From: Pararhodobacter sp.
Lineage (GTDB): Bacteria; Pseudomonadota; Alphaproteobacteria; Rhodobacterales; Rhodobacteraceae
Length of the DNA stretch: 64,000 nt
Reading direction: 5' to 3'
NCBI GenBank assembly: GCA_020832665.1
Contig: JAFIEG010000013.1
Span: 414-64,413 of the forward strand
Position numbers and translations under genes: made by a program. Positions 1-64,000 of this stretch are shown piece by piece. How positions within the stretch are numbered: the stretch's first letter is position 1; each line of letters opens with the position of its first letter. The notes beneath the pieces were generated by a model. That model had not been told where the DNA came from. It searched no databases and worked only from the letters and a program-made list of their open reading frames with translations.

Positions 1-1
1 G

Positions 2-904
2 GCGGTGCAGACCGCCATGCGGCTGTGGCGCGGCGAGGGCGTGCAGGGCTTTGTCGGCATGCATGACAGCGCCGTGCGCGCCGCGCTCAACGGCCAGTTT
101 CGCGGCCAGGTGCCCTATATCTATTCCGGGGTCTATGAGGGCGGAGAATGCGCGCCGGGCAACTGGCTGACCGCTGAAACCCCGGCCCAGCAGCTGGCCC
201 CCACCATCCCCTGGCTGGCCGAGAACCACGGCGCCAGCCAATGGTATCTGATCGGCAATGATTACAACTGGCCGCGCGATACCAACGACGCCGCCCGCCC
301 CATCATCGCCGAAGCCGGCGGCGAGATCGTGGGCGAAGAATATGTCCCGCTGGGCACCGCCGATTACGACGCCTCGCTGCAGCGCATCCGCGCCTCGGGG
401 GCCGATGCGGTGCTGGTCACGCTGGTGGGCGGCGACTCGGTAGCCTTCAATATCGGCTTCGGCGCCTTCGGGCTTGATGAGCAGGCGCTGCGGCTGGGCA
501 CGCTGATCGAGGAAAACACGCTGGCCGGTATCGGCGCAAGCGGGGCGAACCGGCTCTTTGCATCGATGGGCTTCTTCGCCAGCATCGAAACCGATTCCGC
601 GCAGGCTTTCGCCGCGCGCCACGCCGAAACCTTCGGCGCCGAGGCCGCGCAGCTCAACGGCATGGGCCAGTCGGTCTATGACGGGCTGATGCTGCTGGCG
701 GCGCTGGGCAACGCCGCGGGCTCGATGGATGCCGACGCCATCACCGCCGCCGCCGACGGCACCGGCTTCACCTCGCCGCGCGGCGAGGCGGTGCTCGATG
801 GCAACCATGTCGCGCAGACCATCTATCTGGCCGAAGGCACCGGCGGCGCCTTCAGCGTGGTCGCCAGCTTCGACAATGTCGCTCATGGCGTGACCTGCGA
901 GTAA
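2..904 (+). CDS. ABC transporter substrate-binding protein, type-I periplasmic-binding fold (LivK/AmiC-like); 5' end outside the window
   Basis: ORF 5..904 is open to the window edge, so it is 5' partial. The translation (..YLIGNDYNWPRD.., ..ADAVLVTLVGGDS..) resembles Leu/Ile/Val- or amide-binding proteins. Its TAA overlaps the ATG of the next permease gene (TAATG, 902-906). Confidence 0.8.
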   Translation, partial: AVQTAMRLWRGEGVQGFVGMHDSAVRAALNGQFRGQVPYIYSGVYEGGECAPGNWLTAETPAQQLAPTIPWLAENHGASQWYLIGNDYNWPRDTNDAARPIIAEAGGEIVGEEYVPLGTADYDASLQRIRASGADAVLVTLVGGDSVAFNIGFGAFGLDEQALRLGTLIEENTLAGIGASGANRLFASMGFFASIETDSAQAFAARHAETFGAEAAQLNGMGQSVYDGLMLLAALGNAAGSMDADAITAAADGTGFTSPRGEAVLDGNHVAQTIYLAEGTGGAFSVVASFDNVAHGVTCE

Positions 905-1755
905 TGGAAGCGGCGCTGCTGATCGGCCTCAACGCCGCCTGGCAGATCGCGGCCCTGGCGCTTCTGGCGCTGGGGCTTGCGATCGTGTTCGGCCTGCTGC
1001 GCATCCTCAACATGGCGCATGGCGAATTCGTCATGCTGGGCGCCTATGCCCATGTGCTGACCGCGCAGGCCGGGCTGCCGCCCTGGATGGCGCTGCCGGT
1101 CTGCATCGGCTTCGTGGGGCTGGCGGCGCTGGCGGTGGAAAGGCTGGTGGTGCGCCACCTCTATGACCGGATGTTCGACAGCCTGCTGGCCACCTGGGCG
1201 CTGTCGATCCTGATGCGCGAGGCGGTCGAACTGGTCTGGGGCCGCGCCTATCGCAATGTGCCGCTGCCGGTGGAAGGCGTCACCCAGCTGGGCCCGGTGG
1301 GTTATCCCAGTTACCGGCTGATGGTGATCGCGCTGATCGTTATTGTTTTCTTCGCGCTCTGGCGCTGGTACCGGCGCAGCCTGACCGGGGTGCGCCTGCG
1401 CGCGATGGTGTCGAACCCGGCGCTGGCACGCGCCTCGGGCATCAATACCGCGCGGCTGTCGGCAATGGCCTTTGTCACCGGCTGCGTGAGTGCCGGGCTT
1501 GCCGGACTGATCCTGGCGCCGGTGCTGGCGGTCGAGCCGAATATGGGGCTCGACGCGCTGATCCGGTCGTTCTTCGCGCTGGTCGTGGGCGGGCTGGGCA
1601 CGCTTGAAGGGCTGGGCATCGGCGTGGCCGTTGTCGGCGGGCTGCAGGCGGGGCTGAGCGCGGCCTTCAGCCAGACGGCGGGCTATCTGGGCGTTCTGAT
1701 CCTGGCCATCCTGTTCCTGTGGAGGCGCCCCGATGGGCTCTATCGTCGCCGTTAA
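904..1755 (+). CDS. Branched-chain amino acid/amide ABC transporter permease (LivH-like)
   Basis: 283-aa polytopic hydrophobic protein in an operon with the binding protein and ATPases. The start overlaps the upstream stop. Confidence 0.85.
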   Translation: MEAALLIGLNAAWQIAALALLALGLAIVFGLLRILNMAHGEFVMLGAYAHVLTAQAGLPPWMALPVCIGFVGLAALAVERLVVRHLYDRMFDSLLATWALSILMREAVELVWGRAYRNVPLPVEGVTQLGPVGYPSYRLMVIALIVIVFFALWRWYRRSLTGVRLRAMVSNPALARASGINTARLSAMAFVTGCVSAGLAGLILAPVLAVEPNMGLDALIRSFFALVVGGLGTLEGLGIGVAVVGGLQAGLSAAFSQTAGYLGVLILAILFLWRRPDGLYRRR

Positions 1756-3481
1756 CGCGGCCCTGGCGCTGGCGCTTCTCGCGGTGCCGGCGCTGTGGGG
1801 CGATTTCATGGCCTGGCAGATCGGGCTTTACCTGCTTTACGGCGTTGCCGCGCAGGGCGTGGGGCTGGCCTGGGGGCGCGGGGGCTTTCTGCCGCTGGGC
1901 AATGCGGTGTTCTTCGGTGTGGCGGCTTACGCCGCCGCGATGGTGCTCAACGCCACCGGCGGCGCGCTCTTGCCCAACCTGCTGGCGATGCTGGCCATCG
2001 CCGGCGTGCTGGCGGCGCTGGCCTGGGGGCTGGCGGCGCTGGTCTTTCACGGGCGCAGCGATTCAGGGCCCTTCTTCTCGCTCATCACGCTGGCGCTGGT
2101 GCTGATCGTGGCGCAACTGGCCGAAACCAACCCGTCCATCACCGGCGGCTTCAACGGCTATGCCGGCTTTGCACCGCTGGCCGGGCTGGACCCTTACGGC
2201 AACCTTTACTACGCCATCGTCGCGCTGGTGGTGGCGGTGAGCCTGTCGCTCATGGCGCTCGATCGCCTGCCCGCCGGACTGGTGCTGCGCGCGCTGGTGG
2301 CGCAGGAAGGGCGGTTGCAGCTTCTGGGCTTCGCCACCAACCGCGTCAAGGCCTGGGCCTTCGCCGGCGCGGCCTTCATCACCGCGCTCGCGGGCACGCT
2401 TTACGCCAGCCATCAGGGCATCGTCACACCGCAGGCCACGGGCTTCGTGCTTTCGGCCGAGTTGGTGATCTGGGCGGCGGTGGGTGGGCGTCTGCACCCG
2501 CTGGGGGCGCTTTTCGGCGCCGTGGCGATCGGGCTTCTGAGCGCCGAGCTGCGCGATATCCTGCCCTGGTGGGAGGTGGTGGTGGCCATGATCTTCCTGC
2601 TGGTGGTGCTGCTGGCGCCCGGCGGCGCGGCCGAGTTGGTTGCGCGTGGCGCCCGCGCCCTGGGCTGGCAGCGGCGCATTCCCCAACCCGCCCCCTGCCC
2701 CGCGCCGTCCTCGCGCGCCGCCGGCGCCACCGGTGCGCTGCGGCTCGAAGACGTGCAATTGCATGCCGGCGCCGTGCATATCCTTCGCGGTCTGGATGTA
2801 AGCTGCCCCGAAAGCGGCATCCTTTGCGTGATCGGCCCCAATGGCGCGGGCAAGACAACCATGCTCAAGGCGATTACCGGCGCCATGCGCCTGCAATCCG
2901 GGCGCATCCTGCTGGGCGAGCGCGATATCACGAATGCCCCGATCCATGCCGCGCTCGATGCCGGGATCGGCCGCAAGATGCAGATCCCCACCGTGTTTGG
3001 CGGGCTTAGCCTGACCGAGAACCTGCAACTGGCGTCGCTGGCCGGGCGCGCGCGCGCGGGCGATTTCCTGCACCCGGCCACGCTGGGCTGGCAGTCGCCT
3101 GCGCTGGCGCGCCTCATGGCGCATCCGGCCGTGCCGCTGGCCGGGCTGAGTGCGCGCGATGCCGGCTCCTTGCCGCAGGGCCACCGGCAGTTGCTGGAAC
3201 TGGGGCTGACCATTGCCGCCGAGCCGCAAATCCTGCTGCTCGACGAGCCCACCGCCGGCATGTCGCCCGAGGAAACCGCGCTGATGGTGGAGCTGATCCG
3301 CGATTATCAGGCCCAGACCGGCGCCTTCGTGCTGGTCATCGAGCATGACATGGCGCTGGTGGCAGCGCTCGATGCGCGCGTTCTGGTGCTGCATCAGGGG
3401 CGCAATCTGGCCGTGGGCCGGCTCGACGAGGTTCGCGCCAATCCGGCCGTTGCCGCCGTCTATGCGGGGGGCGAGAAATGA
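1733..3481 (+). CDS. Fused LivM-like permease / LivG-like ABC ATPase
   Basis: 582 aa in one frame. The N-terminal ~330 aa are hydrophobic and permease-like. The C-terminal half has Walker A GPNGAGKTT and Walker B LLLDEPTAGM. Confidence 0.85.
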   Translation: MGSIVAVNAALALALLAVPALWGDFMAWQIGLYLLYGVAAQGVGLAWGRGGFLPLGNAVFFGVAAYAAAMVLNATGGALLPNLLAMLAIAGVLAALAWGLAALVFHGRSDSGPFFSLITLALVLIVAQLAETNPSITGGFNGYAGFAPLAGLDPYGNLYYAIVALVVAVSLSLMALDRLPAGLVLRALVAQEGRLQLLGFATNRVKAWAFAGAAFITALAGTLYASHQGIVTPQATGFVLSAELVIWAAVGGRLHPLGALFGAVAIGLLSAELRDILPWWEVVVAMIFLLVVLLAPGGAAELVARGARALGWQRRIPQPAPCPAPSSRAAGATGALRLEDVQLHAGAVHILRGLDVSCPESGILCVIGPNGAGKTTMLKAITGAMRLQSGRILLGERDITNAPIHAALDAGIGRKMQIPTVFGGLSLTENLQLASLAGRARAGDFLHPATLGWQSPALARLMAHPAVPLAGLSARDAGSLPQGHRQLLELGLTIAAEPQILLLDEPTAGMSPEETALMVELIRDYQAQTGAFVLVIEHDMALVAALDARVLVLHQGRNLAVGRLDEVRANPAVAAVYAGGEK

Positions 3482-4161
3482 CCAAAATGTTGCTTCGGCT
3501 CGAAGATGTCTCTGGCGGATATGGCGATACGCTGGTGCATCGCGGGCTCTCGCTGGAGCTGGCGGCGGGGCAGGTGCTGGGCGTGATCGGGCGCAACGGC
3601 ACCGGCAAGACCACGCTGGCGCAGCTGATCGGCGGCGAGCTTTCGCTGGCGGCGGGGCGCATGGTGCTAGGCGGGCGCGACATCTCCAGCCTGCCGCCAT
3701 GGGAGCGCGCCAAGGCGGGCATCGCGGTGATGCCACAAACCGGGATGGTGTTTGACGCACTCACCGTCGCCGAAAACCTGGCGCTGCTGGGACCGGTAAC
3801 GCTGGGCAAGCTGGGCGAGCGCTTTCCGCATGTCGTTGATCGCCTGAGCCAGCAGGCGGGCTCGATGTCGGGCGGCGAGCGCAAGATTCTGGGCTTCGTG
3901 CGTACCATGCTCAGCCCGGCCCGGCTGGTGGTGCTGGATGAGCCCTCCGAAGGTGTCCAGGCCGAGAATATCGCGCACATGCAGGACACGATCGCCGAAG
4001 CGCGCGCCGCCGGTCTTGCCTGCATCCTGCTGGAGCAGAACATCTCGATGGTCGAGGCGCTGGCCGACAGCGTGATCGCGCTGGACAGCAACGGTATCGT
4101 CTATAAGGCGCAGGGCGCGCAGATCGACCGCAAGGCGATGCTGGCTGCCATCAGCATCTGA
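3478..4161 (+). CDS. ABC transporter ATP-binding protein (LivF-like)
   Basis: Walker A GRNGTGKTT, signature SGGERK, Walker B VVLDEPSEG. ATGA start/stop overlap with the preceding gene. Confidence 0.85.
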   Translation: MTKMLLRLEDVSGGYGDTLVHRGLSLELAAGQVLGVIGRNGTGKTTLAQLIGGELSLAAGRMVLGGRDISSLPPWERAKAGIAVMPQTGMVFDALTVAENLALLGPVTLGKLGERFPHVVDRLSQQAGSMSGGERKILGFVRTMLSPARLVVLDEPSEGVQAENIAHMQDTIAEARAAGLACILLEQNISMVEALADSVIALDSNGIVYKAQGAQIDRKAMLAAISI

Positions 4162-4210
4162 CCGGCTGGCTGAGATTTCGGCTTCGGTTTGAGCACTGGC
4201 ACCGACCGCT

Positions 4211-4275
4211 GTCGTGCCGAAGGCATGCCCTGGCGCAGTCGTGCCGAAGGCACGCCTTTGGCGTGACGCCGGGCG
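4211..4275. repeat. REP-like hairpin repeat block (family A): two GTCGTGCC-GAA-GGCA(C/T)GCC units plus CTTTGGCGTGACGCCGGGC
   Basis: CGTGCC/GGCACG is a 6-bp stem around a GAA loop. The 19-nt segment 4256-4274 is identical, inverted, to 45291-45309. The adjacent hairpin unit is 15/18 identical to 45310-45327. Confidence 0.75.
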
Positions 4276-4292
4276 CGATGACCCAGTGTTGT

Positions 4293-4340
4293 CACATGTC
4301 CGAGGAACGAAAAACCGGTTCCCACTTCTTCGCGGCACGC
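4293..4340 (-). repeat. 48-nt intergenic repeat (family C) with AACCGGTT core
   Basis: The reverse complement matches 14018-14065 at 40 of 48 positions by hand alignment. Confidence 0.65.
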
Positions 4341-4379
4341 CAGAGTGCACCCAGCTCAGCCGTCCTTCCGCCCGGTCTG

Positions 4380-4625
4380 TTGGTAAAGCGCATTGCCTGG
4401 ATTTGCGGCGAGCCCGTCGCCCGCCCATGATGCGATCCGTGCTGAGTTAAGCGCGTTGCATGGCCACGCTCGGCGCCCTGCGCCACGGACGTTTATGCGC
4501 GAGATTCGTCGAAGAACTGCGCGCGTGTGGCAGCCCGGGAAGGTCATCACCATCGCAGTCGCCCGAAAACGGCTCAGCGTGGCGAACGCCGTCTTGCGGG
4601 ACCGGTTTCCCTTTCCAAGCAATTC
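4380..4625 (+). mobile_element. Degenerate relic of an IS110-family transposase 3' end (frameshifted, no intact ORF)
   Basis: Two adjacent frames read ..LCARFVEELRACGSPG.. and ..QPGKVITIAVARKRLSVANAVLRDRFPF... Together they resemble the conserved IS110 C-terminus (..FYxRLxxxGKPxKVAxxAVxRKLLxxxNAxLRD..PW). There is no start codon or catalytic N-terminal domain. Confidence 0.4.
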
Positions 4626-4652
4626 TCCGTAACACAGCTGCCACCCCGCGCG

Positions 4653-4742
4653 CCCCGTCACGTCGAAGGCGTGCTTCCAGCACGACCACGCTACAAGCGT
4701 GCTTTCAGCACGACAATGCCACAAGCGTGCTTCCAGCACGAC
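4653..4742. repeat. Family A variant: leader CCCCGTCACGTCGAAG followed by 3 tandem 28-bp units, each with a GCGTGCT-TYC-AGCACGAC hairpin
   Basis: Units start at 4669, 4697 and 4725 (28-bp period). The stem is CGTGCT/AGCACG, a compensated C:G to T:A change relative to CGTGCC/GGCACG elsewhere. The leader is near-identical to 24751-24766. Confidence 0.75.
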
Positions 4743-5026
4743 GCAGGCGCTGCCCTTGCGGGCGCACGGGCGGGCGTGAGAAGCCGGGTTACCGGAACTA
4801 ATCAGACTTGATATCAGCCGGCCTGCTGGTCGCGCGATGGCGCTTCTATCCCGACGTTCACTTTGCATGGCTACAGAGCCAGTGGGGGGCAAGGCGAATG
4901 CGCCGCCACGCATCGATCGGTATTCATGCGTGCGCGTGGATATACCCGTTCAGCGCAGGGAGAGTGAGTCTCACCGCCAGCATGGCGAGGTGTGATACCG
5001 CAGACATCGCGGGCACGAATGCGCCT

Positions 5027-6106
5027 TCAGGCCTGCCCGATGTCCAGCGTCACGCCTTGCACCGGCGTTGCTGGCCGGCACGGGGCATTGCGCACGGTTT
5101 CGTCGGTTCCATCGGAATGGAGCATGGTCATCCGGCTGCGCCCGGCATGCTTGGACAGGTAGAGCGCCTTGTCGGCCCGCGCGAGAAGCGCATCGCGCCG
5201 GTCGCGACAGTCGGGGCAGTCGGGGGGCACCTCGGTCTGGTGCAGAACCGCGCCGATCGAGGCCGATATCCGGCATTCGTGCCCGTCGAAGGGGATCGGA
5301 GTTTCCAGCCGCGCCAGCAGCGCCCGCCCGATGCGTCGAATCGGTTCGAAATTGCGAATCGTCGGCAGCAGGATGATGAATTCGTCCCCTCCGACCCGAG
5401 CCACCAGATCGTTGCCGCGCACCGACTGGCGCAGCGCAGCCGCAACGGCAACGAGCACATGATCGCCGGCTGCATGGCCCAGCGTGTCGTTGACCTGCTT
5501 GAAGCGATCTAGATCGACATGCATCAGCCCGAAGGGGCTGCCGGCGGCGAGAAGTTGCTGCATCTGGCGTTCCAGCGCACGGCGATTGCCCAGCCCGGTC
5601 AGCGTGTCGGTCAGCGCCTGTGCCTCGGCCTGCTTCTTGGCGCCGAGCAGTCGTTGGTTCATCCGGTCCAGCTCGGCCATGACCGCGGCTTTCGCCTCGG
5701 CCAGATACAGCAGTTCGATGGCCAGGTCGGTAGGGGCGAAATCAGTATCGCTGAGAGCGTGTTCGCGCACCGCGTCGCGCACGCCATAGCCGAAAGACAG
5801 GTTCAGCAGAGCGCCGGTGGCGCCGGCCAGCGGCACCGCCACCCCCTTGAACCCGGTACGGGGTGGGCTGGCGAAGTTGAGCCTTATCCGCGTTGCGCGC
5901 ACCAGATCCTCGGCGTGCGAGATGCGGCGCGGGCGGCGCAGCTCGAAAACCTGCTCGAGCGGCGTGCCGGGGGCGACCGGCCCGGCAAGCTTGCGCAAGG
6001 TCGGCCCCATGCTGCGGATCCGGCATTGCCGGTCGATCCACAGGAACATGGGCATCATTTCACCAAGCGCGGCAGGGTCCAGCGCGATTGAGGCAGGCTT
6101 CGTCAC
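5027..6106 (-). CDS. Diguanylate cyclase with sGC-like HNOBA (PAS-like) N-terminal domain and coiled coil (H-NOX-associated cyclase)
   Basis: N-terminus ..MFLWIDRQCRIRSMGPTLRKL..VFELRRPR.. resembles the HNOBA region of soluble guanylate cyclase. A coiled coil follows (..AELDRMNQRLLGAKKQAEAQ..). The GGDEF domain is intact with an I-site (RGNDLVARVGGDEF). The GTG start overlaps the upstream stop (GTGA). Confidence 0.85.
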   Translation of the reverse strand: MTKPASIALDPAALGEMMPMFLWIDRQCRIRSMGPTLRKLAGPVAPGTPLEQVFELRRPRRISHAEDLVRATRIRLNFASPPRTGFKGVAVPLAGATGALLNLSFGYGVRDAVREHALSDTDFAPTDLAIELLYLAEAKAAVMAELDRMNQRLLGAKKQAEAQALTDTLTGLGNRRALERQMQQLLAAGSPFGLMHVDLDRFKQVNDTLGHAAGDHVLVAVAAALRQSVRGNDLVARVGGDEFIILLPTIRNFEPIRRIGRALLARLETPIPFDGHECRISASIGAVLHQTEVPPDCPDCRDRRDALLARADKALYLSKHAGRSRMTMLHSDGTDETVRNAPCRPATPVQGVTLDIGQA

Positions 6107-6792
6107 GGGCTCTCCGCTCCCACCAGTTCGAACCGACGGCCGCTGTGAAAGGTAGGATCATGCACCTCGATTGCGATGATCTCGTCCTGCACCGGCTTCG
6201 ATCGCCTGCCGTTTGATCGGCGCGCGCCGTTTTCCGCCACGGTCCGGTTGCCGGGCCGGTTTTCAGGATGCGCGCCGGGCTGCGCCCCCTTGTGTTCGAG
6301 CACGGCGAGCGCCCCGTAATCATCGGCCATCGCCCTGAGAATGCCGAGCATCACATGGCCAAATCCCGGCGGGCATGCCCGGCAGGTCAGCAGGAACCGG
6401 CCCTGGCCCCGATCTTCGGTAACGATTTCCGGCAGCACGAGTTCGGGCACGGCAAGCAGGGTCCGGCCCTGAAGATCCTCGAGCGAGTAGAGAAAATCGG
6501 TGAAGCTGACCCCGCCAAATCGCAGGAGCCGGCGCAGCGCGGCCAGCCGGGGATTGCCGACCAGATAGGTGCCCAGATCCTCAAGCAGCGAACAACGCGT
6601 GCGATCCAGCAGCCGCGCGGCAACCGCGAGCACGGCATCGGTGATCCGGTCGTCATATTGCTGCATGGCCTCGAACCCGTCGGGACCCAGATCCTGCGCA
6701 ACACCGGATTGCGCGCTCACACGCTGCCAGACCGCTTCGCCGAAGCTGTCGGTGATGAAGCTCTGGATCGCCTTGTTGATCAGCCCGTGCAT
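6103..6792 (-). CDS. H-NOX (HNOB)-like sensor domain protein with ~60-aa C-terminal extension
   Basis: N-terminus MHGLINKAIQSFITDSFGEAVWQRV.. matches the characteristic H-NOX start (MYG(F/L)(V/I)N.A...). It is coupled to the downstream cyclase. See the finding on missing heme ligands. Confidence 0.8.
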   Translation of the reverse strand: MHGLINKAIQSFITDSFGEAVWQRVSAQSGVAQDLGPDGFEAMQQYDDRITDAVLAVAARLLDRTRCSLLEDLGTYLVGNPRLAALRRLLRFGGVSFTDFLYSLEDLQGRTLLAVPELVLPEIVTEDRGQGRFLLTCRACPPGFGHVMLGILRAMADDYGALAVLEHKGAQPGAHPENRPGNRTVAENGARRSNGRRSKPVQDEIIAIEVHDPTFHSGRRFELVGAESP

Positions 6793-6856
6793 CTCGCACC
6801 CCGGATAGTTGCCCTGCAGATGCTAGGCAGGCCAGGTTAAGAAATGGCAAACGGCA

Positions 6857-7567
6857 TCACGCCGGCACAATGCCCAGCAGGGCCGGCAGGTGGCCGATAT
6901 CGGGGCGCAGCGCATCGGCATGGGGTGCCAGGTCGGCGCTTTCCGCCACGCCGGTCAGAACCGCCAGCGTGCGCATGCCGGCGGCGCGACCGGCATCGAG
7001 GTCATGGCGGCTGTCGCCAACCATGAGCACTGCCTCGGGCGGCAGACCGCAATGGCGGGCGAAGGCCAGCGGCATGCCCGGCCCGGGCTTTGCCCCGTAG
7101 CCCGAATCGAAGCCGGCGACGAAGTCGAACATCTCCATCAGATCGCCGAGATGCTGGCGGGCGACCGCTTCGTGGTCATTGGTCGCCACACCCAGCCGGT
7201 AGCCGGCCGCAGCAAGGCCTTGCAGCAGCGGCCGCAGCGGTACCGCCTCGACCAGCGGCACCGCGGCGGCGGCAGCCGAGATGCGCGCCTCGATCACCTC
7301 GAGCGGCAGGCCGGGCGGGGGCAGATAGGGCGCAACAAGCGCCGCCGCCTCGCGCCCGGTGCCGGCAATCACCTTGCTGTGCGGCAGGAAACGACACCTT
7401 TCCTCGTCGAAACCGATGGCCTGCGCCAGTGCCGACCGGCGCGCGGCGTCGGACCCGCCGATCTGGCGGATCATCATCATTGCCCAGGAACTCCACGTCG
7501 CCTGGAAATCGTAAAGGGTGCCATCCTTGTCGAACAGTATTGCCCGGATATCGTGCATTCGGCTCAT
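6857..7567 (-). CDS. HAD-superfamily hydrolase (phosphoglycolate phosphatase-like, subfamily IA)
   Basis: Motif I ILFDKDGTLYD, motif III/IV ..MVGDSRHDLDAG... ATGA overlap with the upstream DUF3572 gene. Confidence 0.8.
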   Translation of the reverse strand: MSRMHDIRAILFDKDGTLYDFQATWSSWAMMMIRQIGGSDAARRSALAQAIGFDEERCRFLPHSKVIAGTGREAAALVAPYLPPPGLPLEVIEARISAAAAAVPLVEAVPLRPLLQGLAAAGYRLGVATNDHEAVARQHLGDLMEMFDFVAGFDSGYGAKPGPGMPLAFARHCGLPPEAVLMVGDSRHDLDAGRAAGMRTLAVLTGVAESADLAPHADALRPDIGHLPALLGIVPA

Positions 7568-7848
7568 GTCCAGTGCATCTCGGCGCCGCCAGGCAGCGCG
7601 GTGCGCGCCTCGGCGGGGCGTTCGGGCGGCACGCCAAGATCGGCGCAGCAGGCCAGAAGCTGATCTTCACTGGCCATCAGGAAATCAATGACAGCGAGAA
7701 GAAAACCGGGCTGTGCCAACGCCTTGCGCATATCTGCGGGTGCCGAGCCGGTTGCTGCCATGAAGGCACCCAGGCGCGCGGAATCGGTGCTCAGCCATTC
7801 CAGAACGCGGGCTGCGAACAATTCAGCCTCGGGGCGTGATAAAGCCAT
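7564..7848 (-). CDS. Small conserved protein (DUF3572-like)
   Basis: 94-aa ORF with good coding character. It is the first gene of the strand-minus unit divergent from pleD. Family name is from memory of the motif (..FMAATG....MR......FL.AV.DFL..). Confidence 0.6.
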   Translation of the reverse strand: MALSRPEAELFAARVLEWLSTDSARLGAFMAATGSAPADMRKALAQPGFLLAVIDFLMASEDQLLACCADLGVPPERPAEARTALPGGAEMHWT

Positions 7849-7998
7849 GTTTGCGTTGCCGTGCGTTTCTGTTTCATGATCGGTTAATCTCGGGAAAGAA
7901 ATCGTTAACCAATCGGGGTTATCAAGGGATTAAGCGCTAGGCCGCAAGCATTCAACCGGGAAGGCGAGAACGCGGCACATAACGAGGTAATATTTGCC

Positions 7999-9441
7999 AT
8001 GTCGGGCAGGATTCTGGTCGTCGATGATCTCGCCACCAATCGGGCGTTGCTCAAGGTCAAGCTTCGGGCGGCCTTTCACGAATGCCTTCAGGCCGCCGAC
8101 GGCCCCTCGGCGCTGGAGATCGCGCGCCGTGAACGCCCGGCGCTGATCCTGCTCGATGTCATGTTGCCAGGCATGTCGGGGATCGAGGTCTGCCGCCGGC
8201 TGCGCAACGATCCGCAGACCCGCGACATTCCCGTGGTCATGATCACCGCCTCGGGCGATCGCGAAAGGCGGTTGCAGGCACTGGCGGCCGGGGCAGACGA
8301 CTTTCTGACCAAGCCGCTCAACGATGTCATCCTGCGGGCGCGTATCCGCAGCCTGCTGCGCGCCCGCGAGGCCGAGTATGAGCTGCGACTTCGCGCCGAC
8401 ACCTTTCAGGCGCTGGGCTTTGGCGACATGCCGGCCGAGTTCGAGCCGCCGGGGCGGATTGGGCTGATCGCGGGCGATACGGCCAGGGCAGCGGCCTGGC
8501 GCGCAATGCTGGCGCCGCATCTGAAGGACAGCATCGAGGTGCTGAGCCCGGCGGCGGCGCTGTCCGGTAGCCACGGTGGCAGCGTGCCGGACCTTTACAT
8601 GGTGGCCGCCGACATGGGGGCGCATGGCTCGGGGCTCAGGCTGGTGGCCGATCTGCGCTCGCGCCTGCAAAGCCGGCACAGCGCCATCGTGCTCGTGCTC
8701 GACGATCCGGCATGCGAGACGGCCGCGAACGCGCTCGACATGGGGGCAAGCGATCTGCTGACTCTGCCTTTCGATGCGCAGGAAACCGCCCTCAGGCTGG
8801 GCTTGCAGATCAGGCGCAAGCGCCGCGCCGATCGCCTGCGCGAGGCGCTGCAGAACGGGTTGGAAATGGCGCTGATCGACCCGCTGACCGGGCTTCACAA
8901 CCGCCGCTACGCGCTTTCGCGGCTCAAGCGCATTGCCGCGCGCAGCCAGGAAAACGCAAGCGTTTATGCGGTCATGCTGCTCGATCTCGACCGTTTCAAG
9001 GCCATCAACGACATGCACGGCCACGCCGCCGGCGATGCCGTTCTGCAAGCCGTTGCCCGGCGGCTGCGCGCCTGCCTGCGACCGGCCGATCTTCTGGCGC
9101 GCATCGGCGGCGAGGAATTTCTGGTGGCGATCCCCGATTGCTCGCTGGAAATGGCGCGCGGCGTGGCCGAGCGGCTGCGCAATGTCGTCGGCTGCGAGCC
9201 GGTCACCCTGCCCGGGGGCGATAGCACGGTGTCGGTGACGATTTCGGCGGGGCTGGCCATGGGGGCGGTTCGCCCGATGGGCGAAGTCGTGCCGGCACCG
9301 GTGCGGGGGGCATTTTGCCAGCTCGATACCGAGCTTCCCGGCGCATCGGCGCAGGCGGTTCTTGCCAGCGCCGATGCCGCGCTGCTGGCAGCAAAGACCG
9401 AGGGGCGCAATCAGGTCAATGTTTCCGCCAGCGCTGCCTGA
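7999..9441 (+). CDS. pleD: Response regulator diguanylate cyclase, REC-REC-GGDEF (PleD-like)
   Basis: REC1 has ..ILLDVMLPGMSG.. and ..KPL... A second degenerate receiver follows. The GGEEF active site has an RxxD I-site (RPADLLARIGGEEF). Confidence 0.85.
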   Translation: MSGRILVVDDLATNRALLKVKLRAAFHECLQAADGPSALEIARRERPALILLDVMLPGMSGIEVCRRLRNDPQTRDIPVVMITASGDRERRLQALAAGADDFLTKPLNDVILRARIRSLLRAREAEYELRLRADTFQALGFGDMPAEFEPPGRIGLIAGDTARAAAWRAMLAPHLKDSIEVLSPAAALSGSHGGSVPDLYMVAADMGAHGSGLRLVADLRSRLQSRHSAIVLVLDDPACETAANALDMGASDLLTLPFDAQETALRLGLQIRRKRRADRLREALQNGLEMALIDPLTGLHNRRYALSRLKRIAARSQENASVYAVMLLDLDRFKAINDMHGHAAGDAVLQAVARRLRACLRPADLLARIGGEEFLVAIPDCSLEMARGVAERLRNVVGCEPVTLPGGDSTVSVTISAGLAMGAVRPMGEVVPAPVRGAFCQLDTELPGASAQAVLASADAALLAAKTEGRNQVNVSASAA

Positions 9442-9714
9442 TACCGCCTTCGGTTGAGCGCCCCGGCATGACGGGGTGATCTCCTTGCCGCCGGTGAGGG
9501 TGAAACGGGGATGACGGGGTTAACCCGCCCTACTGCCCCGGCGCTTTTCCGCAGGGCGGGGTTCACCCCGCCCTCGTGGTTCGCTCAAACAAGGGTGTAT
9601 CCCGGCCCGTTCCGGCCCCCCCCCCGGTGCAGCCCGAGGTGATCAGACGGATTTCGGATAATCGGTTTCGATACCCCGGTCTGCGGGCGTCATTCGCCCG
9701 CGATTCGCTTGCCA

Positions 9715-10920
9715 TCAGCCGGTCACGAACAACTCGCGCGGCAGGTCGCACAGGCATTGCGCGCCGTTTTCGGTGACGACGATGCTTTCGGTGATCTCGA
9801 TGCCGCCATCGTCGAGCCACAGCGCGGGCATGAAGTGAAACACCATGCCAGGCTGCAGCACCGTTTTGTCGCCCCGGCGAAGCGACATGGTGCGCTCGCC
9901 CCAATCCGGCGGGTAGCTCAGCCCGATGGAATAGCCACAGCGGCTGTCCTTCTCGAAACCGTGCCTTTGCAGGGTGCCGTTGAAGCTGTTGGCGATATCC
10001 TCGCAGGAGTTGCCGGGGCGCGCCTGTTCGAGGGCGGCCTCGGTCGCAGCCTGCACCGCCGCTTCGGCACGGCGATACTTGGCCGGCGGCTCGCGGAAGA
10101 ACAGCGTGCGCGAAAGCGGGCAGTGATAGCGCCGGAAAACACCAGCGATCTCGAAGAAATGCGGCTCGTCGCGGTCCATCGGGCGGTCGTTCCAGGTCAG
10201 ATGCGGGGCGGTGGCATCGAGCCCCGAGGGCGTCATCGGCACGATCGCCGGATAATCGCCCCAATGCCCTTCGGTCCCCATCGCGCCGGCATGCAGGATC
10301 TCGGCCACCAGCGCATTCTTGGCCAACCCCGGCCGCGCCACATCGAGGATACGCTTGTGCATCGCCCCGACGATGCGCGCCGCGCGGCGCAGGCGCTCCA
10401 ACTCGGCGGGGGATTTCACCGCCCGGCACCAGTTGACCAGCCCGGTGGCGTCCACCGGCGGTTCCTGCAGCAACGCGCTCAGCACGGCATGGGCGCGAGC
10501 CGAGTAGTAGTAGTTGTCCATTTCCACGCCGACGCGCCCTTTTGCCCAGCCGCGGGCGCTAAGCAACAAGCCCAGGGTTTCCATCGGGTGCTTGTCTGGG
10601 TTCTGCACATAGATGTCGGGATAGCTCTCTATATGCGAAGGCTCCATCCACACGGTGCGCAGCGCGCCGGCGGCATCCATCTGCCGCCCCCACCAGACCG
10701 GCGGACCGTCGGGGCCGATCACCACCGCCTGATGCACATAGAATGACCAGCCGTCATAGCCGCTGGCCCAGGCCTTGTTGGACGGGTCCGAAATGACCAG
10801 CACATCGATTCCGGCGACTTCCATGGCGGTACGGATGCGATCAAGCCTTGCGGCGTATTCGCCGGCTGAGAAATCGGCCACATCGAAATCAATATTCGCC
10901 AATTCCATGGGGTGCTCCAT
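9715..10920 (-). CDS. M24-family metallopeptidase (creatinase / Xaa-Pro peptidase / ectoine-hydrolase-like)
   Basis: The ORF track gives 9715..11337. The sensible protein begins at ATG 10920 (MEHPMELANIDFD..) with a creatinase-type N-domain (..IDVLVISDPSN..) and a pita-bread C-domain. The upstream 139 codons are Arg/Cys/Trp-rich nonsense. Confidence 0.75.
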   Translation of the reverse strand: MEHPMELANIDFDVADFSAGEYAARLDRIRTAMEVAGIDVLVISDPSNKAWASGYDGWSFYVHQAVVIGPDGPPVWWGRQMDAAGALRTVWMEPSHIESYPDIYVQNPDKHPMETLGLLLSARGWAKGRVGVEMDNYYYSARAHAVLSALLQEPPVDATGLVNWCRAVKSPAELERLRRAARIVGAMHKRILDVARPGLAKNALVAEILHAGAMGTEGHWGDYPAIVPMTPSGLDATAPHLTWNDRPMDRDEPHFFEIAGVFRRYHCPLSRTLFFREPPAKYRRAEAAVQAATEAALEQARPGNSCEDIANSFNGTLQRHGFEKDSRCGYSIGLSYPPDWGERTMSLRRGDKTVLQPGMVFHFMPALWLDDGGIEITESIVVTENGAQCLCDLPRELFVTG

Positions 10921-11197
10921 CTGCAACGGATTGCTGGTCAGCCTGCCGCGCGGTAAGGCCTTTCGCCTTCCGGCTGCATGGGGCAGCCTAGCCACCGAAT
11001 CAGGGGGTTGGCTGCTCTGCTTGCGACATCGGGTAGCAGTGGCGCGACACCTAGACGCAGTGTCATACCGTCGCCGGGTGTTTTCATGGGCCGCGGCGCT
11101 TGTATCGAGGTGCCGCCAGCACCTCGCCAACCGCAGGAATGGCAATGGTGCCCATCCTGCCGGTTTGGCACGCGTGAAGCGATCAACCGGCCCGGTG

Positions 11198-12331
11198 TCA
11201 GTCTTTCCGATCGCGCATTTCCGAGGGGGCGGCAAGGCCCAACTGGTGCATATTGGCGACGAGATCATCGCGCAGGATATGGTCGAGATGCGCCGCGCCG
11301 GTCTCGCCCAGCGCGGCCAGCGCCACATGCCATGCACGCCCGAGCATCACGAAATCGGCCCCGCGCGCGATGAGGCGCAGCATGTCGAGCCCACCTTCGA
11401 CGCCGCCATCGGCGATCAGCGGCAGTGCCGGTACTGCCGTGCGGATCGTCGGCAGCACCTCGGCCACTGAAGGGCAACCGTCGAACTGGCGCCCGGTATG
11501 GTTCGATACCCAGACCGCATCCACCCCTTCGGCCTGCGCTCGCGTTGCGTCCTCGGGCCGCAGGATGCCCTTCAGCACAAGCGGGCCGTCCCACAGATCG
11601 CGCAGGGCCCCGACATAGCCCCAGTCCGGGTTGACGCGCAGAAGATAACCGGCATGGGCGGTCGAGGGGGCGTCCTTGTCAATGCGCAGATATCCATCCA
11701 TCAGCCGCAGCCGCGGCATGCCGTGGCGCAGCGTACCCAGGGCCCAGCGCGGACGGGTGGCGGTCTGCCAGATCATGCGCGGAGTCTTTTTCGGCGGGAT
11801 CGCCAGATCGGCGCGGCGCTGCCTTTCACGCCGCGAGGGGCCGGGGACATCGACGGTCAGCACCAGCACGCGAAAGCCCGCCGCGCGTGCCCGGCGCAGG
11901 ATATCAGCACGGATCTCCGGATCGGCGGGCGGGTAAAGCTGAAACCAGCCCATATCGCCGCAAATGGGGCCGATCTCCTCGGGCTCGCGCGTGGCGACGG
12001 TGGAAAGGCAATAGGGAATGCGCCGGCTCGCCGCCAGCCGCGCCAGCGAGGCCTCGGCCCCGGGCCAGATCAGCCCCGACATGCCGACCGGCGCGATGCC
12101 GTATGGGGCGCTGTACGCCTGCCCCAGAAGCGTGGTCCCAAGCCCCGGCGACAGCGGGCCGGCGAGTACGCGCGGCGTGAGCCGAATGGCATCAAGCGCG
12201 GCGCGGTTCAGCCCTTTCACCGATTCCGAGCCGGTGGCGCTGTCGAGATACTCCCAGACGAAATGCGGCAGGCGCCGGCGCGCCCGCGCGCGCAGATCGC
12301 AAAGGGCGGGATAGCGCAGGTCAGGATCCAT
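11198..12331 (-). CDS. FMN-dependent alpha-hydroxy-acid dehydrogenase/oxidase (LldD-like)
   Basis: ..LRARARRRLPHFVWEYLDSATG.., ..VSNHTGRQFDG.., ..IADGGVEGGLD.. are typical of the L-lactate/glycolate oxidase family. Start chosen at ATG 12331 (MDPDLRYPAL..). Confidence 0.8.
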   Translation of the reverse strand: MDPDLRYPALCDLRARARRRLPHFVWEYLDSATGSESVKGLNRAALDAIRLTPRVLAGPLSPGLGTTLLGQAYSAPYGIAPVGMSGLIWPGAEASLARLAASRRIPYCLSTVATREPEEIGPICGDMGWFQLYPPADPEIRADILRRARAAGFRVLVLTVDVPGPSRRERQRRADLAIPPKKTPRMIWQTATRPRWALGTLRHGMPRLRLMDGYLRIDKDAPSTAHAGYLLRVNPDWGYVGALRDLWDGPLVLKGILRPEDATRAQAEGVDAVWVSNHTGRQFDGCPSVAEVLPTIRTAVPALPLIADGGVEGGLDMLRLIARGADFVMLGRAWHVALAALGETGAAHLDHILRDDLVANMHQLGLAAPSEMRDRKD

Positions 12332-12348
12332 CTCTTTCCCCGCGGCCA
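12291..12348 (-). repeat. Copy 1 of a ~57-bp direct repeat (authentic 5' end and RBS region of the LldD-like gene)
   Basis: CGCAGATCGCAAAGGGCGGGATAGCGCAGGTCAGGATCCATCTCTTTCCCCGCGGCC, compared with 12932-12989. Confidence 0.8.
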
Positions 12349-12408
12349 GTGCCCGGCGCGACGGCAGCGCCGCCGGCCCGCCCGCCACGCGACGCTGCCG
12401 CCGCGCCT

Positions 12409-12831
12409 TCAGTCCATCTGCGCAGCGCCGGTGTCATCGTAGAGCTGAACCAATTCGCAGAGCATGAGCCATTCACGCCCCGACAGATCGCAAAGCAGCT
12501 CGGCAACGCTTTCGGCCAGTTCACGGCTTGGCAGACCGCAGACGACCTCATGCCAGTGCGGCCCTTCCTGGTGCATCACGAACAGATCGATCGACCAGCC
12601 TGCGGGCTGGCACCAGTTGGTGACGATGCAGTCCTCGGCTTCGGCGGTATGCGTGCATTGCGCAATCGCCGCGGCGATTGCCACATCGGGTGTGGTGCCG
12701 GTGGCCACCCCGCCCCCGGCCTCGGGCGCCTGCACGAAGGCAATGCCGAGCATCCCCTCGGCATGGGCCGGCGCCGGGCCAGGCGCGCACAGCAATGCAA
12801 GGGCCATGGCTGGCCATGATCTGTCGGGCAT
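12409..12831 (-). CDS. Secreted Cys-containing hypothetical protein
   Basis: 140 aa. Signal peptide MPDRSWPAMALALLCAPGPAPAHA, several Cys in the mature part, reasonable coding character. Lies between the two copies of the 57-bp repeat. Confidence 0.5.
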   Translation of the reverse strand: MPDRSWPAMALALLCAPGPAPAHAEGMLGIAFVQAPEAGGGVATGTTPDVAIAAAIAQCTHTAEAEDCIVTNWCQPAGWSIDLFVMHQEGPHWHEVVCGLPSRELAESVAELLCDLSGREWLMLCELVQLYDDTGAAQMD

Positions 12832-12931
12832 GGCGACCTCTCAATCGAAAGCCGGCGAGCATATGCCCGCCGCGCTTGCGCAGTATTTCCGGCCGGAGGT
12901 GCCGAGGCAAGGCCCCGTGTGCCGCTACGCA

Positions 12932-12989
12932 CGCAGATCGCAAAGGGCGGGGTAGCGCAGGTCAGTTCCATCGCCTCCCCCGCGGGCCC
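12932..12989 (-). repeat. Copy 2 of the ~57-bp direct repeat (pseudo 5' end of the LldD-like gene)
   Basis: CGCAGATCGCAAAGGGCGGGGTAGCGCAGGTCAGTTCCATCGCCTCCCCCGCGGGCC. It still encodes ..DLRYPALCDLRA followed by a stop, and has a 1-nt indel after the ATG. Confidence 0.8.
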
Positions 12990-13097
12990 GGGGCGGCACG
13001 GCGGCGCCATCGCAAGGCGGGCGTCCCGGCGCCCGCCGGGTTGGGTGGGCGGGTGACGGCGCCGCCGTGCCTGTGCCGGGGGCAGGTAGTGCACGGC

Positions 13098-13982
13098 TCA
13101 GGGCCACTTCGCCATCGGCGGCAGGCTCATCAGCACCGCATCGGCATTGTGCCCGGTGGCCAGGCCGAATTTCGTGCCCCGGTCATAGACCAGGTTATAT
13201 TCGGCATAGAGCCCGCGATGGGTGAGCTGCACCTCCTTCTCGGCCTCGCTCCAGCCTTGCTCGCGCCGGCGCTCGGCCAGCGGCTGGAAGGCCGGCAGGA
13301 AAGCCTCGCCCACGGCTCGGGTGAAGGCGAAATCGGCCTCCCAGTCGCCCGAGTTGAGATCGTCGTAGAAGATGCCGCCGACGCCGCGCGCCCGGCCGCG
13401 ATGGGGGATGAAGAAATACTCGTCCGCCCAGGCCCGGAAGCGCGTATAGTAGTCGCCGGCATGTGCGTCGCAGGCCTTTTTCAACTCGGCGTGGAAATGC
13501 GCCGTGTCCTCGGCGTATTCGATGCAGGGGTTGAGATCGGCGCCGCCGCCGAACCACCAGGCATGCGGGGTCCAGAACATGCGGGTGTTCATGTGCACCG
13601 CCGGGCAATGCGGGTTTTGCATATGCGCCACCAGGCTGATGCCCGAGGCCCAGAAGCGCGGGTCGTCTTCCATGCCGGGCACGCCGCGTGCGGCCATCGC
13701 GGCCTGCGCCTGCGCGCCCAGCTCGCCAAAGACGGTCGAGACATTCACGCCCACCTTTTCGAACACCCGCCCGCCGCGCATGACGCTCATCAGCCCGCCG
13801 CCGCCGCTGCCGCCCTCGCGCTCGGTCGGCGTTACCTCGAAGCGCCCCGGCGGCATGTCGCAAAGCGGGCCGGCGAGATGGCCGTCTTCGAGCATCTCGA
13901 AGGCGGTGACGATACGATCGCGCAGGCTGCGAAACCAGGTGCTTGCGCGTTGCTTGCGGGCGTCGAAACCGGTGTCGTTCAT
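13098..13982 (-). CDS. hemF: Oxygen-dependent coproporphyrinogen III oxidase
   Basis: 294 aa. ..GGGGLMSVMRGGRVFEKVGVNVS.., ..WFGGGADLNP.., ..HRGLYAEYNLVYDRGTKFGL.. are HemF signatures. Confidence 0.9.
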   Translation of the reverse strand: MNDTGFDARKQRASTWFRSLRDRIVTAFEMLEDGHLAGPLCDMPPGRFEVTPTEREGGSGGGGLMSVMRGGRVFEKVGVNVSTVFGELGAQAQAAMAARGVPGMEDDPRFWASGISLVAHMQNPHCPAVHMNTRMFWTPHAWWFGGGADLNPCIEYAEDTAHFHAELKKACDAHAGDYYTRFRAWADEYFFIPHRGRARGVGGIFYDDLNSGDWEADFAFTRAVGEAFLPAFQPLAERRREQGWSEAEKEVQLTHRGLYAEYNLVYDRGTKFGLATGHNADAVLMSLPPMAKWP

Positions 13983-14017
13983 GTCGGTGCCTTGGTGATT
14001 TGAAAAAGCGTACTAGA

Positions 14018-14065
14018 GCATGTCGCGAAAAAGTGGAAACCGGTTCTTCGCTTCCCGGACATGCG
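14018..14065 (+). repeat. 48-nt intergenic repeat (family C) with AACCGGTT core
   Basis: GCATGTCGCGAAAAAGTGGAAACCGGTTCTTCGCTTCCCGGACATGCG. 40/48 identical to the reverse complement of 4293-4340. Terminal GCATGTC/GACATGC arms can pair. Confidence 0.65.
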
Positions 14066-14077
14066 GAAACAGACGAT

Positions 14078-14119
14078 TATGGCGTGTCGGGCGAATTCGA
14101 ACGAGCGCGACACGCCATA
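14078..14119 (-). terminator. Perfect 12-bp inverted repeat (TATGGCGTGTCG N18 CGACACGCCATA) 27 nt downstream of the pth stop; candidate terminator or protein-binding site
   Basis: Arms at 14078-14089 and 14108-14119 are exact complements. No clear U-tract, so the terminator role is tentative. Confidence 0.3.
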
Positions 14120-14145
14120 GCGCGTGCGGGCCGGGTGCGAAAGCC

Positions 14146-14967
14146 TCAGCCGCGCCGGAAGCGATCCACCAGGCGTTGCAGCGCGCCGCGCGGGTCGCCG
14201 CCCGCTTGTGCCGGCGGCGGGGTATGTGCCCGGGCGCTGCCGGGCTCGGCGTTGTCGGGCGGGTCGGTTGTGGCGTTGCTGGCGGGGTGGTGCGTCCCGC
14301 CCTTTTCCTGCGCCCCCGCCCCCGTCGCCTGCTGCCCGGTGCCGGAACGCGTTTCGGGGCGCTTCTCGGGGCGCTTTTCGGGGCGCGCAGCATTGCGCGC
14401 CGGCGCCATGCGCGTAGCGATGGCGTTGAGAAACCGCGCGCCGTCGCCCGCGGCCAGCGCCGGGGCGCCCTCGCTGATGCCGCGCATCAGCTCGTCCAGC
14501 CAGTCGGCATCGGCGCGGGCAAAATCGTGCAGCACCCAGGCAGAGACCAGTTCCTTGCGCCCCGGATGGCCGATGCCCAGCCGCACCCGCGCGAATTCGG
14601 CGCCCAGATGCGCGGTGATCGAGCGCAGCCCGTTATGCCCGGCATGGCCGCCGCCCTGCTTAAGCCGGCATTTGCCCGGTGCGAGGTCGAGCTCGTCATG
14701 GAACACCGTCACATCTTCGGCGCCGAGCTTGAAGAAGCGCGCCGCCTCGCCCACCGACTGGCCCGAGCGGTTCATGTAGGTCTGCGGCTTGAGCAGCATC
14801 ACCTTCGTGCTGCCCAGCCTGCCTTCGGCCACCAGCCCCTGAAAGCGCGCGCGCCAGGGCGCGAAGCCGTGATCGGCGGCAATGCGATCGATCGCCAGGA
14901 AGCCGATATTGTGGCGATGGCCGGCATATTGCCGGCCCGGATTGCCCAGCCCCACCCAGAGTTTCAT
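14146..14967 (-). CDS. pth: Peptidyl-tRNA hydrolase with long low-complexity C-terminal tail
   Basis: MKLWVGLGNPGRQYAGHRHNIGF.., ..HDELDL.., ..GGHAGHNGLRS... Start at ATG 14967, inside ORF 14146..15075. Confidence 0.9.
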   Translation of the reverse strand: MKLWVGLGNPGRQYAGHRHNIGFLAIDRIAADHGFAPWRARFQGLVAEGRLGSTKVMLLKPQTYMNRSGQSVGEAARFFKLGAEDVTVFHDELDLAPGKCRLKQGGGHAGHNGLRSITAHLGAEFARVRLGIGHPGRKELVSAWVLHDFARADADWLDELMRGISEGAPALAAGDGARFLNAIATRMAPARNAARPEKRPEKRPETRSGTGQQATGAGAQEKGGTHHPASNATTDPPDNAEPGSARAHTPPPAQAGGDPRGALQRLVDRFRRG

Positions 14968-15061
14968 GCCTGCCTGCTTCCTCGTTCGTCCCTGTTCTTG
15001 CGTCGCCGCGACCGCCCTTGCTGCACGCAACTTCGGCCGCAGCGCCGGGCCGGAGCCGGCG

Positions 15062-15125
15062 CGGCGGGGGGTCACACCCCTGCACCCCCGTGGCGTATTT
15101 CAGGGCAAGATGAAGAGGGTAGCGG
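15062..15125 (-). repeat. Family B intergenic element (CTTCATCTTGCC box plus G/C hairpin), degenerate copy
   Basis: The reverse complement reads CCTCTTCATCTTGCCCTGAAATACGCCACGGGGGTGCAGGGGTGTGACCCCCC. Lies between rplY and pth. Confidence 0.65.
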
Positions 15126-15236
15126 CGCGCTCAGTCTATACGCTGTCGCCATCAGGGAAAAGGCGGCATGAAAAGGCCCCGCCCTTTGCGGGGCGGGGCC
15201 GGGCGGTCGCGTATCGAGCGCGCCGGGCGGGGCCGA

Positions 15237-15863
15237 TCAGGCCTCGTCGACCTCCACTTCTTCTTCCTCGCTCTCATCAGCATCCGCCTGCAGCCCCTTG
15301 GGTGCGGCGATATTGGCGATGACAAAGTTTCGCGCAACGGTCGGTTTGGCGCCGGCGGGCAGTTCGATATCGCTAATGTGGATCACATCGCCGATCTGCT
15401 TGCCGCTCAGATCCACCGTGAGCTTCTCGGGGATATCGCCGGCGATGACGCTGAGTTCCACCTCGGGGCGCACCACGGTCAGGTTGCCGCCGCGCTTCAG
15501 CCCCGGAGCTGCGGCGTGGTTGGTGAACTCGACATTGATGAAGAGCTTGATGCGCGAGGTCCGGCGCAAGCGCATCAGGTCAACATGCGTGGGCAGGTCC
15601 CTGACCACGTCGCGCTGCACGCTGCGGCAGATGACGCGCACATCGTCCTCGCCCTCGACCTTGAGGTTCCACAGCCGCGACAGGAAGCGGCCCTCATGCA
15701 GCTTCTTGATCAGGTAGTTGTATTTCAGGTTGATGGCGAGCGGCTCTGCACCGCCACCATACACAACGCCAGGTACCTTGCCTTCGCGGCGAGCTTGACG
15801 GGCGGCCCCCTTGCCTGTCCCCGTGCGTACCTCGGCGATCAGATCAGGGATCTCACCAGCCAT
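15237..15863 (-). CDS. rplY: 50S ribosomal protein L25 / general stress protein Ctc
   Basis: 208 aa. ..[25 protein letters not shown].. and an acidic C-terminal tail are typical of Ctc-form L25. Conserved rplY-pth order. Confidence 0.9.
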
Positions 15864-16031
15864 ATCGGATACTCCAGTTTGAATGCGTCGGACATGCGCG
15901 CCTCCAAGGGTGGTTGCGCATGCGCGGGGGCCTTAGCCCGAATCGCGGGCGAAGGAAAGGGGAAACCGGGCGGGCTTGCCAGCAATATCGCGCCGTGCTT
16001 CCTTGCCGCTTCCGTGTTTCAGGAGCTTCGC

Positions 16032-17207
16032 TTGGCCGACCGCCCGCTTCCCGTTGCCGCCTTTCTGGTGCCGCTGGCGGTGTCGCGCGCGCCCTCGGCG
16101 GGGTTTGCGGCGATGGGCATCGCCTGGGGCGCGCTGATGGCCAGCATGCCCGACATCAAGGCGCAACTGGGCGTTGGCGACGGGGCGCTGGGCGGGTTGC
16201 TGCTGGTGGCGGCACTGGCGGCAATCGCCATGATGCTGCTGGCGCCGGGGCTGGGCCGGCGGCTGGGCCCGGCGGCGCTGCCGGTGGGCACCTTTGCCAT
16301 GGGGCTGGCGGTGATGCTGCCCGCGCAGGACTGGGGGCCGCTTTTCTTTGTCGGTGCGATGCTGGCCATGGGTGGCAGTTCCGGCGCCGCCGAAGTGTGG
16401 TTCAATGCACGAATCAGCACGCTCGAGGCCGGCCGGCGCATGGCGCTGATGAACCTCAACCATGCGCTTTATTCCTTCGCCTATGCCGGCGCTGCGGCGC
16501 TGGCGGGGCTTGCGCGCGCCACCGGCTGGAGCCCGCAGGCGATACTGGGCGCCGCCGGGCTGGCGGTGCTGTTACTGGCGCTGGCGGCGGTGGAGCGCGG
16601 CGAGCGCGAAGCCGAGGCCGGCAGCGGCCCCGGCGCGGGTGGGGGTGGCTGGCGGCTGGCGCCGGTACCGCTGCTGGCCGGGGCGCTTCTGCTGGTGGCC
16701 TTTCTGGCCGAGAATGCCGCCGAGGCGTGGTCAGCGCTTTATATCGAGCGCGATCTGGGTGCGGGCACCGGTGCCGGTGCCGCCGGCCCGGCGCTTCTGG
16801 GCCTGACCATGGGGGTTGGCCGGCTGGCCGGGCAGTTGATGGCCTCCAGGCTGGGCGATCAGGCGCTCTTGCGCATCGGGCTGTGGCTGGGGGCGGCGGG
16901 CGTGGTGGTGGTGATTGCCGCTCCCGGCCCTGCGGTGGCTTATGCAGGTTTCATCGGCCTGGGGCTGGGCATCTCGGTGCTGGCGCCCACGGCGCTTTCG
17001 GTGGCCGGGCGCCTGGCGGCGCCGGCAGCGCGCGCCCATGTTATCGCCCAGGCCACGGTAATCGGCTATCTGGGGTTTTTTCTGGGCCCCGGCATGCTGG
17101 GCATGGTGGCTGAGTTGGGCGGGCTGCGGCTGGCCTATGGGGTGGTGGCGCTGGCGCTCATGGCGGGGCTGGCGCTGCGGGCCAGGCTGGCGCGGCACGA
17201 GGGCTGA
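16032..17207 (+). CDS. MFS transporter
   Basis: About 12 predicted hydrophobic helices. The long ORF 15168..17207 is antisense to rplY at its 5' end. A TTG at 16032 sits 6 nt after AGGAG (16021-16025) and is the proposed start. ATG 16113 is the alternative. Confidence 0.65.
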   Translation: MADRPLPVAAFLVPLAVSRAPSAGFAAMGIAWGALMASMPDIKAQLGVGDGALGGLLLVAALAAIAMMLLAPGLGRRLGPAALPVGTFAMGLAVMLPAQDWGPLFFVGAMLAMGGSSGAAEVWFNARISTLEAGRRMALMNLNHALYSFAYAGAAALAGLARATGWSPQAILGAAGLAVLLLALAAVERGEREAEAGSGPGAGGGGWRLAPVPLLAGALLLVAFLAENAAEAWSALYIERDLGAGTGAGAAGPALLGLTMGVGRLAGQLMASRLGDQALLRIGLWLGAAGVVVVIAAPGPAVAYAGFIGLGLGISVLAPTALSVAGRLAAPAARAHVIAQATVIGYLGFFLGPGMLGMVAELGGLRLAYGVVALALMAGLALRARLARHEG

Positions 17208-17327
17208 GCGCCGCGTGAATGGGTAAACAATATCGCCCGCCAGACGCACCACTGCGCATTTTCATTTGACCAGCGCGCGGGCGGGGCGTATTTTATTTGA
17301 ACGGGCGTTCAATAATGGGAGGAAGGG

Positions 17328-18491
17328 ATGTTCACCGCATCCATGCGTTTCGATCTGGGCGAGGATGTCGAGGCCCTGCGCGAGTTGGTGCATCGCTGGG
17401 CGCAGGAGCGCGTCAAGCCGATGGCGGCCGAGATCGACAGCAGCAACGACTTTCCCCATGCGCTGTGGCGCGAGATGGGCGAGCTGGGTCTTCTGGGCAT
17501 CACTGTCGAGGAAGAATACGGCGGCACCAATATGGGCTATCTGGCCCATACCGTGGCGGTTGAGGAAGTGGCGCGCGCCTCGGCCTCGGTCAGCCTGTCC
17601 TATGGCGCGCATTCCAACCTTTGCGTCAATCAGATCAGGCTCAACGGCACGCAAGAACAGAAAGAAAGATACCTGCCGAAACTGGTGAGTGGCGAGCATG
17701 TCGGCGCACTGGCCATGTCCGAGGCCGGGGCGGGCTCGGATGTGGTGGGCATGAAGCTGCGCGCGGTGAAGAAAAACGACCGCTACATCCTCAACGGCAC
17801 AAAATACTGGATCACCAACGGCCCCGATGCCGATACGATGGTGGTTTACGCCAAGACCGACCCCGATGCCGGCTCGAAGGGGATCACTGCCTTCCTGATA
17901 GAGAAGACGATGAAGGGCTTTTCCACCAGCCCCCATTTCGACAAGCTGGGCATGCGCGGCTCGAACACGGCCGAACTGGTATTCGAGGATGTCGAGGTGC
18001 CGTTCGAGAACGTTCTGGGCGAGGAAGGCAAGGGCGTGCGCGTGCTCATGTCGGGGCTCGATTACGAGCGCGTGGTGCTCTCGGGCATCGGCACCGGCAT
18101 CATGGCCGCCTGCCTGGACGAAGTGATGCCCTACATGGTCGAGCGCAAGCAGTTCGGCCAGCCGATCGGGAATTTCCAGCTCATGCAGGGCAAGATCGCC
18201 GACATGTACACCGCGATGAATTCGGCGCGCGCTTATATCTACGAGGTGGCGCGCGCCTGCGACCGGGGGCAGGTGACGCGCCAGGACGCGGCGGCCTGCG
18301 TGCTTTATGCATCGGAAGAAGCAATGAAACAGGCGCATCAGGCGGTGCAGGCGATGGGCGGCGCCGGCTTCATGAACGACAGCGCCGTCAGCCGGCTGTT
18401 TCGCGATGCCAAGCTGATGGAGATCGGCGCCGGCACCAGCGAGATCAGGCGCATGCTGGTGGGGCGCGAGATGATGGCGGCAATGGGCTGA
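17328..18491 (+). CDS. ivd: Isovaleryl-CoA dehydrogenase
   Basis: 387 aa acyl-CoA dehydrogenase. ..YGAHSNLCVNQI..NGT..QK.KYLPKL.SGE.. pattern is typical of IVD. RBS GGGAGGAAGGG lies upstream. Context with mccB/mccA. Confidence 0.9.
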   Translation: MFTASMRFDLGEDVEALRELVHRWAQERVKPMAAEIDSSNDFPHALWREMGELGLLGITVEEEYGGTNMGYLAHTVAVEEVARASASVSLSYGAHSNLCVNQIRLNGTQEQKERYLPKLVSGEHVGALAMSEAGAGSDVVGMKLRAVKKNDRYILNGTKYWITNGPDADTMVVYAKTDPDAGSKGITAFLIEKTMKGFSTSPHFDKLGMRGSNTAELVFEDVEVPFENVLGEEGKGVRVLMSGLDYERVVLSGIGTGIMAACLDEVMPYMVERKQFGQPIGNFQLMQGKIADMYTAMNSARAYIYEVARACDRGQVTRQDAAACVLYASEEAMKQAHQAVQAMGGAGFMNDSAVSRLFRDAKLMEIGAGTSEIRRMLVGREMMAAMG

Positions 18492-18528
18492 ACGCGCCGG
18501 GGCGCATGAGGCGGCAAGGGAGGCGGCG

Positions 18529-19038
18529 ATGCGGCATTGGGGCGGAATGCGCCAGACGATGGCGGCAACGGCGCTGGCGGCTGCCCTGCCCGGCGCCGCC
18601 TTGGCCGACGAAGTCGCGTTTTCCGCCGATTACACGAATGCATGCCTGGAAGAGGGGGGCTGGAGCGATTGTATCGGTCTGGCCGCGCAGCGCTGCATGG
18701 AGTTCACCCCCGGCGGCTATTCCACCTACGGGATGAATGCCTGCATCGATGCCGAGCGGCAGTGGTGGGATGATCGACTCAACGCAAGCTACCGGGCGCT
18801 GCGCGAGATCGAGCGCGCCACTGATGCCGATGCACCGCCGGGCCAGCCCTCGCTTGCCGATGCGCTGCGCGAGATGCAGCGCGCCTGGATCGGTTTTCGC
18901 GATGCCAGTTGCAATTACGAGGTGCTGCAATGGTATGGCGGCACCGGTGCCGGTACGGCATGGCAAAGCTGCCAGATGCGCCTGACCGCCGAACAGTCGC
19001 TGGTGCTGCAATCGCATCTGAACGAGCGCCAGCCATGA
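18529..19038 (+). CDS. Secreted DUF1311 / LprI-family (lysozyme-inhibitor-like) protein
   Basis: Signal peptide ..AATALAAALPGAALA. Motifs ..WWDDRLNASYRAL.. and ..QRAWIGFRDASC.. match the DUF1311 pattern as I remember it. Confidence 0.65.
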   Translation: MRHWGGMRQTMAATALAAALPGAALADEVAFSADYTNACLEEGGWSDCIGLAAQRCMEFTPGGYSTYGMNACIDAERQWWDDRLNASYRALREIERATDADAPPGQPSLADALREMQRAWIGFRDASCNYEVLQWYGGTGAGTAWQSCQMRLTAEQSLVLQSHLNERQP

Positions 19039-19059
19039 CGGCGCCCGGATCGTGACAGG

Positions 19060-19458
19060 ATGCAGGCCATGATGGAAGTGCACCGCGCCATTGTCTTGCA
19101 GGACCATCTGCCCGTGCTGGCCGATGCACTGGCCTGGGTCATTCTGGCAATCGAGCTTTTCGGCGCGCTGATCCTTTTCGTCGGGCTGGGGCGTTTCGTG
19201 CTGGCCTATGTGGGCAGCGAGCTTGCCGGCGGCTCGGGGCCGGAGCGGCACTCGCGTGCCAATCTCGGCCGCATCCTGCTGGCGCGTTACATCCTGATGG
19301 CGCTCGAGGTCTTCATCGTCGCCGATCTTCTGATGATCCTTTTGTCTATGTCGATGCAGAACCTGCTGTTTCTGGGGCTGCTGGTGCTGATCCGCTCGGT
19401 GGTCAGCTACTTTCTCGAGCATGAGCTAAAGGCGATTCGCGAGGATGGAAAGCCATGA
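19060..19458 (+). CDS. Small membrane protein (DUF1622-like)
   Basis: 132 aa with 3-4 hydrophobic helices. Its stop overlaps the next start (ATGA). Family name from memory. Confidence 0.55.
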   Translation: MQAMMEVHRAIVLQDHLPVLADALAWVILAIELFGALILFVGLGRFVLAYVGSELAGGSGPERHSRANLGRILLARYILMALEVFIVADLLMILLSMSMQNLLFLGLLVLIRSVVSYFLEHELKAIREDGKP

Positions 19459-21047
19459 CCCCGCCACCCCGGCCCATGCGCCCCCTGCTGCCCGCCAGCG
19501 GCGATCACGCCACCCTGCGCGCGGGCTTTCGCTGGGCGCTGCCCGCGCGGCTTAACATGGCGCGGCAGGTCTGCTTCGACTGGCTCGATCAGCCCGAGCG
19601 AACGGCGATCATCGACCTGTCCGGCAATCGGCGGCGCGATGTCAGCTATGGCGCACTCGCCGGCATGGCCGGTGGGCTGGCCGCGCATCTGGCCGCGAAG
19701 GGTGTAAAGCGCGGCGACCGGGTGGGCGTGCTGCGCGGGCAGGATCCGTTCTGCGCCGCGGCGCATATCGCCATCTGGTCGCTGGGCGCCATCTCGCTGC
19801 CGCTGTTCAAGCCCTTCGGGCCCGATGCCCTGGCCGCAAGGCTGGGTGATGCCGGCGCGCGCCATGTCGTCACCGACAAGGAAGGCGCCGAACGCCTCGC
19901 CGCCGTCAACCTGCCGCTTGCCCCCATTATAGCCGAGGAAACCGCGCTCGATACCGCCGCCGCCCCCGATATCGCCGACACCGCCCCCGACGACCCGGCG
20001 GTGCTGATCTACACCTCGGGCACCTCCGGGGCACCCAAGGGTGCGCTGCATGGCCACCGCATCCTCACCGGGCATCTGCCCGGCGTCGAAATCAGCCATG
20101 ACCGGCTGGGCCAGCAAGGCGATGTGCTCTGGACCCCGGCCGACTGGGCCTGGATCGGCGGTCTCTTCGATGTGCTGATGCCGGGGCTGGCCATCGGGGT
20201 GCCGGTGGTGGCGGCGCGCATGGCCAAATTCACCCCCGAGGGCGCGCGCGAGATCGTTCGCGCGGGCACCGTGCGCAACGTCTTCTTCCCGCCGACGGCG
20301 CTGAAGATGCTCAAGGCCGAAAGCATGGCGCTGCCGGGGCTGCGTTCGGTTGCCTCGGGTGGCGAACCGCTGGGCGCCGAGATGCTCGAATGGGGGCGGC
20401 AGGCCTTCGGGCTGCAGATCAACGAATTCTACGGCCAGACCGAATGCAACATGGTCGCCGCTTCCGCCGCCTCACTGTTTGCACCGCGTTCGGGTTGCAT
20501 CGGCAAGCCGGTGCCCGGCTTCGAGCTGGCGGTCCTGGGGGCCGATGGCGCGCCGCTTGGCGAGGGCGCGGAGGGCGATATCGCGCTGCGCCGCGGCGCC
20601 GCCTCGATGTTCCTTGGCTACTGGAACCGCCCCGATGCCACCGCCGGAAAGTTCAGCGGCGACTGGATGCTGACCGGCGATCGTGGGCTGTGGCAGGCGG
20701 GTTATCTGCGCTTTGTCGGGCGCGAGGATGACGTGATCACCTCAGCCGGTTATCGCATCGGCCCCGCCGAGATCGAGGATTGCCTGATGCAGCACCCCGA
20801 TGTGGCACTCGCCGCCGTGATCGGCGTGCCCGACCCGGCGCGCACCGAGCGCATCCGCGCCTGCATCGTGCCACGCCCCGGCGCCCGGCCCGACGCGGCG
20901 GCACTGCAAGACCATGTCCGCACCCGGCTTTCGGCGCATCTGGTTCCGCGCGAGGTGGTGTTCATGGACAGCCTGCCAATGACCGTCACCGGCAAGATCA
21001 TCCGCAAGGAATTGAAGCGCATGGCCGCCAAGGAAGAAACGCAATGA
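19455..21047 (+). CDS. AMP-dependent acyl-CoA synthetase/ligase
   Basis: AMP-binding motif [13 protein letters not shown], ..[10 protein letters not shown].., C-terminal ..TGKIIRKEL... ATGA overlap with mccB. Confidence 0.85.
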
Positions 21048-22648
21048 AACTGACCTCCAACGCCCTCACCGGCTCCGACGAATTCCGCGCCAATCGCGCC
21101 GCGCATCTCGAGCTGATCGCAACCATCCGCGAGGCCGCCGCGCAGGCCGCCGCCGGCGGCGGCGAAAAGGCCCGCGCCCGCCATGCCGAACGCGGCAAGA
21201 TGCTGCCGCGCGAGCGCGTTGCCAACCTGCTCGATCCCGGCTCGCCCTTTCTGGAGATCGGCACCACCGCTGCGCATGGCATGTATGGCGCCGCCGCCCC
21301 CGGCGCGGGGCTCATTGCCGGCATCGGCCGCGTTCACGGCCACGAGGTGATGGTCGTGGCCAATGATGCCACCGTGAAGGGCGGCACCTATTACCCGATG
21401 ACGGTGAAGAAACACCTGCGCGCGCAGGAAATCGCCCAGCAAAACCACCTGCCTTGCGTCTATCTGGTCGATTCGGGCGGCGCCAACCTGCCCCAGCAGG
21501 ACGAGGTCTTCCCCGACCGCGAGCATTTCGGGCGCATCTTCTACAACCAGGCCAATATGAGCGCGCAGGGCATTCCCCAGATCGCCGTGGTCATGGGCTC
21601 GTGCACCGCCGGCGGCGCCTATGTGCCGGCGATGTCAGATGTGTCGATCATCGTGAAGAACCAGGGCACGATCTTCCTTGGCGGCCCGCCGCTGGTCAAG
21701 GCGGCGACGGGCGAAGTGGTCACGGCCGAGGATCTGGGCGGCGGCGATGTGCATACGCGCCTTTCGGGCGTGGCCGATTACCTTGCGGAAAACGATACCC
21801 ACGCCCTGGCACTGGCGCGCCGCGCCGTCAGCCACCTCAACCGCCGCAAGCCCGAAAGCGTGCAGATGGCAACGCCCGAGGATCCGGCCTATGACCCCGA
21901 GGAACTGCTCGGCGTGGTGCCCGCCGACCTGAAACGCCAATACGACATCCGCGAGGTGCTGGCGCGTGTGCTCGACGGCTCGTGCTTTGACGAGTTCAAA
22001 CCCCGTTTCGGCGAAACCCTGGTCACCGGCTTTGGCCACGTCATGGGCATGCCCGTCGGTATCGTGGCCAATAACGGCGTGCTGTTCAGCGAATCCGCGG
22101 TCAAGGGCGCGCATTTCGTCGAGCTGTGCAGCCAGCGCAAGATCCCGCTGATCTTCCTCCAAAACATCACCGGCTTCATGGTCGGGCGGAAATACGAGAA
22201 CGAGGGCATCGCGCGCCACGGCGCCAAGATGGTCACCGCCGTCGCCACCACCGCCGTGCCCAAGATCACCCTCATCGTCGGCGGCTCTTTCGGGGCGGGC
22301 AATTACGGCATGGCCGGGCGCGCCTATTCGCCGCGCTTTCTGTGGAGCTGGCCCAATTCGCGCATCTCGGTGATGGGCGGCGAACAGGCGGCGGGCGTGC
22401 TGGCCACGGTCAAGCGCGACGGCATCGAACGCGGCGGCGGCACTTGGTCGGCCGAGGAAGAGGCCGAGTTCAAACGCCCCACGCTCGAGATGTTCGAGCA
22501 CCAGTCGCACCCGCTCTACGCCTCGGCACGGCTTTGGGATGACGGCATCATCGACCCGCGCAACACCCGCCAGATCCTCGCCCTTTCGCTCTCGGCGGCG
22601 CTCAACGCCCCCATCGAGGAAACCCGCTTCGGCGTCTTCCGCATGTAG
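21044..22648 (+). CDS. mccB: Methylcrotonoyl-CoA carboxylase, carboxyltransferase (beta) subunit
   Basis: Start at ATG 21044 ([18 protein letters not shown]..) inside ORF 20780..22648. Carboxyl-transferase motifs ..[14 protein letters not shown].. and ..[11 protein letters not shown]... Confidence 0.9.
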
Positions 22649-22650
22649 AT

Positions 22651-22725
22651 GAAAACCGCGCCTCTTCATCTTGCCTCAGATACGCCGGGGGGAGTCCGCG
22701 CAGCGGACGGGGGGCAGCGCCCCCC
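22651..22725 (+). repeat. Family B intergenic element, best copy
   Basis: GAAAACCGCGCCTCTTCATCTTGCCTCAGATACGCCGGGGGGA-GTCCGC-GCA-GCGGAC-GGGGGGC-AGC-GCCCCCC. It fills the 101-nt mccB-mccA spacer. Confidence 0.8.
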
Positions 22726-22749
22726 AACCGGCCCAGACAGGAGCCACCG

Positions 22750-24681
22750 ATGTTCCACAAGATCCTCATCGCCAACCGGGGCGAAATCGCCGCCCGCATC
22801 ATCCGCACCGCGCGCTCGATGGGCGTGGCCACCGTCGCCGTGCATTCCGAGGCTGACGCGCATGCGCTGCATGTGGAAATGGCCGATCAGGCCGTGCCCA
22901 TCGGCGGGCCGCGCCCGGCCGACAGCTATCTGCGCGGCGAGCGCATCATCGAGGCGGCGCTGGCCACCGGCGCGCAGGCCATTCACCCGGGCTATGGCTT
23001 TCTCTCCGAGAACCCCGATTTTGTCGAGGCGGTCGAGGCGGCGGGGCTGGTCTTCATCGGCCCCTCGGCGCAGGCGATCCGCGCCATGGGGCTCAAGGAT
23101 GCCGCCAAGGCGCTGATGCAAAAGGCCGGCGTGCCGGTGGTGCCGGGCTATCACGGCGCCAATCAGGACCCCGAGCATCTGGCGGGTGCGGCCGATGCCA
23201 TCGGATATCCGGTGCTGATCAAGGCCGTTGCCGGCGGCGGCGGCAAGGGCATGCGCCGGGTCGATGACCCCGGCGATTTCGCCGATGCGCTGGCCAGCGC
23301 CATGGGCGAGGCGGCGACGGCCTTCGGCAATGACACGGTGCTGATCGAGAAATACATCGAGAAGCCGCGCCATATCGAAGTGCAGGTCTTTGGCGATGGC
23401 CAGCGCGCCGTGCATCTTTTCGAGCGCGACTGCTCGCTGCAGCGCCGCCACCAGAAGGTGATCGAAGAGGCCCCGGCGCCGGGCATGACGACCGAGATGC
23501 GCGCGGCGATGGGCCAGGCGGCGGTGCGCGCGGCCGAGGCGATCGGCTACAAGGGCGCGGGCACGGTGGAGTTCATCGTCGATGGCGCGCAGGGGCTGCG
23601 CCCCGACGGCTTCTGGTTCATGGAGATGAACACGCGGCTGCAGGTCGAACACCCGGTAACCGAGGCGATCACCGGCATCGATCTGGTCGAATGGCAGCTG
23701 CGCGTGGCCTCGGGCGAGCCGCTGCCCTGCGCGCAGGAGGATCTCGCCATCAACGGTCACGCCTTCGAGGCGCGGCTTTATGCCGAGGATGTGCCGGCGG
23801 GCTTTCTGCCCGCCACCGGGCGCCTGGCGCATCTGGCCTTTCCCGCCGGCGCGCGCATCGATACCGGCGTGCGCAAGGGCGATGCGATCAGCCCCTGGTA
23901 TGACCCGATGATCGCCAAGATCGTCACCCACGGCCCCACCCGCGCAGTAGCGCTGGGCCGGCTGGCGGCGGCGCTCGACGGCACCGAGGTGGCCGGCTCT
24001 GTGACCAATCGCGATTTCCTGGGCGCGCTGGCGCGGCATGCGGGTTTCGCCGCCGGCGATGTCGATACCGGCCTCATCGCCCGCGATATCGAGGCGCTGA
24101 CCGCCACACCCGCGCCGGGGCAAGAAACCCTGGCGCTGGCCGCACTGACCGCGCAGGCCTTGGGGGAAGGCGGCGCGCTGGAGGGCTTCACGAACTGGGA
24201 GGCTCTGCCGCAAGCCGTAGTGCTGGAAGCGGGCGATTCCCGCTTTGATCTGCGAATTGCCCGGCGCGATGGCGGCGGCTGGCGCGTGGCGCTGGGCGAG
24301 GCGGTGCTCGATGCCGAGCACCGCGCGGGCGGCTGGTGGATCGGCGGGCAGCGGCTGCCGGCCCGGGCGGTGCGCAGTGGGGCGGGGGTGTCGGTCTTCG
24401 GCGCCGTGACCCATCATTTCATCCTGCCCGACCCTCTGGCCGTGGCCGCCGACGCCGGCGCGGCTGCGGGGGTGATCAAGGCGCCGATGCCGGGCGTGGT
24501 CAAGGCCATCTTCGTCAAGCCCGGCCAGGCGGTAGTCAAGGGCGCGCGGCTGGCGGTGCTGGAGGCGATGAAGATGGAACACACCCTGGCCGCCGGGCGC
24601 GACGGGGTGGTGGCCGAGGTGCTGGCCGGCGAGGGCGCGCAGGTCGAGGCCGGCGCCGCGCTGATCGCGCTGGAGGAATAA
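22750..24681 (+). CDS. mccA: Methylcrotonoyl-CoA carboxylase, biotin-carboxylase/BCCP (alpha) subunit
   Basis: MFHKILIANRGEIA.. biotin carboxylase N-terminus, ATP-grasp region, C-terminal biotinyl motif ..LEAMKMEH... Confidence 0.9.
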   Translation: MFHKILIANRGEIAARIIRTARSMGVATVAVHSEADAHALHVEMADQAVPIGGPRPADSYLRGERIIEAALATGAQAIHPGYGFLSENPDFVEAVEAAGLVFIGPSAQAIRAMGLKDAAKALMQKAGVPVVPGYHGANQDPEHLAGAADAIGYPVLIKAVAGGGGKGMRRVDDPGDFADALASAMGEAATAFGNDTVLIEKYIEKPRHIEVQVFGDGQRAVHLFERDCSLQRRHQKVIEEAPAPGMTTEMRAAMGQAAVRAAEAIGYKGAGTVEFIVDGAQGLRPDGFWFMEMNTRLQVEHPVTEAITGIDLVEWQLRVASGEPLPCAQEDLAINGHAFEARLYAEDVPAGFLPATGRLAHLAFPAGARIDTGVRKGDAISPWYDPMIAKIVTHGPTRAVALGRLAAALDGTEVAGSVTNRDFLGALARHAGFAAGDVDTGLIARDIEALTATPAPGQETLALAALTAQALGEGGALEGFTNWEALPQAVVLEAGDSRFDLRIARRDGGGWRVALGEAVLDAEHRAGGWWIGGQRLPARAVRSGAGVSVFGAVTHHFILPDPLAVAADAGAAAGVIKAPMPGVVKAIFVKPGQAVVKGARLAVLEAMKMEHTLAAGRDGVVAEVLAGEGAQVEAGAALIALEE

Positions 24682-24718
24682 TAGCCGATCCAATTGATCA
24701 GCTCGGCGGCAATGTCCC

Positions 24719-24738
24719 GCCCGTGCGCCAGCACGGGC
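24719..24738 (+). terminator. GC hairpin GCCCGTGC-GCCA-GCACGGGC 38 nt after the mccA stop; candidate terminator
   Basis: Perfect 8-bp stem with a 4-nt loop. No U-tract. Confidence 0.3.
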
Positions 24739-24750
24739 AGCGCGCGACCG

Positions 24751-24784
24751 CCCCGTCACGCCGGAGGCGTGCCTGCGGCACGAC
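24751..24784. repeat. Family A unit: CCCCGTCACGCCGGAG + GCGTGCC-TGC-GGCACGAC hairpin
   Basis: Near-identical to 4653-4686. The stem CGTGCC/GGCACG is kept and the loop differs. Confidence 0.7.
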
Positions 24785-24877
24785 GCGGGCGCTTCGCTTC
24801 CGCCCGCGGTCGGTCGCCGCCCGCGCTTGCCGAAGTGATCAAACGGAAACCGTTTAAGGGGCAAGGCGCCGGGGCGC

Positions 24878-26239
24878 TCAGCGCGCGCTGACGGCAAGGC
24901 GGATGCCGTGGCGGGCGCGCACGGTGAGACGCGCGACGGGTTCGGGCACGGCGCCGGGGATGGGCGCGAAGCGCAGGCGACGGGCGAGCATGGCCAGCAT
25001 CAGCGGCCCTTCGAGCATGGCGAAACCCGCCCCGGTACATACGCGCGGCCCGCTGGAGAAGGGGATGAAGCCCTCGCGTGCCGCCTTGCGCCCCTCGCCC
25101 GTCTGCCATCGGCCCGGGCAGAAGGCATCGGGGTTTTCCCACAGCCGCGTGTGACGGCCCAGATGCCAGGGGCTGATGACGATCTGTGTGCCCGGTTTCA
25201 GGGCGCGGTTGCGGAAGGTTTCGGGCTTCGTGGTTTCGCGCACCATCATCGGCACCGGCGGGTAGAGGCGCAACGCCTCGCGGAAGGTATCGCGCGCCAG
25301 GATCAGGCGGCTGGCATCGGCGAAGGCGGGGCTGTCGCCGAGCGTGGTTTCGGCCTCTGCCGCCAGCCGGTCCTGCAGCGCGTCGTCGCCGGCGATCAGA
25401 TAGAGCGTCCAGGCCAGCGCCGAGGCCGAGGTCTCGTGCCCGGCCAGGAAGAAGATCGCCACCTGATCGACCATCTCGGCGGTATCAAAGGGCTTGCCGT
25501 CCTCGGGGTCAGGGGTTGTCATGATCTTGGTGGCGAGGTCATCGGGCGCGCGGCCCGCCGCGATATCTCGCGCGCGCGCCTCGGTCATCGCGGCAATGAG
25601 GGCGCGGATATGGCCCGCGGTGCGCAGTGTCTCGCGGCGATGGAAGCGCGGGAACCAGCGCGGCAGGGGCAGGAAGGCGGCCAGGTTCAGGATCGGCTGC
25701 GTGGCCTGATGGGCGCGGAAGGCGCGAAAGACTTCGGCCGCCGTTTCATCCTCGATCGGCACGGAAAAGAGCGTGCGGAAGATGACATCGGCGGCGGCGT
25801 GGCTCATCTGTTCCTCAACCTCGACCGGGCCCCGCCCGGCGGCGCGGGCCATGCGCGCGCAAGCCGCCTGGCTCGCGGCCAGCATCGCCGGGAAGGTGTC
25901 GCGCAGCCTTCCGCCCTCGAAAGCCGGGTCGATGATGCGCCGCTGGCGGCGCCATTCGGCGCCATTGGTTACGAAAACCGACCTTCCCAGCAGCGGCTCG
26001 AGCCCGGCACGGATGCGGTTCGACTTTGGAAAGTCTTCGGGGCGCTCGTTCAGTACCAACCGCCACAGCGCGGCCTCGTTGATCAGGCAGGAGCGAAAGA
26101 AGGGGGTGCGGAAATCGGCCATCTTGGCGCGGTACAGGCGCTCGGGCAGCGCCGAAAGGATGTCGCGCCGGAAGAGGCGGATCAGCGCGGGCAGGCTGGC
26201 GCGGCCCTCGCGCGCGGGCGGTTTTGGGGGCAGGCTCAC
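24878..26239 (-). CDS. Cytochrome P450
   Basis: Heme loop FSSGPRVCTGAGFA and K-helix EALRLYPPVP. The proposed GTG start at 26239 overlaps the upstream TGA (GTGA, 26236-26239). ATG 26284 is the alternative. Confidence 0.85.
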   Translation of the reverse strand: MSLPPKPPAREGRASLPALIRLFRRDILSALPERLYRAKMADFRTPFFRSCLINEAALWRLVLNERPEDFPKSNRIRAGLEPLLGRSVFVTNGAEWRRQRRIIDPAFEGGRLRDTFPAMLAASQAACARMARAAGRGPVEVEEQMSHAAADVIFRTLFSVPIEDETAAEVFRAFRAHQATQPILNLAAFLPLPRWFPRFHRRETLRTAGHIRALIAAMTEARARDIAAGRAPDDLATKIMTTPDPEDGKPFDTAEMVDQVAIFFLAGHETSASALAWTLYLIAGDDALQDRLAAEAETTLGDSPAFADASRLILARDTFREALRLYPPVPMMVRETTKPETFRNRALKPGTQIVISPWHLGRHTRLWENPDAFCPGRWQTGEGRKAAREGFIPFSSGPRVCTGAGFAMLEGPLMLAMLARRLRFAPIPGAVPEPVARLTVRARHGIRLAVSAR

Positions 26240-27477
26240 GCCATTCCCCGGGCGCGGGCGGGGGCGAACTCGCGGCGCTCGCATTGCGGCGAATTGGCCC
26301 GGCCCCCGAAGCGCTCGCGCAGGGTCATGGCGCCAGCGGTGATGCGGAAATAGTCGTAATCCTGCGGGTTGTCGAAGGCCGAAAGATACTGGAAATGCAG
26401 CTTGTAGAAGCGCCGGCGCAGGCGTTTCCATGTCTCGGGCCTGAGCGCACGGCTGAAGGCGGCCGAGATCACCAGCGGGTTGTGCTGGCGTGCCGGCGCC
26501 GCGCCACACACCGCCACCGGGTCGCTCAGCCAGAAACAGGCGCCATCACCCCTTGCCGTGACATCCAGCCAGAACAGGCGCGCATTGGCGGCCAGGTCGT
26601 GCAGGTCGCGGCGAAAGCCTTTCGCGCGCGGCATGAAACCCTGCAACGGGATAAGCTGGCCCAGCGTCATCAGCGCCAGCGGTGGCGCTTCCCTGGGCGT
26701 GCCCATGCGCAATGCCCGGGCCAGGGCCGCAACCGCCACCGCGCAGCCCGAGGAATGTGCCACCACCAGCACCTCGTCCCAGTCCCCGGCCAGCGCCGCC
26801 CTGATCTCGGCGGCGAATTCATCGATACGCGCCTCCATGTCATCGGCCCAGGCGCCGCGATGAGCCACGCTATGGGCGAAATCCTGCAGCATGTAATGCG
26901 CCATCAGCGCCGAGTCGCGGCGCCGGAACACAACCAGCAGCGCATAGGCCACCGCCGCGCCGGCCAGCGCCCCGGCAGCATGCGCCCATAGCCCGGCCAG
27001 CGGCGACAGTACGGCCGCAAGCCCCCACCACAGCGCGCCCGCCAGCCCGATCGCCATCGCCATCTGCGCCAGCATGACCAGCGTCACATAGACCGAGGCC
27101 AGCATCGGCCCCGGCCGCAGCCGCCACAGCGCCGCCATCGCCCCGGTGGAAACGAATATCCAGTGCGTGCGCCACAACAACGCATGAATGCCCAGCGGCC
27201 CGTGGCGCATGGCCCGCAGCACGATATCATGCCACACCAGCACGCTGACATGCGCGCGGCTTTCCACCTGGCCATCGCGCAGCCAGACGCCCCAGCCATA
27301 GCCCTTCTGCCCGGCATGCGGCGGTTCGATCTCCAGCTCATAGCCCGAGATTGCCGCCTGGCGCATTCCCTCGCGCCGATACAGCTCGCGGTAGCGGCGC
27401 GGCACGGCCGGGTCGAAACCGGGCAGGTAGAATACCCGCCGTCGCCGAACCTGCCCGCTCTCGCGCCCACTTGCCAA
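26236..27477 (-). CDS. Membrane protein with C-terminal alpha/beta-hydrolase-like region (hypothetical)
   Basis: 413 aa. A central block of ~4 hydrophobic helices and a possible nucleophile elbow VVAHSSGCAV. Translationally coupled to the P450. Confidence 0.6.
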   Translation of the reverse strand: MASGRESGQVRRRRVFYLPGFDPAVPRRYRELYRREGMRQAAISGYELEIEPPHAGQKGYGWGVWLRDGQVESRAHVSVLVWHDIVLRAMRHGPLGIHALLWRTHWIFVSTGAMAALWRLRPGPMLASVYVTLVMLAQMAMAIGLAGALWWGLAAVLSPLAGLWAHAAGALAGAAVAYALLVVFRRRDSALMAHYMLQDFAHSVAHRGAWADDMEARIDEFAAEIRAALAGDWDEVLVVAHSSGCAVAVAALARALRMGTPREAPPLALMTLGQLIPLQGFMPRAKGFRRDLHDLAANARLFWLDVTARGDGACFWLSDPVAVCGAAPARQHNPLVISAAFSRALRPETWKRLRRRFYKLHFQYLSAFDNPQDYDYFRITAGAMTLRERFGGRANSPQCERREFAPARARGMA

Positions 27478-27532
27478 ATCCGTATCACCCGCCGATTGCC
27501 CGCATCACAGCCTAGGCCGGATCGCGGCGCAA

Positions 27533-27612
27533 GAAAACCGCGCAGAACGCCCTTCATCTTGCTGGCAGTGCTCCGGGGAGGATCGCCGCAGGCGATGGGG
27601 GGCAGCGCCCCC
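27533..27612 (+). repeat. Family B intergenic element
   Basis: GAAAACCGCG..CCCTTCATCTTGC..GGGGAGG-ATCGCC-GCA-GGCGAT-GGGGGGC-AGC-GCCCCC. It abuts the NUDIX stop codon (27615-27617). Confidence 0.75.
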
Positions 27613-27614
27613 TT

Positions 27615-28343
27615 TCAGTCGATCCGCCGGAAGGTGGCCTCCGGGCCCGAATTGTCGAAGAACGGCACGCTTTCGACCTGCCCGCTCTTCAGCACCGCTG
27701 CAGCCTCGGCCAGCACCACCTCGGTGACGAAGGGCAGATCGAGCCGGCGCGCCTCGGCCAGCTCGATCCAGTGCAGATGGCTCAGCTCCTCGCAGGCATG
27801 CGAGAAATCGTCGAGATCGGCCTCGATGCTGTCGGCCATGGCCAGAAAGAAGCGCGCATCGAAACGCCGCGTGCGCCCCGGCGGGGTGATGGCCCGGAAG
27901 ATGTAGCGCAGCGCTGCCGGGCCGGGGCGGCGGCCGGCCTCGGCAAAGGCGCGCCAGTCCTCGGGCAACGGGCCCTCCCAGGCGCCGGGAGTGGCCAGCA
28001 TCAGCCCGGCCTCTTCCCACAACTCACGAATCGCGGCGCAGATCATCGCCTCGGGCGGTGGCGCCGCCTCGGTCACCGGCTGGTGCAACAGCCGGCGGCG
28101 ATCAATATCGCCAAGCGGCGCGGCCAGCTTGACGCGGCTGTCATCGGGGTCAATGGCGCCGCCCGGGAAGACGAACTTGTTGGGCATGAAGGCGGCGCCT
28201 GCGCCACGCTGGCCCATCAGCACGCGCGGCGCATCGCCCTCCCCGTCGCGGATCAGCACGATCGTCGCCGCATCGCGAATCGGCATGCGGTGGCCCAGAT
28301 CGTCCGGGTCCTGGCGCGGCGAAGGCGGCGCGGATTTGCTCAT
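27615..28343 (-). CDS. NUDIX hydrolase
   Basis: ..FPGGAIDPDD.. and Nudix-box remnant ..AAIRELWEEAGL... ATGA overlap with the DUF983 gene. Confidence 0.8.
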   Translation of the reverse strand: MSKSAPPSPRQDPDDLGHRMPIRDAATIVLIRDGEGDAPRVLMGQRGAGAAFMPNKFVFPGGAIDPDDSRVKLAAPLGDIDRRRLLHQPVTEAAPPPEAMICAAIRELWEEAGLMLATPGAWEGPLPEDWRAFAEAGRRPGPAALRYIFRAITPPGRTRRFDARFFLAMADSIEADLDDFSHACEELSHLHWIELAEARRLDLPFVTEVVLAEAAAVLKSGQVESVPFFDNSGPEATFRRID

Positions 28344-28741
28344 CGGACGGGCCTGCCATCATCGAAGCCGTGCATCCGGCGCGACCATTGCAGCGCAACC
28401 ATCGCGCCCTTGAAGCGCGGCAAGAGCCACAGCGACATCGCCACCGCCACACTCCAGCACAGCGCGATCATCACCAGCGGCTCGGGCTCATAGGCCTTGT
28501 ACACCGCAAGATAGAGCGACATCACCAGCTTGCTGACCACCAGGATGGTCAGCCAGGCCGGCCCGTCATCGGCGCGGTGGTGGTGCAGCGCTTCGTTGCA
28601 GTGCGGGCAGTGATCGTGCACCCGCAGATAACGGGCCATCATCGCCCCCTCGCCGCATGAAGGGCAGCGCCGACGCCATCCCTGAAAAAGCGCCGGGCGC
28701 AGGGGGCGGTCGTCATGCATCAGGTCGCTGGAATGGGCCAT
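28340..28741 (-). CDS. DUF983-like zinc-ribbon membrane protein
   Basis: Only the last 133 codons of ORF 28340..29521 look real: MAHSSDLMHDD.., CPSCG..N17..CPHC, then two hydrophobic helices. Confidence 0.7.
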   Translation of the reverse strand: MAHSSDLMHDDRPLRPALFQGWRRRCPSCGEGAMMARYLRVHDHCPHCNEALHHHRADDGPAWLTILVVSKLVMSLYLAVYKAYEPEPLVMIALCWSVAVAMSLWLLPRFKGAMVALQWSRRMHGFDDGRPVR

Positions 28742-28988
28742 GAAAGAGTTGCCTGTATGGGATTGCCGTGTTTGGCGGCACGATAGGCGCTTGCCCGCCA
28801 AGGTCAAGGCCGGGCGGGCAGAACATCGCGGCGACGGAAAACCCGCCCGGCAGCGTGAAAGGAATACTGGCCGCGGATTTCGGGATGCCTTCTTCGATGC
28901 GCATACGGGTTTCAGGACCAGATCACGTTTCGTCCCTGCTGCCATGACGGCCTTGCAGGGAGTTGAGGCAAACCACGGAGACGATGCA

Positions 28989-29672
28989 ATGCGTATGATG
29001 CAGGTAATGACCGCGGGCGCGCTGGCGCTGGCGCTGGGCGCAGCGCCGGCAATGGCCGGAAACCGCTCCGACACCGCCCAGCCGGCGCGGATGCCGGCGA
29101 TGATGGGGGCCGATTTCGCCGATATCGATGCCGATGGCGATGGCCGGATCAGCCCTGAGGAGTGGGCCGGCTTCCTGGCCGAAGGGCGCGAGGCAATGCG
29201 CGCACGCATGATCGAGGCGCGCGTCGAAGCGCTGTTCGAGGCAGCCGATGCCGATGGCGATGGGCTGCTCAGCCGCGAGGAACTTGCCGCCGGAATGGAA
29301 GCGCTGCACGCCGAGCGCATGGCCGCGCGCGAAGCGCGCCGCGAGGCTTGGAGTGAGGCAAGGGGCACGGAGCGCGCCGACATGCGCCCGCGCGCACGCG
29401 GCGAACGTGGTGAGCGTGGCCGGGCTGGGTGGCGGCATGGCCGCATGCACGGGCGTATGGAAGGCCGGATGGGCCGCATGGGCAGCCCCGAGGAACGCGC
29501 CGAGCGCATGTTCCGGCGCATCGATGCCGATGGCGACGGCTATATCAGCCCCGAGGAGTTCACTTCGGCGCAGACACGCTGGACCGAACGCATGGAACGG
29601 CGCATGCAATGGCGCGCCGGCCGTGGCGAAGGGCGCGCACGCGATGGCGAAACCGGCAACGCCGACGATTGA
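28989..29672 (+). CDS. Secreted EF-hand calcium-binding protein with Met/His/Arg-rich GRM repeat
   Basis: Signal peptide MRMMQVMTAGALALALGAAPAMA. Three EF loops: DIDADGDGRISPEE, DADGDGLLSREE, DADGDGYISPEE. Also RHGRMHGRMEGRMGRMG. Confidence 0.75.
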   Translation: MRMMQVMTAGALALALGAAPAMAGNRSDTAQPARMPAMMGADFADIDADGDGRISPEEWAGFLAEGREAMRARMIEARVEALFEAADADGDGLLSREELAAGMEALHAERMAAREARREAWSEARGTERADMRPRARGERGERGRAGWRHGRMHGRMEGRMGRMGSPEERAERMFRRIDADGDGYISPEEFTSAQTRWTERMERRMQWRAGRGEGRARDGETGNADD

Positions 29673-29877
29673 GTTGCTTGATCGGCGGCGGCGCCTTCGC
29701 CTTGCGCCGCCGCTTGTTTCCCTGACCGCCCCTTGCCGAAGCCGGGAAATCGGCAGACCCTTGCCGCTGCGGGTTTTCGGCGATTATCCGGTAATGTCGA
29801 AAATGCAGGCAAACCCGCAGCAACGCAGCCGCAGCCGGCCCTGCCCGCTGCCCCGCCCGAAGGAGTGCCGCCAGGCA

Positions 29878-30483
29878 ATGCCTGACGCTACCCAGACCGA
29901 AGATCGCGCCGGCGGGGCTGCATCCGCCCATGCGGATGACGCGTTGATGGTGCGCTATGCTGCCGGCGATGCCGAGGCGGCACAGCTGTTGGTGTCGCGG
30001 CTGGCGCCACGGGTCCTGCGGCTGGCGCAGCGGCTGTTGCGCGATGGCGCCGAGGCCGAGGATGTCACCCAGGAGGCAATGCTGCGCCTGTGGCAGATCG
30101 CCCCGCGCTGGCAGCCAGGCCAGGCGGCGCCGGCAAGCTGGCTGCACCGGGTCGCTGTCAATCTGGCCGTTGACCGCATGCGCCGGCGCCGCGAAGGGGT
30201 TGGGATCGAGGCGATCGACGAGCCGGCCGCGCCCGGCCCGGCGCCGGCTGAAGCGATGATCGAGGCCGATCGAGCGCACGCGCTCTATCTGGCGTTGGCG
30301 CAGCTACCCGAGCGGCAACGCGCGGCGGTGGTGCTGCGCCATATCGAGGGCTATTCGAACCCCGATATTGCCGAAATACTCGGGGTCGGGGTCGAGGCGG
30401 TGGAAAGCCTGACCGCACGCGGCAAGCGCCGACTGGCAGCCTTGCTGGCGCCGCGGCGCGATGAACTGGGGTATGAGGAATGA
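29878..30483 (+). CDS. ECF (sigma-70 family group 4) RNA polymerase sigma factor
   Basis: Region 2 ..AEDVTQEAMLRLW.. and region 4 ..LPERQRAAVVLRHIEGYSNPDIAEILGVGVEAVESLTARGKRRL... Start at ATG 29878 inside ORF 29248..30483. Confidence 0.85.
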   Translation: MPDATQTEDRAGGAASAHADDALMVRYAAGDAEAAQLLVSRLAPRVLRLAQRLLRDGAEAEDVTQEAMLRLWQIAPRWQPGQAAPASWLHRVAVNLAVDRMRRRREGVGIEAIDEPAAPGPAPAEAMIEADRAHALYLALAQLPERQRAAVVLRHIEGYSNPDIAEILGVGVEAVESLTARGKRRLAALLAPRRDELGYEE

Positions 30484-30914
30484 GCAAGGACCGCATGACG
30501 CAACCACATCGCGCCGAAGGCGACGCGGCGCTCGAGCTTTACTTCGCCGCCGCCCGGGCCGAACCCGACGCCCCGCTCCCCGGCAGCCTGCAACGCCGGC
30601 TCACCGATCAGGCGCTTGCGGCGATGCCGGCAAAGACAGCGCAGGCACCAGAGACTTCGCGCCGCGCTCGCCGGAGTCGGCGCCCCGGCGCGTCGGGGTG
30701 GCGGTTGATCGCCCCTCTTGTCGGTAACCCCGGGCTGGCTGGCGTGGCGGCGGCGGCGGGGCTGGCCGGTCTGGCCATCGGCTTGTGGGTACCGGGGCTG
30801 GGAGAGGTGACAGACGGGACGCTGGCGACGCTGGGCTGGACCGGGTTGCCCTTGGCCGAGCCGGACCTGCCCTGGGGCGAAGAAAACGGGCTGTTGGCCC
30901 TGATCGACGGGTAA
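30480..30914 (+). CDS. Putative anti-sigma factor (single-pass membrane protein)
   Basis: ATGA overlap with the ECF sigma gene. One hydrophobic segment (..GLAGVAAAAGLAGLAIGLWV..). Assignment rests on position only. Confidence 0.5.
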   Translation: MSKDRMTQPHRAEGDAALELYFAAARAEPDAPLPGSLQRRLTDQALAAMPAKTAQAPETSRRARRSRRPGASGWRLIAPLVGNPGLAGVAAAAGLAGLAIGLWVPGLGEVTDGTLATLGWTGLPLAEPDLPWGEENGLLALIDG

Positions 30915-30927
30915 TGGAGGCGGGGCG

Positions 30928-31455
30928 ATGACGGATGAGCAAGGCAATCAGGGCGCCGGCCCTGAACAGCGCCCGCCGCAGAGAAAAGGGCGCGGGCTGC
31001 GGATGGCGCTGGTGGTCTCGCTGGCGCTGAACCTGCTGCTGGCGGGGTTTCTGGCGGGTGGGGCGCTGCGCGCATGGCAGGCCCCCGCGCAACCGGCGAT
31101 GGTCGAGATGCGCGCGCTCTGGCAAGTGCTGCCTGGCGAGACGCGCCAGGCGCTACGCAGCGAGTTCCGCGGCCGCGAACGGGCGGAACAGGGGATGCGC
31201 GGGCAGGTGGACACGTCGCCTTCCCTGCCTGGGCTGTTGCGCGCCGATCCCTTCGACGCAGACGCCTTCGTCGTCGCGCTGGCAAATGTGCGCGACAACC
31301 GCGCCGAGCGCGCCGAGCGAGCCGAACGGGCATTGGCGCAGCATCTGGAGGCGCTTCCGGTCACCGAGCGCGCGGCCATTGCCGAACGGCTGGAAGAGCG
31401 GCTCGAACGCCGCGCCCGGCGCGACAGGCCACGCGCGGGGCGAGACAACCGCTAA
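30928..31455 (+). CDS. Periplasmic Spy/CpxP/ZraP-like protein ('periplasmic heavy-metal sensor' family)
   Basis: N-terminal anchor ..LRMALVVSLALNLLLAGFLAG.. followed by a helical, Arg/Glu-rich region (..RAERAERAERALAQHLEALP..). Family call from memory. Confidence 0.55.
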   Translation: MTDEQGNQGAGPEQRPPQRKGRGLRMALVVSLALNLLLAGFLAGGALRAWQAPAQPAMVEMRALWQVLPGETRQALRSEFRGRERAEQGMRGQVDTSPSLPGLLRADPFDADAFVVALANVRDNRAERAERAERALAQHLEALPVTERAAIAERLEERLERRARRDRPRAGRDNR

Positions 31456-31461
31456 GCCGGC

Positions 31462-32244
31462 TCAGCCCGGCCAAAACCGACGGAATACCGGGTTGAGCGG
31501 GTCATTTCCGGCATCGGGCTGGAAGCGATAGCCCATGGCGTCGAAATGGCGCAGATCATCCGGGGCGGTCAGGCGGTGCTCGATGATGAAACGCGCCATC
31601 GCGCCGCGCGCGCGCTTGGCGTGCAAGGCCTCGACGCGCGGAGGCGTGCCCACGCGCTCCTCCTCGAAGCGCGGGTTGATGACCGGCAAGCCCAGCACCC
31701 GGCGGTGCCGCTCCACCACCGCGAAGTATTCGACCGAGGCGCAATTGACCAGCGCCCGCGCGCCGGTCGCCGCCGCATCCTCGGCCAGGGCGCGGGCGAT
31801 GCGTGCGCCCCACCAGTCGTAAAGCCGCGCCCCGCGCGGATTGGCCAGATGGGCGCCCATCTCCAGCCGATGGGGCAAGATGGCATCCTCGGGTGCGAGC
31901 AGCCCGTAAAGCCCCGACAGGATCCGCAGATGGCGCGATGCACAGTCGCGCATTTCGGGCTCGAAAGAGGCATAGTGCAGCCCCGTATAGGTGTCGCCGG
32001 CAAAGCCCAGCGCGGCTGGGCGGGTGGCACCGAGGGCGAGTTCATCGCGCCAGTCGCGAAAGAAGCCATGCGTCCGCGCGGCCAGCGCCGGACTCAGCCG
32101 CATGAGCCGGGCAAGATCGCCCGGCGAGAGCCGGCGCACGATGGCGGCCAGCCGCGCGGCATCGGCCTGAAAGCGCGGCCTTGTGCCCCCTGGCCCCGGC
32201 ACAAGCCAGTTCAGCCGCTTGGCGGGAGAGATCACCACCAGCAT
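31462..32244 (-). CDS. yaaA: Peroxide stress protein YaaA (UPF0246)
   Basis: MLVVISPAKRLN.. N-terminus and overall length (260 aa) are typical of YaaA. Confidence 0.85.
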   Translation of the reverse strand: MLVVISPAKRLNWLVPGPGGTRPRFQADAARLAAIVRRLSPGDLARLMRLSPALAARTHGFFRDWRDELALGATRPAALGFAGDTYTGLHYASFEPEMRDCASRHLRILSGLYGLLAPEDAILPHRLEMGAHLANPRGARLYDWWGARIARALAEDAAATGARALVNCASVEYFAVVERHRRVLGLPVINPRFEEERVGTPPRVEALHAKRARGAMARFIIEHRLTAPDDLRHFDAMGYRFQPDAGNDPLNPVFRRFWPG

Positions 32245-32429
32245 GAAGCGCGCCCCTGGTTGTTGCGACCGGCAACCGGGATAGGGCGCCGCGCCGGGCC
32301 GGGCAAGGCGCTTTCACCGCCTTCCCCCCGATCTTGCGGTTGCCCTTTTTCGCCGCTGGCCTTACCTGTGAAAGCAGCCCGCGCCCGGCCCGAGCCGGCG
32401 CCCGACATTGCGGCATTCGAGGAGGCCCC

Positions 32430-32717
32430 ATGCTTTCGCTTCTGCAGATTCTGTATCTGATCATCGATGTGATGTGGTTTCTCGTCATCGTGCATGTGGT
32501 GCTGAGCTGGCTGATCAATTTTCAGGTGCTCAACCTGAACCAACCGCTGGTCGGACAGATATGGGACGGGCTGAACCGGATTCTCGAGCCGATCTACAGC
32601 CGCATCCGCGCCTTCCTGCCCGATATGGGCGGCATCGATCTTTCGCCGCTGGTGCTGCTGGTCGGGCTTTATGCCATCCGCATCATCATCCAGAACAACA
32701 TCCAGGCGCTGATCTGA
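32430..32717 (+). CDS. yggT: YggT-family membrane protein
   Basis: 95 aa from ATG 32430, preceded by GGAGG (32421-32425). ..VHVVLSWL..F......P.. pattern, two hydrophobic helices. Confidence 0.75.
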   Translation: MLSLLQILYLIIDVMWFLVIVHVVLSWLINFQVLNLNQPLVGQIWDGLNRILEPIYSRIRAFLPDMGGIDLSPLVLLVGLYAIRIIIQNNIQALI

Positions 32718-32727
32718 TCGCCAGACC

Positions 32728-34776
32728 GTGAATCCAGACCCCTCCACAGTGCTGACCCGTGTCTTTGGCTTTTCGGCCTTTCGCCCGGGTCAGGAAGAGA
32801 TTGCGCGCGCCGTCATCGACGGGCGTGACGTGCTTGCGATCATGCCCACGGGTGGCGGCAAGTCGCTGTGCTACCAGTTGCCAGCGCTGTGCCGGCAGGG
32901 GCTGACGGTGGTGATCTCGCCGCTGATCGCGCTGATGCGCGAGCAGGTGCGCGCGCTGCAGGAGGCCGGGGTGGCGGCGGCCTCGATCACCTCGGGCAAC
33001 AGCGAGGAGGAAAACGCCGCCGTGCGCACGGCGATGGATGAGGGGCGGCTGAAGCTGCTTTACATCGCGCCCGAGAGGCTGGCATCGGCCGCCACCGCCG
33101 CCATGCTCAGGCGCGCCGATTGCGGGCTGATCGCGGTGGACGAGGCGCATTGCGTCAGCCAGTGGGGGCATGATTTCCGCCCCGATTACCTGCGCATCGG
33201 CGAGTTGCGCCGTGCGCTGGGCGTGCCGCTTGCCGCCTTTACCGCCACCGCCGATGCCGACACCCGCGCCGAGATTGTCGAGCGGCTCTTTGCCGGGCAG
33301 GCGCCCGAGACCTTCCTGCGCGGCTTCGACCGGCCCAATATCCGCCTGGCCTTTGCCGTCAAGAACAGCCCGCGCCGCCAGTTGCTCGAATTCGCCGATC
33401 GCCGCCGGGGCCGCGCCGGCATCGTCTATTGCGCCACGCGCGCGCGCACCGAAACGCTGGCGCGCGCGCTGGAAGAGGCCGGGCACAACGCGCGCGCCTA
33501 TCATGGCGGCATGGAGGACTGGGAGCGGCGCAAGGTCGAGGCGATGTTCCAGCACGAGGAGGGGCTGATCGTCTGCGCCACCGTGGCCTTCGGCATGGGG
33601 GTGGACAAGCCCGATGTGCGCTGGGTGATGCAGGCCGACCTGCCGAAATCGATCGAGGCCTATTACCAGGAGATTGGCCGCGCCGGTCGCGACGGGCTGC
33701 CCGCCGAGACGCTGACGCTTTACGGCGCCGACGATATCCGCCTGCGCCGCGCCCAGATTGACGAAAGCCCGGCCCCGCCCGAGCGCCGCGGCGCCGATCA
33801 CGCGCGGCTGAACGCGCTGCTGGGCCTGGCCGAGGCGGCGGGGTGCCGGCGGCAGATGCTGCTGGCCTATTTCGGCGAGGTCTCAGAGCCCTGCGGCAAT
33901 TGCGACATGTGCGCCAGCCCGGCGCGGCTTTTCGATGCCACCGAGGCGGTGCGCAAGGCGCTTTCCGCGGCGCGGCGTACGGGCGAATGGTTCGGCGCAG
34001 GGCATCTGATCGACATCTTGACCGGCAACGCCACCGAGAAGGTGCGTGCGCGCGGGCATGACCAGTTGCCCACCTTCGGCGTCGGGCGCGAATTCTCCAA
34101 GGCCCGCTGGCAGGGGCTCTTTCGCCAGATCATGGGGCGCGACCTGCTGCGCCCCGACCCGGAGCGCCACGGCGCGCTGCGCATGACCGAGGCCGCCGTG
34201 CCGGTGCTGCGCGGCGAGGAAAGCGTGCATTTGCGCGAGGACACGCTGCGCACCGCCCCCGCCCGGGCCGAGCCCAGGGCGCTGGTTTCCGACGAGGACG
34301 CGCCGCTTCTGGCCGCGCTCAAGGCGCATCGCAAGGCACTGGCCGAGGCGGCGCGCGTGCCGCCCTATATCATCTTCAACGACCGCTCGCTGATCGAGAT
34401 GGCCGAGAAGCGCCCGGCCTCGCTGGACGAATTCGCCTGCATCGGCGGGGTGGGGGCCAGCAAGCTTGAGCGCTACGGGGCGTCTTTCCTGAAGGTGATC
34501 AACGGCGAGGAACCCCAGCCAGAACACCCGGCGCGCCGCAAGTTGGCCGGGGCGGAGGCGGGCAATCTCTATGACCGGCTGTTCGAGGCAGAGCGCCGGC
34601 TGGAGCGCGGCGCCTGCGGCACGCTCAGGCCGATGGCGCTGAGTGCGGCGCAGCGCGCGCGTCTGGCAAAGGCGCGGCCCGAGGATATCGAGGGCGTGGC
34701 GCGGCTGATCGGCGAGCGTGCCACTGAGCGTTTCGGGCTGGCCTTTCTCGAGGTGATCTCGGCCGGCGAGGGCTGA
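32728..34776 (+). CDS. recQ: ATP-dependent DNA helicase RecQ
   Basis: ..FGFSAFRPGQEE.., MPTGGGKSLCYQLPA, DEAHCVSQWGHDFRP, Zn-binding CGNCDMC, HRDC region. An extra ~90-aa C-terminal segment follows. Confidence 0.9.
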   Translation: MNPDPSTVLTRVFGFSAFRPGQEEIARAVIDGRDVLAIMPTGGGKSLCYQLPALCRQGLTVVISPLIALMREQVRALQEAGVAAASITSGNSEEENAAVRTAMDEGRLKLLYIAPERLASAATAAMLRRADCGLIAVDEAHCVSQWGHDFRPDYLRIGELRRALGVPLAAFTATADADTRAEIVERLFAGQAPETFLRGFDRPNIRLAFAVKNSPRRQLLEFADRRRGRAGIVYCATRARTETLARALEEAGHNARAYHGGMEDWERRKVEAMFQHEEGLIVCATVAFGMGVDKPDVRWVMQADLPKSIEAYYQEIGRAGRDGLPAETLTLYGADDIRLRRAQIDESPAPPERRGADHARLNALLGLAEAAGCRRQMLLAYFGEVSEPCGNCDMCASPARLFDATEAVRKALSAARRTGEWFGAGHLIDILTGNATEKVRARGHDQLPTFGVGREFSKARWQGLFRQIMGRDLLRPDPERHGALRMTEAAVPVLRGEESVHLREDTLRTAPARAEPRALVSDEDAPLLAALKAHRKALAEAARVPPYIIFNDRSLIEMAEKRPASLDEFACIGGVGASKLERYGASFLKVINGEEPQPEHPARRKLAGAEAGNLYDRLFEAERRLERGACGTLRPMALSAAQRARLAKARPEDIEGVARLIGERATERFGLAFLEVISAGEG

Positions 34777-34780
34777 GCCT

Positions 34781-34839
34781 GGGCGAGAGCGCCCGAGCCG
34801 GGAGCGCGAGAAGTGCCCAGTTCAGCCGCGCTCTCGCCC
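34781..34839. other. 12-bp perfect inverted repeat (GGGCGAGAGCGC N35 GCGCTCTCGCCC) between convergent recQ and the soluble receptor gene
   Basis: Arms at 34781-34792 and 34828-34839. Possible bidirectional terminator. Confidence 0.3.
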
Positions 34840-34986
34840 ATCCACCCGGCACGGCTGAGCTGGGCGCAGGCCGGCAAGGTGGGCCGGGGATGTGTGCAAT
34901 CGCCCATCCTGCGGGGTGCTGCAATGGCTGGTGCTGGGGCGGGCACAAGAAGCCGGGGTATCGGAGCCGAACAGACGGATCGGGTG

Positions 34987-36633
34987 TCAGAAGAAGATAT
35001 CGCCCAGTTCCTGCCTGGTCGTCACCGGCGCCTCTTCCGGCTGGCCGGCAAAGGCGGCATGTACCTCACGCTCGCGCGGCATGGTGTAGTGTTCAGCCAT
35101 CTCGGCCAGTGCCGTGGCGTCTTCGGGCCCCGGCTGGACGCCACCGCCCAGCCCTGCGGCGGATTCGCGCAGCCGCGCGATGGCCGGGCTCACCCGCGCC
35201 AGCGCCGTCTGCCCGGCCTCGATCCCGGCGACCAGCGCGAGGGTGGCATCGCTGACATGCTCGCGCATATCGGCCAGCCGCGCCAGGTCGTCCTCGGCCG
35301 CTGCCAGCCCCGCGGCGCATGTTTCGAGCGCCTCGCGCAGGGCACCGGCCGCCTGAGCCAGGGTCGGAAAACCCGCTTCGGACACGGCCCCGTCGAGCTT
35401 TTCCATGGCCGTGCGGCAGGCGGCGCTCTGGCTGTCGCATTCACGCGCCGAGGCGCGCACCGATTCCGACAAAACCGCCATCGCGGCCTGCGTGGCGCGC
35501 CCGCGCGCGGTGAGCAGGGTGGCATTGATGGCGCTCAGATTCACCCCGTCGGCAGTTTCGCTCAGCCTGTCATAGCGCGTGCGTGCCTGGTCGATCTGTT
35601 GGCGGATGGTATCGGCCCCGGCCTGGGCGGCATCCAGCGACGGCATCACCAGCGCCTGCAGCGACTGCCCTTCGGCCAGATCGTTGCGGCGGTTGCTCAG
35701 CAGCGCCTCGGCCTGCATCCCCTCCTGCGATTGCAGCGCTTCGGCGGCGCCGGCGCCGGTCTCGGCCAGTCGGTCCATGACCCCGCCCAGCTCGCTCAGC
35801 ACGGCGCCGGCATCTTCGGCAAGGGCGTCGATCTGCGCCGCCGCCAGCCCCTCCAGCACCCGGCCTTGCGCCGGGGCGGCAGCGAGTATCGCCATGACAT
35901 GCTCCAGCCGTTGCGAGAGCGCGTCCGAGAACTGGATGGCGGTGATCAGCGCGCCGGTTTCGCGCCTTGCCGCAGCACCGAGCCGCTCGGCCAGCGCGGC
36001 AATGCGGTGCTGAAGCGCTGCATGATCAGCCGTATCCGCGCCGTCGCACCGTTTCAGCGCCTCCAGCCGCCCGACGGCTGCCACCACGCGCGCTTCGGCA
36101 GCGCTGATATCTTCCAGTACCGTGGCATGGCTGCTCCGAATCAGGCCAAGCCCGTCATCGAGTTGCGCCGCCGCATCGGAAAGCTCTGCGATCATTCGTC
36201 GCAGTGTCAAAACATAGTCGTCCAGCCCCTCGGTTCCGGCCGAGCGCGCTGTTACCAGCGTGATCGACGAGACGGCGGAAAGCTGCCGTGCCTGCCTTTC
36301 CAGGGCGGCCAGCGCTTCGAGCGCGGTGCGCATGGCCTGTTGCACATTTTGCTCGCGAAGTGCCTCACCGGCGCCGCGCAGCGCTGCGCCCAGATCGTTG
36401 CATGCCGCGGTGATGGCGGTGTGTGTGTCTATCCCGACGCCCAACCTGTGCAGCATGCCGGACAGTTCCGATACCTGCCGCGTGGCCGTGGCCAGCGCAC
36501 CGCGCAGGCATCCGGCCTGTTCGGCCAACCCGGCGAACCCTTCGATGCAGGCGACGCGGCTTGCCTCGATGGTGGCGGGCAGCGGTGGCGCGCCAGATTC
36601 CGCAATCGGAAAGCACGTTGCCAGGTTATTCAT
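34987..36633 (-). CDS. Cytoplasmic methyl-accepting-chemotaxis-like protein (IcpA-like soluble receptor) with degenerate signalling tip
   Basis: 548 aa from ATG 36633 (MNNLATCF..). No hydrophobic helices; Ala/Leu/Glu-rich coiled-coil composition. ..GVNLSAINATLLTARG.. stands in place of the canonical ..LALNAAIEAARAGE.. tip. ..AIQFSDALSQRLEHV.. motif. Divergent from the che operon. Confidence 0.6.
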   Translation of the reverse strand: MNNLATCFPIAESGAPPLPATIEASRVACIEGFAGLAEQAGCLRGALATATRQVSELSGMLHRLGVGIDTHTAITAACNDLGAALRGAGEALREQNVQQAMRTALEALAALERQARQLSAVSSITLVTARSAGTEGLDDYVLTLRRMIAELSDAAAQLDDGLGLIRSSHATVLEDISAAEARVVAAVGRLEALKRCDGADTADHAALQHRIAALAERLGAAARRETGALITAIQFSDALSQRLEHVMAILAAAPAQGRVLEGLAAAQIDALAEDAGAVLSELGGVMDRLAETGAGAAEALQSQEGMQAEALLSNRRNDLAEGQSLQALVMPSLDAAQAGADTIRQQIDQARTRYDRLSETADGVNLSAINATLLTARGRATQAAMAVLSESVRASARECDSQSAACRTAMEKLDGAVSEAGFPTLAQAAGALREALETCAAGLAAAEDDLARLADMREHVSDATLALVAGIEAGQTALARVSPAIARLRESAAGLGGGVQPGPEDATALAEMAEHYTMPREREVHAAFAGQPEEAPVTTRQELGDIFF

Positions 36634-36817
36634 GCGTCCCCCCCCAGTCACAATTGCCCGGCCACTGTTCTGACAGCAAATCGTTGAAGGAGCGTGTATG
36701 CCCGCCGCCCGGTTCCGTAATTGAGCCGCACTAAAGTCAAGGCCGAAATGCCGATTTTCCGCACACGCTTTTTTAAATCCTTCGGGGGAATTTGGCGAAC
36801 AGGCACCGGAGGGAATC

Positions 36818-37153
36818 ATGGAAACAACGCAAACGCAATCGGTCACGCAAAGGCCAGTCGATGACGGCCTGCAGGTCACTCTGGCCGCCGATATCGATGT
36901 CGATGGGGCCGAGGCCGCGCGCCGGCAGTTGCTGGAGGTGATTCAGGCGGCACCGCCTGAGGCCCGCATCTGGCTGGAGCTTTCGGGCCCCTCCGCCACG
37001 GCACCGGCCCTGCAACTGACCCTTGCCGCCCGCCGCAGCCTGTGCGCGCGCGACGGGTTCGGCGGCTTCGGCCCGCTGGCCTTGGCCCAGCTCGAACCGG
37101 CTGGCGCCGCGAACGGCGCCCCCGCCTTTTCATCGGTGCGGAGCGGATCATGA
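36818..37153 (+). CDS. STAS-domain-like protein, first gene of the che operon (CheX/Orf2-like of rhizobial che operons)
   Basis: 111 aa. RBS GGAGGGAATC before the ATG. ATGA overlap with cheY. Assignment is by position and size. Confidence 0.5.
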   Translation: METTQTQSVTQRPVDDGLQVTLAADIDVDGAEAARRQLLEVIQAAPPEARIWLELSGPSATAPALQLTLAARRSLCARDGFGGFGPLALAQLEPAGAANGAPAFSSVRSGS

Positions 37154-37515
37154 CGCGCGCGGTTCTGATAGTCGATGACAGCCGCGCCGTGCGCGACATG
37201 ATCAGCTTCACGCTCGAGCCGCAGGGCTACAGCGTCGTGGCCGCCGAGAACGGTGCCGAGGGGCTGGAAAAGTTCCGCGGTCAGAAATTCGATCTGGTGA
37301 TCACCGATCTGAACATGCCGGTGATGAACGGACTCGAATTCATCCGCCAGGCCCGCGGCGCAGCGGTGAACCAGGGCGTGCCGATTGTCATGCTCTCCAC
37401 CGAAACCAAGCCGGAGCTGAAGGCCGAGGGCAAGGCCGCGGGCGCAACTGGCTGGATAGACAAGCCTTTCGACGCCGACCTGCTTTCAGCGGTCGCGCGC
37501 AAGCTGGCTGGCTGA
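37150..37515 (+). CDS. cheY: Chemotaxis response regulator CheY
   Basis: 121-aa single REC domain: ..LIVDDS.., ..DLVITDLNMPVMNG.., ..KPF... Confidence 0.9.
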   Translation: MTRAVLIVDDSRAVRDMISFTLEPQGYSVVAAENGAEGLEKFRGQKFDLVITDLNMPVMNGLEFIRQARGAAVNQGVPIVMLSTETKPELKAEGKAAGATGWIDKPFDADLLSAVARKLAG

Positions 37516-37527
37516 GGAGGGAATCAC

Positions 37528-39595
37528 ATGAGCGAGCCACACCCGGCCATTGCCAGTTTCGTCGCGGAATCGCGCGAGATGCTGGAAGCGCTCGAGGGCC
37601 TTTTGCTCGATCTCGAAGCCAGTGCCGGCCCGGCAGGGGTGGATGCGGTTTTCAGGACGCTGCACACGGTCAAGGGCTCGGGTGCGATGTTCGGCTTTGT
37701 CGTGCTGGCGCGCTTCACCCATCATTTCGAAGAGGCTTTCGATCGGGTCCGCGAGGGGCGCCTGAGCGTGGGGCGCGAACTGATCGACCTGGCGCTTCGC
37801 GCGCGCGATCACATGATGGCATTGCTGGAATGCGGCGGCGACGGCCCCGAGGCGCAGGCGCTGGAGCAAAGCGAGGCGGCGCAGGCGCTGCTGGCGCGCC
37901 TGGCCGAACTTACCGGCACGGGGAAAGACGCCGGGCAAGGCCCGGGCGCGCCGGGGCAGGCGCCGACACTTGCCGCGCGAGGTTCCGCAGCGCATGCACG
38001 ATGGCATATCCGCTTTCGCCCGGCGCCCGAGGCATTGCGCAACGGTATGCGGCCCGATCTGCTGGCGCAGGAGATCGCAGCGCTGGGCGAGGCCGAGATC
38101 GGCATCGATTCGACCGATGTGCCCGCACTTGAAGAGATTGAGCCTGGCCTTTGTTACCTGGGCTGGGACATTACGCTCGAAACGGCGCGAGAACTGCAGG
38201 AACTGGAAGCGGCCTTCATCTTCGCCGATGATGCCGATCTCAAGATCACACCGCTGGGGCCGGGCGCGGCCGGCCCCCGCGCGGGAAATTGCCGGGGCCG
38301 ATGCGGCAAGTGGCCTGCCCGAAGCGACCAGGGCACCCGATCCTGTGGGCGATGCACCCGCTTTCGCCTCCGAGAGGGCGGCGGGCGCTGCCCCTGCTTC
38401 CGCGCAGGCCGGGCGCGAAAGCGTGCGCGTGCCGGCCGGCAAGCTCGATTCGATCATCGACCAGCTGGGCGAGCTGGTGATCGTGCAGGCGCGGCTGCAC
38501 CAGATAGCGGCGGGAACCGGCGATCCGGAACTCGACGGCGTCGTGGAAGAAGTGGAGCGCCTGGTCGCCGGGTTACGCGATGCCACGCTTTCCATCCGGA
38601 TGCTGCCCATCGAGGTGGTTTTCGGCAAGTTCCGCCGCGTCGTGCGCGATCTCTCCGCCGAACTGGGAAAATCGGTCGAACTGGTTGCCGAGGGCGGCGA
38701 GACCGAGCTGGACAAGAATGTCATCGACCGGCTGGGCGAGCCTTTGGTGCACATGATCCGCAACGCCGTTGATCACGGCATCGAGGATGCCGAAACTCGC
38801 CGCCAGCGCGACAAGCCCGCCACCGGAACGGTAAGACTTGCCGCCCGGCAGGAGGGGGGCGAGGTGCTGATCACCGTCAGCGATGATGGCGGCGGGCTCG
38901 ACGGCGAAGCCATCCGCGCCCGCGCGGTCGAGCGCGGCCTGCTGGCGCCCGATGACCGCCCCGACAGCGCCGATTTGCATCAGCTGATCTTCGCGCCGGG
39001 CTTTTCCACCGCGCGCGAGCTTTCCAGTGTCTCGGGGCGCGGTGTGGGCATGGACGCCGTGCGCAACGCCATCGAGGCCCTGCGCGGCTCCATCGAAGTG
39101 GAGTCGACCCATGGCAAGGGCACCCGCGTCACCCTGCGCCTGCCGGTGACGCTATCAATCATTGACGGATTGCTCGTGAAACTGGGCAAGGGGATCTTTG
39201 TCATCCCGCTGGCGGTGGTGGAGGAATGCGTTGAACTCGATGCCACCGAACGCAACCGCGAAAGCGGCCGCAGCATGATGCGCATCCGCGAACACCTGGT
39301 GGCCTTCCGGCCGCTCGATCAGGCGCTGGGCATGGCCTGCGACAATGCCGGGGTCAAGGCAGAAACCCCCGGCCGGGTGGTGGTGGTGCGCGCCGAGGGC
39401 CAGCGCATGGGGCTGGTGGTGGAAGAAATCCTCGGGCTCAACCAGACGGTGATCAAGCCGCTGAGCATCTATCACCGCGCCATTCCGGGTCTGGCGGGCG
39501 CGACCATCCTCGGCGACGGGGCGGTGGCGCTGATCGTCGATGTTGTCACGCTTTGCCGCCAGGGCGCTGCCCGGGCGCGGGGCAATGTGGCGTAG
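37528..39595 (+). pseudogene. cheA: Chemotaxis histidine kinase CheA, reading frame interrupted near 38274-38278 (true frameshift, split gene or sequence error)
   Basis: Hpt ..RTLHTVKGSGAMFG.. and a P2-like region lie in the frame of ORF 37528..38772 up to ..KITPLGPGAAGP. P3/P4/P5 (..HMIRNAVDHGIE.., ..SDDGGGLD.., ..GRGVGMDAV.., CheW-like end) lie in the +1 frame (ORF 37970..39595). Confidence 0.8.
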
Positions 39596-39604
39596 GAGGG
39601 GATC

Positions 39605-40126
39605 ATGAGCGCACACCAGACCGTCACCGCCGATGTTGTCGCCGCTTCCGCATCCGATACCACAGCGGGAATGCTGCTGATATTTCGCCTTTCGGGCGAG
39701 ACGTTTGCCCTGCCGGTGAACGGCGTGTTCGAGATTCTCGACCCGATTGCGGCAACCCGGGTTCCCGGCGCGCCCGATTTCGCCTGCGATCTCATCAATG
39801 TGCGCGGCAGCATCGCGCCGCTTTTCGACCTTCGAAAGCGGCTGGGCATGCCCGACGCGCGCCCGGGCGCATCCACCCGTTTCATCGTGCTCGAACTCCC
39901 CGTCGCCGGCGAGCCGACCCTGCTCGCGATCACGGCCGATTCGGTCGATGAGGTGATCGAGCCTGACCCGGGCAGCTTCGAACCCATTCCCGAACTCGGC
40001 GCGCGTTGGCCGGAGCGCTTCATTCGCGGCATCTGCACGCATGAGGACCGGCTCGTGGTGCTGCTTGAGGCCGAGACGATCTTTGCGCCCGAACAGGCAG
40101 CGCACGAACCGGGCGCGCAGCCATGA
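39605..40126 (+). CDS. cheW: Chemotaxis coupling protein CheW
   Basis: 173 aa. ..[40 protein letters not shown].. is a typical CheW fold pattern. Confidence 0.9.
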
Positions 40127-40274
40127 GAAGTCTGCCAGCCCACCGCAACAAGGGCGGCGGCCACCGCCGCGCCGCCAGGCAAAACACATCCGCTTACGGG
40201 GCGCCGCGACGCGCTGCATCGCGCTGTCACCGGCCACTCTCACCACGCAATTCATGCGCAGGAAAGGACACAAG

Positions 40275-42446
40275 ATGAATATGCCGTCCCTAAAGAACAT
40301 GCGTATCCGATCCCAGATACTCCTCATCCTTGCGCTGCCGATGATCGGCATGATCTGGTTTGCCGGCAACGCCATGATCGACCGCCTTCAGGTTGCCCAA
40401 CGCATGGACCGGTTGCAGGATCTCGCCGGTTTCGCCACCCGTGCAGGCGAATTGGCTCATTCCCTGCAGCGCGAGCGCGGAACCACGGCGCTCTATATCG
40501 GCAGCCGCGGGCAGTATCAGGGCGAGGCTCTGCAAGAGGAACGCCGCGCCACCGACAACGCCCTTCGCGCGCTTTCCGCCTATGTCGCCGAAACCGGCAT
40601 AACCGATTCCAGCAGCGAGTTTCGTGGCTATTACGAGGCGACCATGCGCGAGCTGGGCCGGCTCGACCAGGTGCGCGAATCCATCTCGGGCCTGCGCTTT
40701 ACCGCCGCCGAGAGCTTGAGTTATTACTCCGGCGCCATCGGGGCGCTGCTGGAGAACGTGTCCTATATCGGCGGCGTCAGCGAGAATGTCGACGTGGCTG
40801 GCCGGATCAACGCCTATGTGACCTACATGCGGGCCAAGGAAAGCGCCGGGCAGGAGCGTGGCGCCGGCGCCGCAGGGCTGGCCGCCGGGCGCTTCAATCC
40901 TGATGCCTATCAGCAGTTCCTGCGCATCTCGGCCGAGCAGGATACCTATTTCCGTATCTTTCGTGGCCAAGCCCGGGCCCAACACATCGCCATCCACGAC
41001 CGCAACGTTACGGGGCGGGCCGTCAACGAAACCGCCCGAATCCGCAACCTGATCCGCGAAGGCGGTCTGCGTGGCGATCTGGAAGGTGTCGAGGGGGGCT
41101 ACTGGTTCGACATGAGCACCGAGCGCATCGACCAGATGAAACAGGTCGAGGATCTGCTCGCCGCCGATATTGTGGACACCGTCACCGCCCTTGGTGCCGA
41201 CAGTCAGCGCGCGCTTGCCTTCTATTCGGTGCTGACGGCCGCAGCCCTTCTTGGTGCGATCCTGATGGCGGTATTCCTGATCCGCATGATCACCGGCGGG
41301 CTCGGTCGCGTTGTCGCCCTGGCCGACCGCCTCGCCGATGGCGATTTCAGCGAGAATGTCACGGTGGACACCGGTGGCGAGATCGGCCAGTTGCAGCAGG
41401 CCATGCGCCGCATGCGCAACAAGCTGGTCGATGTGATGGGCCAGGTCACGCTGGTGGTGGGCAATGTCTCTTCGGGCTCCCAGGCAATGAGCGCGACTTC
41501 CGAACAGCTCAGCCAGGGCTCAACCGAACAGGCTGCCGCCGCCGAGCAGGCCAGCGCCTCGATGGAAGAGATGTCGGCCAATATCCGCCAGTCGGCCGAC
41601 AATGCCGCGCAGACCGAAAAGATCGCCTCGCAATCGGCGCAGGAAGCTGAGCAAAGCGGCAAGGCGGTGGACGAGGCCGTGCAGGCGATGAAGAGTATTG
41701 CCGAGAAGATCAACATCATTCAGGAAATCGCCCGCCAGACCGATCTTCTGGCGCTCAATGCCGCCGTGGAGGCCGCGCGCGCCGGGCAGCACGGCAAGGG
41801 CTTCGCGGTGGTCGCATCCGAGGTGCGCAAGCTTGCCGAGCGCAGCCAGGAAGCCGCCGGCGAGATCAGCGGCCTGTCGGGGCGCACGGTCGAGGTCAGT
41901 CAGCGCGCCGGCGAGATGCTTCGCAGCCTGGTACCAAGCATCCAGCGCACAGCCGATCTGGTGCAGGAAATCTCTGCAGCCTCGCGCGAGCAGAATACCG
42001 GCGCCGATCAGATCAACGAGGCGATCCGCGAGCTCGATGCGGTGATTCAGCAAAATGCCGCGGCCTCCACCGAATCCGCATCCGTGGCCGAAAGTCTGGC
42101 CTCGCAGGCCGAGCAGCTGCGTGCAACGGTCAGCTTCTTCCGTTTGGGCGATGAATCCGCGACCGGCTCGGACAATGCCGCAACGGCGGTTGCCAAGGCG
42201 ATGCCCGCCAGTACCGGTATGGCATCTGCGGCGGGTGCGCCGCCGACAGAAAGCACCGGAAGGTCCGGAAAGGCGGCGCAACCGGCCACCTCGCCGACTG
42301 ATCGCAAGCCCGGCACCCGGCTGCGTCCGAAATCGGCGCCCGAGACCGGCCGGGCAACCCCGCCGGGGGCCAACGGCGCCGGCAATGGTGTCGCACTCGA
42401 TCTGGGCACCGAGGAGGTTTCGGATGCTGAGTTCGAACGCTACTGA
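40275..42446 (+). CDS. Transmembrane methyl-accepting chemotaxis protein with periplasmic NIT (nitrate/nitrite-sensing-type) domain, HAMP and MA domains
   Basis: TM1 ..[17 protein letters not shown]... NIT signature ..[23 protein letters not shown]....RRATDNAL.. and ..[19 protein letters not shown]... TM2, then HAMP. Canonical tip ..[34 protein letters not shown]... Start at ATG 40275. Confidence 0.85.
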
Positions 42447-42509
42447 ACCCTTCATCCAGTGCGGGCACGGCGCGGCGATAGCCTGGCCGTGTTCCGCAGG
42501 GAGGTTGCC

Positions 42510-43067
42510 ATGAGCGAAACCGAAACAGCCACGGCCCGTGCCCCGGCGCTGGCGTCACCGCGATCCGGCCCGGCAGCGATGTCGCCTGCGCCATCCACGA
42601 CGGCGGCGGAGGATCCGCAGACCTACCTTGTCTTCGATCTGGCCGGGCAGATCTTCGCCGCCGATGTGCAGTATGTGCGCGAGATACTCGACCACCAGCC
42701 GATCACGCGGCTTCCCAATGCCTCGCCGGACTTGCTGGGCATGATCGATGTCCGTGGCGAGGGTGTGGCGGTAATCGACCTCACCGGGCGGCTGTCGCTG
42801 GCCCACCGGCAAGCGGACCCGGAAGGGCGTATCGTCGTCTTCATGCTGGGCCGCGAAGGCGGCGCCCCGATCGGCGTGCTCGCCGAGCAGGTGCGCGGGG
42901 TGACCGAGATCGGCGCCGACGAAATCGAGGCCGCCCCCGATACCATGACCGGCTGGGACGGCTCGGTGGTGCGCGGCATCGCCCGTGTCGGCGGCGCGCT
43001 CACCATGGTTCTGGAAATGGAGCGGCTGTTCGGGAGCGAAACATGCGATCCGTTCGATTTTTCATGA
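42510..43067 (+). CDS. cheW: Second CheW coupling protein (with Ala/Pro-rich N-terminal extension)
   Basis: ..YLVFDLAGQIFAADVQYVREIL..MIDVRGEGVAVIDL... ATG 42510 follows GGGAGG (42499-42504). Confidence 0.85.
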   Translation: MSETETATARAPALASPRSGPAAMSPAPSTTAAEDPQTYLVFDLAGQIFAADVQYVREILDHQPITRLPNASPDLLGMIDVRGEGVAVIDLTGRLSLAHRQADPEGRIVVFMLGREGGAPIGVLAEQVRGVTEIGADEIEAAPDTMTGWDGSVVRGIARVGGALTMVLEMERLFGSETCDPFDFS

Positions 43068-43080
43068 TCGATCCGCACCG

Positions 43081-43941
43081 ATGAGGGCGCCGGTCATGGC
43101 CCCGTCCGCGCCGCGCATGACGCAGGCCGAGGCGCAGGCCCTGTGCCGCGTCGCGCACCGCGAATCGGGTGTGGCCATTGCTCCGGGCAAGCGCGCGTTT
43201 CTGGAGATGCGCATCGGGCGGCGTCTGCGCGAGATCGGCTGCGAGGATTACCGCCACTATCTGCAGCTGCTCGAAGGCCCGGGCGGCCGGGTCGAGCGTG
43301 CCCATCTTGTCGAGGCGCTGACCACCCACACCACCGCCTTCTTCCGCGAGAGGGCGCATTTCGAGTGGTTGGCCGAATACGGCCTTCCTGCGCTGCTTGA
43401 ACGAGGTGCCGGTCAGTCGGCGCCGCTCACGATATGGAGCGCAGCCTGCTCGCTGGGCTCGGAAATGTGGACCGCGGCGATGGTGACCGATCGCAGGCTG
43501 CGCGGTTTGCGGCCGGGCAGCGACTGGGCCGTCATCGGCACCGACATCTCGCGACGCATACTCAGAAAGGCCGCGCTGGCCGTGTTCTCGGCCGATGAAA
43601 TCGCCGATTTGCCCGAGGATTTTCGCCGCGACTACCTTCTGCGCACCCGCGCCGGCCCGCGCCCGGCGCGCTTTCGCATCGTGCCGCAACTGCGCAGCCA
43701 CGCGCGGCTGGCCTATGCCAATCTGGTCAATCTCTCGCCTGCGCTGATGCTGACGGCAGATGTGATCTTTCTGCGCAACGTACTGATCTATTTCAGCCAC
43801 GAGGATCAGCGCCGCGTCGTTTCCCAGGTCATCGCCCGGCTGCGCCCGGGTGGCTACCTGCTTACCGGCCATTCCGAGAGCCTTACCTGCATTCCCGACG
43901 GGCTGCGCCAGGTAGGCAGCTCCATCTATCACAAGGAATGA
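43081..43941 (+). CDS. cheR: Chemotaxis protein methyltransferase CheR
   Basis: ..[26 protein letters not shown].., SAM-binding ..[13 protein letters not shown].., ..[10 protein letters not shown]... Start uncertain (43081, 43096 or 43117). Confidence 0.85.
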
Positions 43942-45062
43942 GCCCGATGCCCGGCCCCGCATCTTTCCCTGCACCGCAACGCCCTGCCAGAGGCCGGCCC
44001 GGGCCGCCCTACCGCGTTCTCATCGTCGATGACAGTGCCGTGGTGCGCCAGACCATGGCCGAGCTGATCGCTTCCGACCCCGAGCTGGAAGTGATGGCCA
44101 CCGCCTCTGACCCGTTCGTCGCCGCCCAGCGCATACGCGCCGAACGCCCCGACGTGATCACCCTCGATGTGGAAATGCCGCGCATGGACGGCGTGACCTT
44201 CCTGCGAAAGCTGATGGCGCAGGCGCCGATACCGGTGGTGATGTGTTCCTCGCTGGTGGGAGCCAATACCGAAACCCTGGCGCAGGCCCTGGCCAGCGGC
44301 GCAGTTGATGTGATCTGCAAGCCGCAAATCGGTATCCGCGGCTTTCTTGAGGAAAGCCGCATCGCCATATGCGATAGCGTGCGCGCCGCCGCCCAGGCCC
44401 GGCTGTCGGCGCTGCGCCCCCGCCCGGTGCAGGCCCGGCTCGACGCCGATGCAGTGCTGCCGCCACCGGGAAGAAACGCGATGGCCAAGACCACTGAAAA
44501 AGTGGTGGCCGTTGGCGCCTCGACCGGCGGCACCGAGGCGTTGCGCCATTTCCTGTGCCGGATGCCGCCTGATTGTCCGCCCATTGTTATCGTGCAGCAC
44601 ATGCCCGAAGCCTTTACCGCCGCCTTTGCCCGCCGGCTCGATGGCGAATGCGCCATCGGCGTGGCCGAGGCCCGCACCGGTGACCGGTTATTGCGCGGCC
44701 ATGCGCTCATCGCGCCGGGCAACCGCCACACGCTGCTCACGCGAAGCGGGGCAACCTATGCCGTCGAGGTGCGCGACGGCCCGCTGGTATCGCGCCACCG
44801 CCCCTCGGTGGATGTGCTGTTTCGTTCGGTGGCGCGCCATGCCGGCCCCAACGCGATCGGCGTGATCATGACCGGCATGGGCGATGATGGTGCCCGAGGG
44901 CTGAAGGAGATGCGCGACGCCGGCGCCCGCACCCTGGGCCAGAACGAGGAAAGCTGCGTGGTATACGGCATGCCGAAGGAGGCAATGCGCCATGGCGGGG
45001 TGGAGAAGGAACTGTCGCTGGATCAGCTTTCCACGGGGGTGCTGAAACTGTGCCGTGCATGA
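43938..45062 (+). CDS. cheB: Chemotaxis response regulator protein-glutamate methylesterase CheB
   Basis: REC ..[23 protein letters not shown].. plus esterase ..[13 protein letters not shown].., ..GMGDDGARG... ATGA overlap with cheR. Confidence 0.9.
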
Positions 45063-45290
45063 ATGCACAGCCCGCCCGAGGATTCGAGACACCCTCTTCG
45101 ATATACCCGCCGGGATTTGCGGTCCCTCTCGGCAGGTATCGCAGCACCGGGCAGGTCGGGCTGTCGCCGACAATGGAAAGCGCCCGGCCGCCTGGCGAAG
45201 GGCATGCCCGCGCGTGCGGCCCCGCGGTCAGCGCCCGCAAGCCGCGCGGGGTGGGTGGAAGGGAGCACGGCTTGCGGGCGCTTCTGACTA

Positions 45291-45382
45291 GCCCGGCGTC
45301 ACGCCAAAGCCGTGCCTTCGCCGCGACCACGCCAAGGGCCTGCATTTGGTACGATCGCGCCCGGGCGTGCCTTCGGCACGAC
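45291..45382. repeat. Family A REP-like block, inverted copy of 4211-4275
   Basis: GCCCGGCGTCACGCCAAAG (exact reverse complement of 4256-4274), a degenerate hairpin unit, then GGCGTGCC-TTC-GGCACGAC at 45364-45382. Lies in the 530-bp convergent spacer between cheB and a kinase gene. Confidence 0.75.
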
Positions 45383-45592
45383 GGCGACCACCACCCATAC
45401 GCCAACAGAAGCAGCGAACCGGGACCGGCATGATGCCGTTTCCAGGTGATCGGACCGGACAAGCCGGCGGATACTGCCGCCCGTGCCTTCCGATCTGATT
45501 AACCGGAACCGGCATGATCGAAAGCGCCCCCCCGAGCCTCGACCGCCAGCCCGCCTGCCTTTGCGGCGCCGGCATTCCCCGCAACGGGCAAT

Positions 45593-47833
45593 CTACCCGG
45601 CCTGTTGCATGGCCCGCACCGGCGGGCATGCCTCGTCGGGGCAGTAGCGCATGATCATCTCGCTCAGCAAAGACTTGCTCAGCGGCTTCGTCAGGTAATG
45701 GTCAAGCCCCGCCGCCAGCGTATCGGCACGGTCGCTTTCCAGCGCATGGGCGGTCAGGGCCACGATCGCTATCTGCGCGCCGCCGGGCAGTTGGCGGATG
45801 GCCTTCGTGGCCTCGCGCCCATCCATTTCGGGCATCGAAATATCCATGAACACCAGATCGGGCTGATGCCGACCGAAAAGCTCGACCGCCTCGCGCCCGC
45901 TTTCGGCAACCACCAGATCGATATCGAATTCGCCAACCATCTTGGAAAACACCAGCCTGTTGGTCCTATTGTCCTCGGCCAGCAATATCCGCATTCTCCG
46001 CGCCGCGCCGCTATCGGCGCTTGCCGCGCGCGCCCGTTCCTCGTCGAAATCCGCCTCGTCACTCTCCGACGGGGAGCCAAGCCGCTGCAGCCGGCTGATC
46101 AGTTCCTGGCGCAGCACCGGTTTTTGCAGCGCGGCGAACAACTCGCGGCCACCCGGATGGTCCTGCGCCACGCCCGGGTTCGAACTGAGCAGGATGATCG
46201 GCTGTGCAAGCCCCAGAGCACGTATCCGCATGGCAAAGTCCAGCCCCCCCATTCCCGGCATTTCCTGATCGGTGATCACCAGATCCACCGGATTCCCGCC
46301 ACCTCGCTCGCCCAGAACCCTCAGCGCCTGCGCCGCTGATTCGCACAGGGTCACCTTCATCCCCTGCGCGCCCAGCTGACGCTCGAGAATGGTACGGTTG
46401 ATCAGATGGTCATCGACCACCAGCACATGCTGCACCGGTATCGGCACCTGCTCGAGCGGCGGCTGCATGCCGGCCTCGGCGAGCGGCAGAGTCAGCGAAA
46501 AGCCGAAACAGGCGCCCTGGCCCGGCTCGGATTCAACCCAGATGCGCCCCCCCATCTGCTCGATCAGGCGCCGGGTGATGGCCAGCCCCAGCCCGGTGCC
46601 CTCGAACTTGCGATTGGCCTGATCCTCGGCCTGGCTGAACTCGTCAAAGATGCGCGCCTGATAGTCGGCGGCGATGCCGATGCCGGTATCCTCGATGGTG
46701 ACATTGATCTGGAACTGCCCCTCGCCGGCCTCCACCCCGACCACACGGATCAGCACATGGCCCACTTCGGTGAATTTCACGGCGTTGCCGATGAGATTGA
46801 TGAGCACCTGACGCATGCGCCCGGGATCGGCCATGAAACGGGTGGGCAGGAACAGGTCGTAATCCATGAGCAGGTCGATGGAGCGCTTGCGCGCGCCGGC
46901 CTGCAGCAGGATCATCACCTCATGGATGCAGCGTTCGAGGTCGAAGCGCTCGGGCCTGAGCACCAGCTTGTCGGCCTCGATCTTGGAAAAGTCGAGCACG
47001 TCGTTGATGATCGCCAAGAGCGCCTCGCCCGAGCTGCGGATAGTCTCGGCATAGAGTTTCTGCTCCTCGCTCATCTCGGTGTCGCAGATCAGCTCGGCCA
47101 TGCCGACAATGCCGTTCATCGGCGTTCTGATTTCGTGGCTCATATTAGCCAGAAAGGCCGATTTGGCCCGGTTCGCGGCTTCCGCGCGCCGGCGCGCTTC
47201 GTCCAGCTCGGCCTCGTGGCGGGCGGTCTCGGTGATGTCGCGCGCAAGAACAACCAGATCGCCGCCGCGAGCGCGCCGCTCGATCAGCGATACCGTCGCC
47301 CCGCCGGTAAACTGAAGCGTCGCGGCGGGAATCGGTTTTTGCGTCAGCCGTTCCTGCATCAAGGCCACCCATTCGGCCGGTCTTGCCGCGCCCAGTTCCA
47401 CCCGCCCCTCCCAGGCGAGCAGTTCCATCAGCCGCGCATAGCCGATGCCCGGGCGCACCTCGTCGAGCCCGGAAAAGACCAGCAGGAAGGCCTGGTTGGC
47501 CACGATCAGCTTCTGCTCGCGATCAAAGACGGCAAACCCGTCACGAATCGAGTTGATCGAATCCCATAACCGGCGCTCGGCCATCACCGCGTTGCGCTGC
47601 GCGGCCTGCACCACCGCCTCGGCTTCGTCCTTCTCGCTGTTGGCTGACGCCGGAGCGGCGTCTGGCGCCGCCGCCGGCCGGGCCGCCAGTTGCTCGCGCA
47701 TGGATTCGATCTCGCGCGTGAGCATCTGGCAGCGCGCCTGCATCTCGGCGTGATCGCGCTGCGACTGCTCCAGCAAACGCTCGGCAACCAGTCGTGCACG
47801 GCGTTCCCGGGCAAGCTTGTCGAACACCGTCAT
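45593..47833 (-). CDS. Cytoplasmic hybrid sensor histidine kinase: coiled coil-PAS-HisKA-HATPase-REC-REC
   Basis: H-box ..FLANMSHEIRTPMNG... N/G boxes ..INLIGNAVKFT.., ..DTGIGI.., ..GTGLGLAI... Two receiver domains (..DLVITDQEMPGMGG.., ..DLVFMDISMPEMDG..). No hydrophobic segments. Confidence 0.85.
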   Translation of the reverse strand: MTVFDKLARERRARLVAERLLEQSQRDHAEMQARCQMLTREIESMREQLAARPAAAPDAAPASANSEKDEAEAVVQAAQRNAVMAERRLWDSINSIRDGFAVFDREQKLIVANQAFLLVFSGLDEVRPGIGYARLMELLAWEGRVELGAARPAEWVALMQERLTQKPIPAATLQFTGGATVSLIERRARGGDLVVLARDITETARHEAELDEARRRAEAANRAKSAFLANMSHEIRTPMNGIVGMAELICDTEMSEEQKLYAETIRSSGEALLAIINDVLDFSKIEADKLVLRPERFDLERCIHEVMILLQAGARKRSIDLLMDYDLFLPTRFMADPGRMRQVLINLIGNAVKFTEVGHVLIRVVGVEAGEGQFQINVTIEDTGIGIAADYQARIFDEFSQAEDQANRKFEGTGLGLAITRRLIEQMGGRIWVESEPGQGACFGFSLTLPLAEAGMQPPLEQVPIPVQHVLVVDDHLINRTILERQLGAQGMKVTLCESAAQALRVLGERGGGNPVDLVITDQEMPGMGGLDFAMRIRALGLAQPIILLSSNPGVAQDHPGGRELFAALQKPVLRQELISRLQRLGSPSESDEADFDEERARAASADSGAARRMRILLAEDNRTNRLVFSKMVGEFDIDLVVAESGREAVELFGRHQPDLVFMDISMPEMDGREATKAIRQLPGGAQIAIVALTAHALESDRADTLAAGLDHYLTKPLSKSLLSEMIMRYCPDEACPPVRAMQQAG

Positions 47834-47925
47834 GAACAGGCAAACCTCGAAACCGAATAGGAACGAGCATTGCCAGCAGAGATGAAATAACCCTTAACCG
47901 GGGCAGGATTCAGGACCGGCGGAAC

Positions 47926-47946
47926 CGGCGGGAAGCATTCCCGCCG
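47926..47946. terminator. Perfect 9-bp hairpin CGGCGGGAA-GCA-TTCCCGCCG downstream of the thiolase gene
   Basis: Seen directly at 47926-47946. No U-tract. Could also be regulatory for the kinase gene that starts at 47833. Confidence 0.3.
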
Positions 47947-47978
47947 CCACCTTGCCTTACCCGCGCAGCTTCGCGGAC

Positions 47979-49154
47979 CTACAGCCGCTCGATCGCCAGC
48001 GCGATGCCCTGGCCGCCGCCGATGCACATGGTCACCAGCGCGTAGCGGCCGCCCATGCGCTCAAGTTCATGCAGCGCCTTGACGGTCAGGATCGTACCGG
48101 TGGCCCCAACCGGGTGGCCCAGCGCGATGGCGCCGCCATTGGGGTTCACCTTCGCCGGGTCCAGCCCCAGCGCCTTGTTCACCGCCAGCGCCTGGGCGGC
48201 AAAGGCCTCGTTCGATTCGATGACATCAAAATCGTCCACCGTCAGGCCAGTGCGCGCGCAAAGTTGCTCGACCGCCGGCACCGGGCCGATGCCCATCACC
48301 TCTGGCCGCACACCGGCCACGGCATAGCCCACAAGCCGCGCGCGCGGCTTCAGCCCGGCCTTTTCGGCGGCCGATGCGCGCGCCAGCACCACCGCCGCTG
48401 CGCCGTCATTGATGCCGCTGGCATTGCCCGCTGTCACCGAGCCGCCCTTCTGGAAGGCGGGCCGGAGCCCGGCCAGAGCCTCGGCCGTGGTCTGCTTGGG
48501 GTGTTCGTCGGTATCGAACGCCACCTCGCCCTTGCGCGTCTTCAGCGTGAAGGGCGCGATCTGCTCGGCGAACCGGCCTTCGGCGATGGCGCGCGCGGCG
48601 CGGGTCTGGCTTTCCAGTGCGAAGGCGTCCTGCTCCTCGCGGCTGATCTGGTGTTCGGCGGCGACATTTTCCGCCGTTACGCCCATATGGCCGGTACCGA
48701 AGGGACAGGTCAGCGCGCCCAGCATCATGTCCTGCACCGCCGCATCGCCCATCTTCTGGCCGAAACGCGCGGCGGGGATGATATAGGGCATGCGGCTCAT
48801 GCTCTCGGCGCCGCCGGCGAGCGCGAAATCGGCATCTCCCAGCATCAGCGCCTGTGCCGCCGACACCACCGCCTGCGCGCCCGAGCCGCACAGCCGGTTG
48901 ACATTCATCGCCGGCGTGCTGTCGGGAATACCCGCCTGCATCGCTGCCACCCGGCTGAGATAGGCATCGCGCGGCTCGGTATTGCCGACATGGCCGAACA
49001 CGACCGTGCCCACCTGCGCCGCCTCGACTCCGGCGCGCGCCAGCGCCACTTTCGTGACATGGGTGGCAAGCTCTGACAGCGGCGTGCCCGATAGCGAGCC
49101 GCCAAAGGTGCCAATGGCGCTGCGCGCGCCGCCTAGAATGACGATATCTTCCAT
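47979..49154 (-). CDS. Acetyl-CoA C-acetyltransferase (thiolase II)
   Basis: [21 protein letters not shown].., active-site ..[11 protein letters not shown].., C-terminal ..CIGGGQGIA... Confidence 0.9.
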
Positions 49155-49327
49155 ATTCCCTGCCCTTTCGCTGGAATGTCCATCTCTCTATAGCCGCCCC
49201 CCGCCGGCAGCGAAAGAACCGCCCGCCCCCGGATGACGCGGCGTTGCAGAAACCACGGGGGTAGCCGTGGCTGAACGACAAGGAGCGCCCTGTTCGCGCC
49301 CGCTGGCCTGCCCCCGAGAACCTGTCT

Positions 49328-51586
49328 TCAACGATGCCGCCGATCGGCCTTGCGCCGCGCGCGCGCCTTCGCCGCCTTGGCCCCGGCGCCGCGCCGCACC
49401 GGGCCGCGGCCCCGGCCCTTGCCGCCCCCCCGCGCCAGCGCCTCGCCTTCGACCTCAAGCAATTCCAGCAGCAAGCCCCCGGTCACCGCCTCGGCCTCGG
49501 CCAACTTCACGCGCACGCGCTGGCCCAGCGAAAAAACCTGGCCCGAGCGCTCGCCCGTCAGCGTCTGCGCTTCCTTGTCGTGGCGGTAATACTCGTCGCC
49601 CAGCGCGCGCATCGGCACCAGCCCGTCGGCTCCGGTCTCGTCGAGCCGCACGAACAGCCCGAAGCGCGCCACGCCCGAGATGCGCCCGTCGAATTCCGCC
49701 CCAACGCGGTCGGCAAGAAAGGCGGCGAGGTAGCGGTCCACCGTGTCGCGCTCGGCGGCCATCGAGCGGCGTTCGGCCTGCGAGATCAGCACCGCCGTCT
49801 CGCCCAGCCGCTCGACATCGGCGCCCAGCAACCCGTCGGCGCGCGCATCGGGCCCCCAGCGATGCGCCGTGATCAGTGCCCGATGCACCACCAGATCCGA
49901 ATAGCGCCGGATGGGCGAGGTGAAATGCGCATAGTTGCGCAAGGCCAGCCCGAAATGGCCCAGATTGTCGGGGCTGTAATAGGCCTGGGTCATCGAGCGC
50001 AGCGTCGCCATGTTGATCAACTCGTCGAATTCGCTGCCCTCGGCCTGCGCCAGAAGCGCATTCAGATGCCGGGTCTTGAGCACCTGCCCCCTGGCCAGCG
50101 TGAAGCCCGAATTTACGGCAATCTCGCGCAGCGCCTCGATCTTCTCGGGCGAGGGCTCTTCATGCACCCGAAACAACAGCGGCGAGCGCCGCGCGATCAG
50201 TTCCTCGGCGGCGGCGACATTGGCCTGCACCATGAATTCCTCGATCAACCGATGCGCATCGAGGCGCTCGCGAAACGCCACCGATTCAACCTTGCCCTCA
50301 TCCGACAGCACGATACGCCGCTCTGGCAGATCCAGATCCAGCGGCTGGCGCTGTTCACGCGCAGTCACCGTTGCCTTCCAGGCGGCGAAGAGATCGCCCA
50401 GCATGTCGGCCAGGGGCTCGGTCGCGCCGTCATGGCGGCCCTCGAAAGCTGCCTGCGCCTGAGCATAGCTCAACGAGGCCTTTGAGCGCATCATGGCGCG
50501 CGTGAAGCGATGCGCGATCTTGTGGCCATGGGCATCGAAGACCATGCGCACCGCCACCACCGCGCGTGCTTCGCCATCGCGCAGCGAGCACAGATCGGCC
50601 GACAGCCGCTCGGGCAGCATCGGCACCACGCGATCGGGGAAATAGGTGGAATTGCCGCGCTTGCGCGCCTCGCGATCGAGCGCCGAGCCGGGGCGGATGT
50701 AATGCGCTACATCGGCAATCGCCACCCAAACCACGAAACCGCCGGGATTGGCCTTGTCATTGTCGCGCAGCGCGCAAACCGCGTCGTCATGATCGCGCGC
50801 ATCCGACGGGTCGATGGTGACGAGCGGCAATTCGCACAGATCCTCACGGCCATCCATCGCCGCCGGCGCCATCGCCTCGGCCTCGTCCAGCACCGCATCG
50901 GGGAACTCATCGGGAATGCCATGCTGGTGAATGGCGATCAGCGACACCGAACGCGGCGCCGACGGATCGCCCAGCACCGCCAGAACCCGCGCCCGCGGCA
51001 GGCCCAGCTTCGGCGGCGCCGCCTGCTCGGCCTCGACCAGCTCGCCGTCAGAAGCGCCCCTGGTTTCGGCGGCGGCCACCCGCCACTCCAGATCAGCGCC
51101 CTTGTCGATGGCCAGAATCCGCCCGCCCTCGGCGCCGGCACGGAAAATGCCCAGAAAGCGCCTCGGCCCGCTCTCGAGCTTGCGAATGACGCGCGCCTGA
51201 TAATCGTGATCGGCGTCGCGCACCTGCATCAGCTTGGCAAGGATGCGATCCCCCTCGCCCAGCGCCGGGTCCGAGGCGCGCGTCACCACCAGAATCCGCG
51301 GCGCGGCCTCGCCCTCGGGCCAATCGCGCGGGCGCGCGAACAGATCGCCCGAGCCATCGGGCGCCAGCACGTCAAGCAGTGTCACCGGCGGCAACCCTGC
51401 GCGCCGCCCGCCGCGCCGGCGCGGCGCGATCATCCCCTCATCGGCCATCTCGGCCAGAAGCGCCTTCAACTCGCGCCGCGCGCCGCCCTTCAGACCGAAG
51501 GCGCGCGCGATTTCGCGCAACCCGTCGGCCCCGGGGTTCTCTGCCATCCAGTCGCGGATTTCTTCTTTCGTGGGTATCCTGTCCAT
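49328..51586 (-). CDS. rnr: Ribonuclease R
   Basis: 752 aa. RNB motifs ..TIDPSDARDHDDAV.. and ..HFGLA...YAHFTSPIRRY.DL..HR... S1 domain and basic C-terminal tail. Confidence 0.9.
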   Translation of the reverse strand: MDRIPTKEEIRDWMAENPGADGLREIARAFGLKGGARRELKALLAEMADEGMIAPRRRGGRRAGLPPVTLLDVLAPDGSGDLFARPRDWPEGEAAPRILVVTRASDPALGEGDRILAKLMQVRDADHDYQARVIRKLESGPRRFLGIFRAGAEGGRILAIDKGADLEWRVAAAETRGASDGELVEAEQAAPPKLGLPRARVLAVLGDPSAPRSVSLIAIHQHGIPDEFPDAVLDEAEAMAPAAMDGREDLCELPLVTIDPSDARDHDDAVCALRDNDKANPGGFVVWVAIADVAHYIRPGSALDREARKRGNSTYFPDRVVPMLPERLSADLCSLRDGEARAVVAVRMVFDAHGHKIAHRFTRAMMRSKASLSYAQAQAAFEGRHDGATEPLADMLGDLFAAWKATVTAREQRQPLDLDLPERRIVLSDEGKVESVAFRERLDAHRLIEEFMVQANVAAAEELIARRSPLLFRVHEEPSPEKIEALREIAVNSGFTLARGQVLKTRHLNALLAQAEGSEFDELINMATLRSMTQAYYSPDNLGHFGLALRNYAHFTSPIRRYSDLVVHRALITAHRWGPDARADGLLGADVERLGETAVLISQAERRSMAAERDTVDRYLAAFLADRVGAEFDGRISGVARFGLFVRLDETGADGLVPMRALGDEYYRHDKEAQTLTGERSGQVFSLGQRVRVKLAEAEAVTGGLLLELLEVEGEALARGGGKGRGRGPVRRGAGAKAAKARARRKADRRHR

Positions 51587-51639
51587 GCCCGCGCGCTATC
51601 ACGCCCTCGCGCCCGCGTCACCGGCTTTCTGCCCGCAAT

Positions 51640-51711
51640 CGCGCCCGCTTCATCTTGCCTGCAATACGCCGGGGGAAGTCACGCGCAGCGTGACGGGGGG
51701 CAGCGCCCCCC
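51640..51711 (+). repeat. Family B intergenic element
   Basis: CGCCCGCTTCATCTTGCCTGCAATACGCCGGGGGAA-GTCACGC-GCA-GCGTGAC-GGGGGGC-AGC-GCCCCCC. Lies between dapE and rnr. Confidence 0.8.
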
Positions 51712-51733
51712 TGCCCCGCCGCGCAGCAGCGCC

Positions 51734-52897
51734 TCAGGCGAAATAGGCCCGCAACAGCCGCAGATAGACCGCTTTCAACTGCCGGATATGCTCGATCTCG
51801 GCATGCTCGTCGATCTGGTGCATCGACTGCCCGACCAGCCCGAACTCGACCACCGGGCAATGCGCCCGGATGAAGCGCGCATCCGATGTCCCGCCCGAGG
51901 TCGAAAGCTTGGGCCTCACCCCGCATTCGGCCTCGACGGCGGCGGTCACCAGATCGGTGAACCGGCCCGGCTCGGTGACGAAGGCCTCGCCGGAAACCTT
52001 GACCTCCATCGCGAAATCGATGCCGCTCCCGGCCCCGGCGCGTGCCAGCTCGTCCTGCAGCCAGCCTGTCAGGCTTTCGCCGCTATGCAGATCGTTGAAG
52101 CGGATGTTGAGCGCCGCTTCGGCGCGGGCCGGAATCACATTCGTCGCCGCATTGCCGGTGTCGATGCTGGTCAGCGCCAGGCTCGACGGCTCGAAGCGCT
52201 CGTTGCCCTCGTCCAGCCGGTGCCGCGCCAGCCGGTCGAGCAGCGCCACCAGCGCCGGCAGCGGGTTCCGCGCCCGGTGCGGATAGGCCGAATGCCCCTG
52301 CACCCCGTGCGCCACGATCCGCGCATTGAGTGAGCCGCGGCGGCCGATCTTGATCATCTCGCCCATCACCTCGGGGCAGGTCGGCTCGCCCACCAGGCAA
52401 TGGCTCATGCGCTCGCCCTCGGCCTCCATCCAGTCAATCAGCGCGCGCGTGCCGTCGATGGCCTCGCCCTCCTCGTCGCCGGTAATGGCCAGGATCACCG
52501 CGCCGTCCTCGAGCCCGTCGGCGGGGCATTCGCGCGCGAAATCGATCGCTGCCGCGGCAAAGGCCGCCACGCCCGATTTCATGTCGCAGGCCCCGCGCCC
52601 CCACAGCCGGCCGCCATCTATGTTGCCGGCGAAGGGATCGAAACGCCAGGCGCCGATATCACCGGGCGGCACCACATCCGTATGGCCATTGAAGCCGAAG
52701 CCGCGCGCCGCGCCGCGTCTGCCCAGCCGGGCAAAGAGATTGGCCACCCCGCCCCTGTCCACGCGCCGGCAGTCGAAGCCCGCCGCCGCCAGCTTTTCCT
52801 GCAGCAGTTCGAGCGCCCCGCCCTCTTCGGGCGTTACCGACGGGCAGCGCACGAGTTGCGCGCTCAACGCGACCGGATCGGTGGCATCGCTGGTCAT
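51734..52897 (-). CDS. dapE: Succinyl-diaminopimelate desuccinylase
   Basis: 387 aa M20 peptidase. ..GHTDVVPPG.., ..[10 protein letters not shown].., ..ITGDEEG... Typical DapE length and termini. Confidence 0.9.
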
Positions 52898-53175
52898 GAC
52901 TATCCTCTCGCGACGACGGGGCGGCCCCCGGCCATGGCGGTGCTACCGCGCCGGGCCAGACGAAACAAGCAGGCCGAACACGCTACCGGGCGACGAGGCC
53001 CTCTGACACATGATTGACCGATTGACAGCAGGCCGAATCCACGCACAATTCATCTTATGGTTGTGTTTTTGCCCTTATATCGCCCCAAACAGCCGACTAT
53101 TTTATATGAAACAAGGCAAACGAAGTACCCGGCGCGGGCTCAAGGCACGGGCAAAGGGGAATCGAAAGAATTGAA

Positions 53176-55479
53176 ATGACACGGCAAGTGAACGATGCTG
53201 GCGAGGACGCAATGGCGACGATGCCGACCATGGAAACCGAAAACATCACCAACGAGACGCGGCTGACGCGCATTCAGGCGATCGTCGTCGAGATCCTGAA
53301 TGATCTCTTGCGTGCGCCGATCGACGAGACCGATGCCGCCATCGACCGCGCCATCGCCCGCATCGGCACCTATTGCCTGCGCGATCGTGCCTATGTGTTC
53401 GTCAATGGCGAGGGTTGCACCTCGAACACGCATGAATGGTGCGCCGAAGGAATTGATCCGGCCATCGACCAGTTGCAGGAACTGCCGTGGGAGCTTTACG
53501 GCCCCATCTACGACACGCTCCATGCTGGCCAGACCTTCCATGTGCCCGACGTATCGGCGCTCGAGCCCGGCTCACCCACCCGCGAATCGCTAGAAGAGCA
53601 GGAAATCCGCTCCATCATTATGGTGCCGATGCATTGGGACGGCCGGTTTTATGGCATTCTCGGCTTCGACGGGGTGCATAATACCCATGCCTTTCTGCCC
53701 GGCGAAATCTATCTGCTGCGTTCGGTGGCCGATGTCATCTGCTCGGTGCTGACACGGCGCGACAGCGACCGCGCCATGCGCAAGGCGCAAGACGCGCTTA
53801 CCGGAGAGCGCGCGTTTCTCGAAAGCATCCTGACGACTTCGGCCATGGGCATGCTGGTGATGGACGATGCCGGCACGGTCAGTTTTGCCAACGAGGCCGC
53901 GGCGGCGCTGCTGGGCACTTCTGCCGCCTCGCTTACGGGGATGCACCACACCGCCCTGCACGATTGGCTCGAGCCCGCCGATGAGTGCGATGAGAGTCCT
54001 GCCGACAAGGAAGAACGCGCGCCGGTCGCACTTGTCGATGCAAAGGCACTGGGCGGGGAAACGCCCTTCGAGATGGTCAAGCGCAGCGGCGGGCCGGTCA
54101 GCGATATCCGCTTTGCGCTGAAACATGGCGAGGGGCCGCCCCGCTACTGCGCCATTCATGCCGCCTCTGTTCGGGGCCAGCGCAGGGATGCGCGCGTCGT
54201 CTATGCGTTGCTCGATGTTACCGAGCAGGTCACGGCCGAGCGCACGCGCGAGGCAGCGCTGGATGAAGCGCGCCGCGCCAATCTGGCGAAAAGCCAGTTC
54301 CTGGCCAAGATGAGCCACGAGATGCGCACCCCGCTCAACGGCGTTCTCGGCATCGCCGAGGTGCTCGACCGGCTGGTCGACGACCCCGATCAGCGCCGCA
54401 TGGTCAAGATGATGCATGATTCGGGCTCGCTGCTTCTCAACATCATCAACGATCTGCTGGACATGTCGAAGATCGAGGCCGACCGCCTGGCCATCGAGCA
54501 GGTGCCATTCGACATGAACGAGCTGGCACAGCGCGTGGAGGCGGTGCATACGCTCAAGGCCGCCGAAAAGGCGCTGTCCTTCGCCGTCACCCTCAATGGC
54601 AAGGAGCAGGCGCTGCGCCTGGGCGATCCGTATCGCCTGCTTCAGATCCTGCACAACGTTATCGGCAATGCGGTCAAGTTCACCCCATCCGGCACGGTGC
54701 GGGTAAGCATGGATTGTTCCGATCCGTCGCGGGTGCAGATCATGGTGAGCGATACCGGCATCGGCATGACCGTCGAGCAGCAAACCCAGGTGTTCGAGGA
54801 ATTCGGCCAGGCCGATGGCAGCATCGCGCGCAAATTCGGCGGCACCGGACTGGGCATGCCGATTGTCCGGCGGCTGGTCGAGATGATGGGCGGCAGTATC
54901 GGCATCGACTCGGCGCCCGGCAAGGGCACGCAGGTAATCATATCGCTTCCTCTGGCGGTGCTGGCCGAAGGTACCAACATGCCCGCCGCACCCGCGATCG
55001 ACGAACACGAACTTGACGGGCTGCGCGTGCTCGCCGCCGATGACAACCGCACCAACCTGATGATCCTGGGTGCCATGCTGGGCCAGCTTGGCGTCACCTC
55101 GACGCTTACCCCGGACGGACCGACCGCGCTGGATGCCTTTGAACGCGAGAATTTCGACGCCGTCATCCTCGACATCTCGATGCCCGAGATGGACGGGGTG
55201 GAGGTGCTCAAGGAAATCCGCAAGCGCGAATACGGCAGCGGCCGGCGCATTCCGGTGCTGGCTTTCACCGCCAATGCCATGTCGCATCAGGTGGAAGCCT
55301 ATCTTCAGGCCGGCTTCGACGATTGCCTGACCAAGCCGCTGCATATCGAGCGGCTGCGCTCGGCGTTGGGAGCGATTTTCTCACGCGCCAACGGCGCATC
55401 GGCCGCGCGACTTGCCAGCGGCGAAAAGGCACCGCCCGATCAGCCGCTTCGCGCCGCAGGTCGCTTTCGGCTGGTCTGA
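53176..55479 (+). CDS. Cytoplasmic hybrid sensor histidine kinase: GAF-PAS-HisKA-HATPase-REC
   Basis: GAF-like N-terminus (..IRSIIMVPMHWDGRFYGILGFD..), PAS. H-box ..FLAKMSHEMRTPLNG... ..NVIGNAVKFT.., ..GTGLGMPIV... Receiver ..DAVILDISMPEMDG... Confidence 0.85.
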   Translation: MTRQVNDAGEDAMATMPTMETENITNETRLTRIQAIVVEILNDLLRAPIDETDAAIDRAIARIGTYCLRDRAYVFVNGEGCTSNTHEWCAEGIDPAIDQLQELPWELYGPIYDTLHAGQTFHVPDVSALEPGSPTRESLEEQEIRSIIMVPMHWDGRFYGILGFDGVHNTHAFLPGEIYLLRSVADVICSVLTRRDSDRAMRKAQDALTGERAFLESILTTSAMGMLVMDDAGTVSFANEAAAALLGTSAASLTGMHHTALHDWLEPADECDESPADKEERAPVALVDAKALGGETPFEMVKRSGGPVSDIRFALKHGEGPPRYCAIHAASVRGQRRDARVVYALLDVTEQVTAERTREAALDEARRANLAKSQFLAKMSHEMRTPLNGVLGIAEVLDRLVDDPDQRRMVKMMHDSGSLLLNIINDLLDMSKIEADRLAIEQVPFDMNELAQRVEAVHTLKAAEKALSFAVTLNGKEQALRLGDPYRLLQILHNVIGNAVKFTPSGTVRVSMDCSDPSRVQIMVSDTGIGMTVEQQTQVFEEFGQADGSIARKFGGTGLGMPIVRRLVEMMGGSIGIDSAPGKGTQVIISLPLAVLAEGTNMPAAPAIDEHELDGLRVLAADDNRTNLMILGAMLGQLGVTSTLTPDGPTALDAFERENFDAVILDISMPEMDGVEVLKEIRKREYGSGRRIPVLAFTANAMSHQVEAYLQAGFDDCLTKPLHIERLRSALGAIFSRANGASAARLASGEKAPPDQPLRAAGRFRLV

Positions 55480-55709
55480 AAGGTCGCTACCCGCAAGACA
55501 GGAAAAAAGGCCCGCGAAACCGAAGGGCTTTCCTTCACCGCAATCCTTCGATGGAGGTTGCAGGTGTGACGGCGTAACCACCTGCTCAAGCGACCGAATT
55601 CAGCAATCAACAAGACCTGCCCAGCAGAGGGGAAAGCATCCATCCGAGCGGGCAGACATAGGATTGCGGCACCGGCCGCCCGGGCCTTGTGCCCCTGACG
55701 CCAATGCCG

Positions 55710-56552
55710 TCAGCCGCGCTCGTTCCCTTCCCGCTCTGTTCGTTCGGCATGATCGCTGATCGCCGCGACCGCCTCTTCCGCGGTTTCGACAAAGCTGAAA
55801 AGCGACAGATCCTCGGGCGAAATTGTGCCGGCCTCGGCCAACGCCTGCCAGTTGATCACCTTCTCCCAGAAGCTGCGCCCGAAAAGCAGGAAGGGGATGC
55901 GCTTCATGCGCCTTGTCTGGATAAGTGTCAGCGATTCGAACAGCTCGTCCAGCGTGCCGAAGCCGCCCGGAAAGACGGTGACCGCCTCGGCGCGCATCAG
56001 GAAATGCATCTTGCGGATGGCGAAATAGTGAAAGTTGAAGCTCAGTTCCGGGGTCACCCAGGCGTTGGGCGCCTGCTCATGCGGCAAGACAATGTTAAGC
56101 CCGACCGAGATGCCGCCAGCCTCGGCCGCGCCGCGATTGCCCGCCTCCATCACGCCGGGGCCACCACCGGTGACGATGACATGCTCGCGGCAGCCCTTTT
56201 CAACGCTTTTCAGCGTCATCAGCCGCGCGAATTCCTGCGCCTGGTCGTAATAGGCCGATAACGCGGACAGCCCCGCCGGGGCGTTGGCCGCCGCCGCCGG
56301 CGCCGGTATGCGCGCGCCGCCGAACATCACCACCGTCGAATTGATCTCGCGCTCGGCCATCATCAGCTCGGGCTTGAGCAGCTCCAGCTGCAGCCGCACC
56401 GGCCTGAGTTCGTCGCGCATGAGGAAATCGGCATCGGCAAAGGCCAGCCGATAGGCCGGGCTGCGCGTTTGCGGCGTGTCCGGCGCTCCGCGCCATGCGC
56501 GCAGATCCTGTTCGGCATCAGGAAAGGGGCGGTAACGCGGTTTGTCTGTCAT
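55710..56552 (-). CDS. LOG-family / TIGR00730 Rossmann-fold nucleotide-binding protein
   Basis: ..[12 protein letters not shown].. and ..[13 protein letters not shown].. motifs. Start proposed at ATG 56552 (MTDKPRY..), 7 nt after GAGGA. The ORF track's longest form starts at GTG 56582. Confidence 0.8.
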
Positions 56553-56644
56553 GCACTGATCCTCTGGCTGCATTGCCTGCACGGGCGGCTGAGGCTATAG
56601 CCTCACCCAGCCCGAGACCAGAGCCCAAGCACAGGAAACACCCC

Positions 56645-57481
56645 ATGACCGACGCAAGCCCGAACGCCGCGCTCGAAGCCGCCATCGAGGCCGCCTGGGA
56701 GAAGCGCGATACCGTCACGCCCGAAACAGGCGGCAAGATTCGCGACGCTGTCGAGCAAACCCTCGATGCGCTCGATTCGGGCCAACTGCGCGTGGCCGAG
56801 AAGCGCGGCGATGACTGGCATGTGAACCAATGGGCCAAGAAGGCGGTGCTGCTGGGCTTTCGCCTGAGGGACATGGAACGCCAGGAGGGCGGCCCCCAGG
56901 GCGGCAGCTGGTGGGACAAGGTGGACAGCAAGTTCGCCGGCTGGAAGAAGAAGGACTGGCGCGCCGCCGGCTTTCGCGCCGTGCCCAACTGCATAGTGCG
57001 CCGCTCGGCCTATATCGCGCCCGGCGTGGTGCTGATGCCCTCCTTCGTCAATCTGGGCGCGCATGTCGATTCGGGCACCATGGTCGATACCTGGGCCACG
57101 GTGGGTTCCTGTGCGCAGATCGGCAAGAATGTGCATCTGTCGGGCGGGGTGGGCATTGGCGGCGTGCTCGAGCCAATGCAGGCCAACCCCACCATCATCG
57201 AGGATAACTGCTTCATCGGCGCGCGCTCGGAAGTCGTCGAGGGGGTGATCGTGCGCGAGGGTTCGGTGCTGGGCATGGGCGTGTTCATCGGCCAGTCCAC
57301 AAGGATCGTCGATCGCGCCACCGGCGAAGTGATGTATGGCGAGGTGCCCTCGGGCTCGGTGGTGGTGGCGGGCTCGATGCCATCCTCGGGTGGCGTGCAT
57401 CTCTACTGCGCGGTGATCGTCAAGCGGGTGGATGCGCAGACCCGCGCCAAGACCTCGATCAACGAGCTCTTGCGCGACTGA
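56645..57481 (+). CDS. dapD: 2,3,4,5-tetrahydropyridine-2,6-dicarboxylate N-succinyltransferase
   Basis: Start at ATG 56645 ([22 protein letters not shown]..). Hexapeptide-repeat C-terminal half. ..[14 protein letters not shown].. is typical of DapD. Confidence 0.9.
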
Positions 57482-57497
57482 TGCGCGCAATCTGCCC

Positions 57498-58214
57498 GTG
57501 CCCCGGCCGCGTGCGCATCACATTGCACTGGCAGCGCTGCAGGGCGGCTGGGTCGCCCTGCGCACCCCCCGCCTGCCCGAGGCCACCGGCCCCCGCCAGG
57601 GAAGCGCCGGCACCGGGCCAGGGCTGCGGCTGCTGATTGCGGGCGATTCCTCGGCCGCCGGGGTGGGCGTGGCCTCGCAAGACGCGGCGCTGGCCGGGCA
57701 GCTGGCGCACGCGCTGGCGGGTGATTTCTCGGTAGAATGGAGGCTGATCGCCCATTCGGGCGCCACCACGGCGGCCATGCTGAAGCGGCTGGAAGGCGAG
57801 ATACAACCCTGCACTGGCTTCGATGCCGCCGTGCTGGCGCTGGGCGTCAACGATGTCATCCGCCAGGTGCCGCTGCACCGCTGGCTGGAACGGCAAGAGG
57901 CGCTGCACCGCCACCTCACCGGCGCGCTGGGGGTGCGCTTTGTCTATGCCTCGGGTGTGCCGCCGATGGGGCGCTTTCCAGCGCTGCCGGCAACGCTCGC
58001 CGCCCTGCTAGGCACCCGCGCCGCGCGCTTCGATGCCGCGCTGGCGGCGCTGTCGCCGCGCCTGCAGGGCCACCGCCACCTGCCCTTCTCGCCGGAACTG
58101 CTTGACAGCAAGGTCATGGCATCCGATGGGTTTCACCCCGGCGCGACGGGCTATGCGCATTGGGCCGCCGCGCTCGCCCACGCCATCCGCGCCGATTTCG
58201 GAGCCACGCCATGA
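57498..58214 (+). CDS. SGNH/GDSL-family hydrolase
   Basis: Block I ..LLIAGDSSAAGVG.., block III ..LALGVNDV.., block V ..DGFHP... Start uncertain: GTG 57498 avoids the 50-nt overlap with dapD implied by the ORF-track start 57432. Confidence 0.7.
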   Translation: MPRPRAHHIALAALQGGWVALRTPRLPEATGPRQGSAGTGPGLRLLIAGDSSAAGVGVASQDAALAGQLAHALAGDFSVEWRLIAHSGATTAAMLKRLEGEIQPCTGFDAAVLALGVNDVIRQVPLHRWLERQEALHRHLTGALGVRFVYASGVPPMGRFPALPATLAALLGTRAARFDAALAALSPRLQGHRHLPFSPELLDSKVMASDGFHPGATGYAHWAAALAHAIRADFGATP

Positions 58215-58525
58215 GCCAGCCTTTGCAGGTGTTCACCCTTGTCGTGGAGCTGGGCCGTAAACCCGGCGACGGCCTGCCCGAGGGCAGCACGGGTGCCGGG
58301 CTCGTCGTCTATGCCGCCGGGCGTGACGAGGCCGAGGCGGTGCGCGAGACGGTGGCGGTGCTGAAACAGGCCGATCTGGCGCCGCTCGACGTGTCGGGCT
58401 ACGGCACGCTGGAAGAGCGCCTGGGTCATGGCGACGAGATCGACGCGAAGGAACGTGCCCTGATGCAGCGCGCGCTCGACGAGAACGCGGTGATCGTGGC
58501 GCAGATGACGCCGTTCACGGGCTGA
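58211..58525 (+). CDS. Hypothetical 104-aa protein, translationally coupled to the SGNH hydrolase
   Basis: ATGA overlap at 58211-58214. Acidic, non-repetitive sequence with normal codon character. Confidence 0.5.
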   Translation: MSQPLQVFTLVVELGRKPGDGLPEGSTGAGLVVYAAGRDEAEAVRETVAVLKQADLAPLDVSGYGTLEERLGHGDEIDAKERALMQRALDENAVIVAQMTPFTG

Positions 58526-58549
58526 ACCTGCCCCTGCCCGCCCCCCGAC

Positions 58550-58616
58550 CGCCCCCTTCATCTTGCCAACAAATACTCCGGGGGGAGCCCCGCAGGGGCG
58601 GGGGACAGCGCCCCCC
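58550..58616 (+). repeat. Family B intergenic element
   Basis: CCGCCCCCTTCATCTTGCCAACAAATACTCCGGGGGGA-GCCCC-GCA-GGGGC-GGGGGAC-AGC-GCCCCCC. It fills the spacer between two convergent genes and abuts the stop at 58617. Confidence 0.8.
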
Positions 58617-59576
58617 TCAGGCCACCGGGTTCGGCAGTGGCAGCCCGTCGCGAAAGGCGCGCGCATTGGCCAGCGCCATCATCCCCATCGCCTCGCGCAC
58701 CTCCAGCGCGGCGGTGCCCAGATGCGGCAGCAAGACCACATTCTCCAGCGCGCGCAGCGCCTCGGGCACATGCGGCTCGTGCTCATAGACATCAAGCCCG
58801 GCCCCGGCGATGCGCCCTTCCTGCAACGCCGCGATCAGCGCCGCCTCATCCACCACATCGCCGCGCGCGACATTCACCAGATGCGCATGCGCGCGCATGG
58901 TGGCCAGCGCGGCCGCATCGACCAGGTGATGCGTCTCGGGGCTTGCCGGCACCGCCACCACCACGATATCAGCCGCCGCCATCACTTCTTGCAACGAGGG
59001 CAGAGCGCGCGCCTCGGTCAGGTCGGGCAGCTTGCGCGGGGTGCGGGTGTGATAGACCACTTCCATGCCGAAGCCGAAATGCGCGCGCCGCGCCACCGCC
59101 CGACCGATCCGCCCCATGCCGATCACGCCCAGCACCTTGCCGCTCATATGCAGGCCAAGAAGCTGCGTCGGGTGCCAGCCCTGCCAGCGCTCGGCGCGCA
59201 CCAGCCGCTCGCCCTCGCCAGCGCGGCGTGCGCTCATCAGCATCAGCGTCAGCGCGATATCGGCGGTGGCATCGGTCACTGCGCCGGGGGTGTTGGCCAC
59301 TTCAAGCCCGGCGGCGCGGGCGGCGGCCACATCGATATGGTTGTAGCCGACGCCGAAATTGGCCAGCAGCCGCGCGCGCATTCGCGGCACGGCGGCAAAT
59401 ACTTCGGCATCGAATCGATCGCCCAGCGTGGGGATCAGCACATCATGCGCGCCCAGCGCCGCCACCATTTCAGCCTGGCTCATCGGCGCGTTGCTCTCGC
59501 GCAGCGTCACCGCGAAATCCGCGCGCGCCGCCTCAACCACCCGCTCCGGGAGCGGGCGCGAAAAGAACAACCGCAT
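58617..59576 (-). CDS. D-isomer-specific 2-hydroxyacid dehydrogenase (glyoxylate/hydroxypyruvate reductase-like)
   Basis: NAD motif ..VLGVIGMGRIGRAVARR.., catalytic ..VNVARGDVVDE.. and ..PHLGTA... Start at ATG 59576 (MRLFFSRPLPE..). The upstream part of ORF 58617..59813 is poly-Pro/Gly from homopolymer tracts. Confidence 0.85.
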   Translation of the reverse strand: MRLFFSRPLPERVVEAARADFAVTLRESNAPMSQAEMVAALGAHDVLIPTLGDRFDAEVFAAVPRMRARLLANFGVGYNHIDVAAARAAGLEVANTPGAVTDATADIALTLMLMSARRAGEGERLVRAERWQGWHPTQLLGLHMSGKVLGVIGMGRIGRAVARRAHFGFGMEVVYHTRTPRKLPDLTEARALPSLQEVMAAADIVVVAVPASPETHHLVDAAALATMRAHAHLVNVARGDVVDEAALIAALQEGRIAGAGLDVYEHEPHVPEALRALENVVLLPHLGTAALEVREAMGMMALANARAFRDGLPLPNPVA

Positions 59577-59645
59577 CGCCTGCGACGGCGCCGCCATTAC
59601 CCCGCCCCCTTGCGAGTGCGGGAATTGACAGCGCCCATGCCGCGC

Positions 59646-59761
59646 GGGGGGGGGGGGGGGGGCCCCGCCGGGGCGCGGGGAATAAACCGCCCCGTCAGCC
59701 CCGCCCCCCCCCCGCGGGCGGCGTCTGTTCGATCCCCCCCCCCCGGGCGGGGGGGGGGGGG
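59646..59761. repeat. Cluster of long homopolymer tracts: G17 (59646-59662), C10 (59704-59713), C11 (59734-59744), G13 (59749-59761)
   Basis: Counted directly from the sequence. Intergenic, between the csaA stop (59807) and the dehydrogenase start (59576). Confidence 0.9.
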
Positions 59762-59806
59762 CGGGCGCGCGGGTGCGCCGGGCGGCGCTGTCAATACCGC
59801 GCCGCT

Positions 59807-60160
59807 TCAGCACAGCCGCGCCCCGTCGGGCACCGGGCGCTCGGGGCCGATCAGCACGATGGCCCCCTTGTCATCGGCCAGCCCCAGCACCAGCACCTCG
59901 GAACGCATAGGCCCGATCTGGCGCGGCGGGAAATTCACCACCGCCAGCACCTGTCTTCCGATCAGTTCCTCGGGCGCGTAATGCTCGGTGATCTGCGCCG
60001 AGGATTTGCGCTCGCCGATCTCGGCGCCGAAATCGATGTGCAGCTTCAGCGCCGGCTTGCGCGCCTGCGCGAAGGGCTCGGCCGCGACCACCGTTCCAAC
60101 CCGTATATCAACCTTGAGGAAGTCATCGAAGGCTATGGTCTCTGCCGATGCGCCGCTCAT
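59807..60160 (-). CDS. csaA: tRNA-binding domain protein (CsaA/YgjH-like)
   Basis: 117 aa. ..[14 protein letters not shown].......KPALKL.IDFG.E.G...SSAQIT..Y.PEELIGR.V.AVVNF.P... is typical of CsaA. Confidence 0.8.
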
Positions 60161-60969
60161 TGCCCCAGCTCCCGCGAGCGCGCCGCCGCTGCAGCCACCG
60201 CCCGGCGCAATAACGGCGGGAAGCCATGATCGGCATCCATCAGCACCTGCAGCGCCGCCGCCGTGGTACCGCCGGGGCTGGTGACGTTTTCGCGCAGCAC
60301 GCCCGGCGCCTCGCCGTTTTCCTCGGCGAGCGCGCCGGCGCCGGCGACGGTGGCGCGCGCCAGTTGCAGCGCCAGTTCCGGCGCCAGCCCTTCGGCCTCG
60401 CCGGCCGCGGCCAGCGCCTCGATCAGGTGAAACACATACGCCGGGCCCGAACCGGAAACCCCGGTCACCGCATCCATCTGCGCCTCGCTTTCCAGCGCCA
60501 CCACCTGCCCGACCGCGCCCATCAGCGCCTCGGCCAGCGCCAGCCCGGCGGCATCGACGCGGTCATTGCCGATCAGCGCCGTGATGCCACGCCCCACCGC
60601 CGCCGGGGTGTTGGGCATCGCCCGCACCACCGGCGCCGCCTCGCCCAGCGCTGCGGCCAGCACGGCCAGCCCGGTGCCCGCCGCGATGGAGATAAAGAGC
60701 GTGCCGCCACCGCCCAGCGCGGCCAGTTGCGGCAGCGCCGCGCCCATCATCTGCGGCTTGACCGCCAGCACCGCCACCGCCGGATCGGCCGGAAGCGGGC
60801 CGCCCAGATGCACGCCGGTTGACATCAGCCAGTCCGAAGGGCGCGGCTCGATCACATGCACCGCCCCGGCCTGAAGCCCGTGCGCCAGCCAACCGGCCAG
60901 CAGCGCCGAGCCCATCTTGCCGCAGCCCAGCAGCACCAGGCCGCGCCCGTTCAATTCGCTCAGATCCAT
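60157..60969 (-). CDS. proC: Pyrroline-5-carboxylate reductase
   Basis: ..[14 protein letters not shown].. NADP motif, ..RAMPNTPA.., ..VTSPGGTT....L... 270 aa. Confidence 0.9.
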
Positions 60970-61008
60970 GCTGCCCCCCCTGGATGGCCCCGTTTTCGGG
61001 GTCGCAGC

Positions 61009-61512
61009 CTAGGCGCGCCCCCAGGCCTGCGCAATGGCCATCTGCACCGCGTCTTCGGGGTTGCGATCGGCCCAGGCAACCAGCTGAAAGGCCGGGTAGA
61101 ACCGTTCGCAATTGGCAATCGCAGTGCCGATCATCTGGTCGATCTGCTCGGGCGCGGCCACCTGTCCGCCCGACAGGAGCAGCCCGTAACGCCACACCAT
61201 CAACCGCTGCGCTGCCCAATAGGTGAAATTGCCGCCCCAGATCAGATCATTGGCCAGGTTCAGCACCGCCATCATCTCGGGCATGCGGGCTTCGGGCGGC
61301 TCCATCTCGAAGGTGCAGATCAGCCGCAAGGTCTGATCCACGCCCGACCAGGCCAGCGTCAGCGAATAGCTGCGCCACTGCCCCTCGACGGCCATGGCGA
61401 TCTGGTCGTCCCCGACGCGGTCGAATTCCCAGGCGCGATGCTCGGCGAGGGTTTCAACGATATCGATCGGGTGGATCTCGTCGGTCAGCAGATGGTCGTC
61501 GGACAAGGGCAT
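61009..61512 (-). CDS. YbjN-domain protein
   Basis: 167 aa. ..HPIDIVE.LA....WEFDR..DD.I.M.V.G.W..Y..TLAW.. pattern of alphaproteobacterial YbjN-like proteins found next to proC (from memory). Confidence 0.7.
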   Translation of the reverse strand: MPLSDDHLLTDEIHPIDIVETLAEHRAWEFDRVGDDQIAMAVEGQWRSYSLTLAWSGVDQTLRLICTFEMEPPEARMPEMMAVLNLANDLIWGGNFTYWAAQRLMVWRYGLLLSGGQVAAPEQIDQMIGTAIANCERFYPAFQLVAWADRNPEDAVQMAIAQAWGRA

Positions 61513-61709
61513 GTCCCGGCCTTTCTTTGTCTCGCTTCATGCCGGCCTGACCCACAAGAAGCAGAGGTGCTGGCAAGAGGCGACAAAACTTGTTGTGCCC
61601 CTTACTAGATATGGTGTGGCAAAAGCGAAAGCCTGTAAAGGAAAAATTCCTGTGGAAAACCCTTTTGGCCGGCCTGTCGACATTCATGAGACAGGGCAGA
61701 AATAGTTTG

Positions 61710-61723
61710 ACTGACCGGTCGGT
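61710..61723. promoter_or_regulatory. Imperfect palindrome ACTGACC|GGTCGGT (core GACCGGTC) ~72 nt upstream of paaG; candidate operator
   Basis: Seen directly in the AT-richer 282-bp region upstream of the paa genes. It overlaps a TTGACT hexamer (61707-61712). The half-site resembles ACTNACCG reported for a TetR-type PaaR (memory, not checked). Confidence 0.2.
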
Positions 61724-61794
61724 TTATGACAGCTTCCTGCGCGCGCAGTAGGGGTGTGCGCAAGCAGGCAATCGAACACCGGGAGGAGGGCATC

Positions 61795-62586
61795 ATGGCC
61801 GGAGTGGAAAGCATCTTGACGGCACGCGAGGGGGGGCTGCTGCAGATCACTCTCAACCGCCCCGACAAGCTCAATGCCTTCGATGACGCGATGCATCTGG
61901 CACTGCGCAGTGCGCTTGACATCGCGCGGCGCGAACCTGCGGTGCGCGCAGTGCTCATCACCGGCGCCGGGCGCGGCTTCTGCGCCGGACAGGATCTGGG
62001 CGCGCGCGACCCGCGCTCGGGCGAAAGGGCCGATCTGGGCGAAACCATCGGCAATTTCTACAACCCCCTCATCCAGCAGTTGCGCGGGCTGGAAAAACCC
62101 ATCATCTGCGCGGTCAATGGCGTTGCCGCCGGGGCCGGGGCCAATATCGCGCTAGCCTGCGACATTGTCATTGCCGCGCATTCGGCGCGCTTCATCCAGG
62201 CCTTTTCCAAGCTCGGGCTGGTGCCCGACGCAGGGGGCTCGTGGTCGCTTTCCCGGCTGCTGGGCGAGGCCCGCGCCAAGGGGCTTGCGCTCACCGCCGA
62301 GCCGCTTGATGCCGAGACCGCCGCCGCCTGGGGGCTGATCTGGAAGGCGGTGCCCGACGAGGCGCTGATGCCCGAAGCCTCGGCGCTGGCCACCCGCCTG
62401 GCCGAGGGCCCGACGCTGGGGCTGGGCCTGACCAAGCGCGCCATCCAGGCTGCCGCCACCAATGACATGGATGCCCAGCTTGACATGGAACAGCAACTCC
62501 AGCGCCAGGCGGGCTTCAGCGAAGACTATGCCGAGGGCGTGGCCGCCTTCCTCGACAAGCGCAAACCGGATTTCAAGGGAAAATGA
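61795..62586 (+). CDS. paaG: Enoyl-CoA hydratase/isomerase family, PaaG-like (1,2-epoxyphenylacetyl-CoA isomerase)
   Basis: Crotonase motifs ..[12 protein letters not shown].., ..[13 protein letters not shown].., ..[23 protein letters not shown]... Context with paaI and paaK. RBS GGGAGGAGGG. Confidence 0.8.
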
Positions 62587-63044
62587 GCACCGCCATGAAT
62601 GTTCAGACCATGTCCGCCCAGCAACTCGCCGAAGCCAGCGCACAGGCAATGTGGAGCGAGGACCGCGCCTCGCAATGGCTGGGCATGCAGATCGATGCCA
62701 TCGCCCCGGGCCGGGCCACGCTCAGCATGGAAGTGGCGCGCAGCATGACCAACGGCCACGACAGCTGCCATGGCGGCTTCATCTTCACGCTGGCCGACAG
62801 CGCCTTTGCCTTTGCATGCAACAGCTACAACCAGCGCGCCGTGGCGCAGATGGTGCAGATCACCTATATCGCGCCGGCCTATCACGGCGACCGGCTGACG
62901 GCCGAGGCGCGCGAGATCTCGCGGCGCGGGCGCAGCGGCATCTACGATATACGCGTCAGCAACCAAAAGGGCGAGCATATAGCCGAATTCCGCGGCCATT
63001 CGCGTATCGTCAAGGGCACGCTGGTGCCCGAAACCACCGAGTGA
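62583..63044 (+). CDS. paaI: Hydroxyphenylacetyl-CoA thioesterase PaaI (hotdog fold)
   Basis: ..[25 protein letters not shown].. is the PaaI signature. ATGA overlap with paaG. Confidence 0.85.
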
Positions 63045-63052
63045 GGATCACC

Positions 63053-64000
63053 ATGGAAGACCTTTCCCCCCGCCCTGGCGAGCTGGAACCCATCGAGACC
63101 GCCTCGCGCGATGAAATCACCGCGCTGCAGCTGGAGCGGCTGAAATGGTCGCTGCGCCACGCCTATGAGAACTCGGCCTTCTACCGCCAGCGCTTCGATG
63201 CGCACGGCGTGCATCCCGATGACCTGAACACCCTGGCCGATCTGGCGAAATTCCCCTTCACCCGCAAAACCGATCTGCGCGACACCTACCCTTTCGGCAT
63301 GTTCGCCGTCCCGCGCGAGAAGCTGGTGCGCATCCATGCCTCCTCAGGCACCACCGGCAAACCCACCGTGGTGGGCTACACCGCGCGCGACATCGATACC
63401 TGGGCATCGCTGGTGGCGCGCTCGATCCGCGCCTCGGGCGGGCGCGCCGGCGATATCGTGCATGTCGCCTATGGCTACGGGCTCTTCACCGGGGGGCTGG
63501 GCGCGCATTACGGCGCCGAAAAGCTGGGCTGCACCGTGGTGCCCATCTCGGGCGGCATGACCGAACGCCAGGTAACGCTGATCAACGATTTCAAGCCGCG
63601 CGTGATCATGGTCACCCCCAGTTACATGCTGTCGATCCTTGATGAATTCCATCGCCAGGGGCTGGACCCGCGCGAATCCTCGCTCGCCGTCGGCATCTTC
63701 GGCGCCGAGCCCTGGACCAACGCCATGCGCGGCGAGATCGAGGAAGCCTTCGACATGCATGCGGTCGATATCTACGGCCTGTCCGAAGTGATGGGGCCGG
63801 GCGTGGCCAATGAATGCGTGGAAACCAAGGACGGGCTGCATCTCTGGGAAGATCATTTCTACCCCGAGATCATCGACCCCGAAACCGGCGAGGTGCTGCC
63901 CGATGGCGAGATGGGCGAGTTGGTGTTCACCACGCTCACCAAGGAAGGGCTGCCCATCATCCGCTACCGCACGCGCGATCTCACGCGGCTTCTGCCCGGC
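63053..64000 (+). CDS. paaK: Phenylacetate-CoA ligase, 3' end outside the window
   Basis: My own translation from ATG 63053 (not in the ORF track because no stop is reached): [75 protein letters not shown].. is typical of PaaK. Confidence 0.85.

Follow-up and report, generated by a model that had tools for sequence, protein, structure and literature searches.

Introduction

The closest described counterpart of the locus reported here is the hnoX (Pden_3719)-dgcA (Pden_3720) pair of Paracoccus denitrificans (Pd), in which hnoX overlaps dgcA and encodes an H-NOX protein that lacks the axial histidine (Kumar and Spiro, 2017; PMC5588039). The hnoX mutant of this organism forms less biofilm and dgc mutants form more, and NO arising from nitrite reduction was found to stimulate biofilm formation (PMC5588039); Paracoccus is strongly affected by deletion of hnoX (PMC5588039, PMC11536421). 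A 2024 study reported the recombinant Pd protein to be folded and colourless, with undetectable iron and zinc and with heme absent even when aminolevulinate was added; hemin binding was non-specific, exogenous NO evoked no response, and the authors cautioned that E. coli may be without a needed cofactor-insertion system (PMC11536421). Because the same authors could not measure c-di-GMP, the connection from Pd H-NOX to DgcA is a genetic inference. According to a 2022 review, H-NOX proteins include a very large 'Group 5', whose members keep the histidine in fewer than 10% of cases, mostly carry proline in its place, and share no conserved cysteine (PMC8738867).

In the canonical pairs, namely Legionella pneumophila Hnox1-Lpg1057, Shewanella woodyi H-NOX-DGC/PDE and Dinoroseobacter shibae H-NOX-Dgc1, a stand-alone H-NOX gene adjoins the gene for a c-di-GMP enzyme, as it does in the 64-kb stretch of Pararhodobacter DNA analyzed here (the window). 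In canonical H-NOX/diguanylate cyclase pairs, regulation of the enzyme is believed to depend on direct binding by the sensor. All three of these sensors are described as NO-binding heme proteins, whereas the window sensor has neither heme ligand nor propionate clamp; the Legionella and Shewanella partners are moreover GGDEF-EAL proteins, unlike the GGDEF partner in the window. The D. shibae H-NOX protein, whose gene adjoins dgc1, is reported to be a heme/NO sensor and to inhibit Dgc1 (cited in PMC8846402 and PMC7232146).

Two further systems resemble the window pair in domain content. Animal soluble guanylate cyclase (sGC, alpha1/beta1) has the same module order of H-NOX, H-NOXA/PAS, coiled coil and nucleotide cyclase, and the H-NOX domain of its alpha subunit is also heme-less; the window modules, however, are divided between two genes (a few relatives have them fused), end in a GGDEF cyclase predicted to make c-di-GMP rather than a class III cyclase making cGMP, and include no heme-bearing subunit. 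The H-NOXA domain of Nostoc punctiforme STHK (2p04/2p08) is bacterial and encoded beside an H-NOX gene, like the window partner, and it is the best profile match to the partner N-terminus, with nearly the entire PAS domain covered. The Nostoc system differs in having a histidine kinase output and an adjoining H-NOX that is a canonical heme protein.

Results and discussion

The window carries a Pararhodobacter copy of the hnoX-dgcA unit

The two open reading frames on which the earlier note had focused, together with the GTGA overlap that it read between them, were both recovered in place (Table 1), the TGA of hnoX falling at 6103-6105 and the GTG start of dgcA at 6104-6106. By BLASTP, the sensor is 41% identical to Pd H-NOX (E 7e-43) and the partner 38% identical to Pd DgcA over residues 9-328 (E 2e-49), and both an alignment and a neighbor-joining tree place Pd H-NOX within the sensor's family. 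The two pairs, each from the family Paracoccaceae, share a two-gene organization with a 4-nt overlap, an H-NOX fold without the proximal histidine and the Y-x-S-x-R motif, and a cyclase composed of an N-terminal domain, a helix and a GGDEF domain with an I-site. Judged by these sequence relationships, the window pair is the Pararhodobacter orthologue of P. denitrificans hnoX-dgcA. It also has the marks of Group 5, namely kinship with the Pd protein, a replaced histidine, cysteines that are not conserved, and an overlapping dgcA-type GGDEF gene. The window protein departs from Pd H-NOX in having glutamine rather than proline at the histidine position, a C-x-x-C-like pair, and a 28-residue loop insertion ahead of the last strand.

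Table 1. Features of the hnoX-dgcA locus, in window coordinates.
Feature	Position	Strand	Description
hnoX-like gene	6103..6792	(-)	229-aa H-NOX-fold protein, His-less 'Group 5' type
Gln108 codon	6469..6471	(-)	column of the heme-ligating proximal His
C137-R-A-C-P141	6370..6384	(-)	replaces the Y-x-S-x-R heme-propionate triad
Arg/Gly/Asn-rich lineage-specific loop insertion, residues ~173-200	6193..6276	(-)	between the last two H-NOX sheet strands
Conserved C-terminal strand and motif E204..I208..D212-P213..G218-R219-x-F221-x-L223	6124..6183	(-)	last H-NOX strand
GTGA	6103..6106	(-)	hnoX stop overlaps GTG start of dgcA; 4-nt overlap
dgcA-like gene	5027..6106	(-)	359-aa protein, predicted H-NOXA(PAS)/S-helix/GGDEF diguanylate cyclase
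H-NOXA/HNOBA PAS-like domain, residues ~9-116	5759..6082	(-)	profile, Pfam and model
Long linker helix, residues 128-164	5615..5725	(-)	signalling-helix or coiled-coil candidate
GGDEF catalytic domain, residues 164-325	5132..5617	(-)	Pfam
R230-G-N-D233 inhibitory (I) site	5408..5419	(-)	read from translation
G239-G-D-E-F243 active-site motif	5378..5392	(-)	read from translation

The window pair is thus a new copy of a described unit; the pairing of a heme-less H-NOX with a diguanylate cyclase is already known, and the window itself contributes no new principle. Loss of the heme residues, which had been presented in the earlier note as unexpected, is a trait of a large described group (PMC5588039, PMC8738867, PMC11536421). 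The unit is very widespread in Rhodobacterales, and its Paracoccus orthologue shows clear biofilm and metabolic phenotypes. Homologous stretches number at least 524 in species-representative genomes, and the protein clusters run into the thousands. What the present survey adds is the family-wide extent of heme-residue loss, the H-NOXA/PAS identity of the partner domain, and fusions that support direct coupling.

The sensor retains the H-NOX fold and has lost the heme-binding residues

Pfam HNOB (PF07700) matches sensor residues 2-160 (E 7.5e-19), and the top Foldseek match of an AF2 model of the protein (pLDDT 85.7) is Nostoc H-NOX 2o09 (E 3e-14, TM 0.83, alignment of 211 columns), with sGC alpha1 chains at ranks 48-49. 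By all three approaches the sensor has the H-NOX fold of seven helices and a four-stranded sheet; no NCBIfam model names it.

Within this fold, a phmmer alignment against the PDB pairs His105 of Nostoc (Ns) H-NOX with sensor Gln108, and Ns Y134-x-S136-x-R138 with sensor C137-R-A139-C-P141. MAFFT alignment with the Ns and Tt proteins gave identical columns (Gln108 = Ns His105 = Tt His102), as did structural alignment, so that the by-eye placement of the proximal histidine on Gln108 and of Y-x-S-x-R on C-R-A-C-P in the earlier note is reproduced by all three methods. The sensor is an H-NOX-fold protein without the proximal histidine or Y-x-S-x-R. What it keeps of a canonical heme-binding H-NOX, beyond the fold, is the conserved proline beside the heme: Pro121, equivalent to Tt Pro115, is present in 81/81 and 143/150 sequences.

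The replacement extends well beyond this protein. Position 108 is Q88/R20/P12/G1 among close relatives (121 sequences, comprising the window protein and its 120 closest relatives), P56/Q12/R4/H4 among 81 species-level sequences, and P89/H17/R10 among 150 representatives, which puts histidine at 0/120, 4/81 and 17/150 relatives in the three samples; Y-x-S-x-R occurs in none of the 150 representatives. Relatives at 55-65% identity alternate between proline, histidine and glutamine (P60/H37/Q18), and His-bearing members are scattered over the neighbor-joining tree. As far as these alignments reach, loss of the heme residues spans the whole family and the former histidine position is weakly constrained. 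At species level, neither Gln108 (P56/Q12) nor the CRAC motif (C140 in 9/81), both singled out in the earlier note, is conserved. Because Group 5, a large Rhodobacterales group, has lost both the proximal histidine and the Y-x-S-x-R propionate clamp, the sensor most likely carries no heme, and this half of the earlier proposal of a heme-free or thiol-redox sensor matches the Pd H-NOX data (PMC11536421).

These observations bear on whether the protein could still sense NO through a heme held in a non-canonical manner by His2, His146 or Cys137. His2 is near-invariant (121/121, 76/81 and 100/150 sequences) and His146 is common, nitrite-derived NO stimulated P. denitrificans biofilm (PMC5588039), the D. 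shibae H-NOX beside dgc1 is reported as a heme/NO sensor (PMC8846402, PMC7232146), and expression in E. coli may have missed a cofactor-insertion step (PMC11536421). Yet the propionate triad is missing in 150/150 representatives, the Cys137 column alternates with valine and isoleucine, and Pd H-NOX was heme-free despite aminolevulinate, was reconstituted with hemin only non-specifically, and was indifferent to exogenous NO (PMC11536421). We consider a non-canonical heme/NO sensor quite improbable. The D. shibae H-NOX (Dshi_2815) was not among the matches listed when homologues were sought from a His-bearing member of Maritimibacter.

The cysteine pair and the loop are lineage-specific, and the last strand is conserved

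The C137-x-x-C140 pair occurs in 73 of the 121 aligned sequences; at species level, C137 is found in 60/81 relatives and C140 in 9/81, and P. denitrificans H-NOX has no cysteine at either site. On this distribution, the CxxC-like motif is confined to a subclade. A reversible disulfide or metal site formed by C137 and C140, reporting oxidants, would have a parallel in Vibrio cholerae (Vc) H-NOX, whose heme-free zinc/Cys redox-sensing form sets a precedent both for signalling by a heme-less H-NOX fold and for heme-independent cysteine oxidation (PMC7108781). The Vc protein, however, keeps its heme ligand and a conserved cysteine zinc site; Group 5 has neither, its cysteines are not conserved, and Pd H-NOX is zinc-free (PMC8738867, PMC11536421). 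In the AF2 model, moreover, the two cysteines are placed along a single strand (132-140) or at its terminus, and because strand residues i and i+3 face opposite sides, the geometry for a disulfide would be poor. We therefore regard a thiol-redox switch as very unlikely in the window protein, and reject a CxxC switch as the family-level mechanism, since C140 is rare at species level and P. denitrificans lacks both cysteines; the CRAC thiol part of the earlier proposal is not supported.

The C-terminal tail of about 60 residues had also been called atypical. This description fits residues ~173-200, a loop of low model confidence (pLDDT 52-60) that over 90% of close relatives lack; among the 121 aligned sequences, one other besides the window protein has a loop this long. 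It does not fit residues 202-223, a conserved region containing the last strand of an ordinary H-NOX (modelled at 202-211). An extra domain in the tail was considered and rejected on the alignment, AF2 and Foldseek results, which resolve it into a disordered loop followed by that strand.

The partner is predicted to be a diguanylate cyclase with an sGC-like architecture

A protein identical to the partner carries the name 'diguanylate cyclase [Pararhodobacter sp.]'. Pfam GGDEF (PF00990) matches over its full profile (positions 1-161/161, E 3.4e-39), and diguanylate cyclases in the PDB match down to E 2.5e-28. The RGND motif lies five residues ahead of GGDEF, the spacing seen in PleD, and R230, D233 and the GGDEF motif are invariant in 75/75 orthologues; from this invariance we predict that the enzyme is catalytically competent.

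The N-terminal region was read in the earlier note as HNOBA/PAS-like. On the partner alone, Pfam HNOBA (PF07701) is borderline (23.8 bits against a cut-off of 23.4, residues 9-63), but the model matches 65/72 orthologues, and a profile of these 72 N-termini finds in the PDB the Nostoc punctiforme STHK H-NOXA domain 2p04 (E 1.3e-6), Manduca sGC beta1 residues 206-279 (E 4e-6) and sGC alpha1 residues 282-360 (E 0.007). The AF2 model (pLDDT 91.3) has PAS-like secondary structure at residues 11-116 followed by a single helix at 128-164, and the whole chain is matched by Foldseek to the PAS-helix-GGDEF proteins 5xgb, 4zmu and 8c05 over ~340 columns. From these profile matches, we assign the partner's 'domain of unknown function' as an H-NOXA/PAS domain like that of soluble guanylate cyclase. 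The resemblance to sGC logic is real, since the partner runs from an H-NOXA/HNOBA PAS-like domain through a long helix into a GGDEF domain: the view put forward in the earlier note, of a PAS-like segment, then a helix and an intact GGDEF domain with an RxxD I-site in place of the sGC cyclase, is upheld by profile, Pfam, AF2 and Foldseek alike.

The two products are predicted to be coupled

No start codon besides the overlapping GTG lies upstream of the partner's conserved N-terminus, and the GTGA overlap is predicted to couple translation of the two genes. A dgcA orthologue lies directly downstream of hnoX in 78 of 80 genome loci, and four representative clusters consist of single-chain HNOB-HNOBA-GGDEF fusions. 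These natural fusions support direct coupling of the H-NOX-like protein and DgcA. Gene-calling artefacts were considered as their source; against that explanation, linkers of 40-80 residues occur in every one of the four clusters, and two of the clusters were found again on several independent contigs.

With moderate confidence, we take the window pair to be a Pd-type hnoX-dgcA orthologue in which a heme-free Group 5 H-NOX protein acts on DgcA in response to a cue that would bypass any canonical heme. Overlap of the stop and start codons would fix the ratio in which the two proteins are made. The second product would be a diguanylate cyclase that works as a dimer and follows the plan of soluble guanylate cyclase, with an H-NOXA/PAS domain, a long signalling helix and a catalytic GGDEF domain that is subject to product feedback through the RxxD I-site. 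The H-NOX-like protein would dock directly on the PAS/helix module and shift either the register of the helix or the way in which the two GGDEF domains approach each other; judging by Paracoccus genetics, its overall action is probably to hold back c-di-GMP synthesis.

What such a cue might be depends on what the sensor family has conserved. The RRLLRFGG and ADDYGAL motifs, His2 and the pocket-lining positions are strongly conserved over more than 150 clusters, the latter staying hydrophobic, and we single out His2, RRLLRFGG and ADDYGAL as the motifs of first interest. This degree of conservation seems beyond the needs of a passive scaffold, and together with the strong phenotype of hnoX deletion (PMC5588039, PMC11536421) it argues against a subunit that senses nothing and serves as a structural or allosteric partner whose abundance or modification sets DgcA activity. 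Such a ligand-free role would agree with the loss of all heme-binding determinants and the weak constraint at position 108, with the precedent of the heme-less sGC alpha1 H-NOX (the Foldseek matches at ranks 48-49), with the lack of a bound cofactor in Pd H-NOX (PMC11536421), and with the fixed stoichiometry to which the stop/start overlap and the fusions point; we nonetheless hold it to be unlikely.

For the preferred heme-free sensor acting on DgcA, a small non-heme ligand is our leading guess, because the hydrophobic pocket-lining positions are kept. We suggest, tentatively and as a minority possibility, that the Group 5 H-NOX fold, the window protein included, has taken on a new role as a receptor, binding a non-heme small molecule in the retained hydrophobic pocket with His2 as a possible contact; candidate ligands are metabolites and molecules of lipid-like or quorum-sensing type. 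In the Pararhodobacter subclade, Cys140 together with pocket-facing Cys137 might add a thiol input. If true, this reading would introduce a new ligand class feeding c-di-GMP control across Rhodobacterales. Whatever the ligand, its identity would explain how c-di-GMP is set in many marine and soil alphaproteobacteria.

Around the locus, neither promoters nor terminators were predicted in the scanned interval 4100-8100, and Rfam has no match across the whole window. The upstream neighbours are HAD/DUF3572/pleD-like in the window as opposed to a ComEC-like gene in P. denitrificans.

Sensor fold and loss of heme-binding residues

The 229-aa H-NOX-like protein matches the Pfam HNOB domain over residues 2-160 (E 7.5e-19), and in a phmmer search of PDB sequences its full length aligns to Nostoc H-NOX (E 6e-13). 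In this alignment, Gln108 (SLEDLQGRTLL) falls under Nostoc His105 (NLDNLHARVGL) and C137-R-A-C-P141 under Y134-x-S136-x-R138, the heme-propionate triad; a MAFFT alignment with the Nostoc and Thermoanaerobacter proteins and 150 family representatives yields identical columns, as had the by-eye alignment of the earlier note, which put Gln108 at the proximal-His position. A conserved heme-adjacent proline (Thermoanaerobacter Pro115) is retained as Pro121. The closest PDB structure to an AlphaFold2 model of the protein (68 input sequences, mean pLDDT 85.7) is Nostoc H-NOX (2o09; Foldseek E 3e-14, target TM-score 0.83), followed by the H-NOX domains of sGC beta1, so that profile and predicted structure agree on an H-NOX fold.

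Two other features singled out in the earlier note do not stand. CRAC had been proposed as a thiol-redox sensor; a switch formed by Cys137 and Cys140, both present here, is a weak explanation, as Cys140 occurs in just 9 of 81 species-level relatives and is absent from Paracoccus, and the two cysteines are poorly positioned, three residues apart along one strand. The supposedly atypical tail of ~60 aa consists of a low-confidence loop (~173-200), lying between modelled strands 162-172 and 202-211, and the usual last strand of the H-NOX sheet (conserved residues 204-223); it is not an extra module. The loop is gapped in >90% of close relatives and reaches this length in just one other sequence.

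The family's most conserved features, all foreign to canonical H-NOX proteins, are the near-invariant His2, RRLLRFGG (87-94) and ADDYGAL (156-162), which may mark a ligand contact or the interface with the partner cyclase, DgcA. Pocket-lining positions are still hydrophobic and conserved.

Partner cyclase and gene overlap

The partner contains a full-length GGDEF domain (Pfam E 3.4e-39), in which R230-G-N-D233 precedes G239-G-D-E-F243 by five residues, the PleD spacing; both motifs, reported as intact in the earlier note, are invariant in 75/75 orthologues. Its model (AlphaFold2, pLDDT 91.3) comprises a PAS-like alpha/beta domain (~11-116), a long helix (128-164) and the GGDEF domain, and in Foldseek its whole chain matches proteins of PAS-GGDEF architecture, namely PA0861, Dcsbis and a LOV-activated cyclase, over ~340 columns. 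The single sequence gives a borderline HNOBA match in Pfam (23.8 bits, just above the 23.4 cut-off, and residues 9-63 only). When residues 5-168 were instead represented by a profile of 72 orthologues, PDB sequences matched included nearly the whole H-NOXA domain of a Nostoc punctiforme histidine kinase (2p04, E 1.3e-6) and the PAS regions of Manduca sGC beta1 (206-279, E 4e-6) and human sGC alpha1 (E 0.007); 65 of the 72 orthologues themselves match HNOBA, bearing out the suggested HNOBA/PAS-like N-terminus.

Both ORFs exist as the earlier note described them, the TGA of the hnoX-like gene sharing bases with the GTG of the dgcA-like gene (GTGA, 6103-6106). Comparison with the Paracoccus protein places the start of the partner's conserved N-terminus near residue 9; because no start codon other than this GTG lies upstream of it, the GTG start, and hence translational coupling of the pair, is likely.

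Features of the hnoX-dgcA region and of His-bearing relatives
Feature	Coordinates	Strand	Remarks
582-aa ORF	1733-3481	+	BPD_transp_2 branched-chain amino-acid permease domain fused to ABC ATPase domain
Orphan ORF, 185 aa	4356-4913	-	sole ORF within 4162-5026
dgcA-like gene	5027-6106	-	359-aa product, GTG start
hnoX-like gene	6103-6792	-	229-aa product, N-terminus MHGLINKAIQSF
HAD hydrolase	6857-7567	-	upstream of hnoX-dgcA
DUF3572 protein	7564-7848	-	upstream of hnoX-dgcA
PleD-like REC-REC-GGDEF gene	7999-9441	+	upstream of hnoX-dgcA, divergent
hemF-like oxygen-dependent coproporphyrinogen III oxidase gene	13098-13982	-	~6 kb from heme-less H-NOX gene
His-bearing H-NOX genes (related loci L052, L060, L068, L079)	~6001-6570 or 1580-2083 (locus coordinates)		

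Distribution and variation of the pair

An identical cyclase is recorded as a Pararhodobacter MAG protein, and metagenome contigs carry the sensor with the same neighbour genes. Among 80 species-representative Rhodobacterales genomes, 78 have a cyclase orthologue downstream of hnoX at -21 to +201 nt; in the two that remain, the contig is cut. The earlier note had suggested surveying Gln108 in orthologues, and His is absent or in the minority there across the family: the 120 closest homologues have none (Gln in 88, Arg in 20, Pro in 12, Gly in 1), and the 80 genomes have Pro in 56, Gln in 12, Arg in 4, His in 4, Glu in 3 and Asn in 1. An exhaustive search of 50%-identity clusters gave 714 representatives (E <=0.001), of which the best 150 have Pro in 89 and His in 17 at this position, and Y-x-S-x-R in none. 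Since P, H and Q vary even among near relatives (60, 37 and 18 of the 118 nearest one His-bearing member), and those with His are dispersed across a neighbour-joining tree, position 108 is, judged from these alignments, weakly constrained. The His-bearing minority tabulated here share a recurrent L-H-D-R-A-R-L-A-V-P and lack Y-x-S-x-R.

Four representative clusters (P0135, P0173, P0199 and P0222) are single-chain HNOB-HNOBA-GGDEF proteins of 536-607 aa with linkers of 40-80 residues; P0135 and P0199 occur on several independent contigs, and P0173 retains the proximal His. These fusions are Rosetta-stone evidence, at the sequence level, that sensor and cyclase act together.

Relation to the Paracoccus system and proposed mechanism

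In Paracoccus denitrificans, hnoX (Pden_3719) overlaps dgcA (Pden_3720), and the axial His is missing from its H-NOX, as from that of Rhodobacter sphaeroides (Kumar and Spiro 2017, PMC5588039). A 2022 review defined a fifth, very large H-NOX cluster centred on the Paracoccus protein (PMC8738867). In the Paracoccus pair, taken from a PLSDB record, the His site reads SLRELPGRV, and the genes overlap by 4 nt like those of the window pair; the H-NOX proteins of the two pairs are 41% identical (E 7e-43) and the cyclases 38% (E 2e-49). From this kinship and the matching family counts, which reproduce the published description, the window pair is a further member of this known group on sequence grounds; the novelty implied by the earlier note was overstated. 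Secondary sources (PMC8846402, PMC7232146) describe Dinoroseobacter shibae H-NOX, which adjoins dgc1, as a heme/NO sensor inhibiting Dgc1; it could belong to the His-bearing minority of this group, to its His-less majority or to another group.

Work from 2024 showed recombinant Paracoccus H-NOX to be a folded, colourless protein in which neither Fe nor Zn was detectable and which bound hemin only non-specifically, and none of the Paracoccus phenotypes responded to exogenous NO (PMC11536421). Biofilm is reduced in an hnoX mutant and increased in dgc mutants (PMC5588039). By analogy, the window protein would also be heme-less. Non-canonical heme binding through the near-invariant His2, His146 or Cys137 is accordingly quite improbable. 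A ligand-free regulatory subunit, comparable to the sGC alpha H-NOX, is somewhat less unlikely, the conserved hydrophobic pocket notwithstanding.

In the best-supported reading, a heme-less H-NOX-fold protein would be made in step with its cyclase and dock on the H-NOXA/helix module of the DgcA dimer, changing the geometry by which the two GGDEF domains meet; product feedback would be added through the RxxD site. We infer direct binding, and Paracoccus genetics suggest that its net effect on DgcA is probably inhibitory. The anatomy given in the earlier note is largely right and its heme-free option plausible. The interest of the pair rests on the signal that this very widespread sensor would perceive.

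Genomic neighbourhood

Of 80 Rhodobacterales loci, 47-58 have the HAD/DUF3572/PleD-like trio upstream of the pair with its relative orientation kept, though further genes are often interposed; the trio is not present beside the P. denitrificans pair. The closeness of the hemF-like gene is probably coincidental. An ~860-nt stretch (4162-5026) separates a livF-like ABC ATPase gene from the dgcA stop codon; it has no Rfam match, and the scanned part (4100-8100) no terminator-like site. For its orphan ORF, the public record lists no Pfam hit, and tblastn against 81 related loci gave no match. The permease-ATPase fusion belongs to a liv-type transporter cluster (5-4161).
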